Below, piece by piece: positions 1 to 64,000 of a stretch of 64,000 nt of DNA. Source of the DNA: Eubacteriales bacterium (lineage in GTDB: Bacteria; Bacillota; Clostridia; Oscillospirales; SIG627); NCBI GenBank assembly GCA_045658765.1, contig JAZOVP010000117.1:35303-99302 (forward strand). The letters run 5' to 3'. The notes beneath the pieces are model-generated. The model was not told where the DNA came from. It made no database searches and saw only the letters and a program-made list of their open reading frames with translations. How positions within the stretch are numbered: position 1 is the stretch's first letter; each line of letters opens with the position of its first letter. The translations under genes were made by a program, and so were the position numbers.

Positions 1-1
1 T

Positions 2-1060
2 TCCGGCACCACGGGATTCCCCAAAGCCATTCTTCATAATCACGGCGGTCTTGTGGCTTCTTGCCAAACCGAGCAGAACCATCACGGTCAAACCAAAGAC
101 GATGTGTTTCTTTGCATTCCCCCGCTTTACCACACGGGTGCAAAAATGCACTGGTTCGGATCGCTTCTTTCGGGAAGCCGTGCCGTGCTTTTGCGCGGGG
201 TGAAGCCCGAATGGATTTTGCGCGCCGTAACCGAAGAAAAATGCACGGTGGTATGGCTTCTTGTGCCGTGGGCGCAGGATCTTCTCGATGCGGTGGAATC
301 GGGCAGAATCAAAATGGAGGATTACCTTTTGGATTCTTGGCGATTGATGCACATCGGTGCTCAGCCCGTGCCTCCGAGCTTGATCCATCGCTGGCTTGCG
401 CTTTTCCCCCATCATCAGTACGATACCAACTATGGCCTTAGCGAATCTCTTGGACCGGGTTGTGTGCATCTTGGGGTGGAAAATGCCAATAAAGTGGGCG
501 CGATCGGAAAACCGGGTTATCTTTGGGAAGCCAAGATTGTGGATCCCGCCGGAAAAGAAGTGAAAGCCGGCGAAGTGGGCGAACTTTGCGTGAAGGGCCC
601 CGGTGTGATGCTCTGCTATTATAAAAATCCCGAAGCCACCGAAGAAGTGCTCAAAGACGGCTGGCTTTATACGGGCGATATGGCAAAAACCGATGAAGAT
701 GGATTCATTTTCCTGGTTGACCGCAAAAAAGACGTGGTGATTTCGGGCGGAGAAAATCTTTATCCCGTTCAGATCGAAGATTTTCTGCGCGCCAATGAAA
801 AAATCAAAGACGTGGCGGTGATCGGCCTTCCCGATGCTCGTTTGGGTGAGGTGGCGGTTGCCATTGTGGAAGCAAAGGAAGAGGAGAATCTCACCGAAGA
901 AGAAATTTTCGCGTTTTGCGAAGGTCTTCCCCGTTATAAGCGCCCGAAGAGAATCTTTTTCGATCGGATTCCGCGCAATCCCACGGGCAAAATCGAAAAG
1001 CCCGTTTTAAGAGAAAAATACTGCAAGGGAAGTCTTGTGGAAGTGCAGATCAAAGGATAA
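2..1060 (+). CDS. AMP-dependent acyl/aryl-CoA ligase, 5' end cut by window edge
   Basis: The frame stays open back to nt 2 and reads SGTTGFPKA, the AMP-binding signature. The C-terminus has PRNPTGKIEKP, the conserved catalytic-lysine region. The tracked ORF (53..1060) starts at an internal Met. Confidence 0.85.
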   Translation, partial: SGTTGFPKAILHNHGGLVASCQTEQNHHGQTKDDVFLCIPPLYHTGAKMHWFGSLLSGSRAVLLRGVKPEWILRAVTEEKCTVVWLLVPWAQDLLDAVESGRIKMEDYLLDSWRLMHIGAQPVPPSLIHRWLALFPHHQYDTNYGLSESLGPGCVHLGVENANKVGAIGKPGYLWEAKIVDPAGKEVKAGEVGELCVKGPGVMLCYYKNPEATEEVLKDGWLYTGDMAKTDEDGFIFLVDRKKDVVISGGENLYPVQIEDFLRANEKIKDVAVIGLPDARLGEVAVAIVEAKEEENLTEEEIFAFCEGLPRYKRPKRIFFDRIPRNPTGKIEKPVLREKYCKGSLVEVQIKG

Positions 1061-1258
1061 AATGTGGCGCTGAAAATTCCATGCCGCTTATCTTTTTTGG
1101 CTGTGGTATTTGCGGGCTATGGGATCTTGTTTTGATCCCGATTGCGAGGATTCTTGCCGAAAAGCCCGATGAAAATCATCGAAATCAGATCTTCTCTTGC
1201 CGAAAAAAGGGATCGTTTACCGCAAACATTCGATCAGAGAAGAAAAAGGAGAAAATAA

Positions 1259-2980
1259 ATGAAAAAATTGATGCTTGGCAACGAAGCGGTTGCCCGCGGT
1301 CTTTTTGAGGCCGGTTGCAGTTTTGTTTCGAGCTATCCCGGCACTCCCAGCACCGAGATCACCGAAGCAGTGGCAAAATATGCCGAAATTTATGCCGAAT
1401 GGGCACCCAATGAAAAAGTGGCAATGGAAACCGCTTTCGGTGCTTGTCTTGCAGGGAAAAGAAGCTTTTGCGGAATGAAGCACGTGGGGCTGAATGTTGC
1501 CGCAGATCCGCTTTTCACCATTTCCTATACCGGAGTGAATGCCGGTATGATCATCGCAGTGGCAGACGATGCGGGAATGCACTCTTCTCAAAATGAGCAG
1601 GATTCCCGTCATTATGCGCGCGCTTCGAAAATTCCGATGCTCGAGCCCGCCGATTCTGCAGAGGCAATTTCATTCGTGAAGAAAGCGTATGAAATTTCCG
1701 AGAAATTCGATACTCCCGTGCTTTTGAAAATGTGCACTCGCGTTTCCCATTCCCAAAGCGTGGTGGAAGAGGGCGCGAGAATCGAAGCTGTGAAGGAATA
1801 TGAAAAGAATCCTCAAAAATATATTATGATGCCCGGCAATGCCAAAAAGCGCCATCCGATTGTGGAAGCGCGCACCGCGGCGCTCACTTCATTTGCCGAA
1901 GAATCGGATTTAAACCGAATCGAAGAAGGAAAGAGCAAGAAAATCGGCTTCCTTTCTTCTTCCACCTCGTATCAGTATGTGCGCGAGGTATTCGGCGATG
2001 AATATCCCGTTTTCAAACTCGGTATGATTTGGCCCATGCCCGTGGAAAAGATTCGCAAATTTGCCGCCGAAGTGGAAAAGCTTGTGGTGGTGGAAGAACT
2101 CGACGGATTCATCGAAGAGCACGTTCGCGGGCTCGGGATTGATGTGGTTGGAAAAGAAATCTTTTCCAATATCGGCGAATTCAGCCAGAATCTGGTTGCA
2201 GGGCTTATGGAAAGAGAAGTTCCCGAAGGAAAGGCGCTTGCCGAAGAAATTCCCCAGCGTCCGCCCGTGATGTGTGCCGGTTGCCCCCACAGAGGACTTT
2301 TCTATACCCTCGTGAAAAATAAAATCACCGTGCTTGGTGATATTGGATGCTATACCCTCGGTGCGGTGCCCCCGCTTGCGGCTCTGGATACCACCATTTG
2401 CATGGGCGCTTCGGTTTCGGGTCTTCATGGTTTTGTGAAGGCGCAGGAAGGCAAGGCAGATGGAAAGACGGTTGCGGTGATCGGCGATTCCACCTTTATG
2501 CACTCGGGAATCACAGGCCTTGTGAACATTGCATACAACAATTCCAATTCCACCGTGATCATTGTGGACAACTCCATCACCGGCATGACCGGTCATCAGC
2601 AGAATCCCACCACGGGCATGAATTTGAAGGGCGATGTGGCGGCAAAAGTGGATCTGGAATCGCTTTGCCGTGCTTGCGGAATCGAAAGAGTGAGAGTGGT
2701 GGATCCGTATGATCTTGCCGAAACCGAAAAGGTGATTTTGGAAGAGCTTGGCGTTGCCGCTCCTTCCGTGATCATTTCCAGAAGACCTTGTGCGCTTTTA
2801 AAATATGTGAAGCATCAAGGCCCTATCGCGGTGAATTCGGAAAAATGTGTTGGCTGTAAGGCCTGCATGAAGATCGGTTGCCCTGCGATCAGCGTGAAAA
2901 ATAAAAAAGCCATGATCGATAACACCCTTTGCACAGGTTGCGGTGTTTGCACCCAGCTTTGCAAATTCGGGGCGCTGTAA
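1259..2980 (+). CDS. iorA: indolepyruvate:ferredoxin oxidoreductase, alpha subunit
   Basis: 573 aa. N-terminus MKKLMLGNEAVARG..SSYPGTPSTEI, a TPP-binding region, and a C-terminal double CxxCxxC ferredoxin motif. AAAGGAG RBS 8 nt upstream. Followed by iorB. Confidence 0.9.
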   Translation: MKKLMLGNEAVARGLFEAGCSFVSSYPGTPSTEITEAVAKYAEIYAEWAPNEKVAMETAFGACLAGKRSFCGMKHVGLNVAADPLFTISYTGVNAGMIIAVADDAGMHSSQNEQDSRHYARASKIPMLEPADSAEAISFVKKAYEISEKFDTPVLLKMCTRVSHSQSVVEEGARIEAVKEYEKNPQKYIMMPGNAKKRHPIVEARTAALTSFAEESDLNRIEEGKSKKIGFLSSSTSYQYVREVFGDEYPVFKLGMIWPMPVEKIRKFAAEVEKLVVVEELDGFIEEHVRGLGIDVVGKEIFSNIGEFSQNLVAGLMEREVPEGKALAEEIPQRPPVMCAGCPHRGLFYTLVKNKITVLGDIGCYTLGAVPPLAALDTTICMGASVSGLHGFVKAQEGKADGKTVAVIGDSTFMHSGITGLVNIAYNNSNSTVIIVDNSITGMTGHQQNPTTGMNLKGDVAAKVDLESLCRACGIERVRVVDPYDLAETEKVILEELGVAAPSVIISRRPCALLKYVKHQGPIAVNSEKCVGCKACMKIGCPAISVKNKKAMIDNTLCTGCGVCTQLCKFGAL

Positions 2981-2991
2981 AGGAGGCAAAA

Positions 2992-3564
2992 ATGGAAACT
3001 AAAAATATTATGATCGTTGGTGTGGGCGGACAGGGAAGTCTGCTTGCCTCCAAACTTTTGGGTCGTCTTCTTCTCACCCGCGGATACGATATTAAGGTGT
3101 CTGAAGTTCACGGAATGAGCCAGCGCGGCGGCAGTGTGGTAACTTATGTGCGCTTTGGCGATCAGGTATATTCTCCCGTGATCGATAAAGGTCAGGCCGA
3201 TTTTATTGTTTCGTTTGAACTGCTGGAAGGCGCTCGCTGGACCGAATATTTGAAAAAGGGCGGGAAAATGGTGGTGAACACCCAAAAAATCAATCCTATG
3301 CCCGTGATCATCGGTGCCGCGGAATATCCCGAAAATCTTGATCAAAAAATCAAGGAAGCGGGAATTGATCTGGATGCTTTCGATGCCCTTTCTTTGGCAG
3401 TGGAAGCGGGAAGCGCCAAAGCGGTGAATATTGTGCTGATGGGCAAGCTTTCCAAGTATTTTGATTTTTCTGAGGAAGAATGGATGAAAGCCATAGAAAT
3501 GAGCGTGCCCGCAAAATTCCTCGAACTCAATAAAAAGGCATTCCTTCTCGGAAGAGAGGCATAA
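2992..3564 (+). CDS. iorB: indolepyruvate:ferredoxin oxidoreductase, beta subunit
   Basis: METKNIMIVGVGGQGSLLASK is typical of the 2-oxoacid:ferredoxin oxidoreductase gamma-like fold. AGGAGG RBS at 2981. Start moved from the tracked 2929 to the ATG at 2992. Confidence 0.85.
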   Translation: METKNIMIVGVGGQGSLLASKLLGRLLLTRGYDIKVSEVHGMSQRGGSVVTYVRFGDQVYSPVIDKGQADFIVSFELLEGARWTEYLKKGGKMVVNTQKINPMPVIIGAAEYPENLDQKIKEAGIDLDAFDALSLAVEAGSAKAVNIVLMGKLSKYFDFSEEEWMKAIEMSVPAKFLELNKKAFLLGREA

Positions 3565-3575
3565 AAGGAGAAACC

Positions 3576-4874
3576 ATGAAACGTTATTATCAGCCCGAAA
3601 TTGAAACGGCTTCGCGCGATGAGATTCGCGCACTCCAATCCGAGCGCCTTGTGAAGCAAGTGCAGCACGTTTGGGAGAATGTGCCCTATTACCGCAAAAA
3701 AATGGAAGAAAAGGGAATTACCCCTGCCGATATTCGCGGCGTGGAAGATCTTCATAAGCTTCCCTTTTTAACCAAAGACGATTTAAGACAGGCCTATCCT
3801 TATGGCCTTATGGGCAAGCCCGTGAAGGATTGTGTGCGCATTCATTCCACTTCCGGCACCACGGGAAAAAGAGTGGTGGCATTCTATACCCAACACGATA
3901 TTGATCTTTGGGAAGATTGCTGCGCCAGAGCCATTATGGCAACGGGCTGTGATGAAAACGATGTGTGCCAAGTTTGCTATGGCTACGGCCTTTTCACAGG
4001 CGGCTCGGGGCTTCACGGCGGATCTCATAAGGCAGGGTGCCTAACCCTTCCGATGTCTTCCGGCAACACCGACCGTCAGCTTCAATTTATGGTGGATTTG
4101 GAATCGACCCTTCTTTGCTGCACCCCTTCCTATGCCGCCTATCTTTCCGAATCGATTGCCGAAAGAGGGCTTCGCGATCAGATCAAATTGAAAGCGGGCA
4201 TTTTTGGTGCGGAAGCTTGGAGCGAAGAAATGCGCCACGAAATTGAAAAAGGGCTTGGCATCAAGGCCTATGATATTTATGGACTCACCGAAATCTCCGG
4301 CCCCGGTGTGGCTTTTGAATGTGAAGAGCAAACGGGTATGCACGTGAATGAAGATCACTTCATCGCCGAGATTATCGATCCGGAAACAGGCGAGGTTTTG
4401 CCGGAAGGCGAAAAAGGCGAGCTTGTGTTTTCTTGCATCACCAAAGAAGCATTTCCGCTTTTGCGCTATCGCACCCGTGATATTTGTGTGCTTTCCCGCA
4501 AACCCTGTTCTTGCGGCAGAACCCATGTGAAAATGACAAAGCCCATGGGCAGAAGCGATGATATGCTGATTGTGAAGGGCGTGAATGTGTTCCCAAGCCA
4601 GATCGAAACGGTTTTGATCGAGCAGGGTTATCAGGCAAACTATCAGATCATTGTGGATCGAGTGAATCATTCCGATACTTTGGAAGTGCAGGTGGAAATG
4701 ACTCCCGATAAATTCACCGATTCGCTTTCCAAGATTTCGGAAATGGAGAAAAAGCTTGTGGAATCGCTCAAAACGATGCTTGGAATTTATGCCAAGGTCA
4801 AGCTCGTTGCTCCCAAATCCATTGCAAGAAGCGAAGGCAAGGCCGTTCGCATTATTGATAAGCGTAAGATTTAA
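3576..4874 (+). CDS. paaK: phenylacetate-CoA ligase family protein
   Basis: 432 aa. STSGTTGKRVV AMP motif, YGLTE, and the canonical ior-paaK-ACT gene order. Confidence 0.85.
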   Translation: MKRYYQPEIETASRDEIRALQSERLVKQVQHVWENVPYYRKKMEEKGITPADIRGVEDLHKLPFLTKDDLRQAYPYGLMGKPVKDCVRIHSTSGTTGKRVVAFYTQHDIDLWEDCCARAIMATGCDENDVCQVCYGYGLFTGGSGLHGGSHKAGCLTLPMSSGNTDRQLQFMVDLESTLLCCTPSYAAYLSESIAERGLRDQIKLKAGIFGAEAWSEEMRHEIEKGLGIKAYDIYGLTEISGPGVAFECEEQTGMHVNEDHFIAEIIDPETGEVLPEGEKGELVFSCITKEAFPLLRYRTRDICVLSRKPCSCGRTHVKMTKPMGRSDDMLIVKGVNVFPSQIETVLIEQGYQANYQIIVDRVNHSDTLEVQVEMTPDKFTDSLSKISEMEKKLVESLKTMLGIYAKVKLVAPKSIARSEGKAVRIIDKRKI

Positions 4875-4884
4875 GGAGGGTATT

Positions 4885-5319
4885 ATGACCGGTATTCATC
4901 AGATTTCAGTATTTTTGGAAAACAGAGCGGGTTCTCTTTCCGAAATTACCCGCGTGCTTGCCGAAAGCGGAGTGAATCTTCGCGCGCTTTCCATTGCCGA
5001 AAGTGCAGATTACGGTGTGCTTCGCATCATTGCCGACGATGCCGAAAAAGCAACTTCCACCCTTTTGGAAAACGGATGCGTGCTTTCAATGACCCCTGTT
5101 ACCGTGGTTGGAGTGCCCGATGAACCTGCGGGACTTTCCAAGCTCCTTTCCATTCTGGAAGAAAAAAATGTGAATATTGAATATATGTATTCGCTTTTCA
5201 CTCATATCGGCGGAAAGGCCTATATGGTATTCCGTCTTGCCGATGAAAAGGAATTTTTGGAAGCCGTTTCGGCTCATGGCCTTTCCCTTGCCACCAAGGA
5301 AGAACTCGGACTCAAATAA
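4885..5319 (+). CDS. ACT domain-containing protein
   Basis: MTGIHQISVFLENRAGSLSEITRVLAESGVNLRALSIAE is a tandem ACT pattern. AAGGAGG RBS at 4873. The tracked ORF start at 4756 lies inside paaK. Confidence 0.8.
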   Translation: MTGIHQISVFLENRAGSLSEITRVLAESGVNLRALSIAESADYGVLRIIADDAEKATSTLLENGCVLSMTPVTVVGVPDEPAGLSKLLSILEEKNVNIEYMYSLFTHIGGKAYMVFRLADEKEFLEAVSAHGLSLATKEELGLK

Positions 5320-5330
5320 ATGTTTGCATC

Positions 5331-5366
5331 AAAAAAGACCGCAGAATTTTCTGCGGTCTTTTTTTG
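5331..5366. terminator. bidirectional intrinsic terminator
   Basis: 10-bp stem aagaccgcag/ctgcggtctt with a 6-nt loop. A-tract on the left and T-tract on the right. Lies between convergent genes. Confidence 0.8.
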
Positions 5367-5368
5367 AT

Positions 5369-5914
5369 TTAGTATTTTGAAATAAATCTTGCTTTTTGCA
5401 TGGCAAACACAATCGCGGGAATCAGAAGAAGCTGAATCAGAATGCCCCAAAGAGAAGAGGCAACGGTTTGGGTGATCACCATTTCCAGATAGAATTCATT
5501 TTCGGGATTGAATACGCTGAGGGCGAATTGTGCAACACCCCAAGCAAGCCGCCCGAAAAACTGGGCGCAAAGAAGGGAGATGAAAATTCCAAACGGCTTT
5601 TTGGGAAGATGCCGATAGAAAAAGCCGGCGGCAACTCCGTACACAAAAAGCTCAATCGCCATGCGAATCGCTGCGGGATAAAAAATCGGGGCTTGAAAGA
5701 GAAGCGAGCGAAGGATCGGAGCAACCAAGCCCACCACACCGCCCCAAACAGGGCCTGCGATAAACCCGCAAAGAAATACGGGAAAGTGCATCGGGGCAAA
5801 CTGCTGACCGATTTCGGGAATGCTTCCTGTTAGAAAGGGGAGCATGATGCAAAGTGCCAAGCACACCGCGGCATACACAATGCTGCGCACTTCAACTGTT
5901 TTTCTGCTTTTCAT
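5369..5914 (-). CDS. ECF transporter S component (ThiW-like; substrate unknown)
   Basis: 181 aa with about 6 TM segments. Has the FAPMHFPVFLCGFIAGP motif I associate with ECF S-components. AAAGGAAA RBS. Confidence 0.6.
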   Translation of the reverse strand: MKSRKTVEVRSIVYAAVCLALCIMLPFLTGSIPEIGQQFAPMHFPVFLCGFIAGPVWGGVVGLVAPILRSLLFQAPIFYPAAIRMAIELFVYGVAAGFFYRHLPKKPFGIFISLLCAQFFGRLAWGVAQFALSVFNPENEFYLEMVITQTVASSLWGILIQLLLIPAIVFAMQKARFISKY

Positions 5915-5944
5915 TGAAATTTCCTTTATTTTTTCTTTTTTTCC

Positions 5945-5973
5945 ATCTTATCATTCTTGGTATTCCTTGTCAA
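5945..5973 (-). promoter_or_regulatory. sigma-A-type promoter for the ECF S-component gene
   Basis: Minus strand reads TTGACA, 17 nt, TAAGAT. Confidence 0.5.
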
Positions 5974-5984
5974 TTCCCGATGAC

Positions 5985-6012
5985 ACAAAAAACAGGGGTA
6001 TCTCATAGAATA
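5985..6012 (+). promoter_or_regulatory. candidate sigma-K-type sporulation promoter upstream of the SleC-like gene
   Basis: AC (5985-5986), N17, CATAgaaTA (6004-6012). This matches the AC-N16/17-CATAnnnTA consensus. It lies 33 nt upstream of the ATG. Confidence 0.4.
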
Positions 6013-6044
6013 AAAAAGAAAAATGGATTTGAAAGGAGATTTTT

Positions 6045-8453
6045 ATGCCTCAAGGAAGCTTATTTGTTACCGTTCGCACAGCAGATAGCGCGTTTCCCGT
6101 GCAGGAAGCGGAGGTGATTATTACCACTCCCGAGGGAGTCGAAATCGGAAGGGATCGGGTAACTTCCCAAAACGGTTCGGTTTCAAGGGAATTTTTGATC
6201 GAAGCGCCCGAAAGAGAGCTTTCCCTTTCGCCGGGGGAAGCGCTTCCGTATTCTGTGGTGGATGCAAGGGTGGAGGCGTTTGGTTTTTACACCTTCCTGA
6301 TTCGCGGGATTCAGATTTTTGCGGGGGAAAAGAGTGTGTTGCCCGTGGAAATGATTCCGCGCGGCGCAAGCTCTGAAGATGAGGTGCTCGAATACGAAAT
6401 CGGCCCCCATGCGCTTCGCACAACCCCCGAAAACAGGATTGAAGGACCCGATGGCACGGAGCGGGTGCTTTCGCAGGTTTTCATTCCCGAAAAGATCACG
6501 GTGCATTTGGGAACTCCCGCTTCTTCCGCTTCGAATGTGAGTGTGCCTTTTATTGATTACATCAAAAACGTGGCTTCGAGCGAGGTTTATCCCACTTGGC
6601 CGGAAAACAGCTTGAGAGCCAATATCCTCTGCCAGATTTCATTTGCTTTAAACCGCATTTTCACCGAATGGTATCCGTCGAGAGGATATAATTTCAATAT
6701 CACCAATTCCACTGCCTATGATCAGTATTATGTTTACGGCAGAAATATTTTCCAGAGCGTTTCCACGATTGTGGATGAAATTTTCAATCAATATATCCGC
6801 CGCCCCGGCAGAATCGATCCGTTTTTTGCGGAATATTGCAACGGCACCACAGTTACTTGCGCGGGCCTTTCGCAGTGGGGCACGGTAACCCTTGCCAATA
6901 ACGGCAGAAGTGTGCTTGAAATTTTGCAATTTTATTATGGCGATGTGGAGATTGCGGAAACAAACATTATCCGAGCCATTGAAAGCTCTTATCCCGGTTC
7001 TCCTTTGCGGGTGGGCTCTTCGGGAAGAGCGGTGCGCACCATTCAGGAGCAGCTCAATCGAATCCGAGTGAATTACCCTTCCATTCCCGCAATCAGCCCT
7101 GTGGACGGAGTGTTTGGCAGGCAAACAGAAAATGCAGTGCGCGCCTTTCAGCGCATTTTTGATCTTACCGCCGATGGGGTGGTGGGAAAGAAAACCTGGT
7201 ATCGCATTTCCTATATTTATGTGGCAGTTAAGCGCCTTGCAGAGCTCAATAGCGAAGGAGAGCGCCCGCAATACGACGACAATGCCTTCCCCGGAATTCT
7301 GCGCCTTGGCGATACGGGTACGGCAGTGCAAAATCTGCAGTTTTATTTAAAAACCCTTGCCGCCTATAATCCCTTTTTGCGCGATGTTACCATTGATGGC
7401 TTTTTCGGTGCAGAAACACAAGATGCGGTGCGCGCGTTTCAAAAATTATATGGGCTCGCGCAAGACGGAGTGGTGGGCGAATCCACTTGGAATCGGATTG
7501 TTGCGGTGTATCTCGATATCACCGAGGGGGGCGATCTTGTGCTGAAGCCCTATCCCGGAAGGGTGATTCGTCAGGGATCTTCGGGCGAAAATGTTTTATA
7601 TGTGCAAATGCTCCTCAATCGCACAAGGCCTGTTTTTGTAACGATTCCGAAACTCGAGGAAGATGGCATTTTCGGCACCGGAATGAGAAGCGCGGTGCGC
7701 GAATTTCAGCGCCTTTTCGGGCTGAATGATGATGGCGTGGTTGGCAGGGATACTTGGAATGCCCTCAATCGGGTGTATGGTTCGGTGGTTTCGGGCTGTC
7801 TTGATAACGGTGAAACCGTGGGCGGCAGAATCCTCCGCTACGGCTCTTCGGGAAACGATGTGCGGGTTTTGCAGAATCAGCTCAACACCGTTGGCACATC
7901 GCTTTCTCCCATTCCCACCGTGGTTGCCGATGGGGCATACGGCAGAAGAACCGAAGAGGCAGTGCGGATTTTTCAGCGCATTTTCGGGCTCACCGCAGAT
8001 GGGGTGGCAGGTCAGGCCACGCGAACCCGCCTTCTTGCCATTTTCCGCGCGGTGGAGGCGGGATGCCTTCCCCGCAGAGGGCAGAGGGATCTTGAACTCC
8101 CGTTTTCTTTGGAGCCGAGGGGAGAAGAAAGGGCAATCGAAAGAAGCGAAATTTCGGAAGAAGCTTTGGATTGGAAAAAGGAATTTTTATCGGCAGAGCC
8201 GTTTCTTCCGAGGCAAGAGCTTTTCACGGAAGAAATCGGATTTCTTCCGCTTGCCCCCGGCAGCACGGGACCGCACGTGAAACGATGCAAGGATGCGCTT
8301 GCGGAATGGGGCTATTTATCCCACGGGGCAATCGGTGAAAATATGCTCTATGGCCCCGCCACCACGCGCGCGGTGATGGAATTTCAGATGGATCGCGGCA
8401 TCCCCGCAAGCGGCATTGTGGATCAGATCACTTGGGAAAGACTTTTTTCGTGA
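6045..8453 (+). CDS. SleC-like spore cortex-lytic enzyme / peptidoglycan-binding protein
   Basis: 802 aa. The region DYIKNVASSEVYPTWPENSLRANILCQISFALNRIFTEWY...GLSQWGTV resembles the SleC catalytic region. It is followed by five PG_binding_1-type repeats (G.SG..V..LQ..L...DG.FG..T..AV..FQ...L..DG.VG..TW). Confidence 0.7.
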   Translation: MPQGSLFVTVRTADSAFPVQEAEVIITTPEGVEIGRDRVTSQNGSVSREFLIEAPERELSLSPGEALPYSVVDARVEAFGFYTFLIRGIQIFAGEKSVLPVEMIPRGASSEDEVLEYEIGPHALRTTPENRIEGPDGTERVLSQVFIPEKITVHLGTPASSASNVSVPFIDYIKNVASSEVYPTWPENSLRANILCQISFALNRIFTEWYPSRGYNFNITNSTAYDQYYVYGRNIFQSVSTIVDEIFNQYIRRPGRIDPFFAEYCNGTTVTCAGLSQWGTVTLANNGRSVLEILQFYYGDVEIAETNIIRAIESSYPGSPLRVGSSGRAVRTIQEQLNRIRVNYPSIPAISPVDGVFGRQTENAVRAFQRIFDLTADGVVGKKTWYRISYIYVAVKRLAELNSEGERPQYDDNAFPGILRLGDTGTAVQNLQFYLKTLAAYNPFLRDVTIDGFFGAETQDAVRAFQKLYGLAQDGVVGESTWNRIVAVYLDITEGGDLVLKPYPGRVIRQGSSGENVLYVQMLLNRTRPVFVTIPKLEEDGIFGTGMRSAVREFQRLFGLNDDGVVGRDTWNALNRVYGSVVSGCLDNGETVGGRILRYGSSGNDVRVLQNQLNTVGTSLSPIPTVVADGAYGRRTEEAVRIFQRIFGLTADGVAGQATRTRLLAIFRAVEAGCLPRRGQRDLELPFSLEPRGEERAIERSEISEEALDWKKEFLSAEPFLPRQELFTEEIGFLPLAPGSTGPHVKRCKDALAEWGYLSHGAIGENMLYGPATTRAVMEFQMDRGIPASGIVDQITWERLFS

Positions 8454-8460
8454 AAGAAAA

Positions 8461-8496
8461 AGAAAAAGCAGAGATTACTCTGCTTTTTTCTTTTTT
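8461..8496. terminator. bidirectional intrinsic terminator
   Basis: Stem agcagag/ctctgct with loop atta, flanked by an A-run and a T-run. The stop codon of the minus-strand gene sits in the loop. Confidence 0.7.
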
Positions 8497-8912
8497 GGTT
8501 TTTCTTTTTTGATTGCGGATTCGATCGAACGGATTGCGCCGTTTTCATCGGTGCGGATGCGGGCGCGCGGGATGAATTTTCGATCCTCGAAAGGGGAAAA
8601 AGCGCTGCATAAAAGATAGGCGCCCTCATCTTCCTTCCAAGCAATGCCGCCAAACATCACCCCTTTATGATCCTTTTTTGCTTCTTCTTTCAAAAAGGAA
8701 TAAAAGGCAGTTTCTATTTTTTTGGCAAAAAGAGAAAATTCGGAATCGGCGATTAATTTCGGCGCGGGGGAAAACGAAAAAGCAACGGTGCTTTTTTCTT
8801 TGATTTTTCCTCTTGAGGAGGGGGGGATCTCCTCGATTTTTTCCGTGCTCTTATTTTTTATCGGTCGAAGCTTTTTGGACTTTTTCTTTTTTGCCGTTTT
8901 TGATTTTTTCAT
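8475..8912 (-). CDS. hypothetical protein with lysine-rich termini
   Basis: 145 aa. Strong AAGGAGGTG RBS. No family recognised. Confidence 0.6.
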   Translation of the reverse strand: MKKSKTAKKKKSKKLRPIKNKSTEKIEEIPPSSRGKIKEKSTVAFSFSPAPKLIADSEFSLFAKKIETAFYSFLKEEAKKDHKGVMFGGIAWKEDEGAYLLCSAFSPFEDRKFIPRARIRTDENGAIRSIESAIKKEKPKKKKAE

Positions 8913-8982
8913 TCAAATCACCTCCTTTTTAGTATATGAAAAAAAGTTTTTTTGCGACAAAGGCACCTTTTTTCATTTTCTG

Positions 8983-8990
8983 CATACAAT
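8983..8990 (+). promoter_or_regulatory. candidate sigma-E-type -10 element (CATACAAT)
   Basis: Matches the CATACAnT -10 consensus, 23 nt upstream of the ATG at 9014. No convincing -35 was found. Confidence 0.3.
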
Positions 8991-9013
8991 GGAATAGAAA
9001 GGATGGGAGTAGA

Positions 9014-9160
9014 ATGGTTTCAATGGCAAAAACAGCGGGAGTGGGAGTTGCCGCTTTCGGCTGTGGAATTTTGGTGGCATTTTTTCTGCCCGAATCTGTT
9101 TTGATCGTGCTGGAGGCGGGTGTGATCGTAACGGCGGGAGTTTTATTTTCAAAGGGATAG
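9014..9160 (+). CDS. small hydrophobic membrane protein (48 aa)
   Basis: MVSMAKTAGVGVAAFGCGILVAFFLPESVLIVLEAGVIVTAGVLF has two TM segments. GAAAGGATGGGAG RBS. The tracked ORF starts further upstream at 8936. Confidence 0.5.
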   Translation: MVSMAKTAGVGVAAFGCGILVAFFLPESVLIVLEAGVIVTAGVLFSKG

Positions 9161-9170
9161 GGGTGTTAGT

Positions 9171-9242
9171 ATGAAGATTTTTGTGTGGAAATCGCCGCGG
9201 TTTTTAAGAGGGATTCTGAAAAAACTCTTTGGAGCAAAATAA
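9171..9242 (+). CDS. spoVM: stage V sporulation protein M (23 aa)
   Basis: MKIFVWKSPRFLRGILKKLFGAK aligns with the SpoVM amphipathic-helix pattern (B. subtilis MKFYTIKLPKFLGGIVRAML). Too short for the ORF track. AGGGGTG RBS, followed by a terminator. Confidence 0.7.
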   Translation: MKIFVWKSPRFLRGILKKLFGAK

Positions 9243-9245
9243 AAA

Positions 9246-9280
9246 ATGCGATAGGATTTTTCCTATCGCATTTATCTTTT
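9246..9280. terminator. bidirectional intrinsic terminator
   Basis: 11-bp stem atgcgatagga/tcctatcgcat with loop tttt. Lies between spoVM and convergent nadC. Confidence 0.8.
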
Positions 9281-10112
9281 AGAATTTGAATTTCAAGCTG
9301 ATGTCGAGCGCTTTCACGGAATGGGTGAGGGCGCCGATGGAAATCAGATCCACACCCGTTTCGGCAACGGCTCTTAAATCCTTTTCGCCCATATTGCCGC
9401 TTGCTTCGGTGATGGCTCTGCCTGCCACAATGCCAACTGCTTTTTTCATATCTTCATTCGACATATTATCGAGCATAATAATATCCGCGCCGGCATCGAG
9501 TGCTTCCTGAAGTTCTTCGAAGGTTTCGATTTCCACTTCGATCTTCAAGGTGTGGGGAATGTTTTCTTTTGCCATTTTCACAGCCGCGGTGATACCGCCT
9601 GCGGCGGCGATGTGATTATCTTTAATCAAAACCCCATCGGCAAGATTGAAGCGATGGTTGCTTCCGCCGCCAACGCGCACGGCATATTTTTCCAAAACGC
9701 GAAGGCCGGGGGTGGTTTTTCTGGTGTCGGCGATGCGGGCATTGGTGCCTTTGATCTGATCCACCGCTTCACGGGTGCGGGTGGCAATTCCCGACATGTG
9801 CTGCAAAAGATTGAGTGCCAAGCGTTCGCCCGTGAGAATACATCTTGCGTTTCCCGAAACTTTGGCGATCACATCGCCCTTTGCGATGGCATCACCGTCT
9901 TTCTTTTCCACTTTCAGTTCGATTTTGGGATCCACAAAATGGAATACCTTTTCCACCACTTCCATACCGCAAAGAATTCCGTTTTCTTTGGCAAGGAAGG
10001 TGCCGGTGATGGTTTTATCGGCGGGGATGGTGGAAAGGGTGGTGATATCGCCGGTGCCAATATCTTCTTTCAGGGATTTTTCAATCAGTTCGTTTAAATA
10101 CAGATCCAACAT
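9279..10112 (-). CDS. nadC: nicotinate-nucleotide diphosphorylase (carboxylating)
   Basis: 277 aa. Typical QPRTase sequence (DTRKTTPGLR, IMLDNM). Last gene of nadA-nadB-nadC. Confidence 0.9.
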   Translation of the reverse strand: MLDLYLNELIEKSLKEDIGTGDITTLSTIPADKTITGTFLAKENGILCGMEVVEKVFHFVDPKIELKVEKKDGDAIAKGDVIAKVSGNARCILTGERLALNLLQHMSGIATRTREAVDQIKGTNARIADTRKTTPGLRVLEKYAVRVGGGSNHRFNLADGVLIKDNHIAAAGGITAAVKMAKENIPHTLKIEVEIETFEELQEALDAGADIIMLDNMSNEDMKKAVGIVAGRAITEASGNMGEKDLRAVAETGVDLISIGALTHSVKALDISLKFKF

Positions 10113-10121
10113 AATTTCTCC

Positions 10122-11669
10122 TTATTCTTCGATGTAATGTGCGCCCTGGCTTTCCTTTCGCGCCACTGCGCCCTTTGCGATCTCCAATGCCACAACGGTC
10201 ATATTACACATTTCAGCGGTGGCGGGATCCTCGCAGGAAACCAGATCGTATTTTTCAAAGATTGCCTTAATTTTTTCAAGGCCGTATTGCATTTGCTCTT
10301 TTCTTCTCACCGGGCCAAAGGCATGGGAAAGTGCTTTTCTGAGCTTTTGCCGATCGGCGCGGAGTTCCGCGGGGGCAAGCTTGAGCGGAGTGCGATCAGG
10401 AAGATCTTTCGGAAAGGCGCCCGAGCGATCTCTTTTTTCGCGATCAATGGCATTGGCACAGCGTTTTCCGAAAACAAGACATTCGAGCATGGAATTGGAG
10501 GCAAGGCGATTGGCGCCGTGCACCCCTGTGCAGCTCACTTCACCGCAGGCAAAAAGCCCGGGAATACTGGTTTTGCCATCCAGATCCGTGGAAACGCCGC
10601 CCATAAAATAATGCTGAGCGGGATGAATGGGAATGAAATCTTTGGTAAGTTCCAGCCCCATTTCAGCGCATTTTGCGGAAATATTGGGGAAGCGGTTTTG
10701 GAAAAACTCGCTAGTCATATTCGAGCAGTCTAAAAAGGCGCGGTCTTCTCCGGTGCGGCGAAGCTCTGCTAAAATCCCGCGGGTAACAATATCGCGCGGG
10801 GCAAGAGATGCCATGGGGTGCTTATCTTTCATAAAATCTTCCCCTCTGCCGTTGCGAAGGATCGCTCCCTCTCCTCGCACCGCTTCCGAGATCAAAAAGA
10901 GCCGACCTTCGGTTTCGCCTGCGATGAGGGTGGTGGGGTGGAATTGCACCATTTCCATATTTTCAGGGCGCGCTCCTGCGCGGAAGGCGGCTGCCATTCC
11001 GTCGCCAACGGCACCTTTGGGATTGGTGGTATGGGTATAAAGCTGACCGATGCCGCCCGTTGCAAGGATCACATTGCGGGTGGCAAAGTAGTGATAACTG
11101 CGGCTTTTTTCATCATAAACCACCACTCCGCAAACGCCGTTTTCATCGGTGCAAATATCCAGCATCAGATGGCGGAAAAAGGGAGTGATATTTTCTTTGG
11201 TGAGCACAATCTCGCCAAGGCGCTTGGTGGTTTCTCTGCCGGTGGCATCTCCATCACAGTGCGCGATGCGGCGCAAACGGTGCCCGCCTTCGCGGCCCAA
11301 GATGAGTTTGCCCGATTCGTTGTAATCAAAGGGCACAGACCATTGCTCAAGGGTGTGGATCGCTTCGGGGCCTTCTTCCACGAGCACGCGCACCGCATCT
11401 TCTTTGCAAAGCCCTGCGCCTGCGGTGAGGGTATCTTCAATGTGAAGCTGAAAGCAATCTTCTTCTGTTAAAACAGCGGCGATTCCGCCTTGCGCTTGCC
11501 AAGAACTGGATTGATTGAGTTCGGTTTTGGTGAGCAGCGCCACGCGATCGGCGGGATCAAGATTGAGCGCGGCAAAAAGACCTGCCACACCGCTTCCAAC
11601 CACCACAACATCAAAATCTTCTCGGGGGAGAGAGGAAAAATCCTTCCCCGGATATAAATATCTACGCAT
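10122..11669 (-). CDS. nadB: L-aspartate oxidase
   Basis: 515 aa. DVVVVGSGVAGL FAD motif and a succinate dehydrogenase/fumarate reductase-like flavoprotein body. Confidence 0.9.
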   Translation of the reverse strand: MRRYLYPGKDFSSLPREDFDVVVVGSGVAGLFAALNLDPADRVALLTKTELNQSSSWQAQGGIAAVLTEEDCFQLHIEDTLTAGAGLCKEDAVRVLVEEGPEAIHTLEQWSVPFDYNESGKLILGREGGHRLRRIAHCDGDATGRETTKRLGEIVLTKENITPFFRHLMLDICTDENGVCGVVVYDEKSRSYHYFATRNVILATGGIGQLYTHTTNPKGAVGDGMAAAFRAGARPENMEMVQFHPTTLIAGETEGRLFLISEAVRGEGAILRNGRGEDFMKDKHPMASLAPRDIVTRGILAELRRTGEDRAFLDCSNMTSEFFQNRFPNISAKCAEMGLELTKDFIPIHPAQHYFMGGVSTDLDGKTSIPGLFACGEVSCTGVHGANRLASNSMLECLVFGKRCANAIDREKRDRSGAFPKDLPDRTPLKLAPAELRADRQKLRKALSHAFGPVRRKEQMQYGLEKIKAIFEKYDLVSCEDPATAEMCNMTVVALEIAKGAVARKESQGAHYIEE

Positions 11670-11680
11670 AAAAACCTCGT

Positions 11681-12574
11681 TTATACTCGGATCATTTTCT
11701 CCAGAGCAAGTTTTGCCTTTTCAAGAGTGGATTCGGAAAGGATGATTTCATTTTCTTCCGTTTCCAGTGCACGGCAAAGTGCCTCGAGGGTGTTTTTCTT
11801 CATATCAAGGCAATCAAAATCTTCTTTTGCTTCAAAGAAATTCTTTTCGGGCATTTCTTTTTTCAGAGCGCGCACGATTTCATTTTCCGTGCCGATGATA
11901 AATTCCTTTGCCTCGCTTTCGCGGCAGAAGGAAAGGATGCCCGTGGTGGAGCCAACAAAATCTGCAATTTCGCTCGTGCCTTTTCCGCATTCGGGATGCG
12001 CGGCAACAAGCGCATTCGGATGATTTTCTTTTGCTTTCTTTAAATCTTCTGCGGTGCAGGCATTATGAATGGGGCAGTAGCCCTCAATGAAATGAAAGGT
12101 TTTTTCGGGGAACTGCTTTGCCACATAAGCGCCCAGATTGCGATCGGGCACGAAAATAATTTCGTTTTCCGAAAGCGAGCCCGCCACTTTCACGGCATTG
12201 GAGGAGGTGCAGCAGATGGTGCTTTCCGCCTTCACTTCCGCCGAGGAATTCACATAGCAGATCACCGCGGCTTCGGGGTATTTTGCTTTCAGTGCGCAAA
12301 GCGCTTCTTTTTCGATCATATCCGCCATGGGGCATCCTGCATCGGCAACGGGCAGGAGCACCTTCTTTTGGGGATTTAAAATCTTGGCAGATTCTGCCAT
12401 AAAGCGCACTCCGCAAAAAACAATCATTTCTTCTTTTGCTTCGGCCGCCTTGCGGGAAAGCTCCAAGCTATCGCCCACAAAATCCGCCACTTCCCAAATT
12501 TCAAGGGGAGCGTAGTAATGGGCAAGCACAAGAGCGTTTTTCTCTTTTTTTAATTGTTTGATTCTTTCAATCAT
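11681..12574 (-). CDS. nadA: quinolinate synthase
   Basis: 297 aa. LAHYY...DFVGDSL near the N-terminus, three-domain repeat, conserved Cys residues. Confidence 0.9.
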   Translation of the reverse strand: MIERIKQLKKEKNALVLAHYYAPLEIWEVADFVGDSLELSRKAAEAKEEMIVFCGVRFMAESAKILNPQKKVLLPVADAGCPMADMIEKEALCALKAKYPEAAVICYVNSSAEVKAESTICCTSSNAVKVAGSLSENEIIFVPDRNLGAYVAKQFPEKTFHFIEGYCPIHNACTAEDLKKAKENHPNALVAAHPECGKGTSEIADFVGSTTGILSFCRESEAKEFIIGTENEIVRALKKEMPEKNFFEAKEDFDCLDMKKNTLEALCRALETEENEIILSESTLEKAKLALEKMIRV

Positions 12575-12586
12575 ATCAAATTTCCT

Positions 12587-14035
12587 TTAATAAGCGATGC
12601 CCCAAAGCACCATGTGCTCTGCTTTTTTGCCACAGCAAACGCAGGTTCCTTCCAGATTTTCCTGCTGATCCAAAGGCATACAACGGCTTCCAACGCCGGT
12701 TACTTCCTTCACCTTATCTTCGCATTCCTCGCTTCCGCACCAAAGAGCGCGCACAAAGCCAGGGCCGTTTGCGGCAAGGGAAGCGGAGATTTCCTCGAGG
12801 GAGGTGCAGGTATAGGTTTTCTTTTCGCGGTTTGCGAGTGCTTTTTCGTAAAGACCGGTGTTCACATCTTCAAGCGCCTTTTTGGTTTCTTCGAGAAGGT
12901 TTTCGATTTTCACCACTCTCTTTTCGCCGTTATGGCGCAAACAAAGCACGCATTCGCCGTTTTCAATATCTCTCGGGCCGATTTCGATGCGAACGGGCAC
13001 ACCCTTCATTTCGTATTCGGCAAATTTCCATCCGGGGGAATTGTCGCTATCGTCCATCTTCACTCTCACTTCGCCCTTGAGCATTTCACGAAGCTCGGCG
13101 GCTTTTTCGAGAACGCCCGCTTTGTGCTGGGCAATGGGAACGATGATCGCCTGAATGGGAGCCACCTTCGGCGGGAGAACAAGGCCTTTGTTGTCGCCGT
13201 GGGTCATGATGATTGCGCCGATCAAACGGGTGGTAACACCCCAAGAGGTTTGATGGGGGAATTCTTTTTTGTTTTCACGGGAGGTGAATTCAATATCAAA
13301 TGCTCTGGCAAAGCCGTCGCCGAAATAGTGGCTGGTGCCTGCTTGGAGCGCCTTGCCGTCGTGCATGAGGGCTTCGATGGCATAGGTGGATTCGGCTCCT
13401 GCGAATTTATCGGATTCGGTTTTCTTGCCCTTCACCACGGGAATGGCAAGATCCTTTTCACAAAAATCGGCATAAATGCCGAGCATCTTTTCGGTTTCCA
13501 GAATGGCTTCTTCTGCGGTTTCGTGGATGGTATGACCTTCCTGCCAAAGGAATTCTCTGCTGCGAAGGAAGGGACGGGTGGTTTTTTCCCAACGCACCAC
13601 GCTTACCCACTGATTATAGAGTTTGGGCAGATCGCGATAGGAGTGGATGATATTGGAATAGTGTTCGCAGAAAAGGGTTTCGGAAGTGGGGCGCACGCAA
13701 AGGCGATCTTCCAGCTCTTCCGAGCCGCCATGGGTTACCCAAGCCACTTCGGGAGCAAAGCCCTCCACGTGATCCTTTTCTTTTTGCAGAAGGGATTCGG
13801 GGATAAACATCGGCATACACACATTTTCGTGGCCGGTGGCTTTAAAATATCCGTCGAGAAGGCCTTGGATATGCTCCCAAATGGCATAGCCATAGGGGCG
13901 GATAACCATACATCCTTTCACACTGGTGTATTCCACGAGTTCTGCTTTTTTGCAAATATCGGTATACCATTTTGCAAAATCCACATCCATCGGGGTAATT
14001 TCATCCAAAAGTCCGTTTTTTTCTTTGTTTGCCAT
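12587..14035 (-). CDS. proS: proline--tRNA ligase (short, archaeal/eukaryote-like type)
   Basis: 482 aa with class II motifs and a C-terminal Zn-binding CxxC...CxxC. Ends WGIAY. GAAAGGA RBS. Confidence 0.95.
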
Positions 14036-14068
14036 AATGATTTTGATCCTTTCGCTTATCGTTATCTC

Positions 14069-14743
14069 TTAGAATGGGGTCATATCGGAAAGAAAAACCG
14101 CTTTTCTTAAAATTCGTTTTTCTTCTGTTTTGAGTTCGGGGATTCTGTTTGCCAAAACTTCCAGCACCGTTTCGGGCTTTAAGTAATTCTCGCCCGAGGC
14201 GGCAAGCACCGCTTCGAGGAAAAGGGCACCGTTTTTCTCGGAGAAGGAAAGGGAATGAATTCCGCCCGAGATTTCTTTTTGCACCCATTTCCCCTTTTTA
14301 TTTTTCTTTTCGATCACAATTTCGCCTTCGAGGGCTTTTTTTGCGCTCTCGGCAAAATTCGGATCGGCTTTGGGAAGCAGGATTTCATAAGAAGCAAAGG
14401 CAATTTCCGAAAATTTTACGGTTTGCTCTTCGATCTTTATGATTTCAATTCCTTTTGGGAGCCGTTCCTGCAAAATTTGCTTTAAGGATTCTTTTCCGAT
14501 TTCAAAGCCCGCTTTCAGGGTGAAATCTGCAATTTCCGTTTCGCTTTCGGTGCCCACGGAAAGGGGCAGCGCGAGCGAGAATTTGGGATGCGGGGAAAAG
14601 CCCTCGCTGAATTTTAATGGGATGCCCGCCCGAATGAAAGCGCGATGAAAGGCGCGGCTTAAATCCAGATGGGAAATAAAACGGATGGGCCCTGTTTTGC
14701 GAAAACGGCATCGCAGGGAAAGAGGGATAAGTTCTGTTGTCAT
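14069..14743 (-). CDS. DUF2344 / radical-SAM-linked family protein (TIGR03936-like)
   Basis: LRCRFRKTGPIRFISHLDLSRAFHRAFIRAGIPLKFSEGFSPHPKFS is the family signature as I recall it. The ATG at 14743 overlaps the upstream stop as ATGA. The tracked 332-aa ORF is an artefactual 5' extension. Confidence 0.75.
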   Translation of the reverse strand: MTTELIPLSLRCRFRKTGPIRFISHLDLSRAFHRAFIRAGIPLKFSEGFSPHPKFSLALPLSVGTESETEIADFTLKAGFEIGKESLKQILQERLPKGIEIIKIEEQTVKFSEIAFASYEILLPKADPNFAESAKKALEGEIVIEKKNKKGKWVQKEISGGIHSLSFSEKNGALFLEAVLAASGENYLKPETVLEVLANRIPELKTEEKRILRKAVFLSDMTPF

Positions 14744-15978
14744 AATGCCTCCTGAGAGATGCTCCGACCGGCAAGGTGGCCGGTGGAAAAGGCGATTTGA
14801 AGATTGAATCCCCCCGTGAGGGCATCGGCATCGATCACTTCGCCTGCAAAGAAAAGACCGGGCTGAAGGCGGGATTCCATGCTGCGGGGGTTGATTTCGG
14901 AAAGTGCCACGCCGCCTCGGGTGATGATGGCTTCTTCGATGGGGCGGGTGCCTGTGAGGGTGAGGGGAAATTTTTTGAGGGTTTGCACCAAGGCAAGCCG
15001 CTCTTCTTTGGAAATCAAATTCACTTTCTTGCGCTCGTTGAGGTTTGCCGCTTTGATTACGGGACAAATGAGCTTTTGCGGCAAGAGCAGCGAGAGGGAA
15101 TTGATCAGATCGCGGTTTCTGTTTTTATCAAAATCGGAAAGCACTCTTTTATCGAGCGCCTCGTGGGAAAGGGCGGGCTTTAAATCGAGAAATGCACGGT
15201 AGCATTTCTCTTTTTCAAAATCAAGGTGCGAGGATGCCGATAGAATCATGGGCCCCGAAACCCCAAAATGGCAAAAGAGCATTTCGCCGAAATCTTCATA
15301 GATTTTTTTGCCGCTTTCGGTTTCCACGGTGAGGGCGCAGTTTTTCAGAGAAAGCCCCATTGCATCTTTGCAGAAGGATTCTTTTGCAAGCAGGGGGCAA
15401 AGCGCGGGCTTCGGCGGCTCGATTGTATGCCCAAGCTCGCGGGCGAAGCGATAGCCGTCGCCGGTGGAGCCGGTGAGGGGATAGCTTTTGCCGCCGGTGG
15501 CGATGAGCACCCGATCGAATTCTTCCGTGGCGCGCGCGGTTTGAATCAGAAAAACGGAATCTTTTTTTGAAAGGGAAAGCACTTCTTCTTTTTTCAAAGT
15601 AAGATTTGGATTTTGAAGGGCTTTTTTTGAAAGAAGATTCACGATGTCTTTGGCTTTATCGGAAACGGGGAATACTCTGCCGCCGCGTTCGGTTTTGAGG
15701 GGAACTCCGTTTTGCTCAAAAAAATCTGCGGTATCGCTTGAGGTGAAGGCATAGAGCGCGGTGCGAAGGAATTTTGCGCCGCGGGGAATGAATTCTTCCA
15801 TTTCCCGCACACCGGCAATGTTGGTAACATTGCAGCGCCCCTTTCCCGTGATGCCGATCTTTTTGCCGAGATAGGGATTTTTTTCGAAGAGGGTGATGCG
15901 GTTTTGCGGCATTTCGCTTGCGCTGATTGCCGCCATCAGCCCTGCGGCACCGCCGCCGATGATCGCGATTCTGATCAA
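14740..15978 (-). CDS. NAD(P)/FAD-dependent oxidoreductase, HI0933/BaiN-like
   Basis: 412 aa. MIRIAIIGGGAAGLMAA and GKGRCNVTN motifs. TTG start with an AAGGACGGA RBS. Confidence 0.85.
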   Translation of the reverse strand: MIRIAIIGGGAAGLMAAISASEMPQNRITLFEKNPYLGKKIGITGKGRCNVTNIAGVREMEEFIPRGAKFLRTALYAFTSSDTADFFEQNGVPLKTERGGRVFPVSDKAKDIVNLLSKKALQNPNLTLKKEEVLSLSKKDSVFLIQTARATEEFDRVLIATGGKSYPLTGSTGDGYRFARELGHTIEPPKPALCPLLAKESFCKDAMGLSLKNCALTVETESGKKIYEDFGEMLFCHFGVSGPMILSASSHLDFEKEKCYRAFLDLKPALSHEALDKRVLSDFDKNRNRDLINSLSLLLPQKLICPVIKAANLNERKKVNLISKEERLALVQTLKKFPLTLTGTRPIEEAIITRGGVALSEINPRSMESRLQPGLFFAGEVIDADALTGGFNLQIAFSTGHLAGRSISQEAL

Positions 15979-16010
15979 AGCATTTCCGTCCTTGTATAAA
16001 ATATCACTTT

Positions 16011-16039
16011 ATTTTACCTTAAATTGAATGGTATTGCAA
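16011..16039 (-). promoter_or_regulatory. candidate sigma-A promoter for the flavoprotein-DUF2344-proS-nadABC run
   Basis: Minus strand reads TTGCAA, 17 nt, TAAAAT. Confidence 0.4.
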
Positions 16040-16078
16040 GGAATTTTCGCAATTTTCTGTGAAAAATCCCTTGAATTC

Positions 16079-16107
16079 TTGACTTGTTTTCGGAAGGTGA
16101 GTATAAT
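16079..16107 (+). promoter_or_regulatory. sigma-A promoter
   Basis: TTGACT, 17 nt, TATAAT. Lies 38 nt upstream of the HPr-like gene. Confidence 0.65.
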
Positions 16108-16144
16108 ATGGGTAAATGAAAAATGTTTGTAAGGAGAGAAAAGA

Positions 16145-16375
16145 ATGAAAGTATACGATATTCGCCTTTCTACCATCGAAGATGTTCGCAATTTTGTGAA
16201 TGCGGTAACCGCTTGTGAATACGATGTGGATCTTGCCAGCGGCAGATACATTGTGGATGCAAAATCCATCATGGGCATTTTTTCGCTGGATCTTCTGAAT
16301 CCCATCCGCATGACCGTTCACGCAGATGAATGCGAAGCATTTGAAAAGAAAATCGAATCTTTTCTTGTGAAATAA
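16145..16375 (+). CDS. HPr-family phosphocarrier-like protein
   Basis: 76 aa. ...DVDLASGRYIVDAKSIMGIFSLDL... fits the HPr-like fold pattern. AAGGAGAG RBS. Confidence 0.7.
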   Translation: MKVYDIRLSTIEDVRNFVNAVTACEYDVDLASGRYIVDAKSIMGIFSLDLLNPIRMTVHADECEAFEKKIESFLVK

Positions 16376-16385
16376 GAAGTTTTTT

Positions 16386-17276
16386 ATGGCAAAGAAGATA
16401 CTTCTCCTTGTGAATCCCGTTTCCGGCAAAACTGCCGCGAAAACTCATCTTCTGGGGATTGTGAAGGAATTTTGTGATGCGGGCCATTCGGTTACGGTTC
16501 ATATCACTCAAAGAAGAGCCGATGCCACCGCCAAGGTGATTGAAGAGGGATTTTCTTATGATATCATTGTGGCTTGCGGGGGCGACGGCACATTCAACGA
16601 AGTGGTAACGGGCGCAGTCCGTTCTCAGTTTGAGGGGGCGCTGGGCTTTTTGCCTTGCGGAACCACAAACGATTTGGCAAGCACCCTCTCACTTCCGAAA
16701 AAGCTGGTGCAGGCAGGGGCTCTGATTGCCAATAGCGAACCGAAAGAACTTGATATCGGCTCGTTTAACCGAACTCGGTATTTCACCTATATTGCCACGT
16801 TCGGCGCCTTTACCGATGTGGCGTATTCCACCGATCAAAAGCTCAAAAATGTGCTTGGGCACGCCGCTTATGTAACCGAAGCGATCGGCCGACTTGTGGA
16901 TTTGAGAAGCTATCGGGTGCGCGTGGATTGCGACGGCGAAATTTATGAAGATGATTTTCTTTTTGGCGCCGCCGCCAATTCGTTTTCCATCGGCGGGGTG
17001 ATGAAGCTGAAAAAAGATCAGGTTTCCCTCAACGACGGTTATCACGATGTGCTTTTGATCCGAAATCCGAAAAACGCGATCGATCTTGCCAATCTTTCCA
17101 AAGAATTGCTTTCGGGAAATTTCACCAATAAATCGGTGCTCTTTTTCCACGGAAAGAAGATCACTTTTGATTCCGAGGAAGAAATTCCTTGGTGTGTGGA
17201 CGGCGAATTCGCCGGCAACCATTCCCATGCGGTGGTGCGCAATCTTCAAAATCGCATCCGCATTTTTTATCCTTAA
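16386..17276 (+). CDS. diacylglycerol kinase family lipid kinase (YegS/DagK-like)
   Basis: 296 aa. LLVNPVSGK...ACGGDGTFNEV...LPCGTTNDLA motifs. Confidence 0.85.
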   Translation: MAKKILLLVNPVSGKTAAKTHLLGIVKEFCDAGHSVTVHITQRRADATAKVIEEGFSYDIIVACGGDGTFNEVVTGAVRSQFEGALGFLPCGTTNDLASTLSLPKKLVQAGALIANSEPKELDIGSFNRTRYFTYIATFGAFTDVAYSTDQKLKNVLGHAAYVTEAIGRLVDLRSYRVRVDCDGEIYEDDFLFGAAANSFSIGGVMKLKKDQVSLNDGYHDVLLIRNPKNAIDLANLSKELLSGNFTNKSVLFFHGKKITFDSEEEIPWCVDGEFAGNHSHAVVRNLQNRIRIFYP

Positions 17277-17281
17277 AAAAG

Positions 17282-17317
17282 AAGCAACCCCGGCTTTTGC
17301 CGAGGTTGCTTTTTTTA
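17282..17317. terminator. bidirectional intrinsic terminator
   Basis: 12-bp stem aagcaaccccgg/ccgaggttgctt with one mismatch, followed by a T-run. Lies between convergent genes. Confidence 0.75.
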
Positions 17318-18451
17318 TAGCGTTTCCAGCACATCGAGAACTTGGAAAAGTTCTTTTTTTGTGGTAAAAAAGCTTGGGGAAAAGCGAACGCCGCCGCTCT
17401 CTTCCGTGCCCAAAAAGCGGTGTGCAAGCGGGGCGCAGTGAAAGCCCGCCCGAACACAGATATTTTTTTGGGAAAGAGCATGGGCAATCTCTTCCGAAGC
17501 AATTCCGATTTTATTGGCAAGCAGAGGCCCGTCGGCAAATTCCGGATCATAAACTTTCCATCCGGGAATCGATCGGATTCCCTCGATCAGAATTTTTTTC
17601 ATTTCCCGCTCTTTTTGGGTGATGGGAAAAAGCCCCTGCGAGAAAATGAATTCGGCACCTGCCGCCATGGATGCAATCGCGGGAACGGGAAGCGTGCCCG
17701 CTTCGAAGCGCTCGGGAAGATATTCCGGCATTTTTCCTGAAAAGGAATCGGTGCCGCTTCCGCCGGAAATGATCGGCTCGGGCAGAAAGGGGCAATCGTC
17801 GCTGAAAGCCATCACCCCTGCTCCCATGATTCCGAAAAGTCCTTTATGAGAAGGGGCGCAAAGAATATGGGCGCCTGTTTCGGCAAAGGTGGAGCCCGCG
17901 CTTCCCGCGCTTTGCGCCGCATCGCCGATGATGAGGGTGCCGAAGGGCTTTAAAAGGGTGGAAATGGATTTCGTGGCAAAATTTCTTCCCGTGATATTGC
18001 TTCGGCAGGTTAAAACCAAAATCGCCGGCGGCGGAGAGCAAAGCTGATCTGCAGATAAATTCCCGTTTGCATCGGGAGATAGGATTTTCAAATCAATTTT
18101 TCCTTGTCGCCAAAGAAAATAAAGAGGTCGCAAAACCGCATTGTGCTCGAAAACGCTGGTTACCACGAGGGGTTTTGCATTTTTTTTGGAAATGGCCTCG
18201 ACTGCGCCTAATATTGCAAGGTTTAAAGCGATGGTGGCACCGCCGCAAAAAACGATATTTTCGCTTTTTTTCGTGCCGAAAAGCCGAGCGAGGTTTTCTC
18301 TTGCTGCAAACACGATTTCGGCGGAATTTTGACTAAACAGATGCCCGCTTCTACCGGGATTTCCCAGCTCTCCGCCGATTGCGGAAAGGGTTTTTCGGAA
18401 AACAAAATCGGGCTTTGGCCAGCTTGTGGCGGCATTATCGAGATAAATCAC
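17315..18451 (-). CDS. class V aminotransferase-fold PLP enzyme (cysteine desulfurase family)
   Basis: 378 aa. IYLDNAATSWPKP N-terminus and SHKGL (PLP lysine). GTG start with an AAGGAG RBS. Confidence 0.8.
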   Translation of the reverse strand: MIYLDNAATSWPKPDFVFRKTLSAIGGELGNPGRSGHLFSQNSAEIVFAARENLARLFGTKKSENIVFCGGATIALNLAILGAVEAISKKNAKPLVVTSVFEHNAVLRPLYFLWRQGKIDLKILSPDANGNLSADQLCSPPPAILVLTCRSNITGRNFATKSISTLLKPFGTLIIGDAAQSAGSAGSTFAETGAHILCAPSHKGLFGIMGAGVMAFSDDCPFLPEPIISGGSGTDSFSGKMPEYLPERFEAGTLPVPAIASMAAGAEFIFSQGLFPITQKEREMKKILIEGIRSIPGWKVYDPEFADGPLLANKIGIASEEIAHALSQKNICVRAGFHCAPLAHRFLGTEESGGVRFSPSFFTTKKELFQVLDVLETL

Positions 18452-18467
18452 CGGGGTTTCTCCTTTT

Positions 18468-18665
18468 TTAGGAAGTGAAGATCACGCCATTTTCTTCTAA
18501 AAGGCGCTTTGCTTCATCGGGCGAGGCGGCGCTGATTTCAAGCCCATAGGCGCATCCGCGCGATCCCTGCCGGGTAAGGCGGGCGCGGATGTTGTGGTCC
18601 TCCAAAACCCGTTGCCCTTTTTGAGCATAGGTAACGGAGGGAAAACGGATGATAAAATTTTGCAT
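18468..18665 (-). CDS. DUF3343 domain protein (putative S/Se carrier-like)
   Basis: 65 aa, MQNFIIRFPSVTYAQKGQRVLEDHNIRARL...GCAYGLEI. AAGGAG RBS before the ATG at 18665. The tracked ORF begins at an upstream TTG. Confidence 0.7.
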   Translation of the reverse strand: MQNFIIRFPSVTYAQKGQRVLEDHNIRARLTRQGSRGCAYGLEISAASPDEAKRLLEENGVIFTS

Positions 18666-18909
18666 GGCAACTCCTTGCAAAAGATCTCCTCCCCCTTTTC
18701 ATCTTATGCAAAAAGGCAAATTTCGTTCCGCGGAAAGGGGCATCTTGCTTTTTTAGGAAAAATGCCGAAAAAAGAAAAGAAAAAATGGGGAAAATTTCTC
18801 TTTACAGAACGGGGTTTTTTATGCTACAATATAATGAACATAGTTATACGGGAAAAATTCCCTTTCCGGTAACTGCTTTTTGATTTGTTTTTGCGAAAGG
18901 AGACAATCA

Positions 18910-20079
18910 ATGAAACTCATTAGAATCCTTTTGGCGGCAGTTCTTCTGCTTTCCATGCTGCTTCCTCTTGCTTCCTGCGAGCCCGCGGCTGAAGAGCCCG
19001 TGGTTTCGGTGGAAACCAAAACCGAGGAAGAAGTGAATGCCGAGGAAGGCAACGATATGCCTTTGACTGAATTCACCGCTTTGGAAATGAAAGATTCGAT
19101 CAAACTTCTGGGCGGCAGAACCGGCTATAATGCCGATGGCGAGCTTGTGGCTGAATGGAGCGGCTCCGGATTTGAAGCAAATATCAAAGTAAATAAAGAA
19201 GGCACCGATCTTCGCATGGGTCTTCGCGCCAACTACGCTGCGCGCTGGATGATCTATGTGGACGGTGAAGCTTGGGGCGAAAGAGTTGCCACCTCCACCG
19301 GCAACAGAAAAACCATCATCGCCAAAGGAATCCCTGCGGGTGAGCATACCATCCGCATCGTGAAGGATTCCCAGCCCGGCACCAACCGAAACAACTATAA
19401 CTCCATCCTTTCTTTTGCCTTCAACGGCGAATTCATGGCTCCTCCTGCCGAAAAGGATTTGTATCTTGAATTCATCGGTGATGGCTATATGGTTGGTTTT
19501 GGCGCTCTTGGTAAGGGTTCCAATTCTTCCAATACCAAAATCGTGGATGAAACCAGCTTTACCGTGGCTCTTCCTTATCTTACCGCCGAAGCCATGGATG
19601 CGGATTACTGCATTGCGGCTCATTCCGAAATTGGCTTTAAAAAGAAAGCGGGCGCTTATGCTATGGCAGGCCTTTATGCCAATCAGTTTGCATATCGCGA
19701 TCTGACCAATCGCTATAAGCCCACCCGTACTCCCGATGCCATTGTGATCCATGTTGGCATGGAAGACACGCTTAGCAGCATCCCGATGGGCGAATTCATG
19801 GTAACCGGCGAAAACTTTATCAAAACCGTTCGCGCTTATTACGGCAAGGATGTTCCTGTGGTTTGGCTTTACAACACCGTTTACCACACGGTGAGAGCCG
19901 GCGAAATCGATGCGCTTGCCAAAATGATGGGCGGTGCGGATGCAGGTGTATATGCACTTGCGGTGCATTACGATGCAAACGGCTCCGGTACTTCCGGTTC
20001 CACTCGTCATTCCAGCCCCGAAGGCCATCAGAAGAGCACAGAAATCCTCGTTGATTTCTTGAAGGACATTGTGAAATAA
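18910..20079 (+). CDS. lipoprotein with a CE2-like beta-sandwich and an SGNH-hydrolase-like domain
   Basis: Signal peptide with lipobox MKLIRILLAAVLLLSMLLPLASC. The SGNH block I reads IGDGYM instead of GDS. GAAAGGAG RBS. Confidence 0.65.
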   Translation: MKLIRILLAAVLLLSMLLPLASCEPAAEEPVVSVETKTEEEVNAEEGNDMPLTEFTALEMKDSIKLLGGRTGYNADGELVAEWSGSGFEANIKVNKEGTDLRMGLRANYAARWMIYVDGEAWGERVATSTGNRKTIIAKGIPAGEHTIRIVKDSQPGTNRNNYNSILSFAFNGEFMAPPAEKDLYLEFIGDGYMVGFGALGKGSNSSNTKIVDETSFTVALPYLTAEAMDADYCIAAHSEIGFKKKAGAYAMAGLYANQFAYRDLTNRYKPTRTPDAIVIHVGMEDTLSSIPMGEFMVTGENFIKTVRAYYGKDVPVVWLYNTVYHTVRAGEIDALAKMMGGADAGVYALAVHYDANGSGTSGSTRHSSPEGHQKSTEILVDFLKDIVK

Positions 20080-20091
20080 AAAGCAAAAAAG

Positions 20092-20130
20092 AAAATACCC
20101 TTTCCGATTTTCGGAAAGGGTATTTTTTTC
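20092..20130 (+). terminator. intrinsic terminator
   Basis: 14-bp stem aataccctttccga/tcggaaagggtatt followed by a T7 run. Confidence 0.85.
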
Positions 20131-20148
20131 GGCATATCAGTTTGTTTC

Positions 20149-20177
20149 TTTACTTTTTTTATTTTTTGTGTTAGAAT
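20149..20177 (+). promoter_or_regulatory. candidate promoter giving a leaderless dusB mRNA
   Basis: TTTACT, 17 nt, TGtTAGAAT (extended -10). The ATG at 20184 begins 7 nt after the -10 and has no RBS. Confidence 0.4.
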
Positions 20178-20183
20178 TTTTTT

Positions 20184-21116
20184 ATGAAAGAAAATTTGGT
20201 ACCGCTCTTTCTTGCGCCGATGGCGGGCGCGGGGGATCGAGCGTTTCGCGAAACTTGCGCCGAATTCGGGGTGGATTTTTTCTGCACGGAAATGATTTCG
20301 GCAAAGGCGGTTCATTTTGGAGACCGCAAAACCGCCATGCTCGCCGAAACCGGCGAAAAAGAAAGCCCCATCGCCTTGCAGCTTTTTGGCTCGGATGCCA
20401 AGATTATGGCAGAAGCGGCGGTAACCCTCGAGGAAAAAGCCCGCTTTGATTGGGTGGATCTGAATTTTGGTTGCCCTGTTCCAAAGATCGTTGGGAATGG
20501 GGAGGGAAGCGCGCTGATGCGCGATCCCAAAAAAATTTATGAAATCGTGAGCGCAGTGGTGAGCGCTTCCCAAAAGCCCGTTTCGGTGAAAATTCGCGCG
20601 GGCTGGGATGAAAACGAAGCCACTGCGGTAAAAGTTGCCTGTTTTTGCGAAAAGGCGGGCGCGAAACGAATTGCTGTGCACGGAAGATTTCGATGCGATT
20701 TTTATCGCGATGGCACTCTGCACCCCGAAATCATTCGCGAAGTGAAAAAGGCGGTTTCGATTCCTGTGATTGCAAATGGCGATATCCGCGATGGAGAAAG
20801 CGCCATTCGCCTATTGGAAGAAACCGAATGCGATGGCCTCATGATCGGTCGCGGTGCGATTGGCTCGCCTTGGGTGTTTGCCGAGGTGCATGCGGCGCTG
20901 GAGGGAAAAGCTTCTCCCGAAATTGATCGAAAAGCCGTGATCAGAAGGCATATTGAGCGCGCCTTTTCTTATAAGCCCGATTCTGCGGGAAGGGAAATGC
21001 GAATGCACATGGCGCAGTATTTAAAAGGATTCCGCGGTGCGGCATCGCTCCGCGATCGCGCAAGCCACGCATCCGAGATGAAAGATTATTTGGATTTGAT
21101 TGCACTGTTGCCTTAA
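20184..21116 (+). CDS. dusB: tRNA-dihydrouridine synthase
   Basis: 310 aa. LAPMAGAGDRAFR...NFGCP...KIR...HGR motifs of the Dus family. Confidence 0.85.
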   Translation: MKENLVPLFLAPMAGAGDRAFRETCAEFGVDFFCTEMISAKAVHFGDRKTAMLAETGEKESPIALQLFGSDAKIMAEAAVTLEEKARFDWVDLNFGCPVPKIVGNGEGSALMRDPKKIYEIVSAVVSASQKPVSVKIRAGWDENEATAVKVACFCEKAGAKRIAVHGRFRCDFYRDGTLHPEIIREVKKAVSIPVIANGDIRDGESAIRLLEETECDGLMIGRGAIGSPWVFAEVHAALEGKASPEIDRKAVIRRHIERAFSYKPDSAGREMRMHMAQYLKGFRGAASLRDRASHASEMKDYLDLIALLP

Positions 21117-21148
21117 AAAAAGAACCCTCAAAAGAGGGTTCTTTTTAT
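21115..21148. terminator. bidirectional intrinsic terminator
   Basis: Stem agaaccctc/gagggttct with loop aaaa, flanked by A- and T-runs. Lies between dusB and convergent dnaJ. Confidence 0.8.
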
Positions 21149-22293
21149 TATTTGAATAAATTTTTCAGTTTTTCACCAAAGCTTTGCTTGCTCGAAAGAT
21201 TGGTGGAATTGCAACTTTCTTCAAATTTTTTCAAAAGATCTTTTTGGCCGGAAGAAAGATTTTTGGGAACTTCCACCTGAACGGTGAAGTAAAGATTTCC
21301 TCTGCGGCTGGTGCGAATGATCGGGATGCCGCGCTGTTTTAAGGTGAATTGGGTGCCCGTTTGGGTGCCCTCGGGAATCTTAAACGCTTCTTTCCCTTCT
21401 AAAGTGGGGATCTGAATTTCTCCGCCGAGTGCCGCTTCGGCAAAGGAAATGGGCACTTCGCAGAAAATATCATAGCCGCGTCTGGTGAAGATGGGATGGG
21501 GACGGATATTGATTTCCACAATCAGATCGCCCGCTTCGCCGCCGCGTCTGCCGGCATTGCCCTGACCGCGAAGAAGGATTCTTTCTCCTTCGCCGATGCC
21601 TGCGGGAATATTGGAATCGAATTTTTTGTTTTTGCGTTCCACTCCGTTTCCGCGACAGGTTTTACAAGGATTTTTGATGATCTTTCCGCTTCCTCCGCAA
21701 ACATCGCACGGATGGGCGCTTTGCATCATACCAAGCATGGTACGGTGTTGAGTTAGAATTTGACCCGATCCGCCGCATTTTGCGCAGGTTTGGGGATGGG
21801 TGCCCGGTTCCGCGCCGCTTCCCGAGCAGCTTGAGCAGGTTTCCGTTCTGGGGAAACTGATCGTTTTTTTGCATCCGAAAGCCGCTTCTTCAAAGGAAAT
21901 CACGATGCGGGTGAGAATATCATCTCCGCGAATGGGGCCGTTTCTTCGTGCAGAGGTGCCCCCGCTGCCGAAGAAAGAGGAGAAAATATCGCCCATATCG
22001 AATTCCATACCGCCGCCAAATCCGCCGAAGCCGCCAAAGCCACCGCCGCCCGCTCCGAAATTCGGATCCACGCCTGCATGACCGAATTGATCATAGCGGC
22101 TCTTTTTCTCTTCATCGGAAAGCACGGAATATGCTTCATTTACTTCTTTGAATTTCACTTCGGCTTCCCCGTCGCCGGGGTTCATGTCGGGGTGGTATTT
22201 TTTTGCAAGCTTGCGGTATGCTTTTTTGATCTCATCGTCGCTTGCGCCTTTGGAAAGGCCGAGGACCTCGTAAAAATCACGCTTATCTGCCAT
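21148..22293 (-). CDS. dnaJ: molecular chaperone DnaJ
   Basis: 381 aa. J-domain ([10 protein letters not shown]), G/F-rich linker, four CxxCxGxG zinc motifs. Confidence 0.95.
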
Positions 22294-22351
22294 AGTTTAT
22301 CCTTATGTTAAAGTGAGGTTTCCCCCAAGAAAATCTTGGGGGAAACTTTTT

Positions 22352-24223
<1,872 letters not shown>

Positions 24224-24238
24224 TTATTGTTTCGGCAT

Positions 24239-24787
24239 TTAGCCGGATACTTTTACCATAGCATGGCGAATTACTTTATCGCCCACCGCATAGCCCTTTT
24301 GAAGAACTTCGGTGATGATGTTTTCTTCCACGCCCTCTTTTTCCTCGCGGAAAATGGCTTCGTGGAAATTGGGGTCGAAGGCATCGCCTTCTTTTGCGAT
24401 TTCGCGGATTTCCATTCCTTCCAGAATTTCAAAGAATTGGCGAATGATCATTTCCACGCCTGTTTGATAATCTTCCGCGGAGCTGAATTTTTGCGCGCGC
24501 TCGAAATTATCGAATACAGGAAGGAGCTTTTTGATCAGATCGCTCTTGGAAGCAAAATAAATTTCGTCTTTCTCGCGAGCGCTTCTTTTTTTGAAATTGT
24601 CGTACTCGGCGAGGGTGCGGAGAAAGCGATCTTCGGTTTCGGCAATTTTTGCCTTTGCCGCTTCCAGATCTTCTTCGAGTTGTTTGATCTGAATTTCAGC
24701 TTCTCTGGCCAAATCGGCTTTCGCTTCGTTTTTTTTCTTTGCGGTTGCGTTTTCGGTTTCGTCGCGCATATCTTTTGTTTTTGTCAT
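24239..24787 (-). CDS. grpE: nucleotide exchange factor GrpE
   Basis: 182 aa. Coiled-coil N-terminus, then RTLAEYDNFKKR and a C-terminal beta domain. Confidence 0.9.
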   Translation of the reverse strand: MTKTKDMRDETENATAKKKNEAKADLAREAEIQIKQLEEDLEAAKAKIAETEDRFLRTLAEYDNFKKRSAREKDEIYFASKSDLIKKLLPVFDNFERAQKFSSAEDYQTGVEMIIRQFFEILEGMEIREIAKEGDAFDPNFHEAIFREEKEGVEENIITEVLQKGYAVGDKVIRHAMVKVSG

Positions 24788-24788
24788 A

Positions 24789-25838
24789 TCAATTTTCCTT
24801 TGGTTCGATCAAGGGAAGCGCGGATTCAAAGCCGTGCACCGCTTGGATTTCTTTTGCAAGGTACTGAAGTCTTGCCATTGCTTTTGCATAATTCATTCGC
24901 TTGGGGCCGAGAATGCAAACGGCACCGTGCATTCCGCTTTTCAGGCGGAAGGGGCAGATCACATGGCTTGCGGAGGAAAGCCCTTTTTCTCCTCTGCCGA
25001 TATGAACGCGAAGATGCGAGGGAAGTTCTTTTCCGAAATATTCAAGAAGAAGGGCTTTGTTTTCCAGTTCGGAAATGATTTTTGCACTTCCGCCCCCTTC
25101 GGAAAATTCGGGATAGGAGATGAGATTTGCCATTCCCTTCACCTTGATGCTGATTTCGCCGATTTCGGCGAGGGTTTCATAAATGATCTGCAAAATAATC
25201 GGGATGATGCCGCGGTATTCGCCGAGCTCTTTTTCCATCGCGATCATTCGCTCGAGGGTGATGCTGCCGAGTTCTTTTTTTGCAAGATGGGAATTGATCC
25301 CTTCAATCAAAAAGGCAACCCGATCGGGATCCAGCGGGAAATCCACCCCGATCTGCTTTGTGATGGCTTTGCCGCTCGAGGTGATCATCACAAGAAGAAA
25401 ACTTCTTTTATTCACGAAAACGCCCTCAAAGCGCTCGATCGTGCCGCAGCTTTCTTTGGCAAATGCCACAACGGTAAGATTGGTCATTCTTGCCAAAAGC
25501 TCGGTCATATCATCGAGGATTTTGGAGTTTTCCCGCACCTTATCCGATAAAAGAGAATTCAGAAGCAGGGTTTCTTCGAAGGAAAGGGAATAGTTTTCCA
25601 TCAAGGAATCCACATAAAAGCGATAACCGCGCCCCGTGGGGATTCTGCCCGCAGAGGTATGGGGCTGCTCGAGAAGCCCAAGCTTTTCCAAATCGCTCAT
25701 TTCATTGCGGATGGTGGCGGAGGAACAAGGTTTTTTCATCTGCTCCATCACCGCCTTCGAACCCACCGGCTCGCCTGTTGTGATGAAAAGATCAATCACC
25801 TCTTTTAAGATCTCTCGTTTTCTTTCGCTAAGCTCCAT
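24789..25838 (-). CDS. hrcA: heat-inducible transcription repressor HrcA
   Basis: MELSERKREILKEVIDLFITTGEPVGSK. First gene of hrcA-grpE-dnaK-dnaJ. Start moved to the ATG at 25838, downstream of CIRCE. Confidence 0.9.
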   Translation of the reverse strand: MELSERKREILKEVIDLFITTGEPVGSKAVMEQMKKPCSSATIRNEMSDLEKLGLLEQPHTSAGRIPTGRGYRFYVDSLMENYSLSFEETLLLNSLLSDKVRENSKILDDMTELLARMTNLTVVAFAKESCGTIERFEGVFVNKRSFLLVMITSSGKAITKQIGVDFPLDPDRVAFLIEGINSHLAKKELGSITLERMIAMEKELGEYRGIIPIILQIIYETLAEIGEISIKVKGMANLISYPEFSEGGGSAKIISELENKALLLEYFGKELPSHLRVHIGRGEKGLSSASHVICPFRLKSGMHGAVCILGPKRMNYAKAMARLQYLAKEIQAVHGFESALPLIEPKEN

Positions 25839-25858
25839 TCTCTCACCGCCTTTGCGAT

Positions 25859-25885
25859 TTAGCACTCGAAGATAGAGAGTGCTAA
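25859..25885 (-). promoter_or_regulatory. CIRCE operator (HrcA binding site)
   Basis: TTAGCACTC-gaagataga-GAGTGCTAA. Perfect match to the TTAGCACTC-N9-GAGTGCTAA consensus. Confidence 0.92.
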
Positions 25886-25898
25886 TCTCTGTATTCAT

Positions 25899-25927
25899 AC
25901 TGTACCACGAATGGGAATCCTTGTCAA
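25899..25927 (-). promoter_or_regulatory. sigma-A promoter of the hrcA operon
   Basis: Minus strand reads TTGACA, 17 nt, TACAGT. CIRCE begins 13 nt downstream of the -10. Confidence 0.55.
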
Positions 25928-26058
25928 GGGGGTTACAAAAAATTCACAAATCCCGTATTCGATTTTTGCCCAAAATCAAAAGATTTAAGCGGCATCGACC
26001 AAATTTGCTCTTTTTCTTTTTTTCCTTCTTATAAAATGAAGAAAAAAGGAGGAAAACG

Positions 26059-27366
26059 ATGAAACAAAGAAAAGGATTTTATTTTTTTCTCTCGGTGCTG
26101 ATTCTTTCGCTTTTTCTTCTGTTTCCGGAAGTTTTTGCAAAAGAGGTTTGTGTTTTTTGCGAATACTATAAAGATTTAGGATTTCCGAAAGACTATGCGG
26201 CATCGCTTTGCGCGATTTCAACCGAGCATCCGAATTGGGAATTTGAGCCCCTTCCGATCACCTCGCTTTCCCGCGAGATTGGGGAGGAATATGATTTTCC
26301 CACCGTTTTGGAAAAAGAAATGGAAGTGGAAGAGCGAAATCTTGTGTTTGCGGAGGAGGATTTTTGCGCTTATTGGGATCCTGCACAAAAAAGCTTTGAT
26401 TCGGGATTCTACAGTGCAAACCGAGAGGCGGTGGCATATTTTTTGGATCCGAGAAATTTTCTTTCGGAAGAGGGAGTGTTTCAATTTCTGCTCCTTTCGG
26501 GGGGAGAAGAAATTTCGGCGGAAAGTTTGGAAAAGATCCTTTCTGGCACTCCGCTTTCCGGAAAAATCCTTGCCAATCAAAAGAGTGTGGCAGAGGAGCT
26601 TATCTTTTTGGGAAAAGAATGGAATGTGAGCCCCTTTCATCTTGCGGTGCGGCTTCGGCAGGAGCAAGGAGAGCGAGGGAATGTGCTACTTTCGGGGCAG
26701 GCGGGCAGCTTTTTGAAAGGAATCGGAAAAGATGGCGAAGGGCTTGATGGATATTTTAATCCTTTTAATATTGCCGCTTCCGGAAATTCCGAAGGCCAAA
26801 TTTATGATTCGGGGGCTCGCTTTGCCAAAAAAGAGGGATGGAATTCCCTTGAAAAAGCGCTTGCGGGCGGCGCAGAATATCTTGCGGTAAAATATGTGCT
26901 TTGTTATCAAAACACGCTTTATTTGCAAAAATGGAATGTGGATGCGCGCTCCCGCGAGGAGGGCGGGAGCCGCAATTTTTGGGGGCAGTATATGCAAAAC
27001 ATCGGCGGCGCAAAAACCGAAGCCGATGCGGTTTATCGCGCTTTTTCGGAAGCGGGGCTTTTGGAGGAGAATTTGCATTTTCTGATTCCCGTATATGAAA
27101 AGATGCCCGAGGAGCGCAGTGCGGATCCTGCGGGGGGCGATTGCGCGGTGTTTTCCTCTTTGCCGGCAGAAAATTTGCATCATGCGATTCCCGCCGCGAT
27201 GAGCGCCTTTTCCGAGGAACCGATTCGGAAAACAAAGGCGCTTACCTTTGAAAAAAAGGAGAAAGATTCCTTTTTTCTTGCATTTCTTTTGGGATGCTTT
27301 TTGCCGATGATTTTGATTTTCTGCGGGAGAAAAGCCGCTTTCTTGGCTAAGCGAAGCCAAAAATGA
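26059..27366 (+). CDS. secreted/anchored glucosaminidase-like cell-wall hydrolase (tentative)
   Basis: 435 aa. N-terminal signal peptide and a C-terminal TM segment with a basic tail. The central region (YFNPFNIAASG...ARFAKKEGWNSLEKALAGGAEYLAVKY...YLQKWNV) resembles mannosyl-glycoprotein endo-beta-N-acetylglucosaminidase domains. Confidence 0.5.
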   Translation: MKQRKGFYFFLSVLILSLFLLFPEVFAKEVCVFCEYYKDLGFPKDYAASLCAISTEHPNWEFEPLPITSLSREIGEEYDFPTVLEKEMEVEERNLVFAEEDFCAYWDPAQKSFDSGFYSANREAVAYFLDPRNFLSEEGVFQFLLLSGGEEISAESLEKILSGTPLSGKILANQKSVAEELIFLGKEWNVSPFHLAVRLRQEQGERGNVLLSGQAGSFLKGIGKDGEGLDGYFNPFNIAASGNSEGQIYDSGARFAKKEGWNSLEKALAGGAEYLAVKYVLCYQNTLYLQKWNVDARSREEGGSRNFWGQYMQNIGGAKTEADAVYRAFSEAGLLEENLHFLIPVYEKMPEERSADPAGGDCAVFSSLPAENLHHAIPAAMSAFSEEPIRKTKALTFEKKEKDSFFLAFLLGCFLPMILIFCGRKAAFLAKRSQK

Positions 27367-27441
27367 AAGATTTTTTGGTGAAAAGAACCAAAAAAAACGA
27401 AAAAAAACGGAAAATTTCTCCGCCCACTTTGTCGAATTTTG

Positions 27442-27450
27442 TGGTATAAT
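27442..27450 (+). promoter_or_regulatory. extended -10 element (TGgTATAAT)
   Basis: Lies 50 nt upstream of the CarD-like gene start. No clear -35. Confidence 0.4.
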
Positions 27451-27500
27451 AAAGGTGCAGTAAAGAGTGTTTCACTTTGATGGAAAGGAGCAAACCACGC

Positions 27501-28007
27501 ATGGCAAAGATCGGGGATCTTGTGCGCTACGGGCAATCCGGAGTGTGTAGGATTGATGAAATCCGAACAATGAAAACAATCGATCAGGAAAAGGAGTACT
27601 TTGTGTTGACTCCTCTTTTCAAGGCGAGTTCGGTTTTGTATGTTCCTTGCGACAACGAAGATCTGACTGCCAAGATGAAAGCGCTCCTCACGGAAGAGGA
27701 AGTTTTGCCGATTGTGGAAAGTGCCGCGAAAGAGAAAGTGGAATGGATCCGCGATTTCCGCCGCCGCAGTGAACTTTCCAAAAAAGCATTGGCTTCTTCC
27801 GAACCGCTTCAGCTCCTTCTTTTGATCAAAAGCATTTATGAGCATAAAAAAGAAGAAAAAAGCGAAGCCAAACGAATCCATACCACCGATGATTATTTTC
27901 TGCGCGATGCCGAAATGCTTCTTTATTCAGAGATTGCTTTTATCACCAGAAAAGAATTTGCCGAGGTGGCCTTGGAAATCCGAAAGGCAATCGGAGTAAT
28001 TGAATAA
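27501..28007 (+). CDS. CarD/CdnL-family RNA-polymerase-binding regulator
   Basis: MAKIGDLVRYGQSGVCRIDEI...KEYFVLTPL fits the CarD_TRCF-type N-terminal domain. GGAAAGGAG RBS. Confidence 0.75.
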   Translation: MAKIGDLVRYGQSGVCRIDEIRTMKTIDQEKEYFVLTPLFKASSVLYVPCDNEDLTAKMKALLTEEEVLPIVESAAKEKVEWIRDFRRRSELSKKALASSEPLQLLLLIKSIYEHKKEEKSEAKRIHTTDDYFLRDAEMLLYSEIAFITRKEFAEVALEIRKAIGVIE

Positions 28008-28011
28008 AATA

Positions 28012-28050
28012 AAAAAAGAAAGACTTCCGCTTTTGCGGAAGTCTTTTTTA
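28012..28050. terminator. bidirectional intrinsic terminator
   Basis: 10-bp stem agacttccgc/gcggaagtct with loop tttt and A/T flanks. Confidence 0.85.
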
Positions 28051-28614
28051 GTAAAAGAGGGGAGAAAGATTTTTCCCCGCGAGGGCAGATTGGATCGCTT
28101 CGGGAATTCGATCAAAATCGCATTGAAGAGAGGCGGGCTTTTCTTTGGGGTCATCTTGCCTCATCGGCACAAAATACACCTCTTTTTTATCGAGCATGGT
28201 GCCGATGGATTTTGCCGAGCCCGAGAGGGCATCGTTTGTGGAGAGGGCGATCAGGATTTTGCCGCCGCATCGTCTATGGCTTTTTGCCGCCATGGTAACG
28301 GTGGTATCGGTGATGCCAAGCGCCATTTTGGAGAGGGTGTTTCCCGTGCAGGGGCAAATCAGAAGAAGATCGAGCATTTTCTTTGGGCCGAGAGGTTCTG
28401 CTTCGGGAATGCTTTTGATGGGATCTTTTCCTGAAATGGCTTTGATTTTTTCAAGGAGCTCTTCTTTTTCAAAAAAACGGGTGCTTGTGGTGGCAACCCG
28501 CTCGGATACGATGGGGATTATGGAGTATGTTTCGGCAAGTTTTTCCATGATAAGAAGGGATTTTTGCAGGGTGCAAAAGGAGCCCGTGAGGGCAAATCCC
28601 AAGGTGGGTTTCAT
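28048..28614 (-). CDS. dpaB: dipicolinate synthase subunit B
   Basis: 188 aa flavoprotein-like. GFALTGSFCT...ICPCTGNTLSK. Overlaps dpaA by 4 nt. Confidence 0.85.
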   Translation of the reverse strand: MKPTLGFALTGSFCTLQKSLLIMEKLAETYSIIPIVSERVATTSTRFFEKEELLEKIKAISGKDPIKSIPEAEPLGPKKMLDLLLICPCTGNTLSKMALGITDTTVTMAAKSHRRCGGKILIALSTNDALSGSAKSIGTMLDKKEVYFVPMRQDDPKEKPASLQCDFDRIPEAIQSALAGKNLSPLFY

Positions 28615-29399
28615 TTTTTACTCCTTTCCTTTTCTTCTTTTAATAAATGTTTTATGATTTGAAGAATCAGATCGGCTTCCGAAGCGGGGGAAACTTTGCC
28701 CGGAAGTGAGGGCAAGGGATGAAAGCACACGCCGCGCCGAGAAAGAATATCTTCCGAAATTCCCGAGTTGCCCGAGGCAATTTGAAAAAAGTGGCTTTTT
28801 TCTTGCAAGGTGGCAAGAAGCGAATCTGAAAAAATGGGATCGGGCACGGTGTTTACCACGCAGTCAAACATCGAAAAGCCGTGTTTGGGTGCATCGAAAA
28901 GATTGAATCCATCGGCAAGGGCCTTTTTTTGACCGCGTTCTCTTGACCAGATCCAAACTTCGCACCCGCATAGCCATAATAAATTGGCAATTTCTTTTCC
29001 GCAGTGGCCATAGCCATAGATTAAAATGCAAAGTTCGGAAAGAGCGCGATCGGTTTTTTGAATGATTTCGGCAAGGGCGCCTTCTGCAGTGGCGATGCTG
29101 TTTTTTCGGTGGTAGGGTTCAAAATCGAAAAGAGCCGAGCAGAAAAGATTCTTTTCATTTGCCTTTTCTTTGATTTTCGGGCTCATCTTTGCCATTAAAA
29201 AGATGGATTCGGGCTTTGCTTCTTCCATCAGCGAAAGAATTTCGTTTTCCTTCATTCCCATTGGCAAAAAGAAGAATGCTTTTTCTTTTTGCTCCGTTTC
29301 AAAAGAGCGAAAAATGCGCGCGCCGAGAAAAGAGAGTTCTTTTTCCACAAGATCGTATCTGGCGTCTTTCCCCAAAAGATAAAAGGTATTCAAATTCAT
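28611..29399 (-). CDS. dpaA: dipicolinate synthase subunit A
   Basis: NAD-binding GYGHCGK motif, adjacent to dpaB. The ATG at 29399 follows a GAAGGGGGA RBS. An alternative ATG at 29417 cannot be excluded. Confidence 0.8.
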   Translation of the reverse strand: MNLNTFYLLGKDARYDLVEKELSFLGARIFRSFETEQKEKAFFFLPMGMKENEILSLMEEAKPESIFLMAKMSPKIKEKANEKNLFCSALFDFEPYHRKNSIATAEGALAEIIQKTDRALSELCILIYGYGHCGKEIANLLWLCGCEVWIWSRERGQKKALADGFNLFDAPKHGFSMFDCVVNTVPDPIFSDSLLATLQEKSHFFQIASGNSGISEDILSRRGVCFHPLPSLPGKVSPASEADLILQIIKHLLKEEKERSKK

Positions 29400-29421
29400 T
29401 CCCCCTTCTGATTCCACAGTG

Positions 29422-29448
29422 TAGTGTATGCAGAAAAAAAGAGCTTGT
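29422..29448 (-). promoter_or_regulatory. candidate sigma-K-type promoter for dpaAB
   Basis: Minus strand reads AC, N16, CATAcacTA. It ends 22 nt upstream of the ATG and overlaps the upstream terminator hairpin. Confidence 0.3.
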
Positions 29449-29466
29449 TCACAAGCTCTTTTTTTG
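29433..29466 (-). terminator. intrinsic terminator of the upstream membrane-protein gene
   Basis: Stem agagctt/aagctct flanked by A7 and T7 runs. Confidence 0.7.
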
Positions 29467-29472
29467 GTGGAA

Positions 29473-30219
29473 TTATTTTTCGATGCCGAAATCCTCGAGG
29501 GAGAGGGAAGAAAGATCGGCTTCTTCCTCTTCTTGATTTTCTTCGGGGAGCGTGCTTAAAATTTTCTTTTCTTCGGGCGGGATCGCCGCCTTTTTTGAGG
29601 GGAGGAAGAAAAAGAAAAGGGAAAGCGAATAGAAAAGATAATAGAAAAGCACCGAGATCACAACGAAGGAATAGCGGAAGGCATCATAGCGACCGAAATA
29701 GATGGTTTCGGAAAAATAGAACCATGAATATTTTTGCCCAAAGAGAAACGAGAGAATCAAAAGGAAAATTTGAAGAAGAATATGAGCCATGGCAAGGAAG
29801 GCGGTGATGCTTTTTCCTTCGGGCACAAAAGAGGAAACAAAAGAAAACGCGCCGAGAAGCAGAAGGAAAACGAGGGTGAAAATTTGGGGAAAAGAGATGT
29901 TTTCCTCGGAAAAAAGGAAAAGCGATTCCAAAAAAGCATAGCAAAAAAGGGGCACTCCCGCCAAGATGGGTGCGAGGCGCTTTGCGGATTTGGAATATTC
30001 AGAAAGAAGGATTGCAATCAAAAGCAAAAAGGGAGAGAGCATCCAGAAAAGATCCGAAAGGGTGGAAAGAGCGCCGTCTTTCGTGCCCAAGGGGAATTCA
30101 AAGCCCACCACAACTCCGCGATCGGAAAACCAGCCCATGGTGAGAAAAGTGAAAATGAGCATCCCCACAGCAGGGAAAAGGGCGGGGAAAAAATTGGAAT
30201 TGCGGGAACCTGATTTCAT
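29473..30219 (-). CDS. polytopic membrane protein with an acidic C-terminal tail, function unknown
   Basis: 248 aa with about 7 TM segments. The tail is EENQEEEEADLSSLSLEDFGIEK. GGAGGT RBS before the ATG at 30219. Confidence 0.6.
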   Translation of the reverse strand: MKSGSRNSNFFPALFPAVGMLIFTFLTMGWFSDRGVVVGFEFPLGTKDGALSTLSDLFWMLSPFLLLIAILLSEYSKSAKRLAPILAGVPLFCYAFLESLFLFSEENISFPQIFTLVFLLLLGAFSFVSSFVPEGKSITAFLAMAHILLQIFLLILSFLFGQKYSWFYFSETIYFGRYDAFRYSFVVISVLFYYLFYSLSLFFFFLPSKKAAIPPEEKKILSTLPEENQEEEEADLSSLSLEDFGIEK

Positions 30220-30332
30220 AGGCAACCTCCTTTTTTTCATTATTATACTATGCTTTTTTTGCTTTTTCAAGCATCTTGTCATTGCAAGTCATAAAAAGCG
30301 GGAGGTAAGATTGCCAAAAAAAGGAGAAAAAC

Positions 30333-30728
30333 ATGAAAAAGCTAACGGAGAGAGCAGCAAAGGAGAAGATTCGCGATTATTTTTTATCGCGAAAAGAGGA
30401 AAAAAGGGGGCAAGAGGGAGAGGTGATTTTGACCAAAACGGGCGAGATTTTATATGAAGAAAAGCCCTGCACCGTTTCGGGTCTTGCGCTCGCCCTTGGA
30501 TTTTCTTCGCGGGAAAAGCTTTATGCGATCAAAGATAAAAAAATAAAAGCGCTCGTGGATCGAGCGCTTTTAAGAATTGAAGAAAATGCGGAAGAAAAGC
30601 TTTTTTGCAAGGATACCTTCCACGGCGCCAAGCTCTTTTTGGAAGCAAATTTTGCGCGCTGGGCGGGAGAGAGCGAGGCAGAAGAAGGTGCGGCGAATTT
30701 GGGGGTGTGCTCCGTTTGGGCGGAGTGA
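30333..30728 (+). CDS. phage terminase small subunit-like protein
   Basis: 131 aa. PCTVSGLALALGFSSREKLY... then ...RIEENAEEKLF...GAKLFLEANFARW follows the HTH plus oligomerisation pattern of small terminases. Recognised by eye only. AAAGGAG RBS. Confidence 0.6.
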   Translation: MKKLTERAAKEKIRDYFLSRKEEKRGQEGEVILTKTGEILYEEKPCTVSGLALALGFSSREKLYAIKDKKIKALVDRALLRIEENAEEKLFCKDTFHGAKLFLEANFARWAGESEAEEGAANLGVCSVWAE

Positions 30729-31337
30729 TCAGCCCTCTCGCACCAAGATTACCTTGCCGCTATGGATTTTAATCACGGTGCTTTGGGTGCCTTCATTGCT
30801 GACTCCCAAGGGGAAATCGGGCGCCAGAATTTTTTCATTCAGCGGGTATTTTGCACCCGAAACGGAAATTTTGGCTTCGCCCTCGAAAGAAAAGAGGGAA
30901 AAATAACCGCCTGCGAAATCAAAGCAAAACTTGCCTTTTGAAAGAAGGCGAACCGAAGTGTTTTTGGAAAAGAGGATGCCTTCGGCTCCTTCTTTTTCCA
31001 AAAAGGAAAGAATTTGGAGCGAGGCGAGGGAATGCGAGAAGCGATTTCCGCCTAAAGCGCCGTGGAAATGGAAACGGCGATAGCCACGGGAAAGGCCGCA
31101 TCTTGCGGCGGCAAGAAGATCGGTATCGTCTTTTTCAACGGGGAGAACCACGGTTTCGATTTTTTCGGGAAAGAATCCCAAAGAATCGCCGTCGCCGATG
31201 AAAAGATCGGGCAAAATTCCTGAATTTTGAAGGTGGGTTAAGCCCCCGTCGGCGGCGATCACAAGATCGCCTTTGTTTTTTATAAAACCTTCGGGAGAAA
31301 AATCTGCTGCGCCCACGATGTGGCAAACGCCGTTCAT
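30729..31337 (-). CDS. thiN: thiamine diphosphokinase
   Basis: 202 aa. IAADGG...LPDLFIGDGDS motif of the TPK family. Its stop abuts the terS-like stop as TGATCA. Confidence 0.85.
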   Translation of the reverse strand: MNGVCHIVGAADFSPEGFIKNKGDLVIAADGGLTHLQNSGILPDLFIGDGDSLGFFPEKIETVVLPVEKDDTDLLAAARCGLSRGYRRFHFHGALGGNRFSHSLASLQILSFLEKEGAEGILFSKNTSVRLLSKGKFCFDFAGGYFSLFSFEGEAKISVSGAKYPLNEKILAPDFPLGVSNEGTQSTVIKIHSGKVILVREG

Positions 31338-31341
31338 AAAA

Positions 31342-31998
31342 TTATCCTTTCTTAAAAGAGGGGATTTTGGAAACTGCCAGTGAGGCGATGGCGGTGAGAA
31401 TGATTTCGGGGATCATATAAAGACCGTTGTAGACCAGGGAATACACAATGGCAAGACCCGTGCCCGAGAAGGTGCTCATCACCCAAGAGGAGATGGCAAG
31501 ATCCTTTGCGGCGCTTTCCAAGAAGAACCATTCAGCCCATGCGCCGTAGAAGATGGCGCCCGAGAGGGTGTGGAAAAGATAGCAGAGGAAAAGAGCGAAC
31601 ACAGAACCCCAGAAAAGCGCCCATTTTTGAGAAAGGCGATTTCGGAAAATGCCTGCCAAGCCCACGGATGTGAACGCGAGAATGTAATCAATGAGCAAAA
31701 TGAGGAAGGCAATGCCCACCGAGCCCATATAGGAATCGGAATCGGGAATGAAAAGCGCCGATACCGTGCGGAAGCCAACCGCCATTTGCAAAAGGGAATA
31801 CACGAAGGCGCTTCCGAGACCCCAACGGATGCCGTAGAGGTAGGAGATCAGAACGAGAGGCAAAAGACTTGCCAAGGTGATGGTGCCGCCGAAAGGAAGA
31901 TTTAAAAAGGGGATCCATTCGGACACCAAGGAAAGGGCGGTTCCCAGCGAAATGAGCATTGCAGAGGTAACCAGTTTTTTTGTTTTCGAGTGTTTCAT
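31342..31998 (-). CDS. thiT: ECF transporter S component for thiamine
   Basis: 218 aa with 6 TM segments. Lies directly downstream of a TPP riboswitch. AAGGAG RBS before the ATG at 31998. The tracked ORF extends into the riboswitch. Confidence 0.8.
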   Translation of the reverse strand: MKHSKTKKLVTSAMLISLGTALSLVSEWIPFLNLPFGGTITLASLLPLVLISYLYGIRWGLGSAFVYSLLQMAVGFRTVSALFIPDSDSYMGSVGIAFLILLIDYILAFTSVGLAGIFRNRLSQKWALFWGSVFALFLCYLFHTLSGAIFYGAWAEWFFLESAAKDLAISSWVMSTFSGTGLAIVYSLVYNGLYMIPEIILTAIASLAVSKIPSFKKG

Positions 31999-32007
31999 AA
32001 AAAACTC

Positions 32008-32150
32008 CTTAAAAAAATTCGCACAGGACGGAAGTCCCGTGCGAACGCGAATCTGGTTCTCTTGAAAACTCCCTACGCCGGTATTATCCATCTCAGGTTA
32101 AAGGGTTTGCGGTTTTCCGCATCTCAGCCGTAGCACCCCTGTTTTTCCGC
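32008..32150 (-). promoter_or_regulatory. TPP (THI-box) riboswitch with an intrinsic-terminator expression platform
   Basis: Minus strand reads GGGGUGCUACGGCUGAGAUGCGGAAAACCGCAAACCCUUUAACCUGAGAUGGAUAAUACCGGCGUAGGGAG, which contains the CUGAGA and ACCUGA..GGAUAAU.CC.GCG core. It is followed by the hairpin gcacgggac-uucc-guccugugc and a U7 run (32011-32045). Confidence 0.88.
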
Positions 32151-32166
32151 TCTTGTGCGTGAGATT

Positions 32167-32195
32167 ATCTTATCTGCTTTTTTTATGTTTGTCAA
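32167..32195 (-). promoter_or_regulatory. sigma-A promoter driving the TPP riboswitch and thiT-thiN
   Basis: Minus strand reads TTGACA, 17 nt, TAAGAT. The -35 lies 9 nt from the terL-like ATG on the other strand. Confidence 0.55.
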
Positions 32196-32203
32196 GTGAG
32201 AAA

Positions 32204-33574
32204 ATGAAATCTATTGAAAAATTTTTAAATTCGATTCATCCGTTTCCGCCTCAGGAAGAGTTTTTCCGCGCGAAGGCAAGAAGAATTGCCTATGGCGGGG
32301 CAAGAGGCGGCGGAAAAAGCTTTGCGATGCGAGCAAAGCTTGTGCTTTTGGCGCTTCGCTATCCCGGAATTCAAATTTTGCTTTTAAGAAGAAGCTTTCC
32401 CGAGCTTCGCGAAAATCATATCAATCCGCTTCGAAAATGGCTTTACGGGATTGCCACCTTTCGGGAATCCACAAAGGAATTTTTGTTTGCCTCTGGCTCG
32501 CGCATCAAGCTCGGTTATCTTGCCGAGGAGGGGGATGTGCTTCAATATCAGGGGCAGGCGTATGAAGTGATTGGCATGGAAGAGGCAACGCAGTTCACGG
32601 AAGCGCAGTATTACGCGATGACGGAATGTTGCCGCCTTTCGGGGCAAATGAAAGAAAAATTCACTCCGAGAATGTATTTTACTTGCAATCCCGGCGGGGT
32701 GGGGCATGCTTGGGTGAAGCGCCTTTTTATTGATCGGGATTACCGAGATGGGGAGGCGGCGGAGGATTATGTGTTTATTCCTTCCACGGTATACGACAAT
32801 CGGTATTTGATTCGGGAAAACCCCGAATATGTGCGAAATCTTGAAAGTTTGCCTCCGCTTCGCCGAAAGGCGATGCTGGAGGGGGATTGGGATGTGTTTG
32901 AGGGGCAGTATTTCACGGAATTTGATCGGAAAAAGCACGAAATTAAGCCCTTTGAAATTCCCGATTCCTGGCATCGCTTTGCGGCGATGGATTATGGGCT
33001 TGATATGACCTGCTGCCTTTGGTTTGCCTATCCTCCCGATCGAAGCCGCATTGTGATTTATCGCGAGCTCTATGAACCCTCTCTGGTGCTTTCTGCGGCG
33101 GCGGAGAAGATTTTGAAATTTCAAGGAAAAGAAGAGCTTCGTTATCTTACCGCTTCGCCCGATTTATCGGGAAGAAGGCAGGATGCGGGCAAAACGGGCT
33201 TTGATATTTTGAAAAACTGCGGACTTCGCGGGCTTGTTTCGGCGGATAACGAAAGGATTGCGGGGTGGCGCAGGGTGAGAGAATTCCTTCGAGCCGAAAC
33301 GGAAGAAGGGGCTTATTTGGGGATTTTTCCATCGTGCCGAAATCTGATTCGAACCCTGCCGCGACTCACCTTTGATTCGGTGAAAACAGAAGATGCCGCG
33401 ATTCATCCCCATGAATATACCCATGCTCCCGATGCTTTGCGCTACGGGCTTTCTTCTTTGCCTTTTTTGCCGGGAGAAATCAGGGCGGAAAAGGAGATTG
33501 TGCGCGATATTAAGGCGGAATTTTTTGGGAAGAAGCAGGGGAATCAGAGTTATATCGGCTTTTTGAAAAAATAA
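32204..33574 (+). CDS. phage terminase large subunit-like protein
   Basis: 456 aa. Walker A YGGARGGGKSF, an ATPase core (ILLLRRSFPEL, GMEEATQF), and a C-terminal RNaseH-like nuclease region (AMDYG...HAPDALRYG). No obvious RBS. The tracked start at 32153 lies inside the riboswitch promoter region. Confidence 0.8.
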   Translation: MKSIEKFLNSIHPFPPQEEFFRAKARRIAYGGARGGGKSFAMRAKLVLLALRYPGIQILLLRRSFPELRENHINPLRKWLYGIATFRESTKEFLFASGSRIKLGYLAEEGDVLQYQGQAYEVIGMEEATQFTEAQYYAMTECCRLSGQMKEKFTPRMYFTCNPGGVGHAWVKRLFIDRDYRDGEAAEDYVFIPSTVYDNRYLIRENPEYVRNLESLPPLRRKAMLEGDWDVFEGQYFTEFDRKKHEIKPFEIPDSWHRFAAMDYGLDMTCCLWFAYPPDRSRIVIYRELYEPSLVLSAAAEKILKFQGKEELRYLTASPDLSGRRQDAGKTGFDILKNCGLRGLVSADNERIAGWRRVREFLRAETEEGAYLGIFPSCRNLIRTLPRLTFDSVKTEDAAIHPHEYTHAPDALRYGLSSLPFLPGEIRAEKEIVRDIKAEFFGKKQGNQSYIGFLKK

Positions 33575-33603
33575 TTGACTCCGCACTTTTTCTTTGCTAC
33601 AAT
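33575..33603 (+). promoter_or_regulatory. sigma-A promoter for the QueG-like gene
   Basis: TTGACT, 17 nt, TACAAT. It begins immediately after the terL-like stop codon. Confidence 0.55.
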
Positions 33604-33619
33604 CTTTGCGGAGGATCTT

Positions 33620-34414
33620 ATGCTCAAAGAATTTTTTGAAAGAGAAAACATTGAATTTTATTCCACGCTGAAGGCGAAGGATCTTGTGATTTGGGACAAG
33701 GCAAAAATGGCTCGGGTGGAAGAAGAGATCGGCGAGGTGAAATGCGCGGTGATCTTTTTGATTCCGTATTTTGCGGGTCAGAAAACCACCAATCTTTCGA
33801 TTTATGCCCAGCCGAGGGATTATCACTATTTTCTTTTGCTTTTATCGGAGCGTTTTGAGGAATACCGAAACAAAAAGGGGCTTTCTTTTTCGTTTCGTGG
33901 ATTTGCCGATTCCTCGCCGCTTGCCGAGCGCGATGCCGCGCTGAAGGCGGGGCTTGGTGTTTTGGGGAAAAATGGGCTGATTTTAAATGAAAAATACGGC
34001 TCGTTTGTGTTTATCGGCGCATTCTTTTTGAATGAAGAATTGCCCGCAGAGCAGATTTTGGAAAAAATGAATTGCCCCGCTTGCGGGGAGTGCGAAAAGG
34101 CGTGCCCCACGGGAGCGATTTTTGATCCCGAGAGGAAAACATGCCTATCGCTTATTTCGCAAAAGAAAAATCGCTCGCCCGAGGAAGATGTGCTTTTGGA
34201 AAAAGCCGAATGTAAATGGGGATGCGATTTATGCCAAAATGTTTGCCCGATGAATCGATTTGCCGAGAAAACCCCGATTCCCTTCTTTTTGGAGGATCAT
34301 ATCATAGAGCTTTCGGAGGATGTGATCGGAATGGAAAAAGAAGAATTTAAAAAACGCGCCTTTTCCTGGCGAGGCAAGGCCATTTTAAAGAGAAACCTTG
34401 CAATAGAAGAATAA
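33620..34414 (+). CDS. epoxyqueuosine reductase (QueG)-family 4Fe-4S protein, short form
   Basis: 264 aa. CPACGECEKACPTGAI and CDLCQNVCPMN ferredoxin motifs. The N-terminal region is DUF1730-like. Confidence 0.6.
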   Translation: MLKEFFERENIEFYSTLKAKDLVIWDKAKMARVEEEIGEVKCAVIFLIPYFAGQKTTNLSIYAQPRDYHYFLLLLSERFEEYRNKKGLSFSFRGFADSSPLAERDAALKAGLGVLGKNGLILNEKYGSFVFIGAFFLNEELPAEQILEKMNCPACGECEKACPTGAIFDPERKTCLSLISQKKNRSPEEDVLLEKAECKWGCDLCQNVCPMNRFAEKTPIPFFLEDHIIELSEDVIGMEKEEFKKRAFSWRGKAILKRNLAIEE

Positions 34415-34416
34415 GA

Positions 34417-34445
34417 AAGAACACCCAAGAGGGTGTTCTTTTTTT
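34417..34445. terminator. bidirectional terminator, copy 1 of a thrice-repeated hairpin
   Basis: aagaacaccc-aaga-gggtgttctt followed by a T-run. Confidence 0.85.
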
Positions 34446-34447
34446 GA

Positions 34448-34681
34448 TCAATCTTTTATTTTTTTCAAGCAAGCGGGGCATAGCAGAAGATCGCTTTTCT
34501 GAATCAGATCGCCATCTTTTCCGCAAATGCAGCAAACGGACTTTTCCTTTTGCAAAATGATTTCTTGATTTTCAGGATCAAGTTTCATTAAAACGGAAGA
34601 ATTTGGGGATAAATGAAGCTGATCTCTGATATTTTTGGGAATCACAATTCTTCCCAAGGGGTCAATTTGTTTTATTGTCAT
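34448..34681 (-). CDS. AbrB/MazE/SpoVT-type DNA-binding protein with a C-terminal CxxC..CxxC zinc ribbon (copy 1)
   Basis: 77 aa, MTIKQIDPLGRIVIPKNIRDQL...CCICGKDGDLI...CPACLKKI. GAGGTG RBS before the ATG at 34681. Confidence 0.8.
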   Translation of the reverse strand: MTIKQIDPLGRIVIPKNIRDQLHLSPNSSVLMKLDPENQEIILQKEKSVCCICGKDGDLIQKSDLLLCPACLKKIKD

Positions 34682-34771
34682 AAAATCACCTCGGTTTATT
34701 TTACTACGATTTGATAGTAAAATCAATACTATTATTTGATAGTACATATACTTAACATTGAGGTGAGAGAT

Positions 34772-34990
34772 ATGTATTATCCACGATTAAAAGATTTGCG
34801 TGAAGATCGCGATTTGGTTCAAAAAGAAGTTGCGGCATTTCTTGGGATTGATCAAAGAGTATATAGCAATTATGAAACCGGCAAAAGAGATATTCCCACG
34901 CGTTTTGTGGTTTTGCTCGCAAAATATTATAACACTTCCGCTGATTATATACTGGGTTTAACCAATGAACCTAATTTTGGTAAAAAATAA
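34772..34990 (+). CDS. XRE-family helix-turn-helix regulator
   Basis: 72 aa. LVQKEVAAFLGIDQRVYSNYETGKRDIP is a classic Cro/CI HTH. GAGGTGAG RBS. Confidence 0.8.
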   Translation: MYYPRLKDLREDRDLVQKEVAAFLGIDQRVYSNYETGKRDIPTRFVVLLAKYYNTSADYILGLTNEPNFGKK

Positions 34991-35004
34991 ACTAAAAAAT
35001 AAAA

Positions 35005-35033
35005 AAGAACACCCGAGAGGGTGTTCTTTTTTT
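35005..35033. terminator. bidirectional terminator, copy 2 of the repeated hairpin
   Basis: aagaacaccc-gaga-gggtgttctt followed by a T-run. Confidence 0.85.
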
Positions 35034-35035
35034 GA

Positions 35036-35266
35036 TCAATCTTTTATTTTTTTCAAGCAAGCGGGGCATACCAGAAGATCGCTTTTTTGAATCAGATCGC
35101 TATCTTTTCCGCAAATGCAGCAAACCGGCTCTTCTTTTTTCAATATGATTTCTTGATTTTCAGGATCAATCTTGATGAAAAGGGCAGAGTTTGGGAATAA
35201 ATGAAGCTCTTCTCTGATATTTTTGGGAATCACAATTCTTCCCAAGGGGTCTATTTTTCTGATCAT
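35036..35266 (-). CDS. AbrB/MazE/SpoVT-type DNA-binding protein with a C-terminal zinc ribbon (copy 2)
   Basis: 76 aa, MIRKIDPLGRIVIPKNIREEL...CCICGKDSDLI...CPACLKKIKD. About 80% identical by eye to copy 1. Confidence 0.8.
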   Translation of the reverse strand: MIRKIDPLGRIVIPKNIREELHLFPNSALFIKIDPENQEIILKKEEPVCCICGKDSDLIQKSDLLVCPACLKKIKD

Positions 35267-35334
35267 AATGGAATTTCCTTTTTTTATTGAATTTTCGTTT
35301 GGCGCTTTCCGAGGTGCCAAAAAGAATCTAACTA

Positions 35335-35379
35335 TATGGGGGTTATATCCCCTTAATATTCGAGATTATAACCCCCATA
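35335..35379. promoter_or_regulatory. perfect 13-bp inverted repeat (candidate operator) in a divergent promoter region
   Basis: TATGGGGGTTATA (35335-35347), 19 nt, TATAACCCCCATA (35367-35379). Confidence 0.6.
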
Positions 35380-35404
35380 ATAATAAATGTCAAGGGGGAT
35401 GATT

Positions 35405-35608
35405 ATGATTGTATTTGACCGACTTTGGAACACGATGAAGGAAAAAGGTTTTTCCACGTATCAATTAAGAGAGCGTTGTGGAATCGACAGCAAAACGATC
35501 CGAAGATTAAAAGCGAACGAAAATATCGAAACAAAAACGATTGATAAGATTTGTTTGGCATTGAAATGTCGCATCGAGGATGTGGCGGAATATATTGAGG
35601 ATCGATAA
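35405..35608 (+). CDS. XRE-family helix-turn-helix regulator (different subfamily from 34772)
   Basis: 67 aa, MIVFDRLWNTMKEKGFSTYQLRERCGIDSKTIRRLK. AGGGGGA RBS before the ATG at 35405. Confidence 0.75.
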   Translation: MIVFDRLWNTMKEKGFSTYQLRERCGIDSKTIRRLKANENIETKTIDKICLALKCRIEDVAEYIEDR

Positions 35609-35615
35609 ATAAAAA

Positions 35616-35645
35616 AAGAACACCCAAAAAGGGTGTTCTTTTTTG
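35616..35645. terminator. bidirectional terminator, copy 3 of the repeated hairpin
   Basis: aagaacaccc-aaaaa-gggtgttctt followed by a T-run. It also closes the convergent GGGtGRT operon. Confidence 0.85.
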
Positions 35646-35659
35646 TTTCAAGTGATTTC

Positions 35660-36661
35660 TTATTTGTTGAGAGCCATGGAGATTTCTACGGCTACTGCAA
35701 CGGTGGCGCCTACCATGGGGTTGTTGCCCATACCGATAAGACCCATCATTTCCACGTGAGCGGGAACGGAGGAAGAACCTGCGAACTGCGCATCGCCGTG
35801 CATACGGCCCATGGTATCGGTCATACCGTAGGAAGCGGGGCCTGCTGCCATGTTATCGGGGTGGAGGGTGCTGCCCGTGCCGGCGCCGGAAGCAACAGAG
35901 AAGTATTTTTTGCCGTTTTCGATTGCCCACTTTTTATAGGTTCCTGCAACGGGGTGCTGGAAGCGGGTGGGGTTGGTGGAGTTGCCGGTGATGGAAACGT
36001 CTACCGATTCGTGACGCATGATGGCACCGCCTTCGAGAACGTCGTTTGCACCGTAGCAACGAACCTTTGCTCTTTCGCCATCGGAATAAGCTTTGGTTTT
36101 CACGATCTTAAGTTCGCTATCGGTGAAGTTGTATACGGTTTGCACAAAGGTGAAACCGTTGATTCTGGAGATGATGTGAGCGGCATCTTTGCCCAGACCG
36201 TTGAGGATGATCTGGAGGGGCTCTTTACGAACCTTGTTTGCAGTTTTTGCGATACCGATTGCGCCTTCTGCTGCTGCGAAGGATTCGTGGCCTGCGAGGG
36301 AGCAGAAGCACTTGGTTTCTTCGCGGAGGAGCATTGCGGCAAGATTACCGTGGCCAAGACCAACATCGCGGGTTTCGGCAACGGAACCGTGGATACAGAA
36401 TGCCTGAAGACCGATACCGATTGCTTCAGCAGCTTCGGCAGCGGTTTTCACACCCTTCTTCACTGCGATTGCAGCGCCGAGGGTATATGCCCAAGAAGCA
36501 TTTTCGAATGCGATGGGCTGAACGCCTTTTACAAGGGCATCAACATCAACACCGAGATCCAAGCAGATCTTCTGGGCTTCTTCAAGAGAAGCGATGCCGT
36601 ATTCTTTCAGGCACTCGTTGATTTTATCAATTCTTCTTTCGTAACCTTCAAATTTAACCAT
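35660..36661 (-). CDS. GGGtGRT-family protein (function unknown)
   Basis: 333 aa. N-terminus MVKFEGYERRIDKINECLKEYGI. C-terminal FSVASGAGTGSTLHPDNMAAGPASYGMTDTMGRMHGDAQFAGSSSVPAHVEMMG matches my recollection of the family, with the name motif reading GAGTGST here. Confidence 0.75.
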   Translation of the reverse strand: MVKFEGYERRIDKINECLKEYGIASLEEAQKICLDLGVDVDALVKGVQPIAFENASWAYTLGAAIAVKKGVKTAAEAAEAIGIGLQAFCIHGSVAETRDVGLGHGNLAAMLLREETKCFCSLAGHESFAAAEGAIGIAKTANKVRKEPLQIILNGLGKDAAHIISRINGFTFVQTVYNFTDSELKIVKTKAYSDGERAKVRCYGANDVLEGGAIMRHESVDVSITGNSTNPTRFQHPVAGTYKKWAIENGKKYFSVASGAGTGSTLHPDNMAAGPASYGMTDTMGRMHGDAQFAGSSSVPAHVEMMGLIGMGNNPMVGATVAVAVEISMALNK

Positions 36662-36672
36662 CTTGTGCCTCC

Positions 36673-37368
36673 TTATTCTTCGCGGGGATCAATGTATTTC
36701 ACTGCGGCGTCGTATCTGCCGTAGCTCTTCACATTGGCCTCGTATGCTTCCTTGGGATCTTTGCCGTGACGGATGGCTTCCATCATCTTTCCGAGATGAA
36801 CGAATTTATAGCCGATGATTTCGTTGTCTTCATCAAGACCGAGGGAGAGAATATAGCCCTCTGCCATTTCGAGATAGCGAACGCCTTTTTCGTTGGTAGC
36901 GAAGATGGTACCAACCTGGCTGCGAAGACCCTTGCCCAAATCGTCGAGGGTGGAGCCGATGGGAAGTCCGTCTTCGGAGAAGGCGGTCTGGGTTCTGCCG
37001 TATACGAGCTGGAGGAAGATTTCTCTCATTGCAACGTTGATTGCATCGCAAACAAGGTCGGTGTTGAGAGCTTCCAGAATGGTTTTGCCTTGGAGGATTT
37101 CAGCTGCCATAGCGGCGGAGTGGGTCATACCGGAGCAACCGCTGGTTTCAACGAGTGCTTCTTCGATAATACCTTTTTTAACATTGAGGGTGAGTTTGCA
37201 CATACCCTGCTGGGGTGCGCACCAACCGATACCATGGGAAAGACCGGAAATATCGGTTACATCGTATGCCTTAACCCATCTTCCTTCTTCGGGAATGGGG
37301 GCCGGGCCGTGCTTGGGGCCTTTTGCCACAACGCACATGTTTTCTACATCTTCGGTAAACATGTTCAT
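36673..37368 (-). CDS. NifU/IscU-N-terminal-like Fe-S scaffold-type protein
   Basis: 231 aa. Cys-containing blocks GWCAPQQGMC, SGCSGMTHSAAMAAE and DLVCDAINVA resemble the three-Cys IscU arrangement. Confidence 0.65.
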   Translation of the reverse strand: MNMFTEDVENMCVVAKGPKHGPAPIPEEGRWVKAYDVTDISGLSHGIGWCAPQQGMCKLTLNVKKGIIEEALVETSGCSGMTHSAAMAAEILQGKTILEALNTDLVCDAINVAMREIFLQLVYGRTQTAFSEDGLPIGSTLDDLGKGLRSQVGTIFATNEKGVRYLEMAEGYILSLGLDEDNEIIGYKFVHLGKMMEAIRHGKDPKEAYEANVKSYGRYDAAVKYIDPREE

Positions 37369-37391
37369 TTTAAAATTCCTTTCGTTTTTAA

Positions 37392-37964
37392 TTAGTCAAC
37401 CAAAACGCCCATGGTGCCGGGAGCGGCGAGGGCGGCATTGGATTCATCGGTGTCGATGTGCATGGCAGCGGCGAATTTTTCGCTTACTCTTACCACAACC
37501 TCATCGAAAATGAGAGCTCTTTCGCCCTCAACGCGAATTTTCACGATTTCTTTATCCTTCACTCCGAATGCTTCTGCATCGGCGGGGGTGAAGTGAATAT
37601 GACGCTTTGCAACGATCACGCCTTCGGCGAGTTCCACGCTCTTATCGCCAACCGAAATGGTGCAGGCGCCGGAACCGGCAACGTCGCCGGATTCGCGGAT
37701 GGGAGCTTTGATGCCCAGTGCTCTTGCATCGGTGGCGGAAACCTCTACCTGAGATGCGGGACGGGCGGGTCCGAGGATGATTACGTTTTTGATGGTGCCT
37801 TTGGGGCCTGCGATATCCACTCTTTCTTCACAAGCGAACTGACCGGGCTGGGACAGATCCTTCTTGTGGGTGAGCTCATATCCTTTGCCGAACAGGGCTT
37901 CGATATGCTCTGCAGACAAATGGACATGGCGGGCGGAAGTTTCAACAAGTACCTTCTTTTCCAT
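37392..37964 (-). CDS. pduL: phosphate propanoyltransferase PduL
   Basis: 190 aa. Duplicated SARHVHLS / AKRHIHFT motifs and AAMHIDTDE are diagnostic of PduL. Confidence 0.85.
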   Translation of the reverse strand: MEKKVLVETSARHVHLSAEHIEALFGKGYELTHKKDLSQPGQFACEERVDIAGPKGTIKNVIILGPARPASQVEVSATDARALGIKAPIRESGDVAGSGACTISVGDKSVELAEGVIVAKRHIHFTPADAEAFGVKDKEIVKIRVEGERALIFDEVVVRVSEKFAAAMHIDTDESNAALAAPGTMGVLVD

Positions 37965-38008
37965 AATGAATTCTCCTATCTTTTTTGCTTAAATTGCTGA
38001 ACCGATTT

Positions 38009-38038
38009 ATTATACTACAATTTATGGACTTTTGTAAA
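38009..38038 (-). promoter_or_regulatory. sigma-A promoter of the pduL, NifU-like, GGGtGRT operon
   Basis: Minus strand reads TTTACA, 18 nt, TATAAT. Confidence 0.5.
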
Positions 38039-38058
38039 GAGGGGGCGGGGAATTTTTA

Positions 38059-38985
38059 TCAATTTTGCGGCCCTTTTGTGATATGGGTGATTTTTGTGAT
38101 CACAAAGAGGGTGATGGCAAGATCCATGATCAGGGTGGAGGAATCCACAAGATCCATGCTGATTTTTTCGCCCATTACCGCCAAAAGCTGGGGAAGGCGC
38201 GCGGTGATTCCGAAAAATACTGCCGAAGCACCGGAGAAGGCATAGAAATTGGGAGAGAAATAATTTTCCTCGCCCAAAAGGGTTTGTGCTTGATAGAGGA
38301 AAAATACCAAAAGCGAGATCACAAAGAGAAATTGCCCGATATAAAGGGATTTATTCACAAAGCGGGCAATATCGCGATATTCCACCACCATTCTCACGGC
38401 GCACCAAAAGGCGGGCACGAGGGCAAAAAAGGCCATGGGCTTTCTTTGAAGGGTGGAATTGGAAAATGCGAAAAGAAGGAAAAACACACCGCTTAAAAGT
38501 GAGAGGAATGCGAAAAGGAGGGTATAGGGCGAGATGTTTGCCTTGGAATACACAAAAAGGGAAAGCGCGTGGGAAAGAAAGCCAAAGCCGGGAAGAATGG
38601 AGGCGAAGGCGGAAAGGGTTCCGTTCCAAGAGGCGGCTTTTTTTGCAAAGCCGTGGAGAAAGAATTCGGGGAATCTTTCTTCGGAAACGGTTTCTTCTTC
38701 ATCCTGCATCAAAAGGGAATCTTCTTCGGGGAGGAAAAATTCCTCTTCTTTGATTTCTTTTTCGGGAGCGATTTTCTTTGCGAAGAAGGCAAGAATAAGG
38801 CAGATTCCAAACACAAAAAAGCCCACTGCATTATAGGAAGTGCAACCGATTGCTTTGCCCACGAAAAAGCCGGAAGAAACCTCGATTTCTTTCCAATAGA
38901 TATAGAGGCGCAATGCGATTGCGATGGGAGAGAGAATCCCCAAAAGGATCAGTATTTTTTGAAATAATTTTTGGTTGAATTTCAT
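38059..38985 (-). CDS. polytopic membrane protein, function unknown
   Basis: 308 aa with about 8 TM segments and an acidic loop (EEEFFLPEEDSLLMQDEEE). AAGAGG RBS. Last gene of the GT2-GtrA operon. Confidence 0.6.
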   Translation of the reverse strand: MKFNQKLFQKILILLGILSPIAIALRLYIYWKEIEVSSGFFVGKAIGCTSYNAVGFFVFGICLILAFFAKKIAPEKEIKEEEFFLPEEDSLLMQDEEETVSEERFPEFFLHGFAKKAASWNGTLSAFASILPGFGFLSHALSLFVYSKANISPYTLLFAFLSLLSGVFFLLFAFSNSTLQRKPMAFFALVPAFWCAVRMVVEYRDIARFVNKSLYIGQFLFVISLLVFFLYQAQTLLGEENYFSPNFYAFSGASAVFFGITARLPQLLAVMGEKISMDLVDSSTLIMDLAITLFVITKITHITKGPQN

Positions 38986-39003
38986 ATCGGAAACCTCTTA
39001 GCT

Positions 39004-39210
39004 TTATTTCTTGTTTTGAAGGATGCAAGAAAGGGAAAGTGCGAATGAAAAAAGAAAAAACACACCCAAAAGGGTTTTGGTGATCGAATTGGATAAAAAT
39101 GCCATCGACGGATTGATCCGATCGAGGCAAAACAAGGTGAGCATCATAAGAGATAAGATCAAAACCAGATGGGGAAGCAAACGCTGAAAAAAAGAAATGA
39201 TTTTTTTCAT
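39004..39210 (-). CDS. small membrane protein (68 aa)
   Basis: Two TM segments. The start overlaps the upstream stop as ATGA. Confidence 0.5.
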   Translation of the reverse strand: MKKIISFFQRLLPHLVLILSLMMLTLFCLDRINPSMAFLSNSITKTLLGVFFLFSFALSLSCILQNKK

Positions 39211-40136
39211 TGGTTCTCCTTATTTTGATCGGGGGCAAGATACACGATGTCGCTGATATCTCTTCCGCCTTCCTTGGAGGGGGAGGAGAAAAGTTCGCCC
39301 CGATAGGTCATTGCGGCGGAATGGCCGCCGTCGAGATTATAGGCAGTTTTGCAGCCGAGGGATTCAAAAAGCTCGGCAAATTCCGGAAGGGTCATGCCGC
39401 GGGAATGATTTTGCCTGCCGTCTACCGCCACAAAGCAATAGTGCCCCGGTTCAAAATAGCCGATGCCGATGCGGGGATTTTCCCCTGCGATGCCGGGATG
39501 AAATTTCAAAACGGCTTTTCCCTCGGAATCGAGCAGTGCGGGGCCGAAATCCCATGCTTGCCAAGCGCCTCCCGCGATGGCTTTTTCCACATCGAAATCG
39601 GCGAAGGAATAGGTTTCCATGGTGCCGTTTTTATAGAGCACACAAACCTCATGGGCTTTGGTTTTTCGATAAACCTCGCCGTTTCGGATCACGATTCCGT
39701 TTTGACGGATGCCGAAATAATCGCCGGAAACTGCAAGGAGTGCGCCCGCTTTGCGGGAAAGATTGAGGGTGGAATCGGCAACGCCGGTGGCAAATTCATC
39801 GCTTGCCATGGCGGTTTTGAGATTGGTGATATGTTTGATATAGAAATCCGCCACATAATAGGTTACCCCGTTTTCCTTGTGGGTGGTGAGATTCAGGCGG
39901 ATTTGATCATCTTGATAAAAACCGTCTTTTTCGATTACCGAGCCGTCGGCGGAAAAGAGATCGGCGAAGCGAAGAGAAAAATCTTCGGTTTCTTGGCCTT
40001 TTGTGGCGCCGTAGAGATTGCCGATTCTTCGGGGCAAAACATGGTGAAAAAGAGCAAAGATCAGAAGGGCAAACAGAAAAACAAGAAGATCCGCAAGAAG
40101 CAATCGAATGGTGCGCGATCGCGTTTTGTTTTTCAT
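39207..40136 (-). CDS. phosphodiester glycosidase (NAGPA/DUF2233) family protein, N-terminally anchored
   Basis: 309 aa. ...SGDYFG...FGPALL...RIGIGY...FVAVDGRQ..SRGMTL.E.A......G...AYNLDGGHSA. Confidence 0.75.
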   Translation of the reverse strand: MKNKTRSRTIRLLLADLLVFLFALLIFALFHHVLPRRIGNLYGATKGQETEDFSLRFADLFSADGSVIEKDGFYQDDQIRLNLTTHKENGVTYYVADFYIKHITNLKTAMASDEFATGVADSTLNLSRKAGALLAVSGDYFGIRQNGIVIRNGEVYRKTKAHEVCVLYKNGTMETYSFADFDVEKAIAGGAWQAWDFGPALLDSEGKAVLKFHPGIAGENPRIGIGYFEPGHYCFVAVDGRQNHSRGMTLPEFAELFESLGCKTAYNLDGGHSAAMTYRGELFSSPSKEGGRDISDIVYLAPDQNKENQ

Positions 40137-41221
40137 TTTTTCTCCTTTGATTTGCGGAAAATCAAGAATTTTTGAATGAGAAAGCTAATGGGGAAGCATA
40201 CCACCTGCGCCAAGATATGCGCGGCGAGGGCATGGAAATGAAGATTGAAAATGAGAAACGATAAAATGAATTCATTGGCAAAGAAGATGCCCACCACCAG
40301 AAGTGCATAGAAAAAGAAGCTTCTGAAGGGTTTTTCGAGATTTTGGAACACCACTTTTCCATTGACCCAGAAATTCACGCACGAGGAAAGAATTCTGGCG
40401 GCAAGAAGAGAAAAGAAAGATACGAATCGCTCTTCTGCAAAAAGATGGGGAAAAAGATGGGTGAATAAAAGATAAAATGCCGCCGCATCCACCAAAAAGG
40501 CAAGGCAAGAGGAAAGAATAAAAGAAATCAATTCAAAAAGATTTCCCAAAGCAAAGCGGAATAAAAGGCCGTAGATGCGCAGGGCATCTTTTACGGGATT
40601 GAAATGGCTGGATTTATTTTCCTCGATATATACCGTTTGAATTTCGATTTCGCGAACGGGGATTTTTTTCTTTACTGCGGTGCAAAGCATTCTCATTTCG
40701 TATTCATAGCGATCGCCTTCAATAGAAACAAAAAGCGGGAGAAGATCGCCCGTGAAAGCGCGCAGACCGGTTTGGGTGTCGAACACGCGCTTGCCCATGA
40801 GAAGATGGAAGGTGTGGCGCGATACGGTGTTGCCAAAGCGGCTTCTTGCGGGAACATCGCCGCGAAAACTGCGGGAACCCAAAACAAGAGTGCCGGGATT
40901 TTTTTCAGCATCTTGCAGGCAAGCCAGAATATCTTCGGGGAGGTGCTGACCGTCGGCATCGGCGGTGCAGATGATTTCATCGGCTTTGCCGCATTGGATC
41001 AAATGGGAAAAAGCGGTTTTGAGCGCAGCGCCTTTACCGCGGTTTTCGGGATGAACCAGAAGAGTATCGCAAAGGGATTCGGCTTTCTCGAAAACCGAAT
41101 CGTATTCCTTGCCCGAACCGTCGTTTACAAGAAGAAGGTGGGCGGGGGTTTTTTCTTTGAGAGCCGAAAGAAGCGCGATGAGTTTTTCATCGGGCTTATA
41201 GGCAGGGATGATGATAATCAT
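40133..41221 (-). CDS. family-2 glycosyltransferase fused to a GtrA-like membrane domain
   Basis: 362 aa. N-terminus IIIPAYKPDEK...LVNDGS...ADADGQH (GT-A, DxD). The C-terminal four TM segments carry a GtrA-like pattern (...FLVDAAAFYLL...ILSSCVNFWVNGKVVF). AGGAG RBS before the ATG at 41221. Confidence 0.8.
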   Translation of the reverse strand: MIIIIPAYKPDEKLIALLSALKEKTPAHLLLVNDGSGKEYDSVFEKAESLCDTLLVHPENRGKGAALKTAFSHLIQCGKADEIICTADADGQHLPEDILACLQDAEKNPGTLVLGSRSFRGDVPARSRFGNTVSRHTFHLLMGKRVFDTQTGLRAFTGDLLPLFVSIEGDRYEYEMRMLCTAVKKKIPVREIEIQTVYIEENKSSHFNPVKDALRIYGLLFRFALGNLFELISFILSSCLAFLVDAAAFYLLFTHLFPHLFAEERFVSFFSLLAARILSSCVNFWVNGKVVFQNLEKPFRSFFFYALLVVGIFFANEFILSFLIFNLHFHALAAHILAQVVCFPISFLIQKFLIFRKSKEKK

Positions 41222-41276
41222 ATAGGCACTCCTGAAAATTCTCCGAAGAGAAAATTTTGCGTATACATACACAAAG

Positions 41277-41305
41277 ATTTTATCAAAAACGAGCCCGTTT
41301 TGCAA
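41277..41305 (-). promoter_or_regulatory. sigma-A promoter of the GT2-GtrA operon
   Basis: Minus strand reads TTGCAA, 17 nt, TAAAAT. Confidence 0.5.
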
Positions 41306-41382
41306 GAGTTTTGAGAAGATTTACAAGGAGTTTCTTCCCCGTGCTTTATGAAAATTTGTTCACCCTTTTTTCGGAAAAGCGA

Positions 41383-41431
41383 ACGAAATTTCGTATTTTA
41401 TATTGACAATTACGAAATTTCGTGATATAAT
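41383..41431 (+). promoter_or_regulatory. consensus sigma-A promoter with two copies of a 12-bp palindrome
   Basis: TTGACA (41403-41408), 17 nt, TATAAT (41426-41431). ACGAAATTTCGT occurs at 41383-41394 and at 41412-41423, the second inside the spacer. Confidence 0.65.
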
Positions 41432-41473
41432 CCAACTCGAGCAATGAGGAAGTTTCGAAAAAAGGAGTAAAAA

Positions 41474-41686
41474 ATGAGTATGGAATGGATGAACGCAAAA
41501 GAGGAGGCGATCCTCTTTGCAAAAGAAAAAGTGGAAGATGCAGGAGAAGCCATTGGCGAGATCTTGCCCGAAACCGCAGAAGAATTGGTTTGGATTGGAG
41601 GAATTTTGGGGAAGGAGCTGATTTTGCTTCGCACCGAGCGGAGTTTGCAGAGTTCCCTTGTGGAAGAAAAAGGCGGTGTGATATGA
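41474..41686 (+). CDS. small acidic hypothetical protein (70 aa)
   Basis: AAAGGAG RBS. Its stop overlaps the next start as ATGA. No family recognised. Confidence 0.55.
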   Translation: MSMEWMNAKEEAILFAKEKVEDAGEAIGEILPETAEELVWIGGILGKELILLRTERSLQSSLVEEKGGVI

Positions 41687-42237
41687 CACTGGATGAATAT
41701 CTTACGAAATTTCGTTTGCTTCAGCACGCGGCGGAACGGGAAGAGAAGGCGCTTGCGCTTTTATCTTCCGGAGCATACGCTTCGTTTTTGAAGCGCTTTG
41801 AAAAGAGCGAAGATCCGATTTTATCTTCGGTTTTGGTATCAAGGGAAAAAATGGAAAAGAGCTTTCGGAAAAAACAGCGCCTTTGCGAACGCTATGCTGT
41901 GCGGCTCACCCGCGCGATTTCTTTGATTGAAGTGCCGGAACTCAGGGAATATGCGCTTTGCCATTTCCTTTATGGGCTAACGCACGAGGAGATTGCCGAG
42001 CAGAGTTTTTACTGTGTGAGAACGGTGTATCGCTATGGCAAAAAGGCAAAAAAAGAATTGGAAGCGGCGCTTCTTTCGGTTCAGCCGAAGAGAAAACGGA
42101 TTTCGGATTCCCGATTTTTGGTGAAAGGGCGCTTGCCGCGAAGAAAAAAGACCGAAGATGCGGTTTCGCGCAGTGTGGCTTCGCGCACCGCTCGAAGATG
42201 GAGCGAGCCGTATCGACCGAAGGTTTTATTTGCATAA
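41683..42237 (+). CDS. sigma-70 region-4-like HTH regulator (DUF1492 / phage late-activator-like)
   Basis: 184 aa. ...REYALCHFLYGLTHEEIAEQSFYCVRTVYRYGKKAKKEL... fits a region-4 HTH. Has a basic C-terminal tail. Confidence 0.55.
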   Translation: MTLDEYLTKFRLLQHAAEREEKALALLSSGAYASFLKRFEKSEDPILSSVLVSREKMEKSFRKKQRLCERYAVRLTRAISLIEVPELREYALCHFLYGLTHEEIAEQSFYCVRTVYRYGKKAKKELEAALLSVQPKRKRISDSRFLVKGRLPRRKKTEDAVSRSVASRTARRWSEPYRPKVLFA

Positions 42238-42270
42238 AAAAAGAACTGCCCAAAGGCAGTTCTTTTTTTT
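42236..42270. terminator. bidirectional intrinsic terminator
   Basis: Stem aagaactgcc/ggcagttctt with loop caaa and A/T flanks. Confidence 0.85.
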
Positions 42271-42281
42271 ACCGGAACAAA

Positions 42282-42560
42282 TTAGTTGTTTTCCTTCATT
42301 GCTGCGAAGCAATCGCTGCAGTAAACAGGGCGATCGCTGGTGGGCTGGAAGGGAACTTTTGCTTCTTTGCCGCAGTTAGCGCAAGTGGTAGTGAAATACT
42401 CTCTTGCCTGACGGGAAGCATTCTTCTTTGCATCTCTGCAGGGTTTGCATCTCTGGGGTTCGTTCTGGAATCCTTTCTCGGCATAGAATTCCTGTTCACC
42501 TGCGGTGAAAACGAATTCGTTGCCACAATCCTTGCATACCAGTGTCTTGTCTTCGTACAT
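42282..42560 (-). CDS. CxxC-x17-CxxC zinc-ribbon domain protein
   Basis: 92 aa with CKDC...CKPC and CANC-x17-CSDC. AAGAGG RBS. Confidence 0.7.
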   Translation of the reverse strand: MYEDKTLVCKDCGNEFVFTAGEQEFYAEKGFQNEPQRCKPCRDAKKNASRQAREYFTTTCANCGKEAKVPFQPTSDRPVYCSDCFAAMKENN

Positions 42561-42672
42561 TTGCCATACCTCTTTTAATAATATTGCCCAGAACGGACTT
42601 GCACCGTCACCCTTTTTAATCTGCTGATCAAAACGCTCTCTTTAAGCTACTCGGGCATATAGACGATAGAAT

Positions 42673-43251
42673 TCAGGAAAGACCGGAAAGCTTCTTGCGC
42701 AAACGAAACAGAGTGTTTTCAATGCTTTTCGGGGTTTTCCCAAGAATGGAAGCGATTTCGCTCACCTTTTTGCCGCGAAGGGAAAGCCCGAATACTTCTC
42801 GCTCCATGGGAGAGAGAGCTTCGTCGACCTTGCGGAGAAGGGCGGAAAGCGCTTCTTTGCCGAGAAGAATTCGCTCGGGAGATTCCGATTCGCCTGCGGG
42901 GATTTCTTCTGCGGGGATGGCGGAAAGTTCACCGCCGGAATGATCTTTTTGATACTTGCGAAGCCCGTCGATCACGGCGCTATTCATGCAAATGCGCGCA
43001 AAGGTGGAAAACGAGGACGCTTTCGGATCATAAAGCAGCACTGCCTTATAGAGCCCGATGAGCCCTTCCTGAGCCAAATCGCCCTGATCTGCCAAGGGGA
43101 GCATCAAGGGGGAGATCATTCGTTTTAAAGTGGGTTCAAAATGAGAGGCAAGGGCCGAAAAGGCATTCTCATCCCCTGCGGCGGCGCGGCGAACCAATTC
43201 ATCGATTTGGGCGCGCTTTTCTTCGGAAGAGGAAAAATTTTGATCAGCCAT
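42673..43251 (-). CDS. sigma-70 family RNA polymerase sigma factor (group 3/4-like)
   Basis: 192 aa. Region 2 DLAQEGLIGLYKAV..YD and region 4 REVFGLSLRGKKVSEIASILGKTPKSIENTLFRLRKKL. Confidence 0.8.
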   Translation of the reverse strand: MADQNFSSSEEKRAQIDELVRRAAAGDENAFSALASHFEPTLKRMISPLMLPLADQGDLAQEGLIGLYKAVLLYDPKASSFSTFARICMNSAVIDGLRKYQKDHSGGELSAIPAEEIPAGESESPERILLGKEALSALLRKVDEALSPMEREVFGLSLRGKKVSEIASILGKTPKSIENTLFRLRKKLSGLS

Positions 43252-43283
43252 GGATACCTCTTTTATTTTACTACCTAAACCGA

Positions 43284-43312
43284 ATTATAACATCCGATTC
43301 AAAATATGTCAA
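43284..43312 (-). promoter_or_regulatory. consensus sigma-A promoter of the sigma-factor gene
   Basis: Minus strand reads TTGACA, 17 nt, TATAAT. Confidence 0.65.
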
Positions 43313-43449
43313 GCATTTTAATAAAAATAAAAATAATTGCAACTTTTTTTGATAAAATTCGGCTAATTTCTCAAAAAGGATTTGGTTTTTCTTCTTGTGG
43401 ATTGCTTTTTTGTGTGTTAGAATGGGAAAAAACAAAAAAGGAGTTTGAG

Positions 43450-43755
43450 ATGATTCGTCATATCGTAATGTTTCGCTTTAAAGAAGAAGCCGAAGGGAAA
43501 ACCAAAGCAGAAAATGTGCTTGCCACCAAAGAGATGCTGGAAGCGCTTCCTGCAAAAATTCCGCAGATCAAGAGCAGCAGTGTTCTTTTGAATACCGAAG
43601 GGGCAAATCCCGAAAATGCAGATCTGATTCTGATTTCGGATTTTGATTCTTTGGAAGATCTTGATACCTACATTGTGCATCCCGATCACAAGGCGGTGGG
43701 TGCTTTTATGCGCCCTTTGCGCGAAAGCCGCGCGGGGATCGATATTACCTTATAA
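43450..43755 (+). CDS. Dabb (stress-responsive alpha/beta-barrel) family protein
   Basis: 101 aa, MIRHIVMFRFKEEAE...FDSLEDLDTYIVHPDHKAV. AAAGGAG RBS. Confidence 0.8.
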   Translation: MIRHIVMFRFKEEAEGKTKAENVLATKEMLEALPAKIPQIKSSSVLLNTEGANPENADLILISDFDSLEDLDTYIVHPDHKAVGAFMRPLRESRAGIDITL

Positions 43756-45016
43756 CTTTAGTGAGCACCGCGTGAACGGCAAAGCGATCGTCTTTTGAGG
43801 CATTCCCGCTTGCGCAGGTGGACAGGGTGATGATCTGACTGTTTTTATCAAAGGCGTGATCGGTTTGGAACACCGAGATAAACTGCATTTGCTCACAGAA
43901 ATTGATGAAATCCTCATCGGAAACGAAATTGGTTTCGAAATAGTTATCGTAGGCGTTGGATTCGTGCGCGGAGAAGGGCTCATAGATAAAGATTCCGTCT
44001 TCGGTGGCGATTTGAATGGTGGCGCCGTGAAACACGGAGGAACTGGCAAAATCGTGCAGGGAGGCAAACATACTGCCGTCGGTCATATTGTGCCCGTAGA
44101 TCACGGTGTTGCGATTTTCTTCGATTTTGGGGGAATTGCGCTCATCGATAAAAATGGTGCCGCCCGAAAGCACTTTGCCATAGAAATCGCGGCGCAGATA
44201 ATAATTTTTCTTTTCCGACCAAACCACGGGGTAATTCACCACCGTGCCGTTGATGGTGATCCAGCCCGCCGTGTCGGGATTGATTTTTTTGAGCTGGGCA
44301 ATTTTTCCCACAAGACTTTGCTGATCATCGGTGAAGGTGGTGCTTGTGGTTTCATCGGATTCGGTTTTGCCTGCCAGAATATCTTGCGGGGTTAAGCTGA
44401 TGATATTTGCCGCGGATTTTTTGAGATATTCATCTTGGAAAAAATCTTTTTTCGTAACGATTTCCTGCAGTTCTTTATTCACTGCCCAGATGCGATAATA
44501 ATCATAGATTTTGGAAAACACAAACACACCCGCGGAAAGAAAACCGAAAATACAAACAAAGAGAATTCCGTAGCGGATCATATCGGATCTGCTGATGGGA
44601 TTCTTTTTTCTTTGGCTCGGATCCTGATAAACCTCATACATTCCGTCGAGCGATTTTTTCACCATTTCTCCCATTTCATTTTTTTCGAGGTTTTGGGGAG
44701 CGGGAGAGGGGGATTCTTTTTTCAGATCGCGCTTTGCACGGAGCGGTTTTTTTACTCTTTTCGGCGGAAACTTTTCTTCTTTTACTTCTTTTTCTTTCGG
44801 CTCTTCCGGATCGAGCCCGAGGGTGGAACCGGAGGGGGTGTCATTTTTTTTCAGATCGCGCTTTGCACGAAGGGGCTTTTTGAATTTCGGTTTTGCTTTT
44901 TCGGGGGCAGAAGGAATTTTGTTTTGAATTTCGGGCTCGGGCTTTTTTTCGGGGTGAGGCGGGGTTTGAGGCGCAGAAAAACTTTTTTCGGCGGAACGGG
45001 AGTGATTTTCTTCCAT
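43745..45016 (-). CDS. srtB: class B sortase with a long lysine-rich N-terminal extension
   Basis: The C-terminal about 230 aa carry GWITINGTVVNYPVV, TVIYGHNM and ITLSTC (catalytic Cys). The start is uncertain. The ATG at 45016 avoids overlap with the helicase gene, whereas the tracked ORF start (45178) overlaps it by 70 nt. Confidence 0.75.
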   Translation of the reverse strand: MEENHSRSAEKSFSAPQTPPHPEKKPEPEIQNKIPSAPEKAKPKFKKPLRAKRDLKKNDTPSGSTLGLDPEEPKEKEVKEEKFPPKRVKKPLRAKRDLKKESPSPAPQNLEKNEMGEMVKKSLDGMYEVYQDPSQRKKNPISRSDMIRYGILFVCIFGFLSAGVFVFSKIYDYYRIWAVNKELQEIVTKKDFFQDEYLKKSAANIISLTPQDILAGKTESDETTSTTFTDDQQSLVGKIAQLKKINPDTAGWITINGTVVNYPVVWSEKKNYYLRRDFYGKVLSGGTIFIDERNSPKIEENRNTVIYGHNMTDGSMFASLHDFASSSVFHGATIQIATEDGIFIYEPFSAHESNAYDNYFETNFVSDEDFINFCEQMQFISVFQTDHAFDKNSQIITLSTCASGNASKDDRFAVHAVLTKVIR

Positions 45017-45108
45017 TTCACCCAAAAAGAAATCGGTTTTCGTTTTGCCTTGTTTTTTGAATCCGAACACGAAGTGCCTCCTTGATTTGACGGTATCTTG
45101 AAACGGGA

Positions 45109-47376
45109 TTACTCCCAGAAAAATTTTAAGGAATCGCGAAGTTCTTTTTCGCGGGAGATGATTTTGGCATCTTCCCAATTTTCGGGGAAGAGCTCACGCA
45201 TTTCTTCATTTAAAAAGCGCAGATCGCAAAGCAGAAGGAAGCCGCGATCTTCTTCACTGCGGATCACTCTTCCCGCCGCTTGCAAAACGCGGCTCCAGCC
45301 CTGCAGGGTATAGGCGAATTTTTTGCCGTCGAGTTCGCGCTTATAATAGGCGGCGCATTCCGCTTCGGCTTCGGGGCTTGGCGGGGGGAAGCCCGTGCCC
45401 ACAATGATTTCGCCCGAAAGGGCATCGCCCTTTAAATCAATGCCTTCCGAAAAGATGCCGCCCATCACGGCAAAGCCCACGAGGGTGCCTTTTTTTTCGC
45501 TTTGGAATTCTTGCAGAAATTCGCGGCGTTTTTTTGAGGTCATCACCTTTTCCTGAACCAATACCCGATGCTCAAAATGACGCTTTTTATATTCTTGCGA
45601 AACGAGATTTAAGTATTCAAAGGAAGGCAAAAATACCATATAGTTTCCGGCTTTGGCGGAAACGGCGGCGTGGATGATATTGCAAATTTTCGGCGCGGTT
45701 TGATATCTTTGGCTATGAGATACATCGATCCCGCAAATGCCAACGAAAAGATTATCGCGGGGGAACGGAGAATCCAGCACCAAAAACTCATCTTTCTCTT
45801 CCCCAGCAAGAAGATCGAAATAATAGGGCTCGGGCAAGAGAGTGGCGGAAAAGAGAAGTGCGGATTTCCATTTTTGAAAGCTTTTCTCGAGGGTGGTTCT
45901 TGGATCCACAAGCCAAATTCGGCACCCGCCCTCGGGGGGATAGAGGGTGGCGAAATTTTCATTGAAATGATGATAGAGAAAAGCGAATTTTTTGAGTTTG
46001 AAAAATAGCTTTTTGATTTCTTCTTTGGTTTCTTCCGTGAGCATTCCAAAGCCGTTTTGCAAGGCAAAACCAACCTTGGGAAGCAGTGCATCCACGGCTT
46101 TTCCCACCTCGGCGGGGGCTTCGAAGGAATAGTATTCTTTGGTGTCTTTTCTTTTTTGCTCGATTTTGGCAAACAGGGTTAAAAGTTCGCCGAAGTGCTC
46201 GCGCAAAAATGCCGCAGGCGGGGTGGGATCGCGAAAGAGCGGATCAAAATCCTCGCCGGAGAGGGTTTCGGTATTGTTTTCTTTGATACGGCTTGGCAGG
46301 TTATGGGCTTCGTCGACCAAAAGAAGAGAATTTTTGGTGGGTTGGATCACGGCGCGCTCGGGATCGAAGGCGTGGTTATAATCGCCGATGATGATCTGAC
46401 AAAACTCTGCCGCTTTTTTGGCAAGAGCGAAGGGGCAGAGATGGAAATGCTCTGCCGCGGCTTTCAATTCTTTTTCGGTGATGCAAGAAAAGGAAGCCAG
46501 AAAAGAAAGCGCATCGGCAAGACGGCTTTCGGTGTTTTCAAAATAGGTGCATTCTTCTTTTTTGCAATCTTCATTTTTTTCGGGGCACAGAGCGGCTTTG
46601 GCGGATAGCACCAAAGTGCGGAATCCGCGCACCTTTTGCAGAGATTCCACGCAAGCGGCGGCTTGAAGCTTCAGGGTGTTTTTCGGGGAAGCATAGAAAA
46701 CGCGATCGACCTTTTCTTTTTCGAGCGCGCGCAGAGCGGGATAAAGCACCGCGGCGGTTTTTCCGATTCCCGTGGGGGCGCAGGCAAAGAGCTTGGAGGA
46801 GGTTTGAATGGCGTTCCAAGCGGCATGAATGAGCTTTTTCTGGCCCTGCCTTAAAGAAGAATGGGGGAATTCCACTTTGGCTTCGCTCTTTTCAAAAAGG
46901 GGAGCCAAAGAAAAAATGCGAGGGGCGATTTCCAAAAAGGTTTCGCGAAGGGATTCTTTTTCGAGGGGGAAGGTTTCGATTTCGGTTCTGCCTTCGGCGA
47001 AGAAAATAAGGCGAAAGGTGAGGCGATCGATTTTTTTTGCGTGCATCAGAGCCAAGGATAAAATCTTTCCGCGCAAGATTCCCGCTTCGCGCAGAGGATG
47101 AAGAGAGGCCATATAATCGGCGGCGTGTTCTTCTTCGAGTATGTATTCCTCCCTCCGCTTGAGGATGCGGTGGGCTTTGCCGGAAACGAGGAGTTCTCCT
47201 TCATTGTGCTTTAAGTGCAAAGAGAGGGGAGTATCCAAAAACACCTCGGCACACTCTTCCCCGAAAAGCAAGGTTCGCTCTTTTTCGGTGGGGCGGGAGA
47301 AAAAACTTTTTTCATTATGAGGAGCCAAGAGCAAAAGGATTTGGTCGAGCGAAATGACCGTGGTTTTTTCTTTCAT
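45109..47376 (-). CDS. XPD/DinG-family ATP-dependent DNA helicase with an extra N-terminal domain
   Basis: 755 aa. Walker A CAPTGIGKT, VDEAHNL (DEAH box), a Cys cluster CPEKNEDCKKEEC (Fe-S type), and C-terminal helicase motifs (GRVIRSEEDRG). Confidence 0.8.
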   Translation of the reverse strand: MKEKTTVISLDQILLLLAPHNEKSFFSRPTEKERTLLFGEECAEVFLDTPLSLHLKHNEGELLVSGKAHRILKRREEYILEEEHAADYMASLHPLREAGILRGKILSLALMHAKKIDRLTFRLIFFAEGRTEIETFPLEKESLRETFLEIAPRIFSLAPLFEKSEAKVEFPHSSLRQGQKKLIHAAWNAIQTSSKLFACAPTGIGKTAAVLYPALRALEKEKVDRVFYASPKNTLKLQAAACVESLQKVRGFRTLVLSAKAALCPEKNEDCKKEECTYFENTESRLADALSFLASFSCITEKELKAAAEHFHLCPFALAKKAAEFCQIIIGDYNHAFDPERAVIQPTKNSLLLVDEAHNLPSRIKENNTETLSGEDFDPLFRDPTPPAAFLREHFGELLTLFAKIEQKRKDTKEYYSFEAPAEVGKAVDALLPKVGFALQNGFGMLTEETKEEIKKLFFKLKKFAFLYHHFNENFATLYPPEGGCRIWLVDPRTTLEKSFQKWKSALLFSATLLPEPYYFDLLAGEEKDEFLVLDSPFPRDNLFVGICGIDVSHSQRYQTAPKICNIIHAAVSAKAGNYMVFLPSFEYLNLVSQEYKKRHFEHRVLVQEKVMTSKKRREFLQEFQSEKKGTLVGFAVMGGIFSEGIDLKGDALSGEIIVGTGFPPPSPEAEAECAAYYKRELDGKKFAYTLQGWSRVLQAAGRVIRSEEDRGFLLLCDLRFLNEEMRELFPENWEDAKIISREKELRDSLKFFWE

Positions 47377-47825
47377 AAATCCTCCCCGAAAATCAAATCC
47401 GCAAGGGCGAAAACAAAGCCCGAAGCGAGGTTGTGGTATAGTCCAAACCCTCTATCAAAAGGAACAGGTGCTTCAAACGGAAGAATGCTTTTTTTGCCTA
47501 AGAAAATTTCTTTTTGAAGGCAGAGCATTGCCTTTTCTTCCGCGATGCTGGAAAAGGTAACCGCATCTTCCCGATTCATTCCGCCCGTGAGAAGAATGGA
47601 GTTTTCCGGCACGGTGCTCACGCGGGCAAATCCCGGAATCAAGAAGAGCTTTGATTCGAAAGAAAGCGCTTCGGGCAGATAATTTTGATCGGATAAAACC
47701 AGATCGTATATTTCCCCGCTTTTTGCTTTTTCGATGCGAAATTTTCTTTCGAAGTTTTTTTGATTTTGCTTTGCGGCGATTTGATGCCGCAGGATGGGTA
47801 TGGTTTCCAAAAAACCGATCTTCAT
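47373..47825 (-). CDS. hypothetical protein
   Basis: 150 aa. GGAGG RBS. Its stop overlaps the helicase start as ATGA. No family recognised. Confidence 0.55.
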   Translation of the reverse strand: MKIGFLETIPILRHQIAAKQNQKNFERKFRIEKAKSGEIYDLVLSDQNYLPEALSFESKLFLIPGFARVSTVPENSILLTGGMNREDAVTFSSIAEEKAMLCLQKEIFLGKKSILPFEAPVPFDRGFGLYHNLASGFVFALADLIFGEDL

Positions 47826-47894
47826 AAATCCTCCCCCCGAACAACTTGTTTCGGCTTTTTTAGTATGGCCGAAAAAGGGGAAGACATACGGGAT

Positions 47895-48503
47895 TTATTC
47901 GGTTTTTTGTTCGGAAAATGCGTTTACGGTGGTTTCGATCAGGCGCCAAACCTCTTCTGCGCCCGTGCCGTTTAAGGAAGAAAACGGAATCACGGGAACG
48001 GGGAAATAGCGATCCTGAAGTTCGTTTAAATTTTTGGCTTGATTGGTTTTATTGAGTTTATCGGTTTTGGTGGCAACGATCACAAAGGGAATGCCTGTTT
48101 CCTGAAGAAAGGAAATCATGGTTTCGTCGTCGCGGCTGGGACCTGTTTTCAAATCCACAAGCTGAAGCACGAGCGCGAGATGTTCGGGATTCTGAAAATA
48201 GGAATCGGTTAGATTCGACCAAACTCTTTTTTCTTTTTCGCTTCGTTTGGCAAAGCCGTAGCCGGGCAGATCCACCAGATAAAAACGCGAATCCACATCA
48301 AAGAAATTCACGGTGATGGTTTTTCCCGGAGAGGACGACACGCGCGCGAGCTTTTTTCTGCCCAAAATTTTATTCAAGGCAGAACTTTTGCCAACGTTGC
48401 TTCGGCCGGAAAAGGCGATTTGGCATTTTCCGTTGCAAAGGAGCTGATCGCGGCGACCTGCCGAAATTTTGAGGGTGATATTGTTTTTATTGATGGGTTT
48501 CAT
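47895..48503 (-). CDS. ysxC: ribosome biogenesis GTP-binding protein YsxC/EngB
   Basis: 202 aa with GRSNVGKSS, DLPGYG and TKTDK G-motifs. Overlaps lon by 4 nt, as in the Bacillus lonA-ysxC arrangement. Confidence 0.88.
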   Translation of the reverse strand: MKPINKNNITLKISAGRRDQLLCNGKCQIAFSGRSNVGKSSALNKILGRKKLARVSSSPGKTITVNFFDVDSRFYLVDLPGYGFAKRSEKEKRVWSNLTDSYFQNPEHLALVLQLVDLKTGPSRDDETMISFLQETGIPFVIVATKTDKLNKTNQAKNLNELQDRYFPVPVIPFSSLNGTGAEEVWRLIETTVNAFSEQKTE

Positions 48504-50839
48504 CGGGTTTTGAGTGCAATCCGAAGCACTTCATCCACGGTTTTGCAAGGGATGAATTCCATGGTTTCCAGCGCTTTGGGATCCACATCCTCCAGATCTT
48601 TTTGATTATCGAAGGGAATGATCACGGTTTTGATGCCTGCGCGAAGGGCGGCACCTGCTTTTTCGCGAAGACCGCCGATGGGAAGAAGATTTCCGTGGAG
48701 GGTGATTTCACCCGTCATCGCCACATCTCCGCGCGCTTTTTTGCCCGAAAGAAGAGAAGCAAGGCAAGTGATGAGGGTGATGCCTGCGCTGGGTCCGTCT
48801 TTGGGGATGGCGCCTTCGGGGAAGTGAATATGCAGATCTTTGGTTTTATAAAATTCGGGATCTTCCACTTCGAGTTCTTTTGCTTTGCTTCGAATGAAGG
48901 AAACGGCGGCGGAAACGGATTCTTTCATCACGTTGCCCAAAGAGCCGGTCATTTCGATTTTGCCGGTGCCGGGAAGACAGAGCGCTTCCACTTCCAGCAT
49001 TTCACCGCCCGAGAGGGTCCATGCAAGGCCATTGACCATTCCAACGCGATCTTCTTTTTTCTTGCGCTCGGGCAGGATTTTTTCTTTGCCGAGAAATTCG
49101 GTGAGATTTTTTTCGGAAACGGAAATTTTTTCTTCGCCGTCGATGATTTTTTTGGCGGTTCGGCGGCAGATTTTTGCGAGTTCGCGCTCGAGTTTACGAA
49201 CGCCTTGCTCGCGGGTATAGCAGCGAATGATTTTGCGCAGGGCGCCATCGGAAATGCGAAGAAGATTCTTTTCGATGCCGTGCTCGGATTTTTGCTTGGG
49301 GATCAGGTGATTTTTGGCAATGGCAACTTTTTCGCTTTCGGTATATCCTTGGATTTGAATGATTTCCATGCGGTCGAGCAGTGCGGGGGGGATGGTGCTC
49401 AGTTCGTTTGCCGTGGCAAGGAACACGCAAGAGGAAAGATCCACGGGAAGCTCCACAAAATGATCGCGGAAGGCATGATTTTGCGCGGAATCGAGCACCT
49501 CCAAAAGAGCGGAGGCGGGATCGCCATGGGAATCGCGGGTGAGCTTATCGATTTCATCCAAAACAATCAAGGGGTTCATGGAGCTCGCTCCTATGAGTGC
49601 ATTGATGATTCTGCCGGGCATTGCGCCGATATAGGTTTTTCGGTGGCCGCGAATATCGGCCTCGTCGCGCACACCGCCAAGCGACACGCGCACATATTTT
49701 CTGCCGAGGGCTTCGGCGATGGAAGAGGCAATACTGGTTTTGCCCACACCGGGAGCACCCACGAGGCAAAGGATCTGACCCTGCACCTTGCCGCGCAGAA
49801 GACCGGCGGCGAGAAATTCCAGAATTCTTTCTTTCACTTTATCCAGTCCGTCGTGGTCGCGATCGAGAATTTCTTTTGCTTTGGCGGGATCCACTTCATC
49901 TTTGGTGAATTTTTTCCACGGGATTTCAAGGCAGGTTTCCACATAGCCGCGAATGAGCGCGGATTCGGAAGAGCCGAAGGGCATATGGGGGATTTTTTTG
50001 GCTTGCGCGATGAGCTTTTCCCTTACTTCATCGGGCAGATCTGCTTTCTTCACGCGAAGGAGCACATCGTCTTCCTCGAAATCGGCTTCGGGCTCGGAGG
50101 AGCCGCTGAGCTCATTTTGGATCACGCGCATCTGCTCGCGAAGATATGCCTCGCGATGCTGGGAATCCATATGGCTTTGCACTTTTCGGGCAAGGCCTTG
50201 CTCGATTTTTGCCACCTCGATTTCGGAGGCAAGAATTTCTTTGATGCGAAGGGCACGCTCGAGGGGATCGAAAATCGAAAGGATTTCCATTTTTTGATCC
50301 GCTCTTCTTAAAAGATTGGATGCGGTATAATCTGCAAGGAATCCCGGATCTTCGATGCTTTGAAGTGCCAAGGTTACTTCCTGAGAAAATTTCGGCAGGA
50401 AGGCGGAAAGATCTTCGATGCTGTGGAGCACGCTTCTGCGATAGGCATCGGAGGCGATGGGATCTTCCGAAACAATATCGCGGCGGATTACTTCTGCCGT
50501 GAGAGCGCCCGATTCCAAACGGAACACATTCCGAATTTCGGCGCGGGCGATTCCTTCGGTGATGATGCGATAACTTTTATCGGGAAGCTTGATGGATTGC
50601 TTGATGCGGGCGATCACACCGATTTTATAAAGATCGGCGGGTTCGGGAACTTCCACTGCACTATCTTTCTGGGTAACCAGAAAAATCATGCCGTCGGCTT
50701 TGAGGGCCATTTCGGCGGCGCGCAAGGTTTGGGGGCGCGCAATTTCAAAGCTTGTGTCGATCCCGGGGAAAACCACGAGCCCTCGCAGGGCAATCACGGG
50801 CAGGGCAACGCGGTCGAGTTTTTCAGAAAAATAAGACAT
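48500..50839 (-). CDS. lon: endopeptidase La (Lon protease)
   Basis: 779 aa. LON N-domain, AAA+ (GAPGVGKTS) and protease domain (PKDGPSAGIT). Confidence 0.96.
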   Translation of the reverse strand: MSYFSEKLDRVALPVIALRGLVVFPGIDTSFEIARPQTLRAAEMALKADGMIFLVTQKDSAVEVPEPADLYKIGVIARIKQSIKLPDKSYRIITEGIARAEIRNVFRLESGALTAEVIRRDIVSEDPIASDAYRRSVLHSIEDLSAFLPKFSQEVTLALQSIEDPGFLADYTASNLLRRADQKMEILSIFDPLERALRIKEILASEIEVAKIEQGLARKVQSHMDSQHREAYLREQMRVIQNELSGSSEPEADFEEDDVLLRVKKADLPDEVREKLIAQAKKIPHMPFGSSESALIRGYVETCLEIPWKKFTKDEVDPAKAKEILDRDHDGLDKVKERILEFLAAGLLRGKVQGQILCLVGAPGVGKTSIASSIAEALGRKYVRVSLGGVRDEADIRGHRKTYIGAMPGRIINALIGASSMNPLIVLDEIDKLTRDSHGDPASALLEVLDSAQNHAFRDHFVELPVDLSSCVFLATANELSTIPPALLDRMEIIQIQGYTESEKVAIAKNHLIPKQKSEHGIEKNLLRISDGALRKIIRCYTREQGVRKLERELAKICRRTAKKIIDGEEKISVSEKNLTEFLGKEKILPERKKKEDRVGMVNGLAWTLSGGEMLEVEALCLPGTGKIEMTGSLGNVMKESVSAAVSFIRSKAKELEVEDPEFYKTKDLHIHFPEGAIPKDGPSAGITLITCLASLLSGKKARGDVAMTGEITLHGNLLPIGGLREKAGAALRAGIKTVIIPFDNQKDLEDVDPKALETMEFIPCKTVDEVLRIALKTR

Positions 50840-51024
50840 TTGCTTTTTGAATCCTTTCGATACAGGTGAAGTGCAAGAGGGTACAAAAACCCATTTTTCT
50901 CATTATAGCATTTTTTCAAGGAAAAAGGAATCTTTTTTTGATATTTTTATATAATTTTATTTTTTTGTTTGGATTTTTGCAAAAAAAGGAGTATAATGGG
51001 AATGAAAAACAAAGGGGCGAATCT

Positions 51025-52017
51025 ATGGAAAAAGATCTTTTTCGGGAAACGGCATCTTTGCTTCCGTTTCCTGCTTTCACGATGGATGAAAATTTAACCA
51101 TCCGATTCCGAAACCGATTGGCAGAAAAACTTTTGCCTTCGGTTCGGATTTTGCGCTCATTTTTGGCAGAAAATGAAGAGAAAATTCTGCAAACGGGTGT
51201 GTTTACCTGCTTTTTGGGAGAGGAGCATTATCTGGTGTTTCGCTTTCGATCGGAAAAAGGAGAATGCCTTCTCGGATTTTTGGAAAATTTTCTGCCGTTT
51301 TATGAGTCGCTTTCCCGCTTGATTCTGGAGCGATCGGAAGCACTTTTTTGGGAATTGAATCCGGAGCGGCTTCTTTCGGAGGTTTCCGAAAATCGGGGAA
51401 AGAATACCGAATTTTTGGATCTTGTGGCTTCTCGCATGGTTTTGCTTCGCAAGGAAGAGAGAATTTATCTTCGTTTGCTGAAAATGAAAGAAGAAAAGGA
51501 TCAAAGGCCCTCATCTTGCAGTGTTTCGGGCTTTTTCCGATATTTAAAAGAGGCGCTCGGGCAGGCAAACCTTGATTTTTCGCTTGAGATGAGCGAAGAA
51601 ATGGGAGTTTTTGTTTCCACGCAGCATCTCACCCTTGCGGTTTTGAATGTGTTTCAATTTGCATTTCTTTATGAAGGGGAAACCAAACTCGAAGTTTCGG
51701 CGCGAAAGGGAGAAGAGAAAAACGAAATTTCTTTTTCGTTTGCGGATCGAAATGATTTGTTTGCAGATTGTTTTTCGGTTCTTTCGGGGAAATCTTTCTG
51801 CAATCAGAGCATCTTTTTATCCCCGCTTTTATGCGTGGCGGCTTTATGCGGCAAAGAGGGGATTGAGATGAGAGTGGAGAAAACAGATCGAGGGGTTTCG
51901 GTGATTCTTTCGTTGCCGAAGGCGGATCACGTGCCGGATTCGTTTCTTTCGGATGTGGCATCCTTCGAGGCAAGAGAACTCGAAAAAATGGTGCGGGAGT
52001 TGTTTTTGAAGCAATAA
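51025..52017 (+). CDS. hypothetical protein
   Basis: 330 aa. AAAGGGG RBS before the ATG at 51025. The tracked ORF extends upstream through an AT-rich region. No family recognised. Confidence 0.55.
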   Translation: MEKDLFRETASLLPFPAFTMDENLTIRFRNRLAEKLLPSVRILRSFLAENEEKILQTGVFTCFLGEEHYLVFRFRSEKGECLLGFLENFLPFYESLSRLILERSEALFWELNPERLLSEVSENRGKNTEFLDLVASRMVLLRKEERIYLRLLKMKEEKDQRPSSCSVSGFFRYLKEALGQANLDFSLEMSEEMGVFVSTQHLTLAVLNVFQFAFLYEGETKLEVSARKGEEKNEISFSFADRNDLFADCFSVLSGKSFCNQSIFLSPLLCVAALCGKEGIEMRVEKTDRGVSVILSLPKADHVPDSFLSDVASFEARELEKMVRELFLKQ

Positions 52018-52044
52018 ATGTTCCGCAAAAAAATCAGAACTGTA

Positions 52045-52073
52045 TTGCGCCTGCGCGCATTTGGTGATATAAT
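52045..52073 (+). promoter_or_regulatory. candidate promoter of pfkA
   Basis: TTGCGC, 17 nt, TGaTATAAT (extended -10). Confidence 0.4.
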
Positions 52074-52105
52074 TGTTTTAGGAAACCGAAAAGGAGATTT
52101 TTGTT

Positions 52106-53086
52106 ATGGCTGAAAATAAAATTAAAAGAATCGGTGTGCTTACTTCGGGGGGCGATGCGCCCGGAATGAATGCTGCAATCCGTGCGGTGGTTCGCGCCGG
52201 TCTTTATTACGGATTTGAGGTATTTGGAATTAAGCGCGGCTATGAGGGCTTGCTCGATGGCGAAATTGCCGAAATGAACAATCACTCCGTTTCGAATATT
52301 ATCAGCCGCGGCGGCACGGTGCTTCTTACTGCGCGCTGCAAAGAATTTAATACTCCCGAAGGAGTAAAACGCGGCAAGGCGATGGCAGAAATTTTCCGTT
52401 TGGATGCGCTGGTTGTGATTGGCGGCGACGGATCGTTTCGCGGGGCAAGAGATTTGCATCGCATCGGATTTCCCGTGATCGGAATTCCTGCCACGATCGA
52501 TAACGACATCGCCTGCAGTGATTATACCATCGGCTACGACACGGCGATGAACACCGTGAAAGAAGCGATCGACCGCATCAAAGACACCGCCTATTCCCAC
52601 GAAAGATGCAGTGTGGTGGAAGTGATGGGCCGAAATGCGGGCTATATTGCGATCAACTGCGGAATTGCGGGCGGTGCGGAAGCATGTATTATTCCCGAAA
52701 AGCAGTGCGATGTGAATGAAGATATTGTGAAACCCATCTTGGCTTGCCGCAATGCGGGCAAGCATCACTATATTGTGATCAACGCAGAAGGGGTTGGCAA
52801 AACCATGGAAATTGCCGAAGAAATTCATGCAAAAACGGGAATTACCACCACCACCACGATTTTGGGTCATCAGCAAAGAGGCGGAAGCCCCACGGTGCGC
52901 GATCGCGTGGCCGCATCTGTTTTGGGTGAAAAGGCAGTGGCGCTTTTGAAGGCAGGCATTTCGGGCAGAATTGTTGCCATGAAGGGCGAATCTGTGGTGG
53001 ATTACGACATTGAAGAAGCTTTGGAAATGGAAAAGCACATTGACGAACAGCTCATTCGAACCGGCAAAATCCTTTCGCTTTACTGA
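52106..53086 (+). CDS. pfkA: ATP-dependent 6-phosphofructokinase
   Basis: 326 aa with RIGVLTSGGDAPGMNAAIRAVV, GGDGS and PATIDNDI motifs. Confidence 0.96.
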   Translation: MAENKIKRIGVLTSGGDAPGMNAAIRAVVRAGLYYGFEVFGIKRGYEGLLDGEIAEMNNHSVSNIISRGGTVLLTARCKEFNTPEGVKRGKAMAEIFRLDALVVIGGDGSFRGARDLHRIGFPVIGIPATIDNDIACSDYTIGYDTAMNTVKEAIDRIKDTAYSHERCSVVEVMGRNAGYIAINCGIAGGAEACIIPEKQCDVNEDIVKPILACRNAGKHHYIVINAEGVGKTMEIAEEIHAKTGITTTTTILGHQQRGGSPTVRDRVAASVLGEKAVALLKAGISGRIVAMKGESVVDYDIEEALEMEKHIDEQLIRTGKILSLY

Positions 53087-53116
53087 TTTTTGAAAAACGA
53101 ATTGGCTCGAATTTAA

Positions 53117-53156
53117 AATCATCCGCGGAGAAGCATTTTCTCCGCGGATTTTTTGA
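53117..53156 (+). terminator. intrinsic terminator of pfkA
   Basis: 12-bp stem atccgcggagaa/ttctccgcggat followed by a T-run. Confidence 0.85.
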
Positions 53157-53178
53157 TCCTTCATATTTGGAAAAACGC

Positions 53179-53207
53179 TTGATTTTTTCTTTGCTCGGTG
53201 CTATAAT
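53179..53207 (+). promoter_or_regulatory. sigma-A promoter
   Basis: TTGATT, 17 nt, TATAAT. Lies 69 nt upstream of the kinase gene. Confidence 0.55.
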
Positions 53208-53275
53208 ATCTTTTAATAGTATCAGCATGAGTTTTTCGCCCGTTGGGGTATCAAAATAAAAAAAGGAAATGGATT

Positions 53276-54391
53276 ATGAGTTATCAAAATCGAACCATTG
53301 TTTCTGTTTTGAAGAAATTTGGAATTTCGTTTGATTCTTTCCGTGTGCAAACCTTTCACAGCGGCCACATCAATTCCACGCATAAAGTGGATATTCGCTT
53401 CCAAGGCAAGAGCGATAGCTTTGTGCTTCAGAGAATCAATACCTTTGTGTTTTCCAATCCCATCGGAATTATGGAAAATATTGATAAAGTTACAAAGCAC
53501 ATCCGCAATAAACTCATCTCGGAAGGAACCGATCCAAACGGAAGAGTGCTCGACTTTTTGAAAAATGCCGAGGGAGTCAATTACTACTTCGAAGATAAAG
53601 AAAATTTCTGGCGCGTGTATCGCTATATTGATAATTCCATCACCTACGATCAGGCGGAAGATCCTGCGGTTTTGCGCAATGCGGGATATGCTTTTGGCCT
53701 TTTCCAGAAGCAGCTTTGCGATTTCCCGATGGAAGAGCTTCAGGATACCTTGCCCGATTTTCACAACACCCCCAAAAGAATGGAAAATCTTTTTGCCGCT
53801 CAAGAGCGCGATGCGGCGGGAAGAAGATGCGAGATTGAAGAAGATATTCAAATCTTAAAAGAGCATCGCGAAATTTGGTCGAAGCTTGAAAACGATCGCG
53901 CGGCAGGGCTTTTGCCCGTGCGCGTTACCCATAACGACACCAAGTATAATAATATTTTGATCGATAAAGATAGCGGCGAAGCGGTTTGTGTGATCGATCT
54001 GGACACGGTAACCCCCGGTTTGTGCGCTTATGATTTTGGAGATGCGATTCGTTTTTCCGCCAACACGGCCGCGGAAGACGAGGCAGATACCTCGAAGGTT
54101 TCTTTGGATCTTGGGCTTTATGAAGCGTTTGCTTCGGGATTTATTTCGGTTTGCAAAGAATTTTGCACCAAAGAGGAGCTCGAGAGTTTGGCGCTCGGCG
54201 CGATCACGATGACTTTTGAACTTGCCGCAAGATTTTTTGAGGACTATTTAAACGGGGATCAATATTTTAAGGTTCACCATCCGAAGCACAATTTGGAACG
54301 CGCCAGAAGCCAGCTTGCGCTTGCTTTGGATATGAAAGAGAAATTTGACCGTATGCAAGAAATCAACCGCCGTTATGCGCAGATCAAATAA
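53276..54391 (+). CDS. aminoglycoside-phosphotransferase-fold sugar kinase (N-acetylhexosamine 1-kinase/NahK-like)
   Basis: 371 aa. F.SGHINSTHKV, VTHNDTKYNNILID (catalytic loop) and VIDLDTV. The resemblance to NahK is from memory. Confidence 0.6.
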   Translation: MSYQNRTIVSVLKKFGISFDSFRVQTFHSGHINSTHKVDIRFQGKSDSFVLQRINTFVFSNPIGIMENIDKVTKHIRNKLISEGTDPNGRVLDFLKNAEGVNYYFEDKENFWRVYRYIDNSITYDQAEDPAVLRNAGYAFGLFQKQLCDFPMEELQDTLPDFHNTPKRMENLFAAQERDAAGRRCEIEEDIQILKEHREIWSKLENDRAAGLLPVRVTHNDTKYNNILIDKDSGEAVCVIDLDTVTPGLCAYDFGDAIRFSANTAAEDEADTSKVSLDLGLYEAFASGFISVCKEFCTKEELESLALGAITMTFELAARFFEDYLNGDQYFKVHHPKHNLERARSQLALALDMKEKFDRMQEINRRYAQIK

Positions 54392-54426
54392 GATTTTTGA
54401 TATTTTTGCCGAAAGGATTTTGGAAC

Positions 54427-55110
54427 GTGGAAATTACTTTTAAGAATATAACCGATTGGATTATGAAGGGAATTGCCTTGATTTTGGCAGTTTCGATTTT
54501 GTTTGCGGTGGCAGCTTTTATTTATGCCAGCTATTTTGTGGCTCCTGTTTATCAGGCGAGAGTGAAATTTTATGCCAGTGGGTTTGAAACCTCGAATCCT
54601 TCCGTGAATGTAACAATGACCCCTCAGTATGTGGAATTTTTGAATGTAAACGGCTTTTATGAAATGGTGGCCAAAGATCTTTTGGAAACCACGGGCACCG
54701 ATCTTACCCCGAAGGCCATTGCAGGAATGCTTCAGTTTTCTGCCGTGATTGAAGAAACCTCTTCGTTTTATGTTTCGGTGAGAGGCACCGATGCAAAACT
54801 TGCCTATAACGTGGCACTTTCTGTGGCCAAGCAAGGGCCCGAGCGCGTGAAGCAGTTTTCGGATGTTGGGGTGCTTGAAATCATCGACGATCCTTCCTTG
54901 CCCACCTCTCCGATTGGAAACGGAGCGCTTGAAAATGCGGTGGTGGGATTTGTGATCGGATTTGTTTTGACTGCGGCGATTGTGATCTTGAAAGAGATTT
55001 TGGATAACCGAATCGAAGGTCCCGATGAAATTGCCGAGCTTTTCCATTTGCCCATTTTGGGAATTGTGCCTGATTTTTCGATGGGCGAAAAGAAGGGAGA
55101 AAAGGAATGA
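54427..55110 (+). CDS. Wzz/CpsC-type polysaccharide chain-length determinant (BY-kinase modulator)
   Basis: Two TM segments flank a periplasmic-type domain, with PxxP near the second TM. The start is uncertain: GTG 54427 with AAAGGA 10 nt upstream, or the tracked TTG 54397. Its stop overlaps the kinase start. Confidence 0.7.
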   Translation: MEITFKNITDWIMKGIALILAVSILFAVAAFIYASYFVAPVYQARVKFYASGFETSNPSVNVTMTPQYVEFLNVNGFYEMVAKDLLETTGTDLTPKAIAGMLQFSAVIEETSSFYVSVRGTDAKLAYNVALSVAKQGPERVKQFSDVGVLEIIDDPSLPTSPIGNGALENAVVGFVIGFVLTAAIVILKEILDNRIEGPDEIAELFHLPILGIVPDFSMGEKKGEKE

Positions 55111-55904
55111 AAACCAATCGTACCTATGGCTATGACAACAGCGAAGGTCGAATCTTGTTTGCGGCGAAGGAAGCATATCGCACCATTCGCACCAATTTGA
55201 TGTTTTCGATTATCAAAAACGGCTGCAGAACCATTTTGTTTACCAGTTCCATTCAGGGAGAAGGAAAAACCACCTCTTCTGCCAATGTTGCCTTTTCTTT
55301 GGCAAGAAGCAATAAAAAAGTGCTTCTTTTGGATTTGGATTTGCGCAATCCCCATGTTCACAGAATTCTGAAAAAACCCAATTCCCCCGGACTTACCAAC
55401 TACCTTTCCGGACTTTCTTCTTTGGAAGAGGTGCTTCGCAAAGAAGTGTATCCCGGGCTTGATGTGATCACCGCGGGAACCATTTCTCCGAATCCTGCGG
55501 AAATGATTGCCAGCGAAGAAATGCAAACCCTTTTGCGCTCCTTCCAAGAGCAGTATGATTTCATTATTTTGGATACTCCTCCCATCAACATTGTTTCCGA
55601 TGCGCTTTCTTTGGTTTCTTTTGTTGACGGTGTTGCCCTTGTGGTGCGCCCCGGATATACCGATCGCAAAGAAGTGCGCCGCGCCATCAATCAGATCGAA
55701 TTTGTTGGCGGAAAGATTCTTGGTGTGATTGCAAACGGAGTTCAGGAAGCCAAGACCCGATACGGAAAACGCTATGGCAGATACGGCTATGGCCGTTATG
55801 GTGCGGAAAGCGAAGCGGCACCTCAGGCAAAGCCCCCGATTCCGAAGAAAGCGGCGCCTGTTGCCGAGGAGAAAAAAGAAGAAATCGAATCCTCTGCGGA
55901 GTAA
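55107..55904 (+). CDS. CpsD/CapB-type tyrosine autokinase (BY-kinase)
   Basis: 265 aa. Walker A SSIQGEGKTT, Walker A' LLLDLDLR, Walker B IILDTPP, and a C-terminal Tyr cluster YGKRYGRYGYGRYG. Confidence 0.85.
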   Translation: MKTNRTYGYDNSEGRILFAAKEAYRTIRTNLMFSIIKNGCRTILFTSSIQGEGKTTSSANVAFSLARSNKKVLLLDLDLRNPHVHRILKKPNSPGLTNYLSGLSSLEEVLRKEVYPGLDVITAGTISPNPAEMIASEEMQTLLRSFQEQYDFIILDTPPINIVSDALSLVSFVDGVALVVRPGYTDRKEVRRAINQIEFVGGKILGVIANGVQEAKTRYGKRYGRYGYGRYGAESEAAPQAKPPIPKKAAPVAEEKKEEIESSAE

Positions 55905-55972
55905 AAACAGGCATCCTTCCCGATTTGATTCGGGATGGGAGCTTTTGGAATGCTTTATTTGAATTCATCAAT

Positions 55973-55999
55973 CAGTGGCGGTTTCCGCCACTGAATTTT
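55973..55999 (+). terminator. intrinsic terminator
   Basis: 9-bp stem cagtggcgg/ccgccactg with loop ttt, then aatttt. A weaker hairpin lies at 55913-55943. Confidence 0.6.
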
Positions 56000-56031
56000 G
56001 TATACGGCTTTTTGCCGTGAAAGGAGAAAGA

Positions 56032-56541
56032 ATGATTCGTTCTTATCAAAACGAAACTCCCGAGATTGCCGAAGAGGTGTTTTTGGCCGAAACGAGTGCG
56101 GTGATCGGCAAGGTGAAATTGGAAAAAGGCGCCAATATTTGGTATGGCGCAGTTTTAAGAGGGGATGAAGCCGAGATCCGAATCGGCGAAAATTCCAACA
56201 TTCAAGATAATGCGGTGGTTCATACTGCAAAGGATTTTCCTGTTTCGATCGGCAAAAACGTAACAGTGGGGCATGGCGCGATTGTGCACGGATGCACGGT
56301 GGGCGATGATTCCATGATCGGAATGGGCGCGATTGTATTAAACGGCGCGGTGATTGGAAAGGGGTGCCTGATTGGCGCGGGTGCTCTTGTGAAAGAGGGC
56401 GCGGTGATCCCTGATCATTCGCTTTGCGTTGGGGTGCCTGCGAAAGTGGTGCGCGAGATGGACGAAAAAGGAATCGAAAAGATTCGCGCGAATGCCGAAA
56501 TGTATGTTTCGCTCGGCAAAGAATATCAAGAAGAATGCTGA
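56032..56541 (+). CDS. gamma-carbonic-anhydrase-like hexapeptide-repeat protein
   Basis: 169 aa. ANIWYGAVLRGD...IGENSNIQDNAVVH... is the left-handed beta-helix pattern. AAAGGAG RBS. Confidence 0.8.
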   Translation: MIRSYQNETPEIAEEVFLAETSAVIGKVKLEKGANIWYGAVLRGDEAEIRIGENSNIQDNAVVHTAKDFPVSIGKNVTVGHGAIVHGCTVGDDSMIGMGAIVLNGAVIGKGCLIGAGALVKEGAVIPDHSLCVGVPAKVVREMDEKGIEKIRANAEMYVSLGKEYQEEC

Positions 56542-57350
56542 TTTGCCCGATTTGCCAAGAAAAACTGAAGGCAGAAGAAAAACGCGCTGTTTGCCCGAAC
56601 GGGCATAGCTTCGACCGTGCAAAAGAGGGATATTTCAATCTTTTGATGGCCACCGGAAAAGGCGGCCACGGGGATGACAAGGCGATGCTTCTTGCCCGTC
56701 GCGCTTTTTTGGAGCGCGGATATTATGAGCATTTGCTTTTGGCTTTGGAGCAAGAAATTTCAGCGCGCTTTCCCGAAAACGGTGTTTTTTTGGATGCGGG
56801 TTGCGGAGAGGGATATTATACCGCGCACATTGCGGATTGCCTTAAAAAAGAGGGCAAGAAACCGAATGTTTTTGCTTTTGATATTTCCAAAGACGCTTCG
56901 CGCCTTGCGGCGAAAAAATGCAAAGACAGAGCAGAGATTTTTGTGGGCAGTTGCTATCGGATGCCGTTTTTATCGGAATCGGTGGATGCGCTGCTTTCGG
57001 TGTTTTCTCCGTTTGCGGGGGAAGAGTTTTTCAGAGTATTAAAGCCCGGCGGATTTTTGTTTTGCGCTGTGCCGGAGCCGTTGCATTTATTTGAACTGAA
57101 AGAAGCGGTGTATGAGAATCCCGTTTTGAATGAGAAAAAAGCCGAAATCGGCGAAGGACTTTCTCTTTGCGGGGAAAGAAGGGTGGAAAAAACAATTTTC
57201 CTTTCCGATTCCGATTCGATTCGCTCGCTTTTTGCGATGACCCCATACGCCCATAAAACCTCGTCCGAGGATATGGCAAAGCTTGAAAAACTGGATGCTT
57301 TATCGGTGAAAACGGATTTTAATATTTTAATTTATCAAAAAAGTTTTTAA
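56535..57350 (+). CDS. RlmA-like 23S rRNA (guanine-N1) methyltransferase
   Basis: 271 aa. N-terminal Zn ribbon CPICQ...CPNGH and SAM motif LDAGCGEGYY. Overlaps the upstream gene by 7 nt. Confidence 0.75.
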   Translation: MLICPICQEKLKAEEKRAVCPNGHSFDRAKEGYFNLLMATGKGGHGDDKAMLLARRAFLERGYYEHLLLALEQEISARFPENGVFLDAGCGEGYYTAHIADCLKKEGKKPNVFAFDISKDASRLAAKKCKDRAEIFVGSCYRMPFLSESVDALLSVFSPFAGEEFFRVLKPGGFLFCAVPEPLHLFELKEAVYENPVLNEKKAEIGEGLSLCGERRVEKTIFLSDSDSIRSLFAMTPYAHKTSSEDMAKLEKLDALSVKTDFNILIYQKSF

Positions 57351-57430
57351 TTTTCTATTCTGCAAGAAAAAACTTGCAAAGCGCTTTTTCTTGCAGTATA
57401 ATGAAGGAAACAATGGAAGGGAGGAAGAAT

Positions 57431-58354
57431 ATGAAGCGTTCTTTGCGTGATTATTTGATGACACTTTGTCTTGCAGTGCTGATTTTTGCGATTGTTGCGA
57501 TTTTTCTGATTCAAGCGGCAGAAGGTTTGATGCAGGATGTGGTAACCAAAATCGGCGAGGAAGGCACGGAAACGGTGGAGAAAATTCCCGAACCCACCAA
57601 AAAGCCCGATCCGGAACAACCTCCCGCCGCCGAAGAAAAGGTGGAAGATGTTACCGCAACGTTTCTTTTGCTTGGCCTTGATTATAATAAAAAGAATGCC
57701 GATGCGATTTTCCTTGTTGGGATCAACGCAACCAAAAAGCAGGCAACGGTGGCTCTGATTCCTTCCAATACGGTGGTGCCTGAAAACGGCGCAAAATATA
57801 AATTGGGCGAACTTTATTCTTCTCGCAATATCACCTTCTATAAGGAATTCGTGCAGCAGGAAACGGGAATTCTTGCCGATTACTATGCGGCGATGCCGAT
57901 GTCGGCGCTTTCGAATTTGATCGACTTTTTGGGCGGAATTCAGTATTCGGTGCCTGAAAATATGTATTATTACGATCCCGCGCAGAATTTGAAGATCAAT
58001 CTGCAAGCGGGCAGCCAAACTTTAAACGGCGATCAGGTGATTCAGCTTCTTTGCTATCGCGGATATGCAGGAAAAGACACGGCAAGGGAAGATACCCAGC
58101 TTGGCTTTGTGAAGGCATTTTGCTCTTCCTTCTTGGTGCCCGCCAATCTTTCCCGCGCTTCTGCGATTATGAACAATATGTATTACAACTGCGAAACCGA
58201 TTTTGAAGAAGCGGATTTGAAGGCATTGGGCGATGTGATGTTTAACTTCTCGACTTATTCGCAAAGTTACACCCGAATCCCCGGCGCAAAGAGCGGATCG
58301 TTTTATGCGATCAGCGCCTCTCGTGCAAAATCGATGTTTGAAGTGTATCAGTAA
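57431..58354 (+). CDS. LytR-CpsA-Psr (LCP) family protein
   Basis: 307 aa. N-terminal TM segment, then LLLGLDYNKKNADAIFLVGIN...ALIPSNT. GGGAGGAAG RBS. Confidence 0.75.
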   Translation: MKRSLRDYLMTLCLAVLIFAIVAIFLIQAAEGLMQDVVTKIGEEGTETVEKIPEPTKKPDPEQPPAAEEKVEDVTATFLLLGLDYNKKNADAIFLVGINATKKQATVALIPSNTVVPENGAKYKLGELYSSRNITFYKEFVQQETGILADYYAAMPMSALSNLIDFLGGIQYSVPENMYYYDPAQNLKINLQAGSQTLNGDQVIQLLCYRGYAGKDTAREDTQLGFVKAFCSSFLVPANLSRASAIMNNMYYNCETDFEEADLKALGDVMFNFSTYSQSYTRIPGAKSGSFYAISASRAKSMFEVYQ

Positions 58355-58356
58355 AG

Positions 58357-58386
58357 AAAAAAGGAGGCAAAAACCTCCTTTTTCTT
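58357..58386 (+). terminator. intrinsic terminator
   Basis: Stem aaggagg/cctcctt followed by a T-run. Confidence 0.7.
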
Positions 58387-58409
58387 ATCATATCCCTTGG
58401 AGGAATTAA

Positions 58410-61220
58410 ATGGAGAAAGAAAACACCACTCCCGCACAGGAGCTTTTGCCGAATGCAGAAAGCGCTCCTTTGCAGGAAAAAAGAAGCCGTTTGAAAAACG
58501 TGCTTTTGGTTTTGGAAGAAAAGGGGCAGGGAAACCTTCCTCTTCTTTTGGCATTTTTACTTCCTCTTTTGATTTTCACCGTGTGCCTTGCGATTCAGGG
58601 GGTGTATCCTTTTGGAGATCGGCAGATCATCAACTACGATGGCTGGCATCAGTATTATCCTTTTCTTTTGAAACTTTGGGATCATTTGCGCGAGGGAACC
58701 TCGCTTCTTTATGATTATTCGATGGGAATGGGCACAAATTTTCTTTCGATGCTTTCTTACTATGGCTCCAGCCCCCTCAATCTTTTGATTGCCCTTGCAC
58801 CCGAGCGCGAATTTCGCCTTCTTTTTATGGCGTTTGTTGCGATTCGAATTGCCTTTTCGGGCTTTTCCCTTGCTTTCTTTTTGAAAAAAGTTTTCCATTC
58901 GCGCGGTTGGTCGATCGCATTTTTTGGGCTCGGCTATGCGCTTTGCGGATATTTGATGGGCTATTATTGGAATAATATGTGGCTCGACTGCGTGGCGCTG
59001 TATCCGCTTTTATGCTGGGCAACGGTGAAGCTTTTTAGAGAAGGAAAATCTTCCCTTTATATATTATTGCTTGCGATCACACTCTTTTCCAATTACTACA
59101 TCGGATATATGTGCTGTGTGTTTACGGTGGTGGTGTTTTTTGTTTTGTGCGTGCTGGATCGCGTGCGCTTTTCGGATTTTATCCGAAAGGGATTTCGACT
59201 TCTTTTTGCCACCCTTCTTGGCGGAATGATTCCCGCGGTGCTTCTTTTGCCCGCTCTTTTCGGACTTTTCAACACCGCTTCCACCACGGGAGTGGGCGGC
59301 GGGGTTTATGTTTCGTTTTATGAATCGATTCGCGATCTTTTGGCACCGCTTTCTTCTTTTCATATTCCCGCGGTGATGGATGGGCTTCCCAATCTTTCCA
59401 CTTCGGCGCTTTTGGTGCTTTTTGCATTTGCTTTTTTGTGGGCAAAGAAAATTTCGCTTAGGGAAAAACTCACTGCCTTTTTCGTGGTGATCTTCCTTTT
59501 TGTTTCCATGAATTTCAGTGTGCTCAATTATATTTGGCACGGATTTCATTTCACCAATATGATTCCGTATCGCTTTGCTTTTTTGTTTGCTTTTGTTTTG
59601 GTGGTGATGGCATATCGCTATTATCAAAAGGCGGCAGGCGATTTTGATTGGGTGGATGCCGCGGGAATGTTTGTTTTCTCGGCTTTGATTGCATTTTGCG
59701 CCTTTGGATATTATCCGAATTCTGCGGTGATTGCCACGGTGGCTTTCTTTGCGGCGGGGATTGTGCTTTGCGCGTTTTATTCGGTGAAAATTGTGCCGAA
59801 AAGAGTGTTTTCTGCGATTGTTTGCACCATTCTTCTTTTGGAAACGGCCTCTTCTGCCTATTTGGGCACGCGCGAGGTTGGCACCACGGGATATTCCGAT
59901 TATTTTGATGGAAAAACCGGCGAAGAAGTGGCCCAAATGGTGGAAATTGCAAAAAAGAGAGAAGAGGGAAAAGAGCCCTTTTTCCGCTTGGAAACAACCG
60001 AGTGGCGGAGCTTGAACGACTCTTGCTTTTATAACTATAATGGAATTTCGCAATTTGCTTCTTCGGCAAATTATCGCGTGTCGGAATTTTTGCAGGCGCT
60101 TGGAATGCCTGCAGATCCGGGAAGCAATCGCTTTGTTTATGTTCACGGCACTCCGCTTGCCGATACAATGCTCGGGCTTAAATATCTGATCAATAAAAAC
60201 GGCGCGCTCACCGATACGGGGCTCGTTTCGATTGCGGGGGCGAATCAAACCACCACCACCGCGCTTTACGAATGCGAAAACTTCAGCGGGCTCGGATTTA
60301 TGCTTGAAAAAGAGGCGGCGGAATTTTGTTTTGATCTTTCGATGCCTGTTTATGAGCGGCAAAATGCGCTCTTTTCGGCAATCACAGGGCTTGAGGGCGA
60401 TCTCTTTTTCCCGATTGAACCCACAGACGGGGAACATTTGAATTTGGAAGCGATTCCTCTTGGCGATGGCTCTTATGAAATAAAAGGTGAGGCCTCGGGA
60501 GGAGAGGAACTTGAGAGAGTGCTTCGCTTTGAATATACCGTGCCGCAAAGCGGAATGGTTTATATTTATGCCGATGTGCCGCTTGCCAACTACACGCAGG
60601 TAAACAACGCCTGGCACTGCATTGAGGAATATCCGAATTTCTTTTCCGCAGGGTATTTTAGCGAGGGCGAAATGTTTCGCTTGCGCACCATTTTGCACGA
60701 AGAAACCACCGAAGAATTCACCGATTCTGCGCTTTTTTATGTGTGCTGCATGAATGAAGAACTCTGGCAAGAGGGGCTTTCCCGCTTGCAGGATGAAAAA
60801 ATGCAGATTACCGCCATGGAAGATACTTCCTTTGCCGCCACGGTGAATGCGAAAAAAGATGGCTATCTTTACACCTCGATCCCGATGGAGGGCGAGGGAA
60901 GCTGGGAGGTTTTGATCGACGGGAAAGAAGCAGAAGTGATTCCGTTTGCGGGATCGTTTGTTGGAATCCTTTTGGAAGAAGGAGAACACGAGCTTTCCTT
61001 TTCCTATACGCCGCTTGGCTATTCGAAAGGAAGATGGATTTCGCTTCTTTCGCTTTGCCTTTTGATTCTGCTTTTTATTTGGGAGAAAAAAGGGCATCGG
61101 CTTTTCCCCGAGAAGAGGGGGATCCCGAAAGAGGATTTGCAAGAAAACCAGAAAGAAACCAAAGGAGAAAACGTGCTTGACCATACAGAAATTGATGTCG
61201 ATCACGCGCAAGGGGATTGA
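58410..61220 (+). CDS. YfhO-family membrane glycosyltransferase
   Basis: 936 aa. About 13 N-terminal TM segments beginning ...GVYPFGDRQIINYDGWHQYYPF..., a large extracytoplasmic domain, and a C-terminal TM segment. Confidence 0.8.
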   Translation: MEKENTTPAQELLPNAESAPLQEKRSRLKNVLLVLEEKGQGNLPLLLAFLLPLLIFTVCLAIQGVYPFGDRQIINYDGWHQYYPFLLKLWDHLREGTSLLYDYSMGMGTNFLSMLSYYGSSPLNLLIALAPEREFRLLFMAFVAIRIAFSGFSLAFFLKKVFHSRGWSIAFFGLGYALCGYLMGYYWNNMWLDCVALYPLLCWATVKLFREGKSSLYILLLAITLFSNYYIGYMCCVFTVVVFFVLCVLDRVRFSDFIRKGFRLLFATLLGGMIPAVLLLPALFGLFNTASTTGVGGGVYVSFYESIRDLLAPLSSFHIPAVMDGLPNLSTSALLVLFAFAFLWAKKISLREKLTAFFVVIFLFVSMNFSVLNYIWHGFHFTNMIPYRFAFLFAFVLVVMAYRYYQKAAGDFDWVDAAGMFVFSALIAFCAFGYYPNSAVIATVAFFAAGIVLCAFYSVKIVPKRVFSAIVCTILLLETASSAYLGTREVGTTGYSDYFDGKTGEEVAQMVEIAKKREEGKEPFFRLETTEWRSLNDSCFYNYNGISQFASSANYRVSEFLQALGMPADPGSNRFVYVHGTPLADTMLGLKYLINKNGALTDTGLVSIAGANQTTTTALYECENFSGLGFMLEKEAAEFCFDLSMPVYERQNALFSAITGLEGDLFFPIEPTDGEHLNLEAIPLGDGSYEIKGEASGGEELERVLRFEYTVPQSGMVYIYADVPLANYTQVNNAWHCIEEYPNFFSAGYFSEGEMFRLRTILHEETTEEFTDSALFYVCCMNEELWQEGLSRLQDEKMQITAMEDTSFAATVNAKKDGYLYTSIPMEGEGSWEVLIDGKEAEVIPFAGSFVGILLEEGEHELSFSYTPLGYSKGRWISLLSLCLLILLFIWEKKGHRLFPEKRGIPKEDLQENQKETKGENVLDHTEIDVDHAQGD

Positions 61221-61911
61221 CGACTTTTCGATGATAGAATCGGGCGAGAAGATTGCGGTTGGAGTTTCGGGAGGGAAGGATTCCCTTGCTTTGGTAACTT
61301 CGCTCGCGCATCTTTCGCGCTTTCATCCCGCAAAGTTTGAAGTGAAAGCGATCACGGTGGATCTTGGCTTTGAGGGCGCGGATTTTTCTCCCATCGCCGA
61401 ATATATGGAAAAGATCGGGGTGGAATATGTGGTGGAGAAAACCGAGATCGGAAAGATCGTGTTTGATGTGCGCAAAGAAAAAAATCCCTGCTCGCTCTGC
61501 GCGAAAATGAAGCGCGCGGTTTTGTGTGAGGCGGCAAAAAGGATTGGATGCAATACCCTTGCCTTGGCGCACCACCGCGACGATCTGATCGACACCTTTC
61601 TTTTGAACCTTTTTTATGCCGGCAGAATTGATACCTTTTTGCCCGTAACGGAGCTGGACAAAACGGGAATCAAAGTGATTCGCCCGTTCCTTTATGCCGA
61701 GGAAAAGGAACTTTTATATTTCACAAATAAGAACCCGATGCCCGTTTGCCCTTCGGGATGCCCCGCCGATAAAAAAACCATGCGGGAAGAGGTGAAGGGA
61801 ATTCTTTCGGCGCTTTCAAAAGAGAATCCCGATGTGAAGGCAAAAGTATTTGGCGCGATCCTTCGCTCCGGGCTTTTGGATCGAGAGAAAAACGATACGA
61901 TTACGCTGTGA
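61177..61911 (+). CDS. TtcA-family PP-loop ATPase (tRNA 2-thiocytidine synthase-like)
   Basis: 244 aa. VGVSGGKDSLAL PP-loop and Cys motifs (NPCSLCAKMKR; CPSGCP). TTG start at 61177 with AAGGAG 9 nt upstream. Overlaps the yfhO end by 44 nt. An alternative ATG lies at 61195. Confidence 0.75.
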   Translation: MTIQKLMSITRKGIDDFSMIESGEKIAVGVSGGKDSLALVTSLAHLSRFHPAKFEVKAITVDLGFEGADFSPIAEYMEKIGVEYVVEKTEIGKIVFDVRKEKNPCSLCAKMKRAVLCEAAKRIGCNTLALAHHRDDLIDTFLLNLFYAGRIDTFLPVTELDKTGIKVIRPFLYAEEKELLYFTNKNPMPVCPSGCPADKKTMREEVKGILSALSKENPDVKAKVFGAILRSGLLDREKNDTITL

Positions 61912-61951
61912 TTCAAAATGTGAAAAAAGTGTTAACAATTTCGAGAATTGC

Positions 61952-61979
61952 TTGAATTTTCCATTCTGATGGCTATAAT
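61952..61979 (+). promoter_or_regulatory. sigma-A promoter of groES-groEL
   Basis: TTGAAT, 16 nt, TATAAT. CIRCE starts 12 nt downstream. Confidence 0.55.
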
Positions 61980-61991
61980 AAAGTATAGAGT

Positions 61992-63976
<1,985 letters not shown>

Positions 63977-64000
63977 TAAAAAAGAAAAGACTGCTCGATG

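Follow-up and report, generated by a model that had tools for sequence, protein, structure and literature searches.

Separated small and large terminase genes, probably serving DNA packaging in a dispersed GTA-like element of Clostridia

Introduction

GTA-like packaging of 4.6-8.9 kb of host DNA has been described in Ruminococcaceae, Oscillospiraceae and Christensenellaceae, with the genes for such packaging identified only in Faecalibacterium (PMC12946183). The element in question, FpGTA of Faecalibacterium prausnitzii (Borodovich et al., Nat Commun 2026, PMC12946183), is the closest published analogue of the element considered here, although two marker genes differ. Operon I of FpGTA (~10 kb, ten genes) has the order TerS, TerL, portal, small gene, major capsid protein, small genes and coiled-coil ‘TolA-like' protein, and the compact operon found in relatives of the present locus shows the same order. 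Both elements come from Gram-positive gut Clostridia, lack replication genes, are spread over multiple loci (the second operon of FpGTA is located 125 kb away) and are predicted to have a podovirus-like form. The two differ in several respects: the FpGTA capsid is assigned to the N4-gp56 family, an NCBIfam model to which the capsid of the present type has no match at E <= 0.001, portal and capsid flank a Prp-like gene in FpGTA, a position at which the present type shows no Pfam match, the FpGTA terminase stays with the head genes so that the separated part consists of the tail and lysis genes, and no thi cassette has been reported for FpGTA. Faecalibacterium is absent from the best 80 genome loci, all with a TerL identity of at least 50%.

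Other phage-derived systems show more limited likeness. GTAs of the RcGTA type have their genes distributed over several loci and are controlled by a host regulator. RcGTA and the alphaproteobacterial GTAs are likewise domesticated head-tail gene sets without replication or integration genes, vertically inherited and subject to purifying selection, but RcGTA is of unrelated origin (a siphovirus-like element of Proteobacteria with a head of the HK97 type), the main cluster still starts with the terminase genes, and packaging and transfer have been demonstrated, whereas those of the present element are predicted from its genes. The P22 module consists of gp3 (TerS), gp2 (TerL), gp1 (portal) and gp5 (coat), and the present element resembles it in the gp3 fold and Pfam family of TerS, a portal of the P22_portal family, a P22-coat-like capsid and a headful-type nuclease domain of TerL; P22, however, is a complete 42 kb temperate phage, and the TerS identity is 13-16% in the fold alignment. 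PBSX, too, is a chromosomal phage-like element of Firmicutes that packages host DNA, but it forms one uninterrupted unit of 28 kb, which is myovirus-like and includes a contractile tail. The cf-PICI are small clusters that likewise encode TerS, TerL, portal, scaffold and capsid themselves, but carry integrase, replication and regulatory genes and are located at attachment sites, whereas the flanks of the loci related to the present one yielded no such features.

Terminase genes separated by a thiamine cassette

The window, that is, the whole 64 kb stretch of DNA that was analysed, contains a small and a large terminase gene separated by 1,475 bp (30729-32203) with a thi cassette on the minus strand:

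30277-30311, plus strand: terS promoter/operator (direct-repeat motif, 18-nt spacer, -10-like element)
30333-30728, plus strand: terS, small terminase subunit (P22 gp3 type), 131 aa
30535-30572, minus strand: unidirectional intrinsic terminator for thiT-thiN, within the coding region of terS
30729-31337, minus strand: thiN, thiamine pyrophosphokinase, 202 aa (Pfam TPK_catalytic and TPK_B1_binding)
31254-31280, plus strand: hairpin followed by TTTGTTTTTT, antisense to thiN (-12.4 kcal/mol, z = -3.7)
31342-31998, minus strand: thiT, S-component of an ECF-type thiamine transporter, 218 aa (Pfam Thia_YuaJ, 76 bits)
32017-32046, minus strand: terminator hairpin of the riboswitch expression platform (13-bp stem, -22.1 kcal/mol, z = -5.8, then U7)
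32053-32150, minus strand: TPP riboswitch aptamer (Rfam RF00059, 63.5 bits; gathering threshold 54.3)
32167-32195, minus strand: thiT promoter TTGACA-17-TAAGAT, matching 10 of the 12 consensus positions
32204-33574, plus strand: terL, large terminase subunit with ATPase and RNase H-like nuclease domains, 456 aa

The terminase genes are genuine and intact. The terS product matches Pfam PF16677 GP3_package (29.9 bits, with a cutoff of 29.4) as well as the terminase small subunit family phrog_606, and the best PDB fold for its AlphaFold model (pLDDT 85) is the P22 gp3 nonamer 3p9a (probability 0.98, TM about 0.5). The terL product matches Pfam Terminase_3 (50.5 bits), Terminase_6N (38.7 bits) and PHROG terminase large subunit families (best E = 8e-46), and the top PDB folds for its model (pLDDT 83.9) are the full-length TerL of D6E, Sf6 and T4. 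Profile matches and folds agree with an earlier note on this DNA, which had called both ORFs terminase-like; the Walker A motif GGARGGGKS that it had read in the larger ORF is located at residues 31-39, and the C-terminal region that it had described as nuclease-like belongs to a full-length TerL fold with the nuclease residues retained. Among 23 TerL homologues, Walker A, the Walker B EE, D263 and D320 are all invariant, and the HAPDALRY aspartate is either D or E. The C-terminal tail of TerS is conserved and is retained in the protein encoded in the window.

Every element of the opposite-strand unit that had been proposed to fill the 1,475 bp, namely a promoter, a TPP riboswitch with its terminator, thiT and thiN, was recovered, with the start of thiT at 31998 rather than at that of the longer ORF. 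The stop codons of terS and thiN abut as the palindrome TGATCA (30726-30731), as described previously, and the -35 hexamer of the thiT promoter is 8 nt from the terL ATG, not 9 nt. The statement that the terS/thiN junction has no terminator holds for the junction itself, but a strong thiN terminator stands 157 nt beyond it, within terS (12-bp stem at 30544-30572, then U7; -17.9 kcal/mol, z = -6.7), which makes the statement incorrect in practice. This terminator is kept in the window and in the related loci L089, L006-L009, L011 and L012. Its palindrome is made of synonymous codons of KKIKALVDRALL and is broken in L010, which encodes the identical peptide and has no thi cassette, and in L013, which carries its own intergenic terminator (a terminator-like hairpin, on both strands, lies between terS and thiN in this locus). 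Clades a and b have thiT in the interval from terS to terL, the TPP riboswitch is present between thiT and terL in all eight thiT-carrying related loci tested, and every cassette-bearing relative in clade a keeps the TTGACA of the thiT promoter.

Head genes at a second locus in relatives and a shared promoter

In the window, tblastn searches with the portal, capsid, scaffold, virion-protein and holin homologues of relatives produced no matches, and a PHROG scan of ten unassigned ORFs detected no head or tail genes. These results bear out the earlier conclusion that portal, capsid, tail and lysis genes are absent from the window and that the locus is no ordinary prophage. The terminase pair is, however, an ‘orphan' in the window only and probably not in the genome, because relatives keep a head operon elsewhere in the same genome. 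TerL and capsid co-occur in all three related genomes where the pairing is testable, on one contig, 21 genes apart, in the first (E7580_00125 and E7580_00230, respectively), and on separate contigs of one MAG in each of the other two (MBQ3075229 and MBQ3075351; MBR2615903 and MBR2615961). Operons of the composition portal-scaffold-capsid-127-567-250, without terminase, are present in L008, L085 and L171, beside spoVFB in the first two and between yitT and rnhA in the third. The capsid is recognized by Pfam and PGAP as Phage_capsid_4 or P22 coat, and the portal belongs to the P22_portal family. This head operon does not simply duplicate the compact operon: it has no holin, and the capsids of the two share only about 29% identity, compared with about 60% for TerL.

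Upstream of terS, the direct repeat TGTCATTGCAAGTCA (30277-30291), which includes a -35-like TTGCAA, is followed by an 18-nt spacer and a -10-like TAAGAT (30306-30311). Clade-a relatives as well as L017, L019 and L021 have one copy of the motif per ~20 kb locus, invariably 5' of terS; the window contains two matches compared with 0.19 expected by chance. In L085 and L171, the sequence TGTCATTGCNNGTCA stands upstream of the portal operon, as it does upstream of terS in the matched clade-a loci. Because terS and the portal operon share a promoter/operator, one regulator should switch both loci on together, and simultaneous activation of the terS locus and the portal locus is predicted.

These findings suggest that terS and terL are probably the working packaging module of a chromosomally fixed, vertically inherited, phage-derived GTA-like element, or viriform, most likely with a P22-type head and probably with a short tail. 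Among the possibilities listed in the earlier note, a helper for a GTA-like element encoded elsewhere is favoured by the second-locus head operon of relatives, with the same promoter motif as terS, whereas a helper of a satellite finds no support, given that no integrase or replication genes flank the related loci. It appears rather unlikely that the genome has lost its head genes, with the terminase pair co-opted for a role other than capsid filling, for example, chromosomal DNA processing, or packaging into the capsids of an infecting phage, helper or satellite. Such a loss would be compatible with the lack of head and tail genes across 64 kb and with the varying position of the head operon, which is missing from the available sequence upstream of spoVFB in L006 and L010-L012, but is at odds with the joint presence of TerL and capsid in 3/3 testable genomes, with the promoter motif common to terS and the portal operon, and with the retention of the TerL ATPase and nuclease residues and of the TerS tail, which fits capsid filling.

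A compact operon in related Clostridia

In the TerL tree, the window lineage is the sister group of a large Clostridia clade with a single compact operon of ~9 kb (8.3-9.5 kb for the majority of 31 loci) and the gene order terS-terL-portal-scaffold-major capsid protein-small adaptor proteins-large virion protein-coiled-coil protein-holin. Lineages without a portal gene beside terL group in a single clade, whereas in the outgroups terL adjoins portal. For the GTA-like element, the ancestral state would be one ~9 kb operon running from terS through holin, as in these relatives. In the window lineage, as relatives show, the terminase pair has parted from the portal-to-tail genes, which persist as a distant operon, thiT under the control of a TPP riboswitch has been inserted antisense between terS and terL, to be joined later by thiN, and terS and the distant portal operon have retained one promoter/operator. 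TerS would assemble as a ring and TerL as a motor, docking on procapsids produced from the other locus, and these would be filled headful-wise, most likely with host DNA.

Several features set the compact operon apart from a prophage. It contains no replication, integration or lysogeny genes, it is flanked by housekeeping genes according to Pfam, with lepA-hemW upstream in 10 species, and matches to the flanks of phage contigs are limited to 2 of 196 flanking ORFs, compared with 126 of 305 for viral contigs among themselves. The best TerL match among GenBank phages, a 9.6 kb faecal contig of unverified status, is 50.5% identical; identities to cultured phages do not exceed 40%, and the closest IMG/VR entry reaches 59%. 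No match from GenBank phages or IMG/VR falls inside the 63-100% clade. Some compact operons (L091 and L092) are labelled viral in IMG/VR, and in one sub-lineage a large serine recombinase immediately follows terL.

A real particle system with a purpose other than gene transfer, that is, a killing particle (PBSX or tailocin-like), programmed lysis or DNA release, is unlikely. PBSX of Bacillus subtilis packages host DNA and yet acts as a bacteriocin, the only NCBIfam match of TerL is the PBSX-family terminase (below the cutoff, 65 bits versus 105), the compact operon ends in a holin gene, and the same possibility has been raised by the authors of FpGTA (PMC12946183). The gene set is, however, P22-like and short-tailed, with neither a contractile sheath nor a tape measure. 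Still less credible is a mobile element that is not fixed in the host, be it a cf-PICI-like capsid-forming satellite or an integrated small podovirus. With terS, terL, portal, scaffold, capsid, a few virion genes and holin, the compact operon does resemble capsid-forming satellites, a 2026 preprint raises the same ambiguity over similar clusters, and the IMG/VR entries and the recombinase point in the same direction; against this, the operon flanks are devoid of integrase, replication and regulatory genes, the lepA-hemW neighbourhood is stable, and the genes of the window clade are scattered among sporulation and thiamine genes and co-diverge with these.

Selection and conservation of the locus

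Compared with L089, the closest relative (dS about 0.85), the dN/dS ratio is 0.080 for terL, 0.124 for terS, 0.123 for thiT, 0.219 for the queG-like gene, 0.228 for the membrane protein gene and 0.231 for thiN. The values for the terminase genes, which indicate strong purifying selection, are thus below or about equal to those of the four measured neighbours, and TerL is the slowest evolving among the five genes compared at the locus, with pairwise distances that correlate with those of the neighbours (rho 0.40-0.67). The arrangement is repeated in 11 other loci with TerL 73-90% identical: the order terS/thiN/thiT/terL/queG-like is found in L089, L001/L005, L006-L009, L011, L013 and L172-L175 (L173-L175 are short contigs that show it in part only), and L012 has the gene order of the window minus thiN. 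The split order is thus conserved, whereas in relatives that lack the thi cassette, terS directly adjoins terL. No frameshifts were detected across the 11 orthologous loci, and full-length orthologues of 58-100% identity form ~100 clusters (at 90% identity) on long chromosomal contigs. The low dN/dS, the invariant catalytic motifs and the recurring arrangement show that the pair is not a decaying remnant, so that the very old remnant with ORFs still open, which the earlier note had entertained, is refuted. Despite the isolation of the pair amid cellular genes, some of them inserted between the two ORFs, it is extremely improbable that these are the last, neutrally evolving ORFs of an old decaying prophage, with both genes under such constraint, no frameshifts, full-length orthologues in many genomic contigs, and TerL conserved more strongly than the four neighbouring genes compared.

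Transcription of terL

Between thiT and the terL start, neither a sigma-70-like promoter on the plus strand nor the shared TGTCATTGCNNGTCA motif was found. Tentatively, transcripts that start at the terS promoter and run on through the antisense thi cassette might extend into terL. The plus-strand hairpin with its T-run at 31254-31280, at a position that is not conserved in most relatives, could be an obstacle to read-through in the window, as could the both-strand hairpin in L013.

Identity and selective constraint of the terminase genes

The small and large terminase genes, terS and terL, lie on the plus strand of the window and are separated by the thi cassette, a minus-strand unit that consists of a promoter, a TPP riboswitch, a terminator, thiT and thiN.

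Features of the split terminase locus
30277-30291, motif of the predicted terS promoter, with the -10 at 30306-30311
30333-30728, plus strand, terS, 131 aa, P22 gp3 small-terminase family
30544-30572, minus strand, putative thiN terminator inside terS, 12-bp stem, -17.9 kcal/mol, z = -6.7, followed by U7
30729-31337, minus strand, thiN of the thi cassette
31342-31998, minus strand, thiT of the thi cassette
32017-32046, minus strand, riboswitch terminator hairpin, -22.1 kcal/mol
32053-32150, minus strand, TPP riboswitch, RF00059, 63.5 bits
32195-32167, minus strand, thiT promoter, TTGACA-17-TAAGAT
32204-33574, plus strand, terL, 456 aa, large terminase families

The earlier note took the two ORFs for terminase subunits, and Pfam and PHROG searches, together with a fold search for TerL, confirm this identification. 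TerL scores well beyond the Pfam cutoffs for Terminase_3 (50.5 bits, cutoff 23.2) and Terminase_6N (38.7 bits, cutoff 22), and matches the PHROG large-terminase families (PHROG 979, E = 8e-46; PHROG 2, E = 3e-41). In Foldseek, the AlphaFold model (pLDDT 83.9) aligns over the full length with the TerL proteins of D6E, Sf6 (gp2) and T4 (gp17), with E-values down to 3e-20, with a further match to the P22 and SPP1 nuclease domains; the predicted structure is a two-domain fold with an N-terminal ASCE ATPase and a C-terminal RNase H-like nuclease. Across 23 homologues with 58-100% identity, Walker A (G31-S39), Walker B (E126-E127) and the nuclease residues D263 and D320 are invariant, and the third acidic position, in HAPDALRY, is either D or E. 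By its sequence and model, TerL would belong to the headful P22/SPP1/PBSX type, for which translocation and headful cleavage are the predicted activities. TerS passes the PF16677 threshold marginally (29.9 bits, cutoff 29.4), a precomputed match to the same family is present in many TerS orthologues, and the protein also matches phrog_606 (E = 8.5e-7). The five best PDB matches of its AlphaFold model (pLDDT 85) are all P22 gp3 chains (probability 0.97-0.98, TM 0.45-0.51), with an E-value of only 0.03, the gp3 nonamer being the sole meaningful match.

The possibility raised previously that the pair is a very old remnant is refuted, because dN/dS is low, TerL changes more slowly than the other genes compared and its distances track those of the neighbors. 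When the window is compared with its closest relative, L089 (TerL 90% identical, dS about 0.85), dN/dS is 0.080 for terL and 0.124 for terS, along with 0.123 for thiT, 0.219 for the queG-like gene, 0.228 for the membrane protein and 0.231 for thiN; beyond L089, dS is saturated (>1 or undefined), and only this comparison is quantitatively trustworthy. In a comparison of five genes across eleven loci of the clade, TerL evolves most slowly, and its pairwise distances follow those of the neighboring genes (Spearman rho 0.40-0.67). A neutral remnant is ruled out by these dN/dS values together with the co-divergence. The terminase genes are vertically inherited in conserved synteny and evolve under purifying selection, as is characteristic of gene transfer agents (GTAs).

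Arrangements of the terminase genes in related genomes

A protein search yielded about 7,900 TerL relatives, the best 120 of which form a smooth series from 100 to 58% identity; all named members of these 120 are Clostridia MAGs, many on contigs of 100-400 kb. Eighty genomic loci and several metagenomic ones, denoted here by L numbers, sort into four arrangements.

Arrangements around terL, with TerL identity to the window
Group a (the clade of the window), 73-90%: membrane protein, terS, thiN, thiT, terL, queG-like gene
Group b, 63-65%: terS, thiT, terL
Group c, 64-65%: terS-terL, then a large serine recombinase
Group d (the compact operon), 52-63%: terS-terL-portal (P22_portal)-scaffold-capsid (Phage_capsid_4)-two or three small genes-large virion protein-coiled-coil protein-holin

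Group a loci often adjoin the dipicolinate synthase genes spoVFA/B, and there are two exceptions to the gene order of this group, L012, which lacks thiN, and L010, which lacks the whole cassette. In L010, as in group c and in the compact-operon clade, terS adjoins or overlaps terL; in the window, the cassette intervenes. In a neighbor-joining tree of TerL, built without support values, groups a, b and c form one clade that is the sister of group d, and the outgroups, too, have terL beside the portal gene. The simplest history consists of three steps: the terminase genes were separated from the portal gene once, the riboswitch and thiT were inserted in the common ancestor of groups a and b, and thiN was added in group a.

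In one sub-lineage (L002/L003, L015-L018 and L065; about 11.5-12.9 kb in L002; TerL 64-65%), the recombinase and a conserved 136-aa protein are encoded directly 3' of terS-terL, in housekeeping surroundings. The serine recombinase contains the Resolvase, Recombinase and Zn_ribbon_recom domains and may represent an intervening element or else what is left from the detachment of the terminase genes from the portal gene.

The thi cassette and a terminator embedded in terS

The RF00059 aptamer, its terminator, thiT and thiN are one transcription unit, that is, a thiamine salvage cassette controlled by a TPP riboswitch. Profile, Rfam and folding-energy scans uphold the anatomy that the earlier note had proposed for the region from terS to terL, with a correction of the distance between the -35 of the thiT promoter and the terL ATG, which is 8 nt and not 9 nt. 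The Rfam search of the relatives took in nine loci, and the riboswitch is found between thiT and terL in all eight tested loci of groups a and b that carry thiT.

The stop codons of terS and thiN merge as TGATCA. The absence of a terminator, noted previously, holds for this junction itself, but a terminator is predicted 157 nt further on, inside terS. The stem and the A-run of this element are composed of synonymous codons of KKIKALVDRALL, and the palindrome has no U-tract on the plus strand and therefore should not stop the transcription of terS. Because the palindrome and the A-run are broken both in L010, which encodes nearly the same peptide and has no thi cassette, and in L013, which has an intergenic terminator of its own, there is good comparative evidence that the coding sequence of the viral gene has come to include the putative host terminator.

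Head genes at separate loci

Neither a tblastn search with homologues from the relatives nor a PHROG scan of ten unassigned ORFs detected a portal, capsid or other head-operon homologue in the window, in agreement with what had been noticed from the sequence. The relatives have not lost the head genes but carry them at scattered positions. L008 (TerL 81%) encodes homologues of the scaffold, the capsid and the 127-aa and 567-aa virion proteins about 4.6 kb from terS, on its upstream side and past spoVFA/B. L085 carries the full operon, portal-140-capsid-127-567-248, preceded by a gene with a metallo-beta-lactamase fold and with no terminase, and L171 has the same six genes between yitT and rnhA/mnmA. 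In three related genomes, TerL and the capsid could be paired by locus tags and accession numbers: on one contig, 21 genes apart (E7580_00125 and E7580_00230, respectively), and, in two genomes, on different contigs (MBQ3075229 and MBQ3075351; MBR2615903 and MBR2615961). The capsid family, also highly conserved, comprises 2,078 relatives, the best 120 of which grade smoothly from 98% to 66% identity. A head operon is presumably present in the genome of the window as well. In the derived form of the element, the terminase genes and the head genes, and probably the lysis genes too, are located at different loci.

Two proteins encoded in the window show similarity to phage cell-wall proteins. The first, a 435-aa secreted protein (26059-27366), has no Pfam match but resembles a PHROG tail-associated cell-wall hydrolase (E = 2e-11); its gene is located two genes past spoVFB, toward the side that is occupied by the portal-capsid operon in L008 and L085. 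The second, an 802-aa protein (6045-8453), has repeated domains that resemble the repeats with which phage endolysins bind the cell wall (PHROG, E-values as low as 1e-93) and is probably a host wall-associated protein, not a phage gene product.

A common predicted promoter of terS and the portal operon

Upstream of terS, we identified the motif TGTCATTGCNNGTCA, in which two TGTCA half-sites ten nucleotides apart enclose a -35-like TTGC; this TGTCA-N5-TGTCA motif is followed by an 18-nt spacer and a TATAAT-like -10. The motif is matched in the window and in 8 of the 10 other clade-a loci, with close variants outside the search pattern in L010 and L013, and a diverged second half-site in L089. 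Each 20 kb locus has a single copy of the pattern, invariably upstream of terS; the window contains two matches, compared with 0.19 expected, the second one inside a coding region. In L085 and L171, the same motif also precedes the portal gene, and TKKCATKGYNNKKCA is the DNA motif to be expected before a portal-capsid operon in the genome of the window. The motif shared by terS and the portal operon links the two loci as a putative regulon, and the predicted promoter/operator would coordinate their control; terL has no such site.

The TGTCA repeat is absent upstream of terS in the compact-operon clade. In five loci (L044, L045, L029, L066 and L041), the region upstream of terS contains, instead of this repeat, roughly CGAGATGA-N17-19-GTGATAnAAT, and therefore the control of the element appears to differ between lineages.

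The gene of the upstream membrane protein is divergent from terS. Its mechanically called ORF (29473-30282) is too long, and the likely start is at 30219, because a strong promoter (TTGAAA-17-TATAAT, 30270-30242), back-to-back with that of terS, and an AGGAGG ribosome-binding site precede this position.

Transcription of terL

Transcripts that start at the terS promoter might run through the antisense cassette and so reach terL, a tentative reading to which we give less than even weight. Read-through is suggested because a promoter scan of the plus strand from thiT to the terL start detected no sigma-70-like promoter, TGTCATTGCNNGTCA is likewise absent from this interval, the 53 nt from the riboswitch to the terL ATG are occupied by the thiT promoter, and, in the relatives that lack the cassette, the two terminase genes are contiguous or overlapping, as in an operon. 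Against read-through, there is a plus-strand hairpin with a T-run in the window (31254-31280, -12.4 kcal/mol), which is not conserved in the relatives, and a terminator-like hairpin for both strands after terS in L013.

If terL is reached only in this way, the antisense cassette could be a metabolic gate on DNA packaging and not a mere passenger. When TPP is scarce, the riboswitch would permit transcription of thiT-thiN, head-on against the read-through, and the thiT promoter, which overlaps the terL ribosome-binding site, would be occupied, both effects blocking the expression of terL; when TPP is plentiful, thi transcription would stop after about 150 nt, leaving the path to terL free. Particles would then be filled only in cells with an ample supply of the vitamin. 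The retention of the cassette between terS and terL since before the split of groups a and b (about 63% TerL identity), the extremely tight junctions of the cassette, and the one-directional thiN terminator made of synonymous codons in terS all fit such a gate without proving it, and we consider this reading improbable.

Relationship to phages, satellites and gene transfer agents

An ordinary prophage can be ruled out for the compact operon. In most of the 31 loci, this operon is 8.3-9.5 kb long, and it is flanked by housekeeping genes, such as TrkA/TrkH and an aminoacyl-tRNA synthetase; only 2 of the 196 flanking ORFs resemble the flanks of viral contigs, compared with 126 of 305 when the viral contigs are matched against one another. 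The lepA gene is located upstream of the compact operon in ten species from several sub-clades (L024, L026, L032, L037, L038, L050, L053, L054, L059 and L060), in some cases together with a hemW-like radical SAM gene, and this neighborhood is a stable chromosomal address of the operon over long divergence. Both the compact operons and the window locus carry phage-derived structural or packaging genes and none for replication, integration or lysogeny.

Phages proper are only distantly related to the window. The IMG/VR contigs of 32-45 kb encode TerL proteins with 49-57% identity, and the best IMG/VR match overall is at 59%; no cultured phage exceeds 40% TerL identity to the window. The best match among GenBank phages (50.5%), L090, is an unverified 'Bacteriophage sp.' sequence of 9,588 nt from a human faecal sample (MT836592.1), which contains terL-portal-capsid-virion protein of the same terminase/compact-operon family and little else.

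A capsid-forming phage satellite, which would carry integrase, replication and regulatory genes next to the packaging genes, is not supported: a Pfam search of the flanks of L004, L087, L085 and L171, all of which consist of housekeeping genes, found no integrase, replication initiator/primase or regulatory module.

The nearest published analogue is the GTA of Faecalibacterium prausnitzii (FpGTA), which is encoded by two operons 125 kb apart, the first being 10.5 kb long and containing ten genes that follow the order of the compact operon described here; its 40-nm particles have no visible tails, are probably podovirus-like and package about 8.5-9 kb of host DNA (PMC12946183). Unlike the FpGTA capsid, which belongs to the N4-gp56 family, two tested capsids of the window family have no NCBIfam match at E <= 0.001, and, whereas a Prp-like gene separates portal and capsid in FpGTA, the 140-aa gene in that place here has no Pfam match. 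No Faecalibacterium record is present among the best 80 TerL loci. The comparison, which covered annotations and marker families, suggests that the window family is not orthologous to FpGTA I and II (RCH50844-RCH50853; CP030777, 2536737-2546346 and 2672270-2677176); a distant relationship is possible.

The window locus is best filed as part of a multi-locus GTA-like element of gut Clostridia, of a recently recognized kind; this element would presumably produce particles containing host DNA. Its variant trait, read from gene order, is that the terminase operon appears to have first been parted from the head genes and later interrupted by a thiamine cassette under riboswitch control. For gut Ruminococcaceae, Oscillospiraceae and Christensenellaceae, a 2026 study reported that capsid-mediated DNA mobilization most often takes the form of GTA-like packaging of short host DNA, with the genes found only in Faecalibacterium; such packaging in Ruminococcus callidus (4.6 kb), Christensenellaceae, Gemmiger and Onthomonas has no genes assigned (PMC12946183). 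A preprint of July 2026 describes similar clusters in mouse-gut Clostridia and points out that GTAs are hard to tell from capsid-forming satellites. The terminase/compact-operon family, which comprises the compact P22-like operon of ~9 kb in many gut Clostridia and the dispersed derived form, is a concrete candidate for these gene-unassigned activities. The evolution of this family appears to be a stepwise dismantling of a domesticated virus into host operons, through the separation of the portal gene, the insertion of a vitamin cassette into the terminase operon and the placement of a host terminator in a viral gene. Finders of prophages and GTAs will miss such systems because no single locus looks viral.

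Other genes next to the terminase locus

Immediately after the queG-like gene, there are two divergent gene pairs in tandem (34448-35608), which encode the following proteins.

34448-34747 and 35036-35320, minus strand, AbrB/MazE-type proteins with a C-terminal zinc ribbon
34772-34990 and 35387-35608, plus strand, small XRE/Cro-type HTH proteins

These pairs are not seen at the same position in L001, L089 and L173, the three relatives with annotated downstream genes, and could be regulators or a toxin-antitoxin-like duplication.

Follow-up and report, generated by a model that had tools for sequence, protein, structure and literature searches.

Divergent AbrB-like/XRE regulator pairs between copies of one terminator hairpin in an Eubacteriales bacterium, and the probable placement of one effector copy beside a second regulator

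Here we report two divergent pairs of small regulatory genes, abrB-Zn1/XRE1 and abrB-Zn2/XRE2, bounded by three copies of a single terminator hairpin within a 64-kb stretch of Eubacteriales DNA from a gut or rumen member of the Clostridia (hereafter the window); this layout of two cassettes between hairpins is as a first-pass annotation had described it. On balance, we favor the view that each pair consists of an AbrB-like effector gated by an XRE regulator, and that cassette 2 came about when a copy of abrB-Zn was placed beside a resident XRE2 gene. The 1.2-kb cassette block is a low-GC island (32-37% versus roughly 45-54% in the flanks) and is flanked by genes for YuaJ, terminase-like, QueG-like, GGGtGRT, NifU-like and PduL proteins, the terminase-like gene lying 0.9 kb from the cassettes.

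The hairpin, AAGAACACCC-N4/5-GGGTGTTCTT, was matched exactly three times by a pattern search of the window, at 34417, 35005 and 35616, the positions first given for it. All copies have a GC-rich stem that folds on both strands (-17 to -20 kcal/mol, z -4.4 to -6.2) and are flanked by T-runs on both sides, and therefore have the properties of bidirectional, Rho-independent terminators. Hairpin 1 (34417..34440; -19.2 kcal/mol on one strand, -17.3 on the other) would be common to the QueG-like gene on the forward strand and abrB-Zn1 on the reverse strand, and at a syntenic locus, L140, the QueG-like gene is also followed by this same hairpin. Hairpin 2 (35005..35028), which would terminate XRE1 (+) and abrB-Zn2 (-), lies inside a duplicated unit, and the 40 nt at 34995-35034 are 100% identical to the post-QueG hairpin of L140. 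Hairpin 3 (35616..35640) would serve XRE2 (+) and the convergent GGGtGRT gene (-); at another locus, L139, a 91%-identical XRE2 homologue is followed by a hairpin with the same stem. With only three copies across the window, the hairpin shows no genome-wide repeat pattern there; it has six sporadic matches among viral contigs, and an Rfam scan gave no match at the gathering score, only sub-threshold, terminator-driven ones.

The two leftward genes, abrB-Zn1 (34448-34681, reverse strand, 77 aa) and abrB-Zn2 (35036-35266, reverse strand, 76 aa), encode paralogous proteins with an AbrB/SpoVT-type N-terminal domain and a CxxC...CxxC tail. They score 35.3 and 32.4 bits against PF04014 (cut-off 24.7) and 37.6 and 38.0 bits against TIGR01439 (cut-off 28.3), with E-values of 1e-14 to 1e-10 to the N-domains of SpoVT, AbrB and Abh. 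In an AF2 model of AbrB-Zn1 (pLDDT 85), the N-domain matches the solved SpoVT/AbrB structures 2w1t, 1yfb and 1z0r in Foldseek with an rmsd of 1.7-1.9 A over 46-47 residues and probability 1.00, so that sequence and predicted structure together confirm the swapped-hairpin assignment. Cysteines C50, C53, C68 and C71 are invariant over 32 aligned homologues, and the tail gives weak matches to the zinc-ribbon protein uS14. The tail may bind zinc, and in strict anaerobes it could render the effector redox- or zinc-sensitive.

In Firmicutes, AbrB is the central regulator of the transition state and of sporulation. A protein of about 80 aa with an AbrB N-domain and a CxxC-N14-CxxC tail is of the clostridial type, and this combination returned more than 7000 profile matches. 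The clostridial AbrB of C. tyrobutyricum and C. acetobutylicum, an approximately 80-aa transition-state regulator, has the same length and tail and thousands of members, and the DNA-binding domain is shared both with it and with B. subtilis AbrB, Abh and SpoVT. Judged by these matches, an AbrB domain with a Cys4 tail is standard clostridial architecture, and the idea that it represents an unusual fusion can be set aside. The C-domain of B. subtilis AbrB lacks the Cys4 motif (PMC9598496).

What distinguishes both AbrB-Zn proteins is their membership in a rare clade, here termed short-N. In contrast to canonical AbrB, they lack the MKSTG-IVR N-terminus (beginning instead with MTIKQID or MIRKID) and the KKY-x-P-x-C-x-F-C junction, carry a two-residue insertion after the second strand, have CxIC (as CCIC) in place of CxFC and D/E at the R24-equivalent position, and are not encoded by stand-alone genes. 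Their identity to canonical AbrB is 29-47%, the same range as to the other aligned AbrB-Zn-type proteins. A divergent small XRE gene, or in L010 its operator alone, accompanies the short-N gene at all six loci with usable flank (cassette 1 of the window, L005/L006, L009, L010, L141/L142 and L149), whereas an XRE-like neighbor was seen for only one of the 88 canonical genes of AbrB size. A survey of relatives thus bears out the AbrB-Zn/XRE pairing as a conserved unit, which is specific to this clade on the loci surveyed; those relatives lie on short metagenomic contigs, and members of the clade occur at only some five independent loci. Scanning genome contigs with AbrB-Zn1 gave N-domain matches alone (Saccharibacteria, Methanospirillum) and no close relatives, and scanning viral and metagenome contigs with the subfamily alignment gave canonical AbrBs alone, at no more than 43% identity near full length, the 61-68% identities in that scan being N-terminal segments of 22-26 residues. 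An exact-sequence look-up of the window protein found no record, and a literature search found nothing on an AbrB-like/XRE divergent pair.

In cassette 1, XRE1 (34772-34990, forward strand, 72 aa) is a single-domain HTH_3 regulator (PF01381, 48.1 bits, cut-off 23). The region separating it from abrB-Zn1 contains two copies (direct repeat D4) of an 18-bp palindrome of the TACTAYnnnnnnRTAGTA type, both candidate operators. The left copy (O1-left, 34702..34719) falls between the -35 and -10 elements of the leftward promoter that a promoter scan placed before abrB-Zn1 (TTGATT-17-TAAAAT, 34726..34698). The right copy (O1-right, 34727..34744), 25 bp from the left, sits in the spacer of TCAATA-18-TATACT, which was read by eye and which we infer to be the rightward XRE1 promoter. 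Searching for the palindrome pattern returned six strand-wise matches at three sites, against 0.06 expected. The two copies here read TACTAT-N6-ATAGTA, and an op1-like site lies at 53204-53221.

The palindromes are kept in L005, L009 and L010, and the whole cassette-1 intergenic region is nearly invariant over four loci at which the AbrB-Zn proteins are just 60-70% identical. XRE1 orthologues in L005, L009 and L140 are 78-93% identical and share an invariant stretch, IDQRVYSNYETGKR, which we take to hold the recognition helix; the invariant stretch goes with invariant palindrome half-sites. These observations are consistent with an XRE1 dimer that would bind both palindromes and repress its own gene together with abrB-Zn1, although the palindromes at 34702-34744 could be bound by AbrB-Zn instead. 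Cassette 1 recurs in no fewer than three further chromosomal settings, where it follows SDR, nadE and other chromosomal genes; it is a conserved yet rare, portable module. In L140, XRE1 comes immediately after XRE2, and the available sequence shows no abrB-Zn and no palindromes. XRE1 can thus exist outside the module, with the caveat that this contig ends 60 nt later.

A direct repeat of 294 nt (family D1, 88% identity, offset 588 nt), each copy comprising an A-tract, the hairpin and the abrB-Zn coding sequence, underlies the two AbrB-Zn genes: copy 1 spans 34407..34700 and copy 2 spans 34995-35288, and identity falls to background at the abrB-Zn start codon. The duplication proposed in the first-pass annotation is thereby supported, and its count of four mismatches in the 118 nt that begin at the hairpin was accurate (96.6% identity versus 84.4% over the remaining gene). 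The 3' end is more similar than the rest (Fisher p = 9e-4, with the boundary picked post hoc from the same data), and dS between the copies is 0.12 in the C-terminal part and 0.27 in the N-terminal part, on few sites. Either gene conversion, as had been proposed, or purifying selection on the zinc tail may account for the raised 3' identity.

The encoded proteins are 80% identical, ribbon included, and retain all four cysteines, in agreement with the earlier estimate. When their 16 amino-acid differences were polarized by outgroups, 13 fell on the Zn2 branch and 2 on the Zn1 branch; by this polarization Zn1 is the ancestral-like copy and Zn2 the derived one. One end of the duplicated unit lies near the start codon and the other 10 nt beyond the hairpin. 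These limits coincide with the predicted boundaries of the abrB-Zn1 transcript, so that even an RNA-mediated copy is conceivable as the origin of abrB-Zn2.

In cassette 2, XRE2 (35405-35608, forward strand, 67 aa; HTH_26, PF13443, 63.3 bits, cut-off 22) has no BLASTP alignment whatever to XRE1, and the two intergenic regions are unrelated, both as the first-pass annotation had it. A family search gave 4679 matches at E<=1e-5, the best 120 of which are 76-91% identical, placing XRE2 in a very large and highly conserved clostridial family. Its control region (35333..35398) contains an inverted repeat, TATGGGGGTTATA at 35335-35347 and TATAACCCCCATA at 35367-35379, and two interdigitated promoters: a leftward one of perfect consensus (TTGACA-17-TATAAT, 35393..35365, reverse strand) facing abrB-Zn2 and a rightward one (TTAATA-17-CATAAT, 35353-35381). 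Homology of the window to other XRE2 loci begins at 35333, and L129, L135, L139 and L140 share a conserved version of the control block whose leftward promoter points towards a YAcAr gene. The roughly 66 nt that separate the repeat from this block (35267..35332, reverse strand) form the abrB-Zn2 leader, for which blastn gave nothing significant among the loci compared or in the rest of the window.

The usual divergent partner of the XRE2 family is in fact a YAcAr/SLOG gene (SLOG, PF10686), a pairing widespread in Clostridia and kept, with the control block, in three other contexts. Compared with that pair, cassette 2 retains XRE2 (82-91% identical) and the entire control block, but its leftward gene is abrB-Zn2; neither a YAcAr remnant nor a canonical abrB was found in the window. 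In L140, which is syntenic with the window over 3.5 kb (YuaJ, the terminase-like gene, the QueG-like gene and the same hairpin), YAcAr holds the slot that abrB-Zn1, XRE1 and abrB-Zn2 fill in the window; the gene order there is XRE2 then XRE1, as opposed to XRE1 then XRE2 in the window. Cassette 2 is thus, on comparative grounds, a chimera in which an abrB-Zn copy occupies the slot normally held by YAcAr/SLOG next to XRE2, and XRE2 with its control block is resident. The first-pass view that the two cassettes had swapped HTH partners was right in that the XREs differ, but the cassettes are not sisters.

We propose the following scheme. The locus holds two self-contained, two-regulator cassettes, each closed at both ends by the same bidirectional terminator. 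The AbrB-Zn paralogue would be the output under XRE control, with other promoters or canonical AbrB itself as its targets in trans. A promoterless unit of roughly 280 bp (A-tract, hairpin and abrB-Zn coding sequence) would have been duplicated and the copy inserted downstream of the strong leftward promoter under the resident XRE2-family regulator, displacing the YAcAr/SLOG gene. The abrB-Zn2 copy has since diverged, chiefly in its DNA-binding domain. As a net result of the rearrangement, two unrelated XRE gates would control the same type of AbrB-like effector. AbrB paralogues can function as homomers and/or heteromers (PMC3025583).

It could be argued that abrB-Zn2 is a non-functional by-product of local duplication and that cassette 1 and the XRE2 gene alone matter. 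The gathering of 13 of the 16 substitutions on its branch fits such a view, as do a weaker RBS and a leader without a homologue, and no second instance of an XRE2/abrB-Zn pairing was seen, every other XRE2-family context examined carrying YAcAr. The weaker RBS, the leader (roughly 90 nt) and the faster evolution could indeed reflect relaxed constraint. However, the abrB-Zn2 ORF is intact, with a dN/dS of 0.43 and 95% of aligned positions conservative; the cysteines and the GRIVIPK core are all present; and the gene stands behind a perfect-consensus promoter and is closed by a strong terminator. We therefore regard a by-product as unlikely, and Zn2 appears to be derived yet functional.

Lambda CI/Cro-type phage switches consist of two small DNA-binding proteins, divergently encoded, with palindromic operators in overlapping or back-to-back promoters. 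The cassettes share the divergent small regulators and the palindromic operators inside promoters, and could be read, as was suggested in the first-pass annotation, as remnants of a phage or satellite immunity region linked to the terminase-like gene 0.9 kb away. Relatives that share 50-58% identity with XRE1 carry phage-repressor annotations, AbrB-Zn has a full-length match to phrog_4681, IMG/VR contigs contain AbrB-Zn-type genes, and the block is low in GC. Yet a terminator closes each gene of the two pairs, leaving no lytic or lysogenic genes downstream of either regulator, and one partner has an AbrB fold rather than an HTH. No integrase, att site or structural gene was found around the cassettes, which are not embedded in a prophage or satellite and have housekeeping genes as neighbors; cassette 1 elsewhere follows chromosomal genes. 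Phage AbrB-Zn genes are co-directional with their neighbors and have no divergent XRE, and the viral scan found no close relative of AbrB-Zn. The terminase-like gene is present nearby, as noted earlier; together with the QueG-like gene it is syntenic with a 70%-identical relative, and both look like conserved chromosomal genes in a neighborhood (ThiT/YuaJ, QueG-like) shared with L140. In the absence of any other phage gene, an immunity-region origin seems improbable.

We consider it more improbable still that the pairs are toxin-antitoxin-like, whether as orphan antitoxins or with one small protein being toxic. AbrB-Zn shares the family PF04014 and a fold superfamily with MazE/AbrB-fold type II antitoxins; the Pfam name of its N-domain is MazE_antitoxin, the PHROG label of its family is antitoxin, and XRE1 has weak matches to PezA, MqsA and HipB-like antitoxin models. 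The NCBIfam antitoxin scores are, however, far below the cut-offs, the best AbrB-Zn matches in both sequence and fold are AbrB/SpoVT/Abh rather than MazE, and PADLOC reported nothing for AbrB-Zn and only weak generic HTH matches for the XREs. Neither cassette contains or adjoins an ORF of toxin size, no further ORF lies between the terminators, and the abrB-Zn and XRE genes, being divergent, are not co-transcribed in an operon with a toxin gene or with each other. An assembly chimera, in which variants from two strains were joined across their common hairpin and abrB-Zn repeat, is equally improbable: the contig appears metagenome-assembled (the cluster mates of the GGGtGRT protein are MAG proteins) and the two repeat copies match exactly over stretches as long as about 55 nt, but typical final assembly k-mers are longer than such stretches, the copies differ at 36 of 294 positions and are thus not collapsed repeats, both flanks are colinear with L140, and XRE2 with its hairpin is seen independently in L139.

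Returning to XRE-gated effectors, the locus may be viewed as a natural regulatory rewiring, an effector gene having come under another repressor's promoter; relatives still carry both the donor cassette and the arrangement that preceded the rewiring, which makes this a tractable case for studying the evolution of small circuits. A distinct clade of AbrB paralogues always accompanied by its own XRE gate would add an undescribed regulatory layer in Clostridia. More tentatively, the short-N, Cys4-tailed AbrB and its small XRE might represent an undescribed family of portable, terminator-insulated toggle cassettes in which the XRE and operator are exchangeable by recombination at gene boundaries; if so, the window would capture such rewiring in progress. 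At least three unrelated XRE types were seen beside short-N AbrB paralogues. The cassettes are compact (about 0.6 kb), insulated by terminators and furnished with defined candidate operators, and are possible synthetic-biology parts for anaerobes.

The block under study consists of four genes that sit between three copies of one hairpin, in the tandem layout described in the first-pass annotation. In each cassette a minus-strand gene for an AbrB-Zn protein (an AbrB N-domain with a Cys4 tail) diverges from a plus-strand XRE gene: abrB-Zn1 (34448-34681, 77 aa) from XRE1 (34772-34990, 72 aa, HTH_3) in cassette 1, and abrB-Zn2 (35036-35266, 76 aa) from XRE2 (35405-35608, 67 aa, HTH_26) in cassette 2. 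Motif matching placed the hairpin, AAGAACACCC-N4/5-GGGTGTTCTT, at 34417, 35005 and 35616, its only three occurrences in the 64-kb window. Each copy folds on either strand (-17 to -20 kcal/mol; z -4.4 to -6.2 versus shuffles) and is flanked on both sides by A/T runs; the three copies are bidirectional intrinsic terminators. At 32-37% GC, versus roughly 45-54% in the flanks, the block forms a low-GC island. As first reported, the two AbrB-Zn proteins are 80% identical and the XRE partners are unrelated, yielding no alignment.

Positions 34407-34700 and 34995-35288 form a 294-nt direct repeat of 88% identity (36/294 positions differ), with identity dropping away at the start codon. The 4 differences counted by eye over the first 118 nt from the hairpin were recovered on alignment (96.6% identity versus 84.4% in the remaining gene), and the 3' excess is real (Fisher p = 9e-4, for a boundary picked after the fact). 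Of the earlier proposal of a duplicated or gene-converted gene, duplication holds; the 3' identity overlaps the conserved Zn tail, and the small number of synonymous differences does not distinguish conversion from selection. The 97% identity of the non-coding hairpin and spacer is likewise compatible with recent copying or with selection acting on the terminator. The limits of the duplicated unit (34407-34691 versus 34995-35276) run from around the abrB-Zn1 RBS/start codon to ~10 nt past the hairpin and roughly equal the predicted abrB-Zn1 transcript, from its start to the terminator release point, which could be coincidence or a clue to the duplication mechanism.

The XRE2 side of cassette 2 has a separate history. 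Its family comprises 4679 matches (the best 120 of the 4679 at 76-91% identity), and in three contexts on other contigs (L129-L134, L135-L138 and L140) the divergent partner is a ~120-aa YAcAr gene of the SLOG family (PF10686). The control block in these contexts is the same as that in the window (35333-35398), and homology starts exactly at 35333; the block holds a 13-nt inverted repeat (TATGGGGGTTATA / TATAACCCCCATA), a perfect TTGACA-17-TATAAT leftward promoter and a rightward promoter interdigitated with it. Over 3.5 kb, gene order in L140 matches that in the window (70% nucleotide identity), running from a YuaJ-type thiamine transporter through a terminase-like gene and a QueG-like gene to the same hairpin directly after the latter. 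Beyond the hairpin lie YAcAr, the control block, XRE2 and, directly downstream, an XRE1 orthologue, and the contig stops 60 nt past XRE1. At L139, a hairpin sharing this stem comes after an XRE2 homologue 91% identical to that of the window. XRE2, its operator and the hairpins are thus resident features of the lineage. The YAcAr slot in the window has received a copy of a unit that lacks a promoter (A-tract, hairpin and abrB-Zn coding sequence), and cassette 2 is a chimera: where swapped HTH partners had been suggested, a duplicated abrB-Zn gene has come to lie beside a resident XRE2. A search of the window found no YAcAr remnant, and the 66-nt leader at 35267-35332 had no detectable origin.

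The HTH_26/YAcAr module itself (an HTH_26 protein of 66-71 aa divergent from the ~120-aa YAcAr/SLOG protein; L129 3552-4204, L135 3547-4216, L140 3548-4201) is widespread and highly conserved, with an almost invariant inverted-repeat operator and a perfect or near-perfect consensus promoter towards the SLOG gene. Its neighbours differ, among them barnase-barstar and an IS200-like ORF. The hairpin and its flanks at 34995-35034 match L140 3435-3474 at 100% over 40 nt in a locus otherwise ~70% identical; this terminator is either unusually conserved or being copied around in the lineage.

Outgroup polarisation of the 16 amino-acid differences between the AbrB-Zn copies assigned 13 to the Zn2 branch, clustered within the DNA-binding domain at residues 20-34, and 2 to the Zn1 branch. 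Given also a dN/dS of 0.43 and an intact abrB-Zn2 ORF, Zn2 appears to be a derived copy that is probably functional. That abrB-Zn2 is instead a dead duplicate is possible but disfavoured, as dN/dS lies below 1, the core is conserved and the promoter is consensus. That the tandem is an assembly chimera is unlikely: the copies are distinct at those 36 of 294 positions, and L139 and L140 independently support both flanks.

Cassette-1 intergenic DNA is almost invariant among the window and the homologous loci L005, L009 and L010, and conservation is much stronger here than in the AbrB-Zn proteins. Within this DNA are two 18-bp palindromes, TACTAT-N6-ATAGTA, 25 bp apart; the pattern has six strand-wise matches at three sites in the window, with 0.06 expected by chance. 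The left copy (34702-34719) occupies the spacer of a leftward TTGATT-17-TAAAAT promoter and the right copy (34727-34744) does the same in a rightward promoter identified by eye (TCAATA-18-TATACT); the -35 elements of both promoters overlap back to back. Palindromic half-sites of this sort are typical of HTH dimers, and the XRE1 stretch IDQRVYSNYETGKR, where the recognition helix is taken to lie, does not vary among the orthologues; from these two features we infer that XRE1 binds both palindromes and would repress XRE1 and abrB-Zn1. The third site, TAATATCTTTTAATAGTA (53204-53221), departs from the pattern at one position and lies across the -10 (TATAAT) of a promoter, TTGATT-17-TATAAT, that precedes a 382-aa ORF (53243-54391). 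The cassette-1 regulator may act on this site in trans, or, the promoter being AT-rich, the match may be due to chance.

The N-terminal 45 residues of AbrB-Zn score above the thresholds of AbrB/MazE/SpoVT models and match the structurally solved N-domains of SpoVT, AbrB and Abh (E = 1e-14 to 1e-10), on which an AlphaFold model (pLDDT 85) superposes at 1.7-1.9 A. The four Cys of the tail, which would bind zinc, are invariant (CxxC-N14-CxxC), and the tail weakly resembles the uS14 zinc ribbon. More than 7000 proteins of ~80 aa found by family profile carry the same Cys4 tail, several source-named "pleiotropic regulator of transition state genes"; this is normal clostridial AbrB architecture and nothing unusual. 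The window proteins, which lack MKSTG and have a 2-residue insertion, CxIC and D/E at the AbrB-R24 position, group by sequence in a divergent "short-N" clade. When 1.84 billion representatives were searched exhaustively, the close clade came back as one 50%-identity cluster, with only 16 representatives at E <= 1e-10. Many AbrB proteins with two tandem N-domains and a single Cys4 tail were also found (132-140 aa; P0008, P0012, P0014, P0029, P0031), which look like a covalently fused 'dimer' form of clostridial AbrB.

Close relatives of AbrB-Zn (P0004, 61% identity; P0003/P0006, 65-70%) are each encoded divergently from an adjoining 71-72-aa XRE1 orthologue, 78-93% identical, in differing chromosomal contexts (L005/L006 after an SDR gene, L009 after nadE), and the partial contig L010 retains the operator. 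The distant short-N members P0088 and P0097 (42-45% identical) diverge from a small HTH_26 protein, a third XRE type unrelated to the others, and share a conserved intergenic motif. The pairing therefore occurs in 6/6 loci with usable flank, the relatives being short metagenomic contigs, versus an XRE-like ORF within 400 bp of 1/88 canonical genes of AbrB size in the viral and metagenomic loci retrieved; it is real and specific to the short-N clade. In phages, AbrB-Zn genes are generally found among early genes without a divergent XRE, and one IMG/VR viral contig (L012 2517-3249) carries two in co-directional tandem. We found no description of a divergent AbrB-paralogue/XRE module in the searchable literature; the component families are all well known, and the new elements are the type of cassette and the rewiring seen here.

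Since the cassettes are insulated by terminators and regulators are their sole products, their output would have to act in trans. In the best model, an XRE repressor would gate expression of an AbrB-like effector, and duplication in this genome would have brought that effector under a pair of unrelated gates, XRE1 and XRE2. Like AbrB, the effector may bind DNA. B. subtilis AbrB and Abh form mixed oligomers (PMC3025583), and each copy of the effector may do so with its sister copy or canonical AbrB.

The earlier suggestion of a phage or satellite immunity switch draws on a similar architecture and on the presence of both XRE1-like and AbrB-Zn-like proteins in phages, but is improbable here, given no downstream genes, no phage context and the conserved chromosomal synteny of the terminase-like and QueG-like genes. 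The antitoxin-like pair is also improbable, as no toxin is present, the genes are divergent and the nearest relatives are AbrB/SpoVT, not MazE. A terminase-like gene does lie beside the cassettes, as noted at first, though apparently not as an orphan: this terminase-large-subunit-like gene (PF04466/PF03237) abuts the QueG-like Fe-S gene, whose start codon directly follows the terminase stop (window 32153-34414; L140 1229-3442). The order is kept beside the YuaJ thiamine transporter in a relative 70% identical in DNA, and the two therefore look like a conserved chromosomal gene pair rather than a prophage remnant.

What the first reader, a model, noticed from the sequence alone, without database searches (positions are those of the whole stretch)
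35660..38038. Three-gene operon pduL, NifU/IscU-like, GGGtGRT: a tightly coupled module with no assigned pathway
One TTTACA-18-TATAAT promoter (38009-38038) drives three genes separated by only 23 and 11 nt. They are PduL phosphate acyltransferase (37392-37964), a 231-aa three-Cys IscU-like protein (36673-37368) and a 333-aa GGGtGRT-family protein (35660-36661). A strong terminator closes the unit.

PduL normally works inside propanediol or other acyl-CoA pathways, yet no pdu, eut, microcompartment shell or acyl-kinase genes are nearby. As far as I know the GGGtGRT family has no experimentally assigned function. Its name motif reads GAGTGST in this copy.

An acyl-CoA/acyl-phosphate transferase combined with an Fe-S scaffold-like protein and an unknown enzyme suggests an undescribed acyl-phosphate or thioester-handling pathway. 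That interpretation is inference only.
Basis: partly seen in the sequence, partly recalled or inferred. Interest (0 to 1): 0.65.

Follow-up and report, generated by a model that had tools for sequence, protein, structure and literature searches.

The report
PduL joined to NifU-like/GGGtGRT pair
The three-gene operon is real, but its conserved core is only a two-gene pair (an iron-sulfur-type protein plus the 'GGGtGRT' protein) that is almost unchanged across gut anaerobes, highly expressed, iron-regulated and still of unknown function; the phosphotransacetylase gene pduL joins it in only about one lineage in ten.

Summary
On the minus strand, pduL (37392-37964), a NifU-like gene (36673-37368) and a GGGtGRT gene (35660-36661) sit 23 and 11 nt apart, between an 11/12 sigma-70 match and a strong terminator.

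- **Conserved unit:** only the NifU-like→GGGtGRT bicistron is conserved. It is present in 75 of 75 informative loci, at 73-97% identity, from about nine phyla by record label.
- **pduL linkage:** pduL lies within 8 kb in 8 of 80 of those loci. Conversely, 7 of 80 PduL loci carry the pair. The linked loci fall in at least four clades and show three architectures.
- **PduL type:** it lacks an encapsulation peptide, keeps all six metal ligands and has no shell genes nearby. This is the known housekeeping type.
- **NifU-like protein:** it is not a canonical scaffold. It has four invariant Cys, mostly out of register with IscU, and lacks the labile Asp, LPPVK and any neighbouring desulfurase.
- **GGGtGRT:** no invariant Cys, no solved fold relative by Foldseek, and no characterised function in papers up to 2026.

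Best reading (inferred): an abundant, iron-dependent two-subunit Fe-S protein complex that here shares a transcript with acetate-branch PduL.

The GAGTGST motif, together with F121S and V212G, is private to this one assembly.

The parts
38009..38038 (-). sigma-70-like promoter, TTTACA-18-TATAAT
   Evidence: 11 of 12 consensus matches. The -10 hexamer ends 44 nt upstream of the pduL ATG. The site count in the region is not above shuffles, so this is a plausible promoter only.
37392..37964 (-). pduL: PduL-type phosphotransacylase, 190 aa, without an N-terminal encapsulation peptide
   Evidence: PF06130 E 1e-81; NF011652 271 bits (cutoff 209); below the BMC_EutD cutoff (283 against 315). H13, H15, E74, H122, H124 and H169 correspond to the six Zn ligands of rPduL at a constant offset of 35 (plus the sequence). 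No shell genes in the window.
36673..37368 (-). NifU/IscU-like protein, 231 aa: an IscU-like core (about residues 48-105) plus N- and C-terminal regions with no family match
   Evidence: weak NifU_N/IscU similarity confined to residues 48-115. Foldseek finds IscU/SufU (prob about 1, TMt about 0.5) for the N-terminal half, on a poor model. C50, C57, C78 and C107 are invariant; 100% identical proteins exist in public MAGs, and typical relatives are 84-86% identical.
35660..36661 (-). GGGtGRT-family protein, 333 aa; the name motif reads GAGTGST in this copy
   Evidence: PF14057 E 2e-188; no NCBIfam model. F121S, V212G, G260A and R264S are private to this assembly. AF2 pLDDT 80, pTM 0.82, residues 259-301 unmodelled; no PDB fold match (best E 0.03, TM at most 0.29).
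35612..35644 (-). intrinsic terminator closing the operon
   Evidence: 14-bp stem, 5-nt loop, T-run.: -20.5 kcal/mol, z = -5.5.

Best explanation
**Shown**
- The window carries a single transcription unit. A housekeeping PduL phosphotransacetylase (not microcompartment-associated) precedes a universal, self-contained bicistron: NifU-like gene, then GGGtGRT gene.
- The bicistron is the conserved functional unit.
- pduL has been recruited to it repeatedly, but only in a minority of Clostridia lineages.

**Inferred**
- The two proteins form a stoichiometric complex.
- The NifU-like subunit holds a stable, fully Cys-ligated Fe-S cluster and is not a transient assembly scaffold.
- The Cys-free GGGtGRT subunit supplies the substrate or phosphate/nucleotide site. 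Candidate elements are its glycine-rich loops (GLGKDAA, SGGGTGRT) and its invariant His/Asp/Glu residues.
- The complex acts as an abundant, iron-dependent enzyme or redox protein of anaerobic fermentative metabolism.
- Where pduL is co-transcribed, the complex is expressed together with, and may act near, the acetyl-CoA/acetyl-phosphate step.
- The reaction itself is unknown.
For: **Architecture**
- The NifU-like gene lies directly upstream of GGGtGRT in 75/75 informative loci, usually 9-45 nt apart.
- The same holds in a 50%-identical divergent branch, where the two genes overlap, in a Vibrio at 64% identity, and in Parabacteroides and Collinsella.
- A Pfam census of 200 flanking genes shows no other conserved neighbour.

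**Stable cluster rather than scaffold**
- Four invariant Cys.
- IscU Cys37 aligns to Gln and Asp39 to a gap.
- 0 of 73 sequences have LPPVK or CGD.
- No cysteine desulfurase within 8 kb in 80 loci.

**Cys-free partner**
- GGGtGRT has no invariant Cys once divergent members are included.
- Its most conserved stretch, 259-301, is the only part AF2 cannot place, as expected for a cofactor or partner interface.

**Abundance**
- The three genes have the strongest codon bias of 23 window genes: Nc 32.8-36.5 against 39.9 for groEL.
- It gives visible 2-D gel spots in C. pasteurianum.

**Iron dependence**
- BT0173-74 is repressed 11-13 fold in low iron (PMC10434189).
- Both C. pasteurianum proteins rise with iron, alongside hydrogenase and rubrerythrin (PMC5395762). 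This is the behaviour of iron-using proteins.

**pduL link**
- Linked loci fall in at least four clades and three gene orders.
- The control neighbours TyrRS and YigZ are confined to one clade.
Against: - No cluster, complex or activity has been shown for any member.
- The only family signal for the small subunit is to assembly scaffolds. In Collinsella the pair lies 1.9 kb downstream of sufBDSU.
- B. thetaiotaomicron transposon mutants grow normally on glucose and show only a 2-fold regulatory effect, so the pair is not a core glycolytic or biosynthetic enzyme there.
- The glycine-loop readings (GxGxxA, P-loop-like) are motif resemblances only.
- 90% of loci lack pduL, so any acetyl-phosphate connection cannot be general.
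- This window's own GGGtGRT copy carries changes at four otherwise invariant positions, so it may not be fully functional.
Confidence: 0.5

Rival explanations
1. The pair is an Fe-S cluster handling system (assembly, storage, repair or delivery). The NifU-like protein is the scaffold or carrier. GGGtGRT is an accessory factor, for example a nucleotide-dependent release or loading factor.
For: - NifU_N/IscU is the only detectable homology, by sequence and by fold.
- Cys78 matches IscU Cys63 in register.
- Expression is iron-responsive.
- Collinsella places the pair just downstream of sufBDSU.
- The pair is dispensable in vitro, with mild pleiotropic regulatory effects in B. thetaiotaomicron, as expected for a redundant maturation factor.
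- SGGGTGRT loosely resembles a phosphate-binding loop (my reading of the sequence).
Against: - Scaffold hallmarks are missing: the labile Asp, the Cys37 register and LPPVK.
- No desulfurase is linked in 80 loci, and the suf adjacency occurs once in about 85 loci.
- Expression falls rather than rises in low iron.
- Abundance and codon bias are at or above chaperonin level.
- GGGtGRT has no conserved Cys with which to receive a cluster.
Confidence: 0.22
2. One reading: PduL, the NifU-like protein and GGGtGRT are three steps of one undescribed acyl-CoA/acyl-phosphate pathway. For example, GGGtGRT/NifU-like makes or consumes an acyl-phosphate or thioester that PduL interconverts.
For: - The genes are tightly spaced in one operon here.
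- The pduL-pair juxtaposition recurs in at least four clades and three gene orders. With only a few kb of a genome of a few Mb counting as adjacent, chance adjacency would be well under 1% per genome (my estimate, not a computed test).
- A statistically insignificant resemblance exists between SVASGGGTGRTLHPD..ASYGMTDT and the crotonase oxyanion-hole segment (E 0.8).
Against: - About 90% of loci with the pair lack pduL, including all Bacteroidota, Vibrio, Treponema and Melainabacteria loci.
- About 90% of this PduL's relatives lack the pair and sit among housekeeping genes.
- No acyl-kinase, aldehyde dehydrogenase or CoA-ligase co-occurs.
- Sharing a strong promoter among highly expressed fermentation genes is a sufficient alternative explanation.
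Confidence: 0.13
3. The pair is a redox or oxidative-stress protectant of strict anaerobes, in the functional class of rubrerythrin and flavodiiron proteins, and is not a carbon-metabolism enzyme.
For: - Flavodiiron genes are the immediate upstream neighbour in 3 loci.
- The P. distasonis locus has TlpA, OsmC and a nitroreductase around the pair.
- In C. pasteurianum the pair co-varies with rubrerythrin.
- It is abundant yet dispensable in vitro.
- It is restricted mostly to anaerobes.
Against: - These neighbours do not recur.
- No peroxidase or oxidase motif or fold was found.
- The rumen proteome groups it with carbon- and sulfur-metabolism enzymes.
Confidence: 0.1

Closest known systems
BT0173-BT0174 of Bacteroides thetaiotaomicron (GGGtGRT protein plus 'NifU homolog')
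   Same: - Same two-gene pair.
- It is co-regulated: 11-13-fold down in low iron (PMC10434189).
- It was hit as one locus in a transposon screen for loss of glucose repression of Cur, alongside pfkA (bioRxiv 10.64898/2026.04.10.717545).
- Bacteroidota members fetched here are 73-75% identical to the window protein.
   Different: - No pduL is attached (in the Parabacteroides locus).
- It is uncharacterised biochemically, so it offers no mechanism to transfer.
IscU/NifU/SufU Fe-S assembly scaffolds (PF01592)
   Same: - The core beta-sheet plus helix of residues about 48-105 aligns.
- Foldseek recovers IscU and SufU structures.
- The GC(S/G) cysteine (Cys78, matching IscU Cys63) is in register.
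   Different: - The protein is twice as long, with unmatched N- and C-terminal regions.
- IscU Cys37 aligns to Gln and Asp39 is absent.
- There is no LPPVK.
- There are two extra invariant Cys (C50, C57).
- No desulfurase partner is linked.
- It scores far below the equivalog cutoffs.
PduL phosphotransacylase: the microcompartment type (Salmonella, R. palustris) and the housekeeping type (Moorella PduL1/PduL2)
   Same: - Full-length PF06130 match.
- All six Zn ligands are present.
   Different: - About 35 N-terminal residues, the encapsulation peptide, are missing.
- No shell genes are nearby.
- It therefore matches the housekeeping type, not the microcompartment type (PMC4784909, PMC8065083).
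Heteromeric Fe-S enzymes encoded as small-subunit/large-subunit bicistrons (for example two-subunit L-serine dehydratase)
   Same: Analogy from general knowledge only: a tightly coupled two-gene unit, one partner linked to an Fe-S cluster, found in anaerobes.
   Different: No sequence or fold relation was detected. This is a working analogy, not a membership claim.

Membership tests
GGGtGRT (PF14057) | Full-length match to the family HMM above the gathering score | tested here: met
   625 bits against a cutoff of 27; residues 4-328 match profile positions 1-325 of 327.
GGGtGRT (PF14057) | The name motif GGGTGRT | tested here: not met
   This copy reads GAGTGST. 77 of 78 motif instances found in the fetched loci (L001-L080), 61 of 61 aligned homologues and 14 of 14 members of its own 90% cluster read GGGTGRT. 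The deviation is private to one assembly and does not affect HMM membership.
GGGtGRT (PF14057) | NifU-like partner gene immediately upstream (an empirical rule established here) | tested here: met
   11-nt gap in the window; present in 75/75 informative loci.
IscU/NifU scaffold (PF01592; TIGR01999, TIGR03419, TIGR01994) | HMM score above the curated cutoffs | tested here: inconclusive
   Pfam 22.7 bits against 22.0, covering only residues 58-103. NCBIfam equivalogs score 22-25 bits against cutoffs of 92-192.
IscU/NifU scaffold | Three cluster-ligand Cys in register (E. coli Cys37, Cys63, Cys106) plus the labile Asp39 | tested here: not met
   HMMER alignments to E. coli and human IscU put Cys37 opposite Gln and Asp39 opposite a gap. 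Only Cys63 matches Cys78. The alignments stop before Cys106. 0 of 73 sequences contain CGD.
IscU/NifU scaffold | LPPVK chaperone-recognition motif (ISC-type scaffolds) | tested here: not met
   0 of 73 sequences.
IscU/NifU scaffold | Genomic linkage to a cysteine desulfurase | tested here: not met
   No class-V aminotransferase hit in L001-L080. The window's own one is 18 kb away. The single suf adjacency, in Collinsella, does not recur.
IscU/NifU scaffold | Transient cluster assembly and transfer to apo-proteins | not testable with these tools
   Needs anaerobic biochemistry.
PduL phosphotransacylase (PF06130) | HMM match and the dimetal ligands (rPduL His48, His50, Glu109, His157, His159, His204) | tested here: met
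   (E 1e-81). H13, H15, E74, H122, H124 and H169 are read from the sequence against the residues named in PMC4784909.
Microcompartment-associated PduL | N-terminal encapsulation peptide and shell genes (PF00936) in the locus | tested here: not met
   The PTAC domain starts at residue 7. The ligand offset of 35 implies the encapsulation peptide is absent. The PduA probe finds no shell gene in the 64-kb window, although it detects them in control loci L150 and L163.
PduL phosphotransacylase | Acyl-CoA + phosphate <-> acyl-phosphate + CoA activity, and substrate preference | not testable with these tools
   Needs an enzyme assay.

The most novel reading that the evidence does not exclude
NifU-like/GGGtGRT is a previously unrecognised class of two-subunit iron-sulfur enzyme with a new fold. 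It catalyses a still-unassigned, high-flux reaction of anaerobic fermentative metabolism. The recurrent fusion to pduL would point to the acetyl-CoA/acetyl-phosphate or a phosphorylated-intermediate node. That would also explain why its loss perturbs glucose sensing in Bacteroides.
Probability: 0.3. Interest if true: 0.85.

Novelty: new member of a known kind. Interest (0 to 1): 0.55.

Why it matters
**Why the pair matters**
- GGGtGRT and its NifU-like partner are among the most conserved and most abundant proteins of gut and rumen anaerobes that still lack any function.
- They are 73-82% identical between loci labelled as different phyla, and at least 597 species-level loci were found.
- They are strongly iron-regulated.
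- They are a hit in a Bacteroides glucose-sensing screen.

**What this analysis adds**
- The obligate unit is the two-gene pair.
- The small subunit lacks the hallmarks of an assembly scaffold.
- pduL is the only functionally named gene that joins the pair repeatedly and independently.

These three points turn a 'domain of unknown function' into a defined experiment: co-purify the two proteins, look for the cluster, and test acetyl-CoA, acetyl-phosphate and phospho-metabolites.

**For this window itself:** the instance is ordinary, apart from its four private substitutions.

Tried and rejected
**Searches for a fold or family relative of GGGtGRT**
- Sequence search of PDB with the protein and with a profile: only spurious hits to designed repeat proteins, a guanylyl cyclase (E 0.003-0.05) and a crotonase segment (E 0.8).
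- Foldseek of the AF2 model against PDB: best E 0.03, TM at most 0.29, only generic Rossmann-like partial overlaps.
- Pfam at E up to 10 on the whole protein, on domain pieces and on the C-terminal half of the NifU-like protein: nothing else.
- The exhaustive search of 1.84 billion representatives found only about three full-length 50%-identity clusters and no distant relatives. Apparent fusion proteins were chimeric or frameshifted assemblies.

**Searches for context clues**
- Riboswitch or leader upstream of the pair: none in the window or in 8 diverse loci.
- Conserved neighbours that could name a pathway: none in 200 flanking genes. Single occurrences of FBPase, TIM, iPGM, transaldolase and RPE are about background.
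- In the divergent locus L081, the His_Phos_1 and ApgM neighbours are suggestive of phospho-metabolite chemistry but occur once.
- Suf, OsmC, TlpA and nitroreductase neighbours seen in single annotated genomes do not recur.

**Motif resemblances, recalled from memory and not pursued as evidence**
- SGGGTGRT against deviant Walker A (KGGxGKT).
- GLGKDAA against GxGxxA.
- ITGNSTNP and GHESF against the phosphohexomutase TASHNP and GEESF loops; the order along the chain is wrong for homology.

**Not done**
Full report
**1. Observation**

The gaps are 23 and 11 nt, and each gene has a Shine-Dalgarno-like run before it.

Family assignments:

| Gene | Match | Score |
|---|---|---|
| pduL | PF06130 PTAC | E 1e-81 |
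| GGGtGRT gene | PF14057 | E 2e-188; no NCBIfam model |
| NifU-like gene | NifU_N | 22.7 bits against a cutoff of 22, residues 58-103 only |

The NifU-like protein scores far below the cutoffs of the NCBIfam scaffold equivalogs.

TTTACA-18-TATAAT at 38038-38009 is an 11/12 match ending 44 nt before the pduL ATG. Promoter-like sites in the region are no more frequent than in shuffles (2 against 2.6), so it is plausible rather than demonstrated. The terminator at 35644-35612 is strong: -20.5 kcal/mol, z = -5.5.

The three genes have the strongest codon bias of 23 window genes examined (Nc 32.8-36.5; groEL 39.9). This fits high expression.

**2. What is conserved**

A scan of one genome per species found at least 597 loci that encode a GGGtGRT relative. 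The 80 kept are 73-97% identical to the window protein. By record title they come from:
- Bacillota, Bacteroidota, Actinomycetota and Spirochaetota;
- Verrucomicrobiota, Elusimicrobiota and Planctomycetota;
- Melainabacteria.

Annotated collections add Vibrio (64%), Persicobacter, Collinsella and Parabacteroides. MAG binning errors may inflate the phylum list.

An exhaustive HMMER search of 1.84 billion 50%-identity representatives shows the family is nearly a single cluster. Only about three representatives are full length, the most divergent at 50% identity. The rest are fragments or chimeras.

In every locus where the contig extends far enough (75/75), the NifU-like gene sits directly upstream on the same strand, usually 9-45 nt away. 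The same pairing holds:
- in the 50%-identical branch, where the partner is 54% identical and the two genes overlap;
- in Vibrio;
- in annotated Parabacteroides and Collinsella.

The partner is as conserved as GGGtGRT itself: typical relatives are 84-86% identical.

A Pfam census of the 200 nearest flanking genes finds no other conserved neighbour. Flanks differ in content and orientation, and the gaps are usually over 100 nt. No riboswitch or leader precedes the pair. The conserved unit is therefore an autonomous bicistron, not a three-gene module.

**3. The pduL link**

pduL lies within 8 kb of the pair in 8 of 80 loci, in three arrangements:

| Arrangement | Loci |
|---|---|
| Directly upstream, as in the window | L001, L002, L005, L009, L062 |
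| Directly downstream | L003 |
| Two genes downstream | L037, L039 |

An independent metagenome scan started from PduL returned 80 loci at 57-70% identity. Seven have the NifU-like gene, followed by GGGtGRT where the contig extends far enough, immediately downstream.

On a neighbour-joining tree of the concatenated pair, the pduL-linked loci fall in at least four separate clades. As a control, the equally frequent neighbours TyrRS and YigZ are confined to one clade, which is plain synteny.

The linkage is therefore recurrent and probably selected, but it is present in only about a tenth of the sampled lineages. Both samples were biased towards relatives of this window.

**4. The PduL protein**

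- All six zinc ligands described for R. palustris PduL (PMC4784909) are present: H13, H15, E74, H122, H124 and H169.
- They sit at a constant offset of 35 residues. The roughly 35-residue N-terminal encapsulation peptide is therefore missing.
- A PduA probe detects shell genes in the two most distant PduL loci (L150, L163). It finds none in the 64-kb window or in L001-L080.
- Neighbours of this PduL clade are housekeeping genes: ClpP-like, TmcAL, and one acetate kinase.
- Peptide-free PduL acting as the ordinary phosphotransacetylase is established for Moorella PduL1/2 (PMC8065083) and was noted for non-microcompartment PduLs (PMC4784909).

**5. The NifU-like protein**

- Similarity to IscU, NifU and SufU is real but limited to residues about 48-105. 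Foldseek agrees, although the model is poor (pLDDT 59).
- In HMMER alignments to E. coli and human IscU, Cys37 falls opposite Gln and the labile Asp39 opposite a gap. Only Cys63 is in register, matching Cys78.
- Across 73 sequences C50, C57, C78 and C107 are invariant and C12 is nearly so.
- None of the 73 contains LPPVK or CGD.
- No cysteine desulfurase lies within 8 kb in 80 loci.

These features fit a protein that keeps a fully Cys-ligated cluster better than a transient scaffold. This is inference; no cluster has been shown.

**6. GGGtGRT itself**

- The AF2 model (pLDDT 80, pTM 0.82) has an N-terminal helical domain and a central alpha/beta domain.
- The most conserved stretch, 259-301 (SGGGTGRTLHPDN...GSSSVPAH), is the only unmodelled part.
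- No Cys is invariant once divergent members are included.
- Invariant residues include H104, H125, H267, H288 and H302, several Asp and Glu, and two glycine-rich loops.

**7. Literature**

Thirteen papers in the library mention GGGtGRT, and none assigns a function.

| Source | Finding |
|---|---|
| PMC11204068 | 'Poorly characterised', yet highly expressed in vivo in Bacteroides, Blautia, Megamonas, Megasphaera and Succinatimonas |
| PMC12078515 | Called functionally unclear in 2025 |
| PMC10434189 | BT0173-74 falls 11-13 fold in low iron |
| PMC5395762 | Both C. pasteurianum proteins rise with iron, together with hydrogenase and rubrerythrin |
| 2026 preprint | Insertions in BT0173-4 relieve glucose repression of Cur about 2-fold, in the same screen that hit pfkA, without a growth defect on glucose |

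**8. Interpretation**

*Best-supported reading (confidence about 0.5).* The pair is an obligate two-subunit, iron-dependent Fe-S protein complex of anaerobic metabolism with an unknown reaction. In this lineage it is co-transcribed with the acetate-branch phosphotransacetylase.

*Rivals.*
- An Fe-S handling system, about 0.22. The only homology and one suf adjacency favour it. The missing scaffold hallmarks, repression in low iron and very high abundance count against it.
- A redox-stress protectant, about 0.10. Scattered flavodiiron, OsmC, TlpA and nitroreductase neighbours favour it, but they do not recur.

**9. Peculiarity of this copy**

The window's GGGtGRT carries F121S, V212G, G260A and R264S. 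All four positions are invariant in 61 other aligned sequences. All four are canonical in the 14 other sampled members of its own 90% cluster and in its 96-97% identical relatives L001 and L002.

The exact sequence exists on one public contig of 115,223 bp. Synonymous divergence from L001 and L002 is high, while amino-acid changes are few overall. The gene is therefore still constrained.

Whether these four changes are real or assembly errors cannot be decided here.

**10. Verdict**

The element is a further member of a catalogued but functionally unknown gene pair, in a minority operon architecture.

Its interest lies in the family, not in this instance. The family is a very conserved, abundant, iron-regulated 'known unknown', and the question is now sharply posed.

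Noticed in passing
window 35660-36661 (codons 121, 212, 260, 264): This GGGtGRT copy has four substitutions (F121S, V212G, G260A, R264S) at positions invariant in all other compared sequences, including its 96-97% identical relatives. The exact sequence occurs on a single public contig. It is either a real strain variant that tolerates loss of the motif Arg, or an assembly error.
   Followed up: partly
L001 10432-10527; L002 12626-12739; phage-collection hits H13-H16: The last 32-38 codons of the GGGtGRT gene are duplicated 1.4 and 3.6 kb downstream in the two closest relatives. Phage-type integrases are the immediate neighbour in 5 of 100 flanking genes. Several human-gut virome contigs end inside the gene's 3' end. 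The 3' end of GGGtGRT therefore looks like an integration site for temperate elements. No duplicate is present in the window.
   Followed up: partly
window 32153-35608: Directly downstream of the operon lie two AbrB/MazE-like genes (34448-34747, 35036-35320), two small Cro/XRE-type HTH genes (34736-34990, 35387-35608), a Fe-S protein with 4Fe-4S dicluster (Fer4) motifs that looks like epoxyqueuosine reductase QueG (my reading) (33575-34414) and an orphan phage terminase large-subunit gene (32153-33574). This may be the remnant of a mobile element next to the GGGtGRT 3' end.
   Followed up: partly
window 32053-32150 (-): A TPP riboswitch (63.5 bits against a gathering score of 54.3) lies upstream of a YuaJ/ThiT-type thiamine transporter gene (31342-32091).
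   Followed up: no
window 35633-36724 (+): A 363-aa antisense ORF spans the whole GGGtGRT gene. Equivalent antisense ORFs appear in 27 related loci. It is most likely a by-product of the gene's strong codon bias and not a gene.
   Followed up: partly
L081 4392-8580: The 50%-identical divergent GGGtGRT branch keeps the NifU-like partner, with overlapping genes. It sits between two membrane-like proteins without family matches (304 and 326 aa) and a histidine-phosphatase-family gene that overlaps the 3' neighbour. An archaeal-type cofactor-independent phosphoglycerate mutase lies about 1.5 kb upstream of the NifU-like gene. The organism is unknown.
   Followed up: partly
L166 5800-5991; L167 1-3367: In Parabacteroides distasonis a 63-aa predicted membrane ORF is annotated between the NifU-like and GGGtGRT genes, and the pair is flanked by TlpA, OsmC and nitroreductase genes. 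In Collinsella aerofaciens the pair lies 1.9 kb downstream of sufB-sufD-sufS-sufU, separated by a transposase. Neither context recurs in the other loci.
   Followed up: yes
window 1259-4874: An indolepyruvate/2-oxoacid:ferredoxin oxidoreductase-like gene (TPP and 4Fe-4S domains), with a short downstream ORF (2929-3564) I did not test, is followed by a phenylacetate-CoA-ligase-like gene. This is an aryl-acyl-CoA-forming fermentation module 30 kb from the pduL operon.
   Followed up: no
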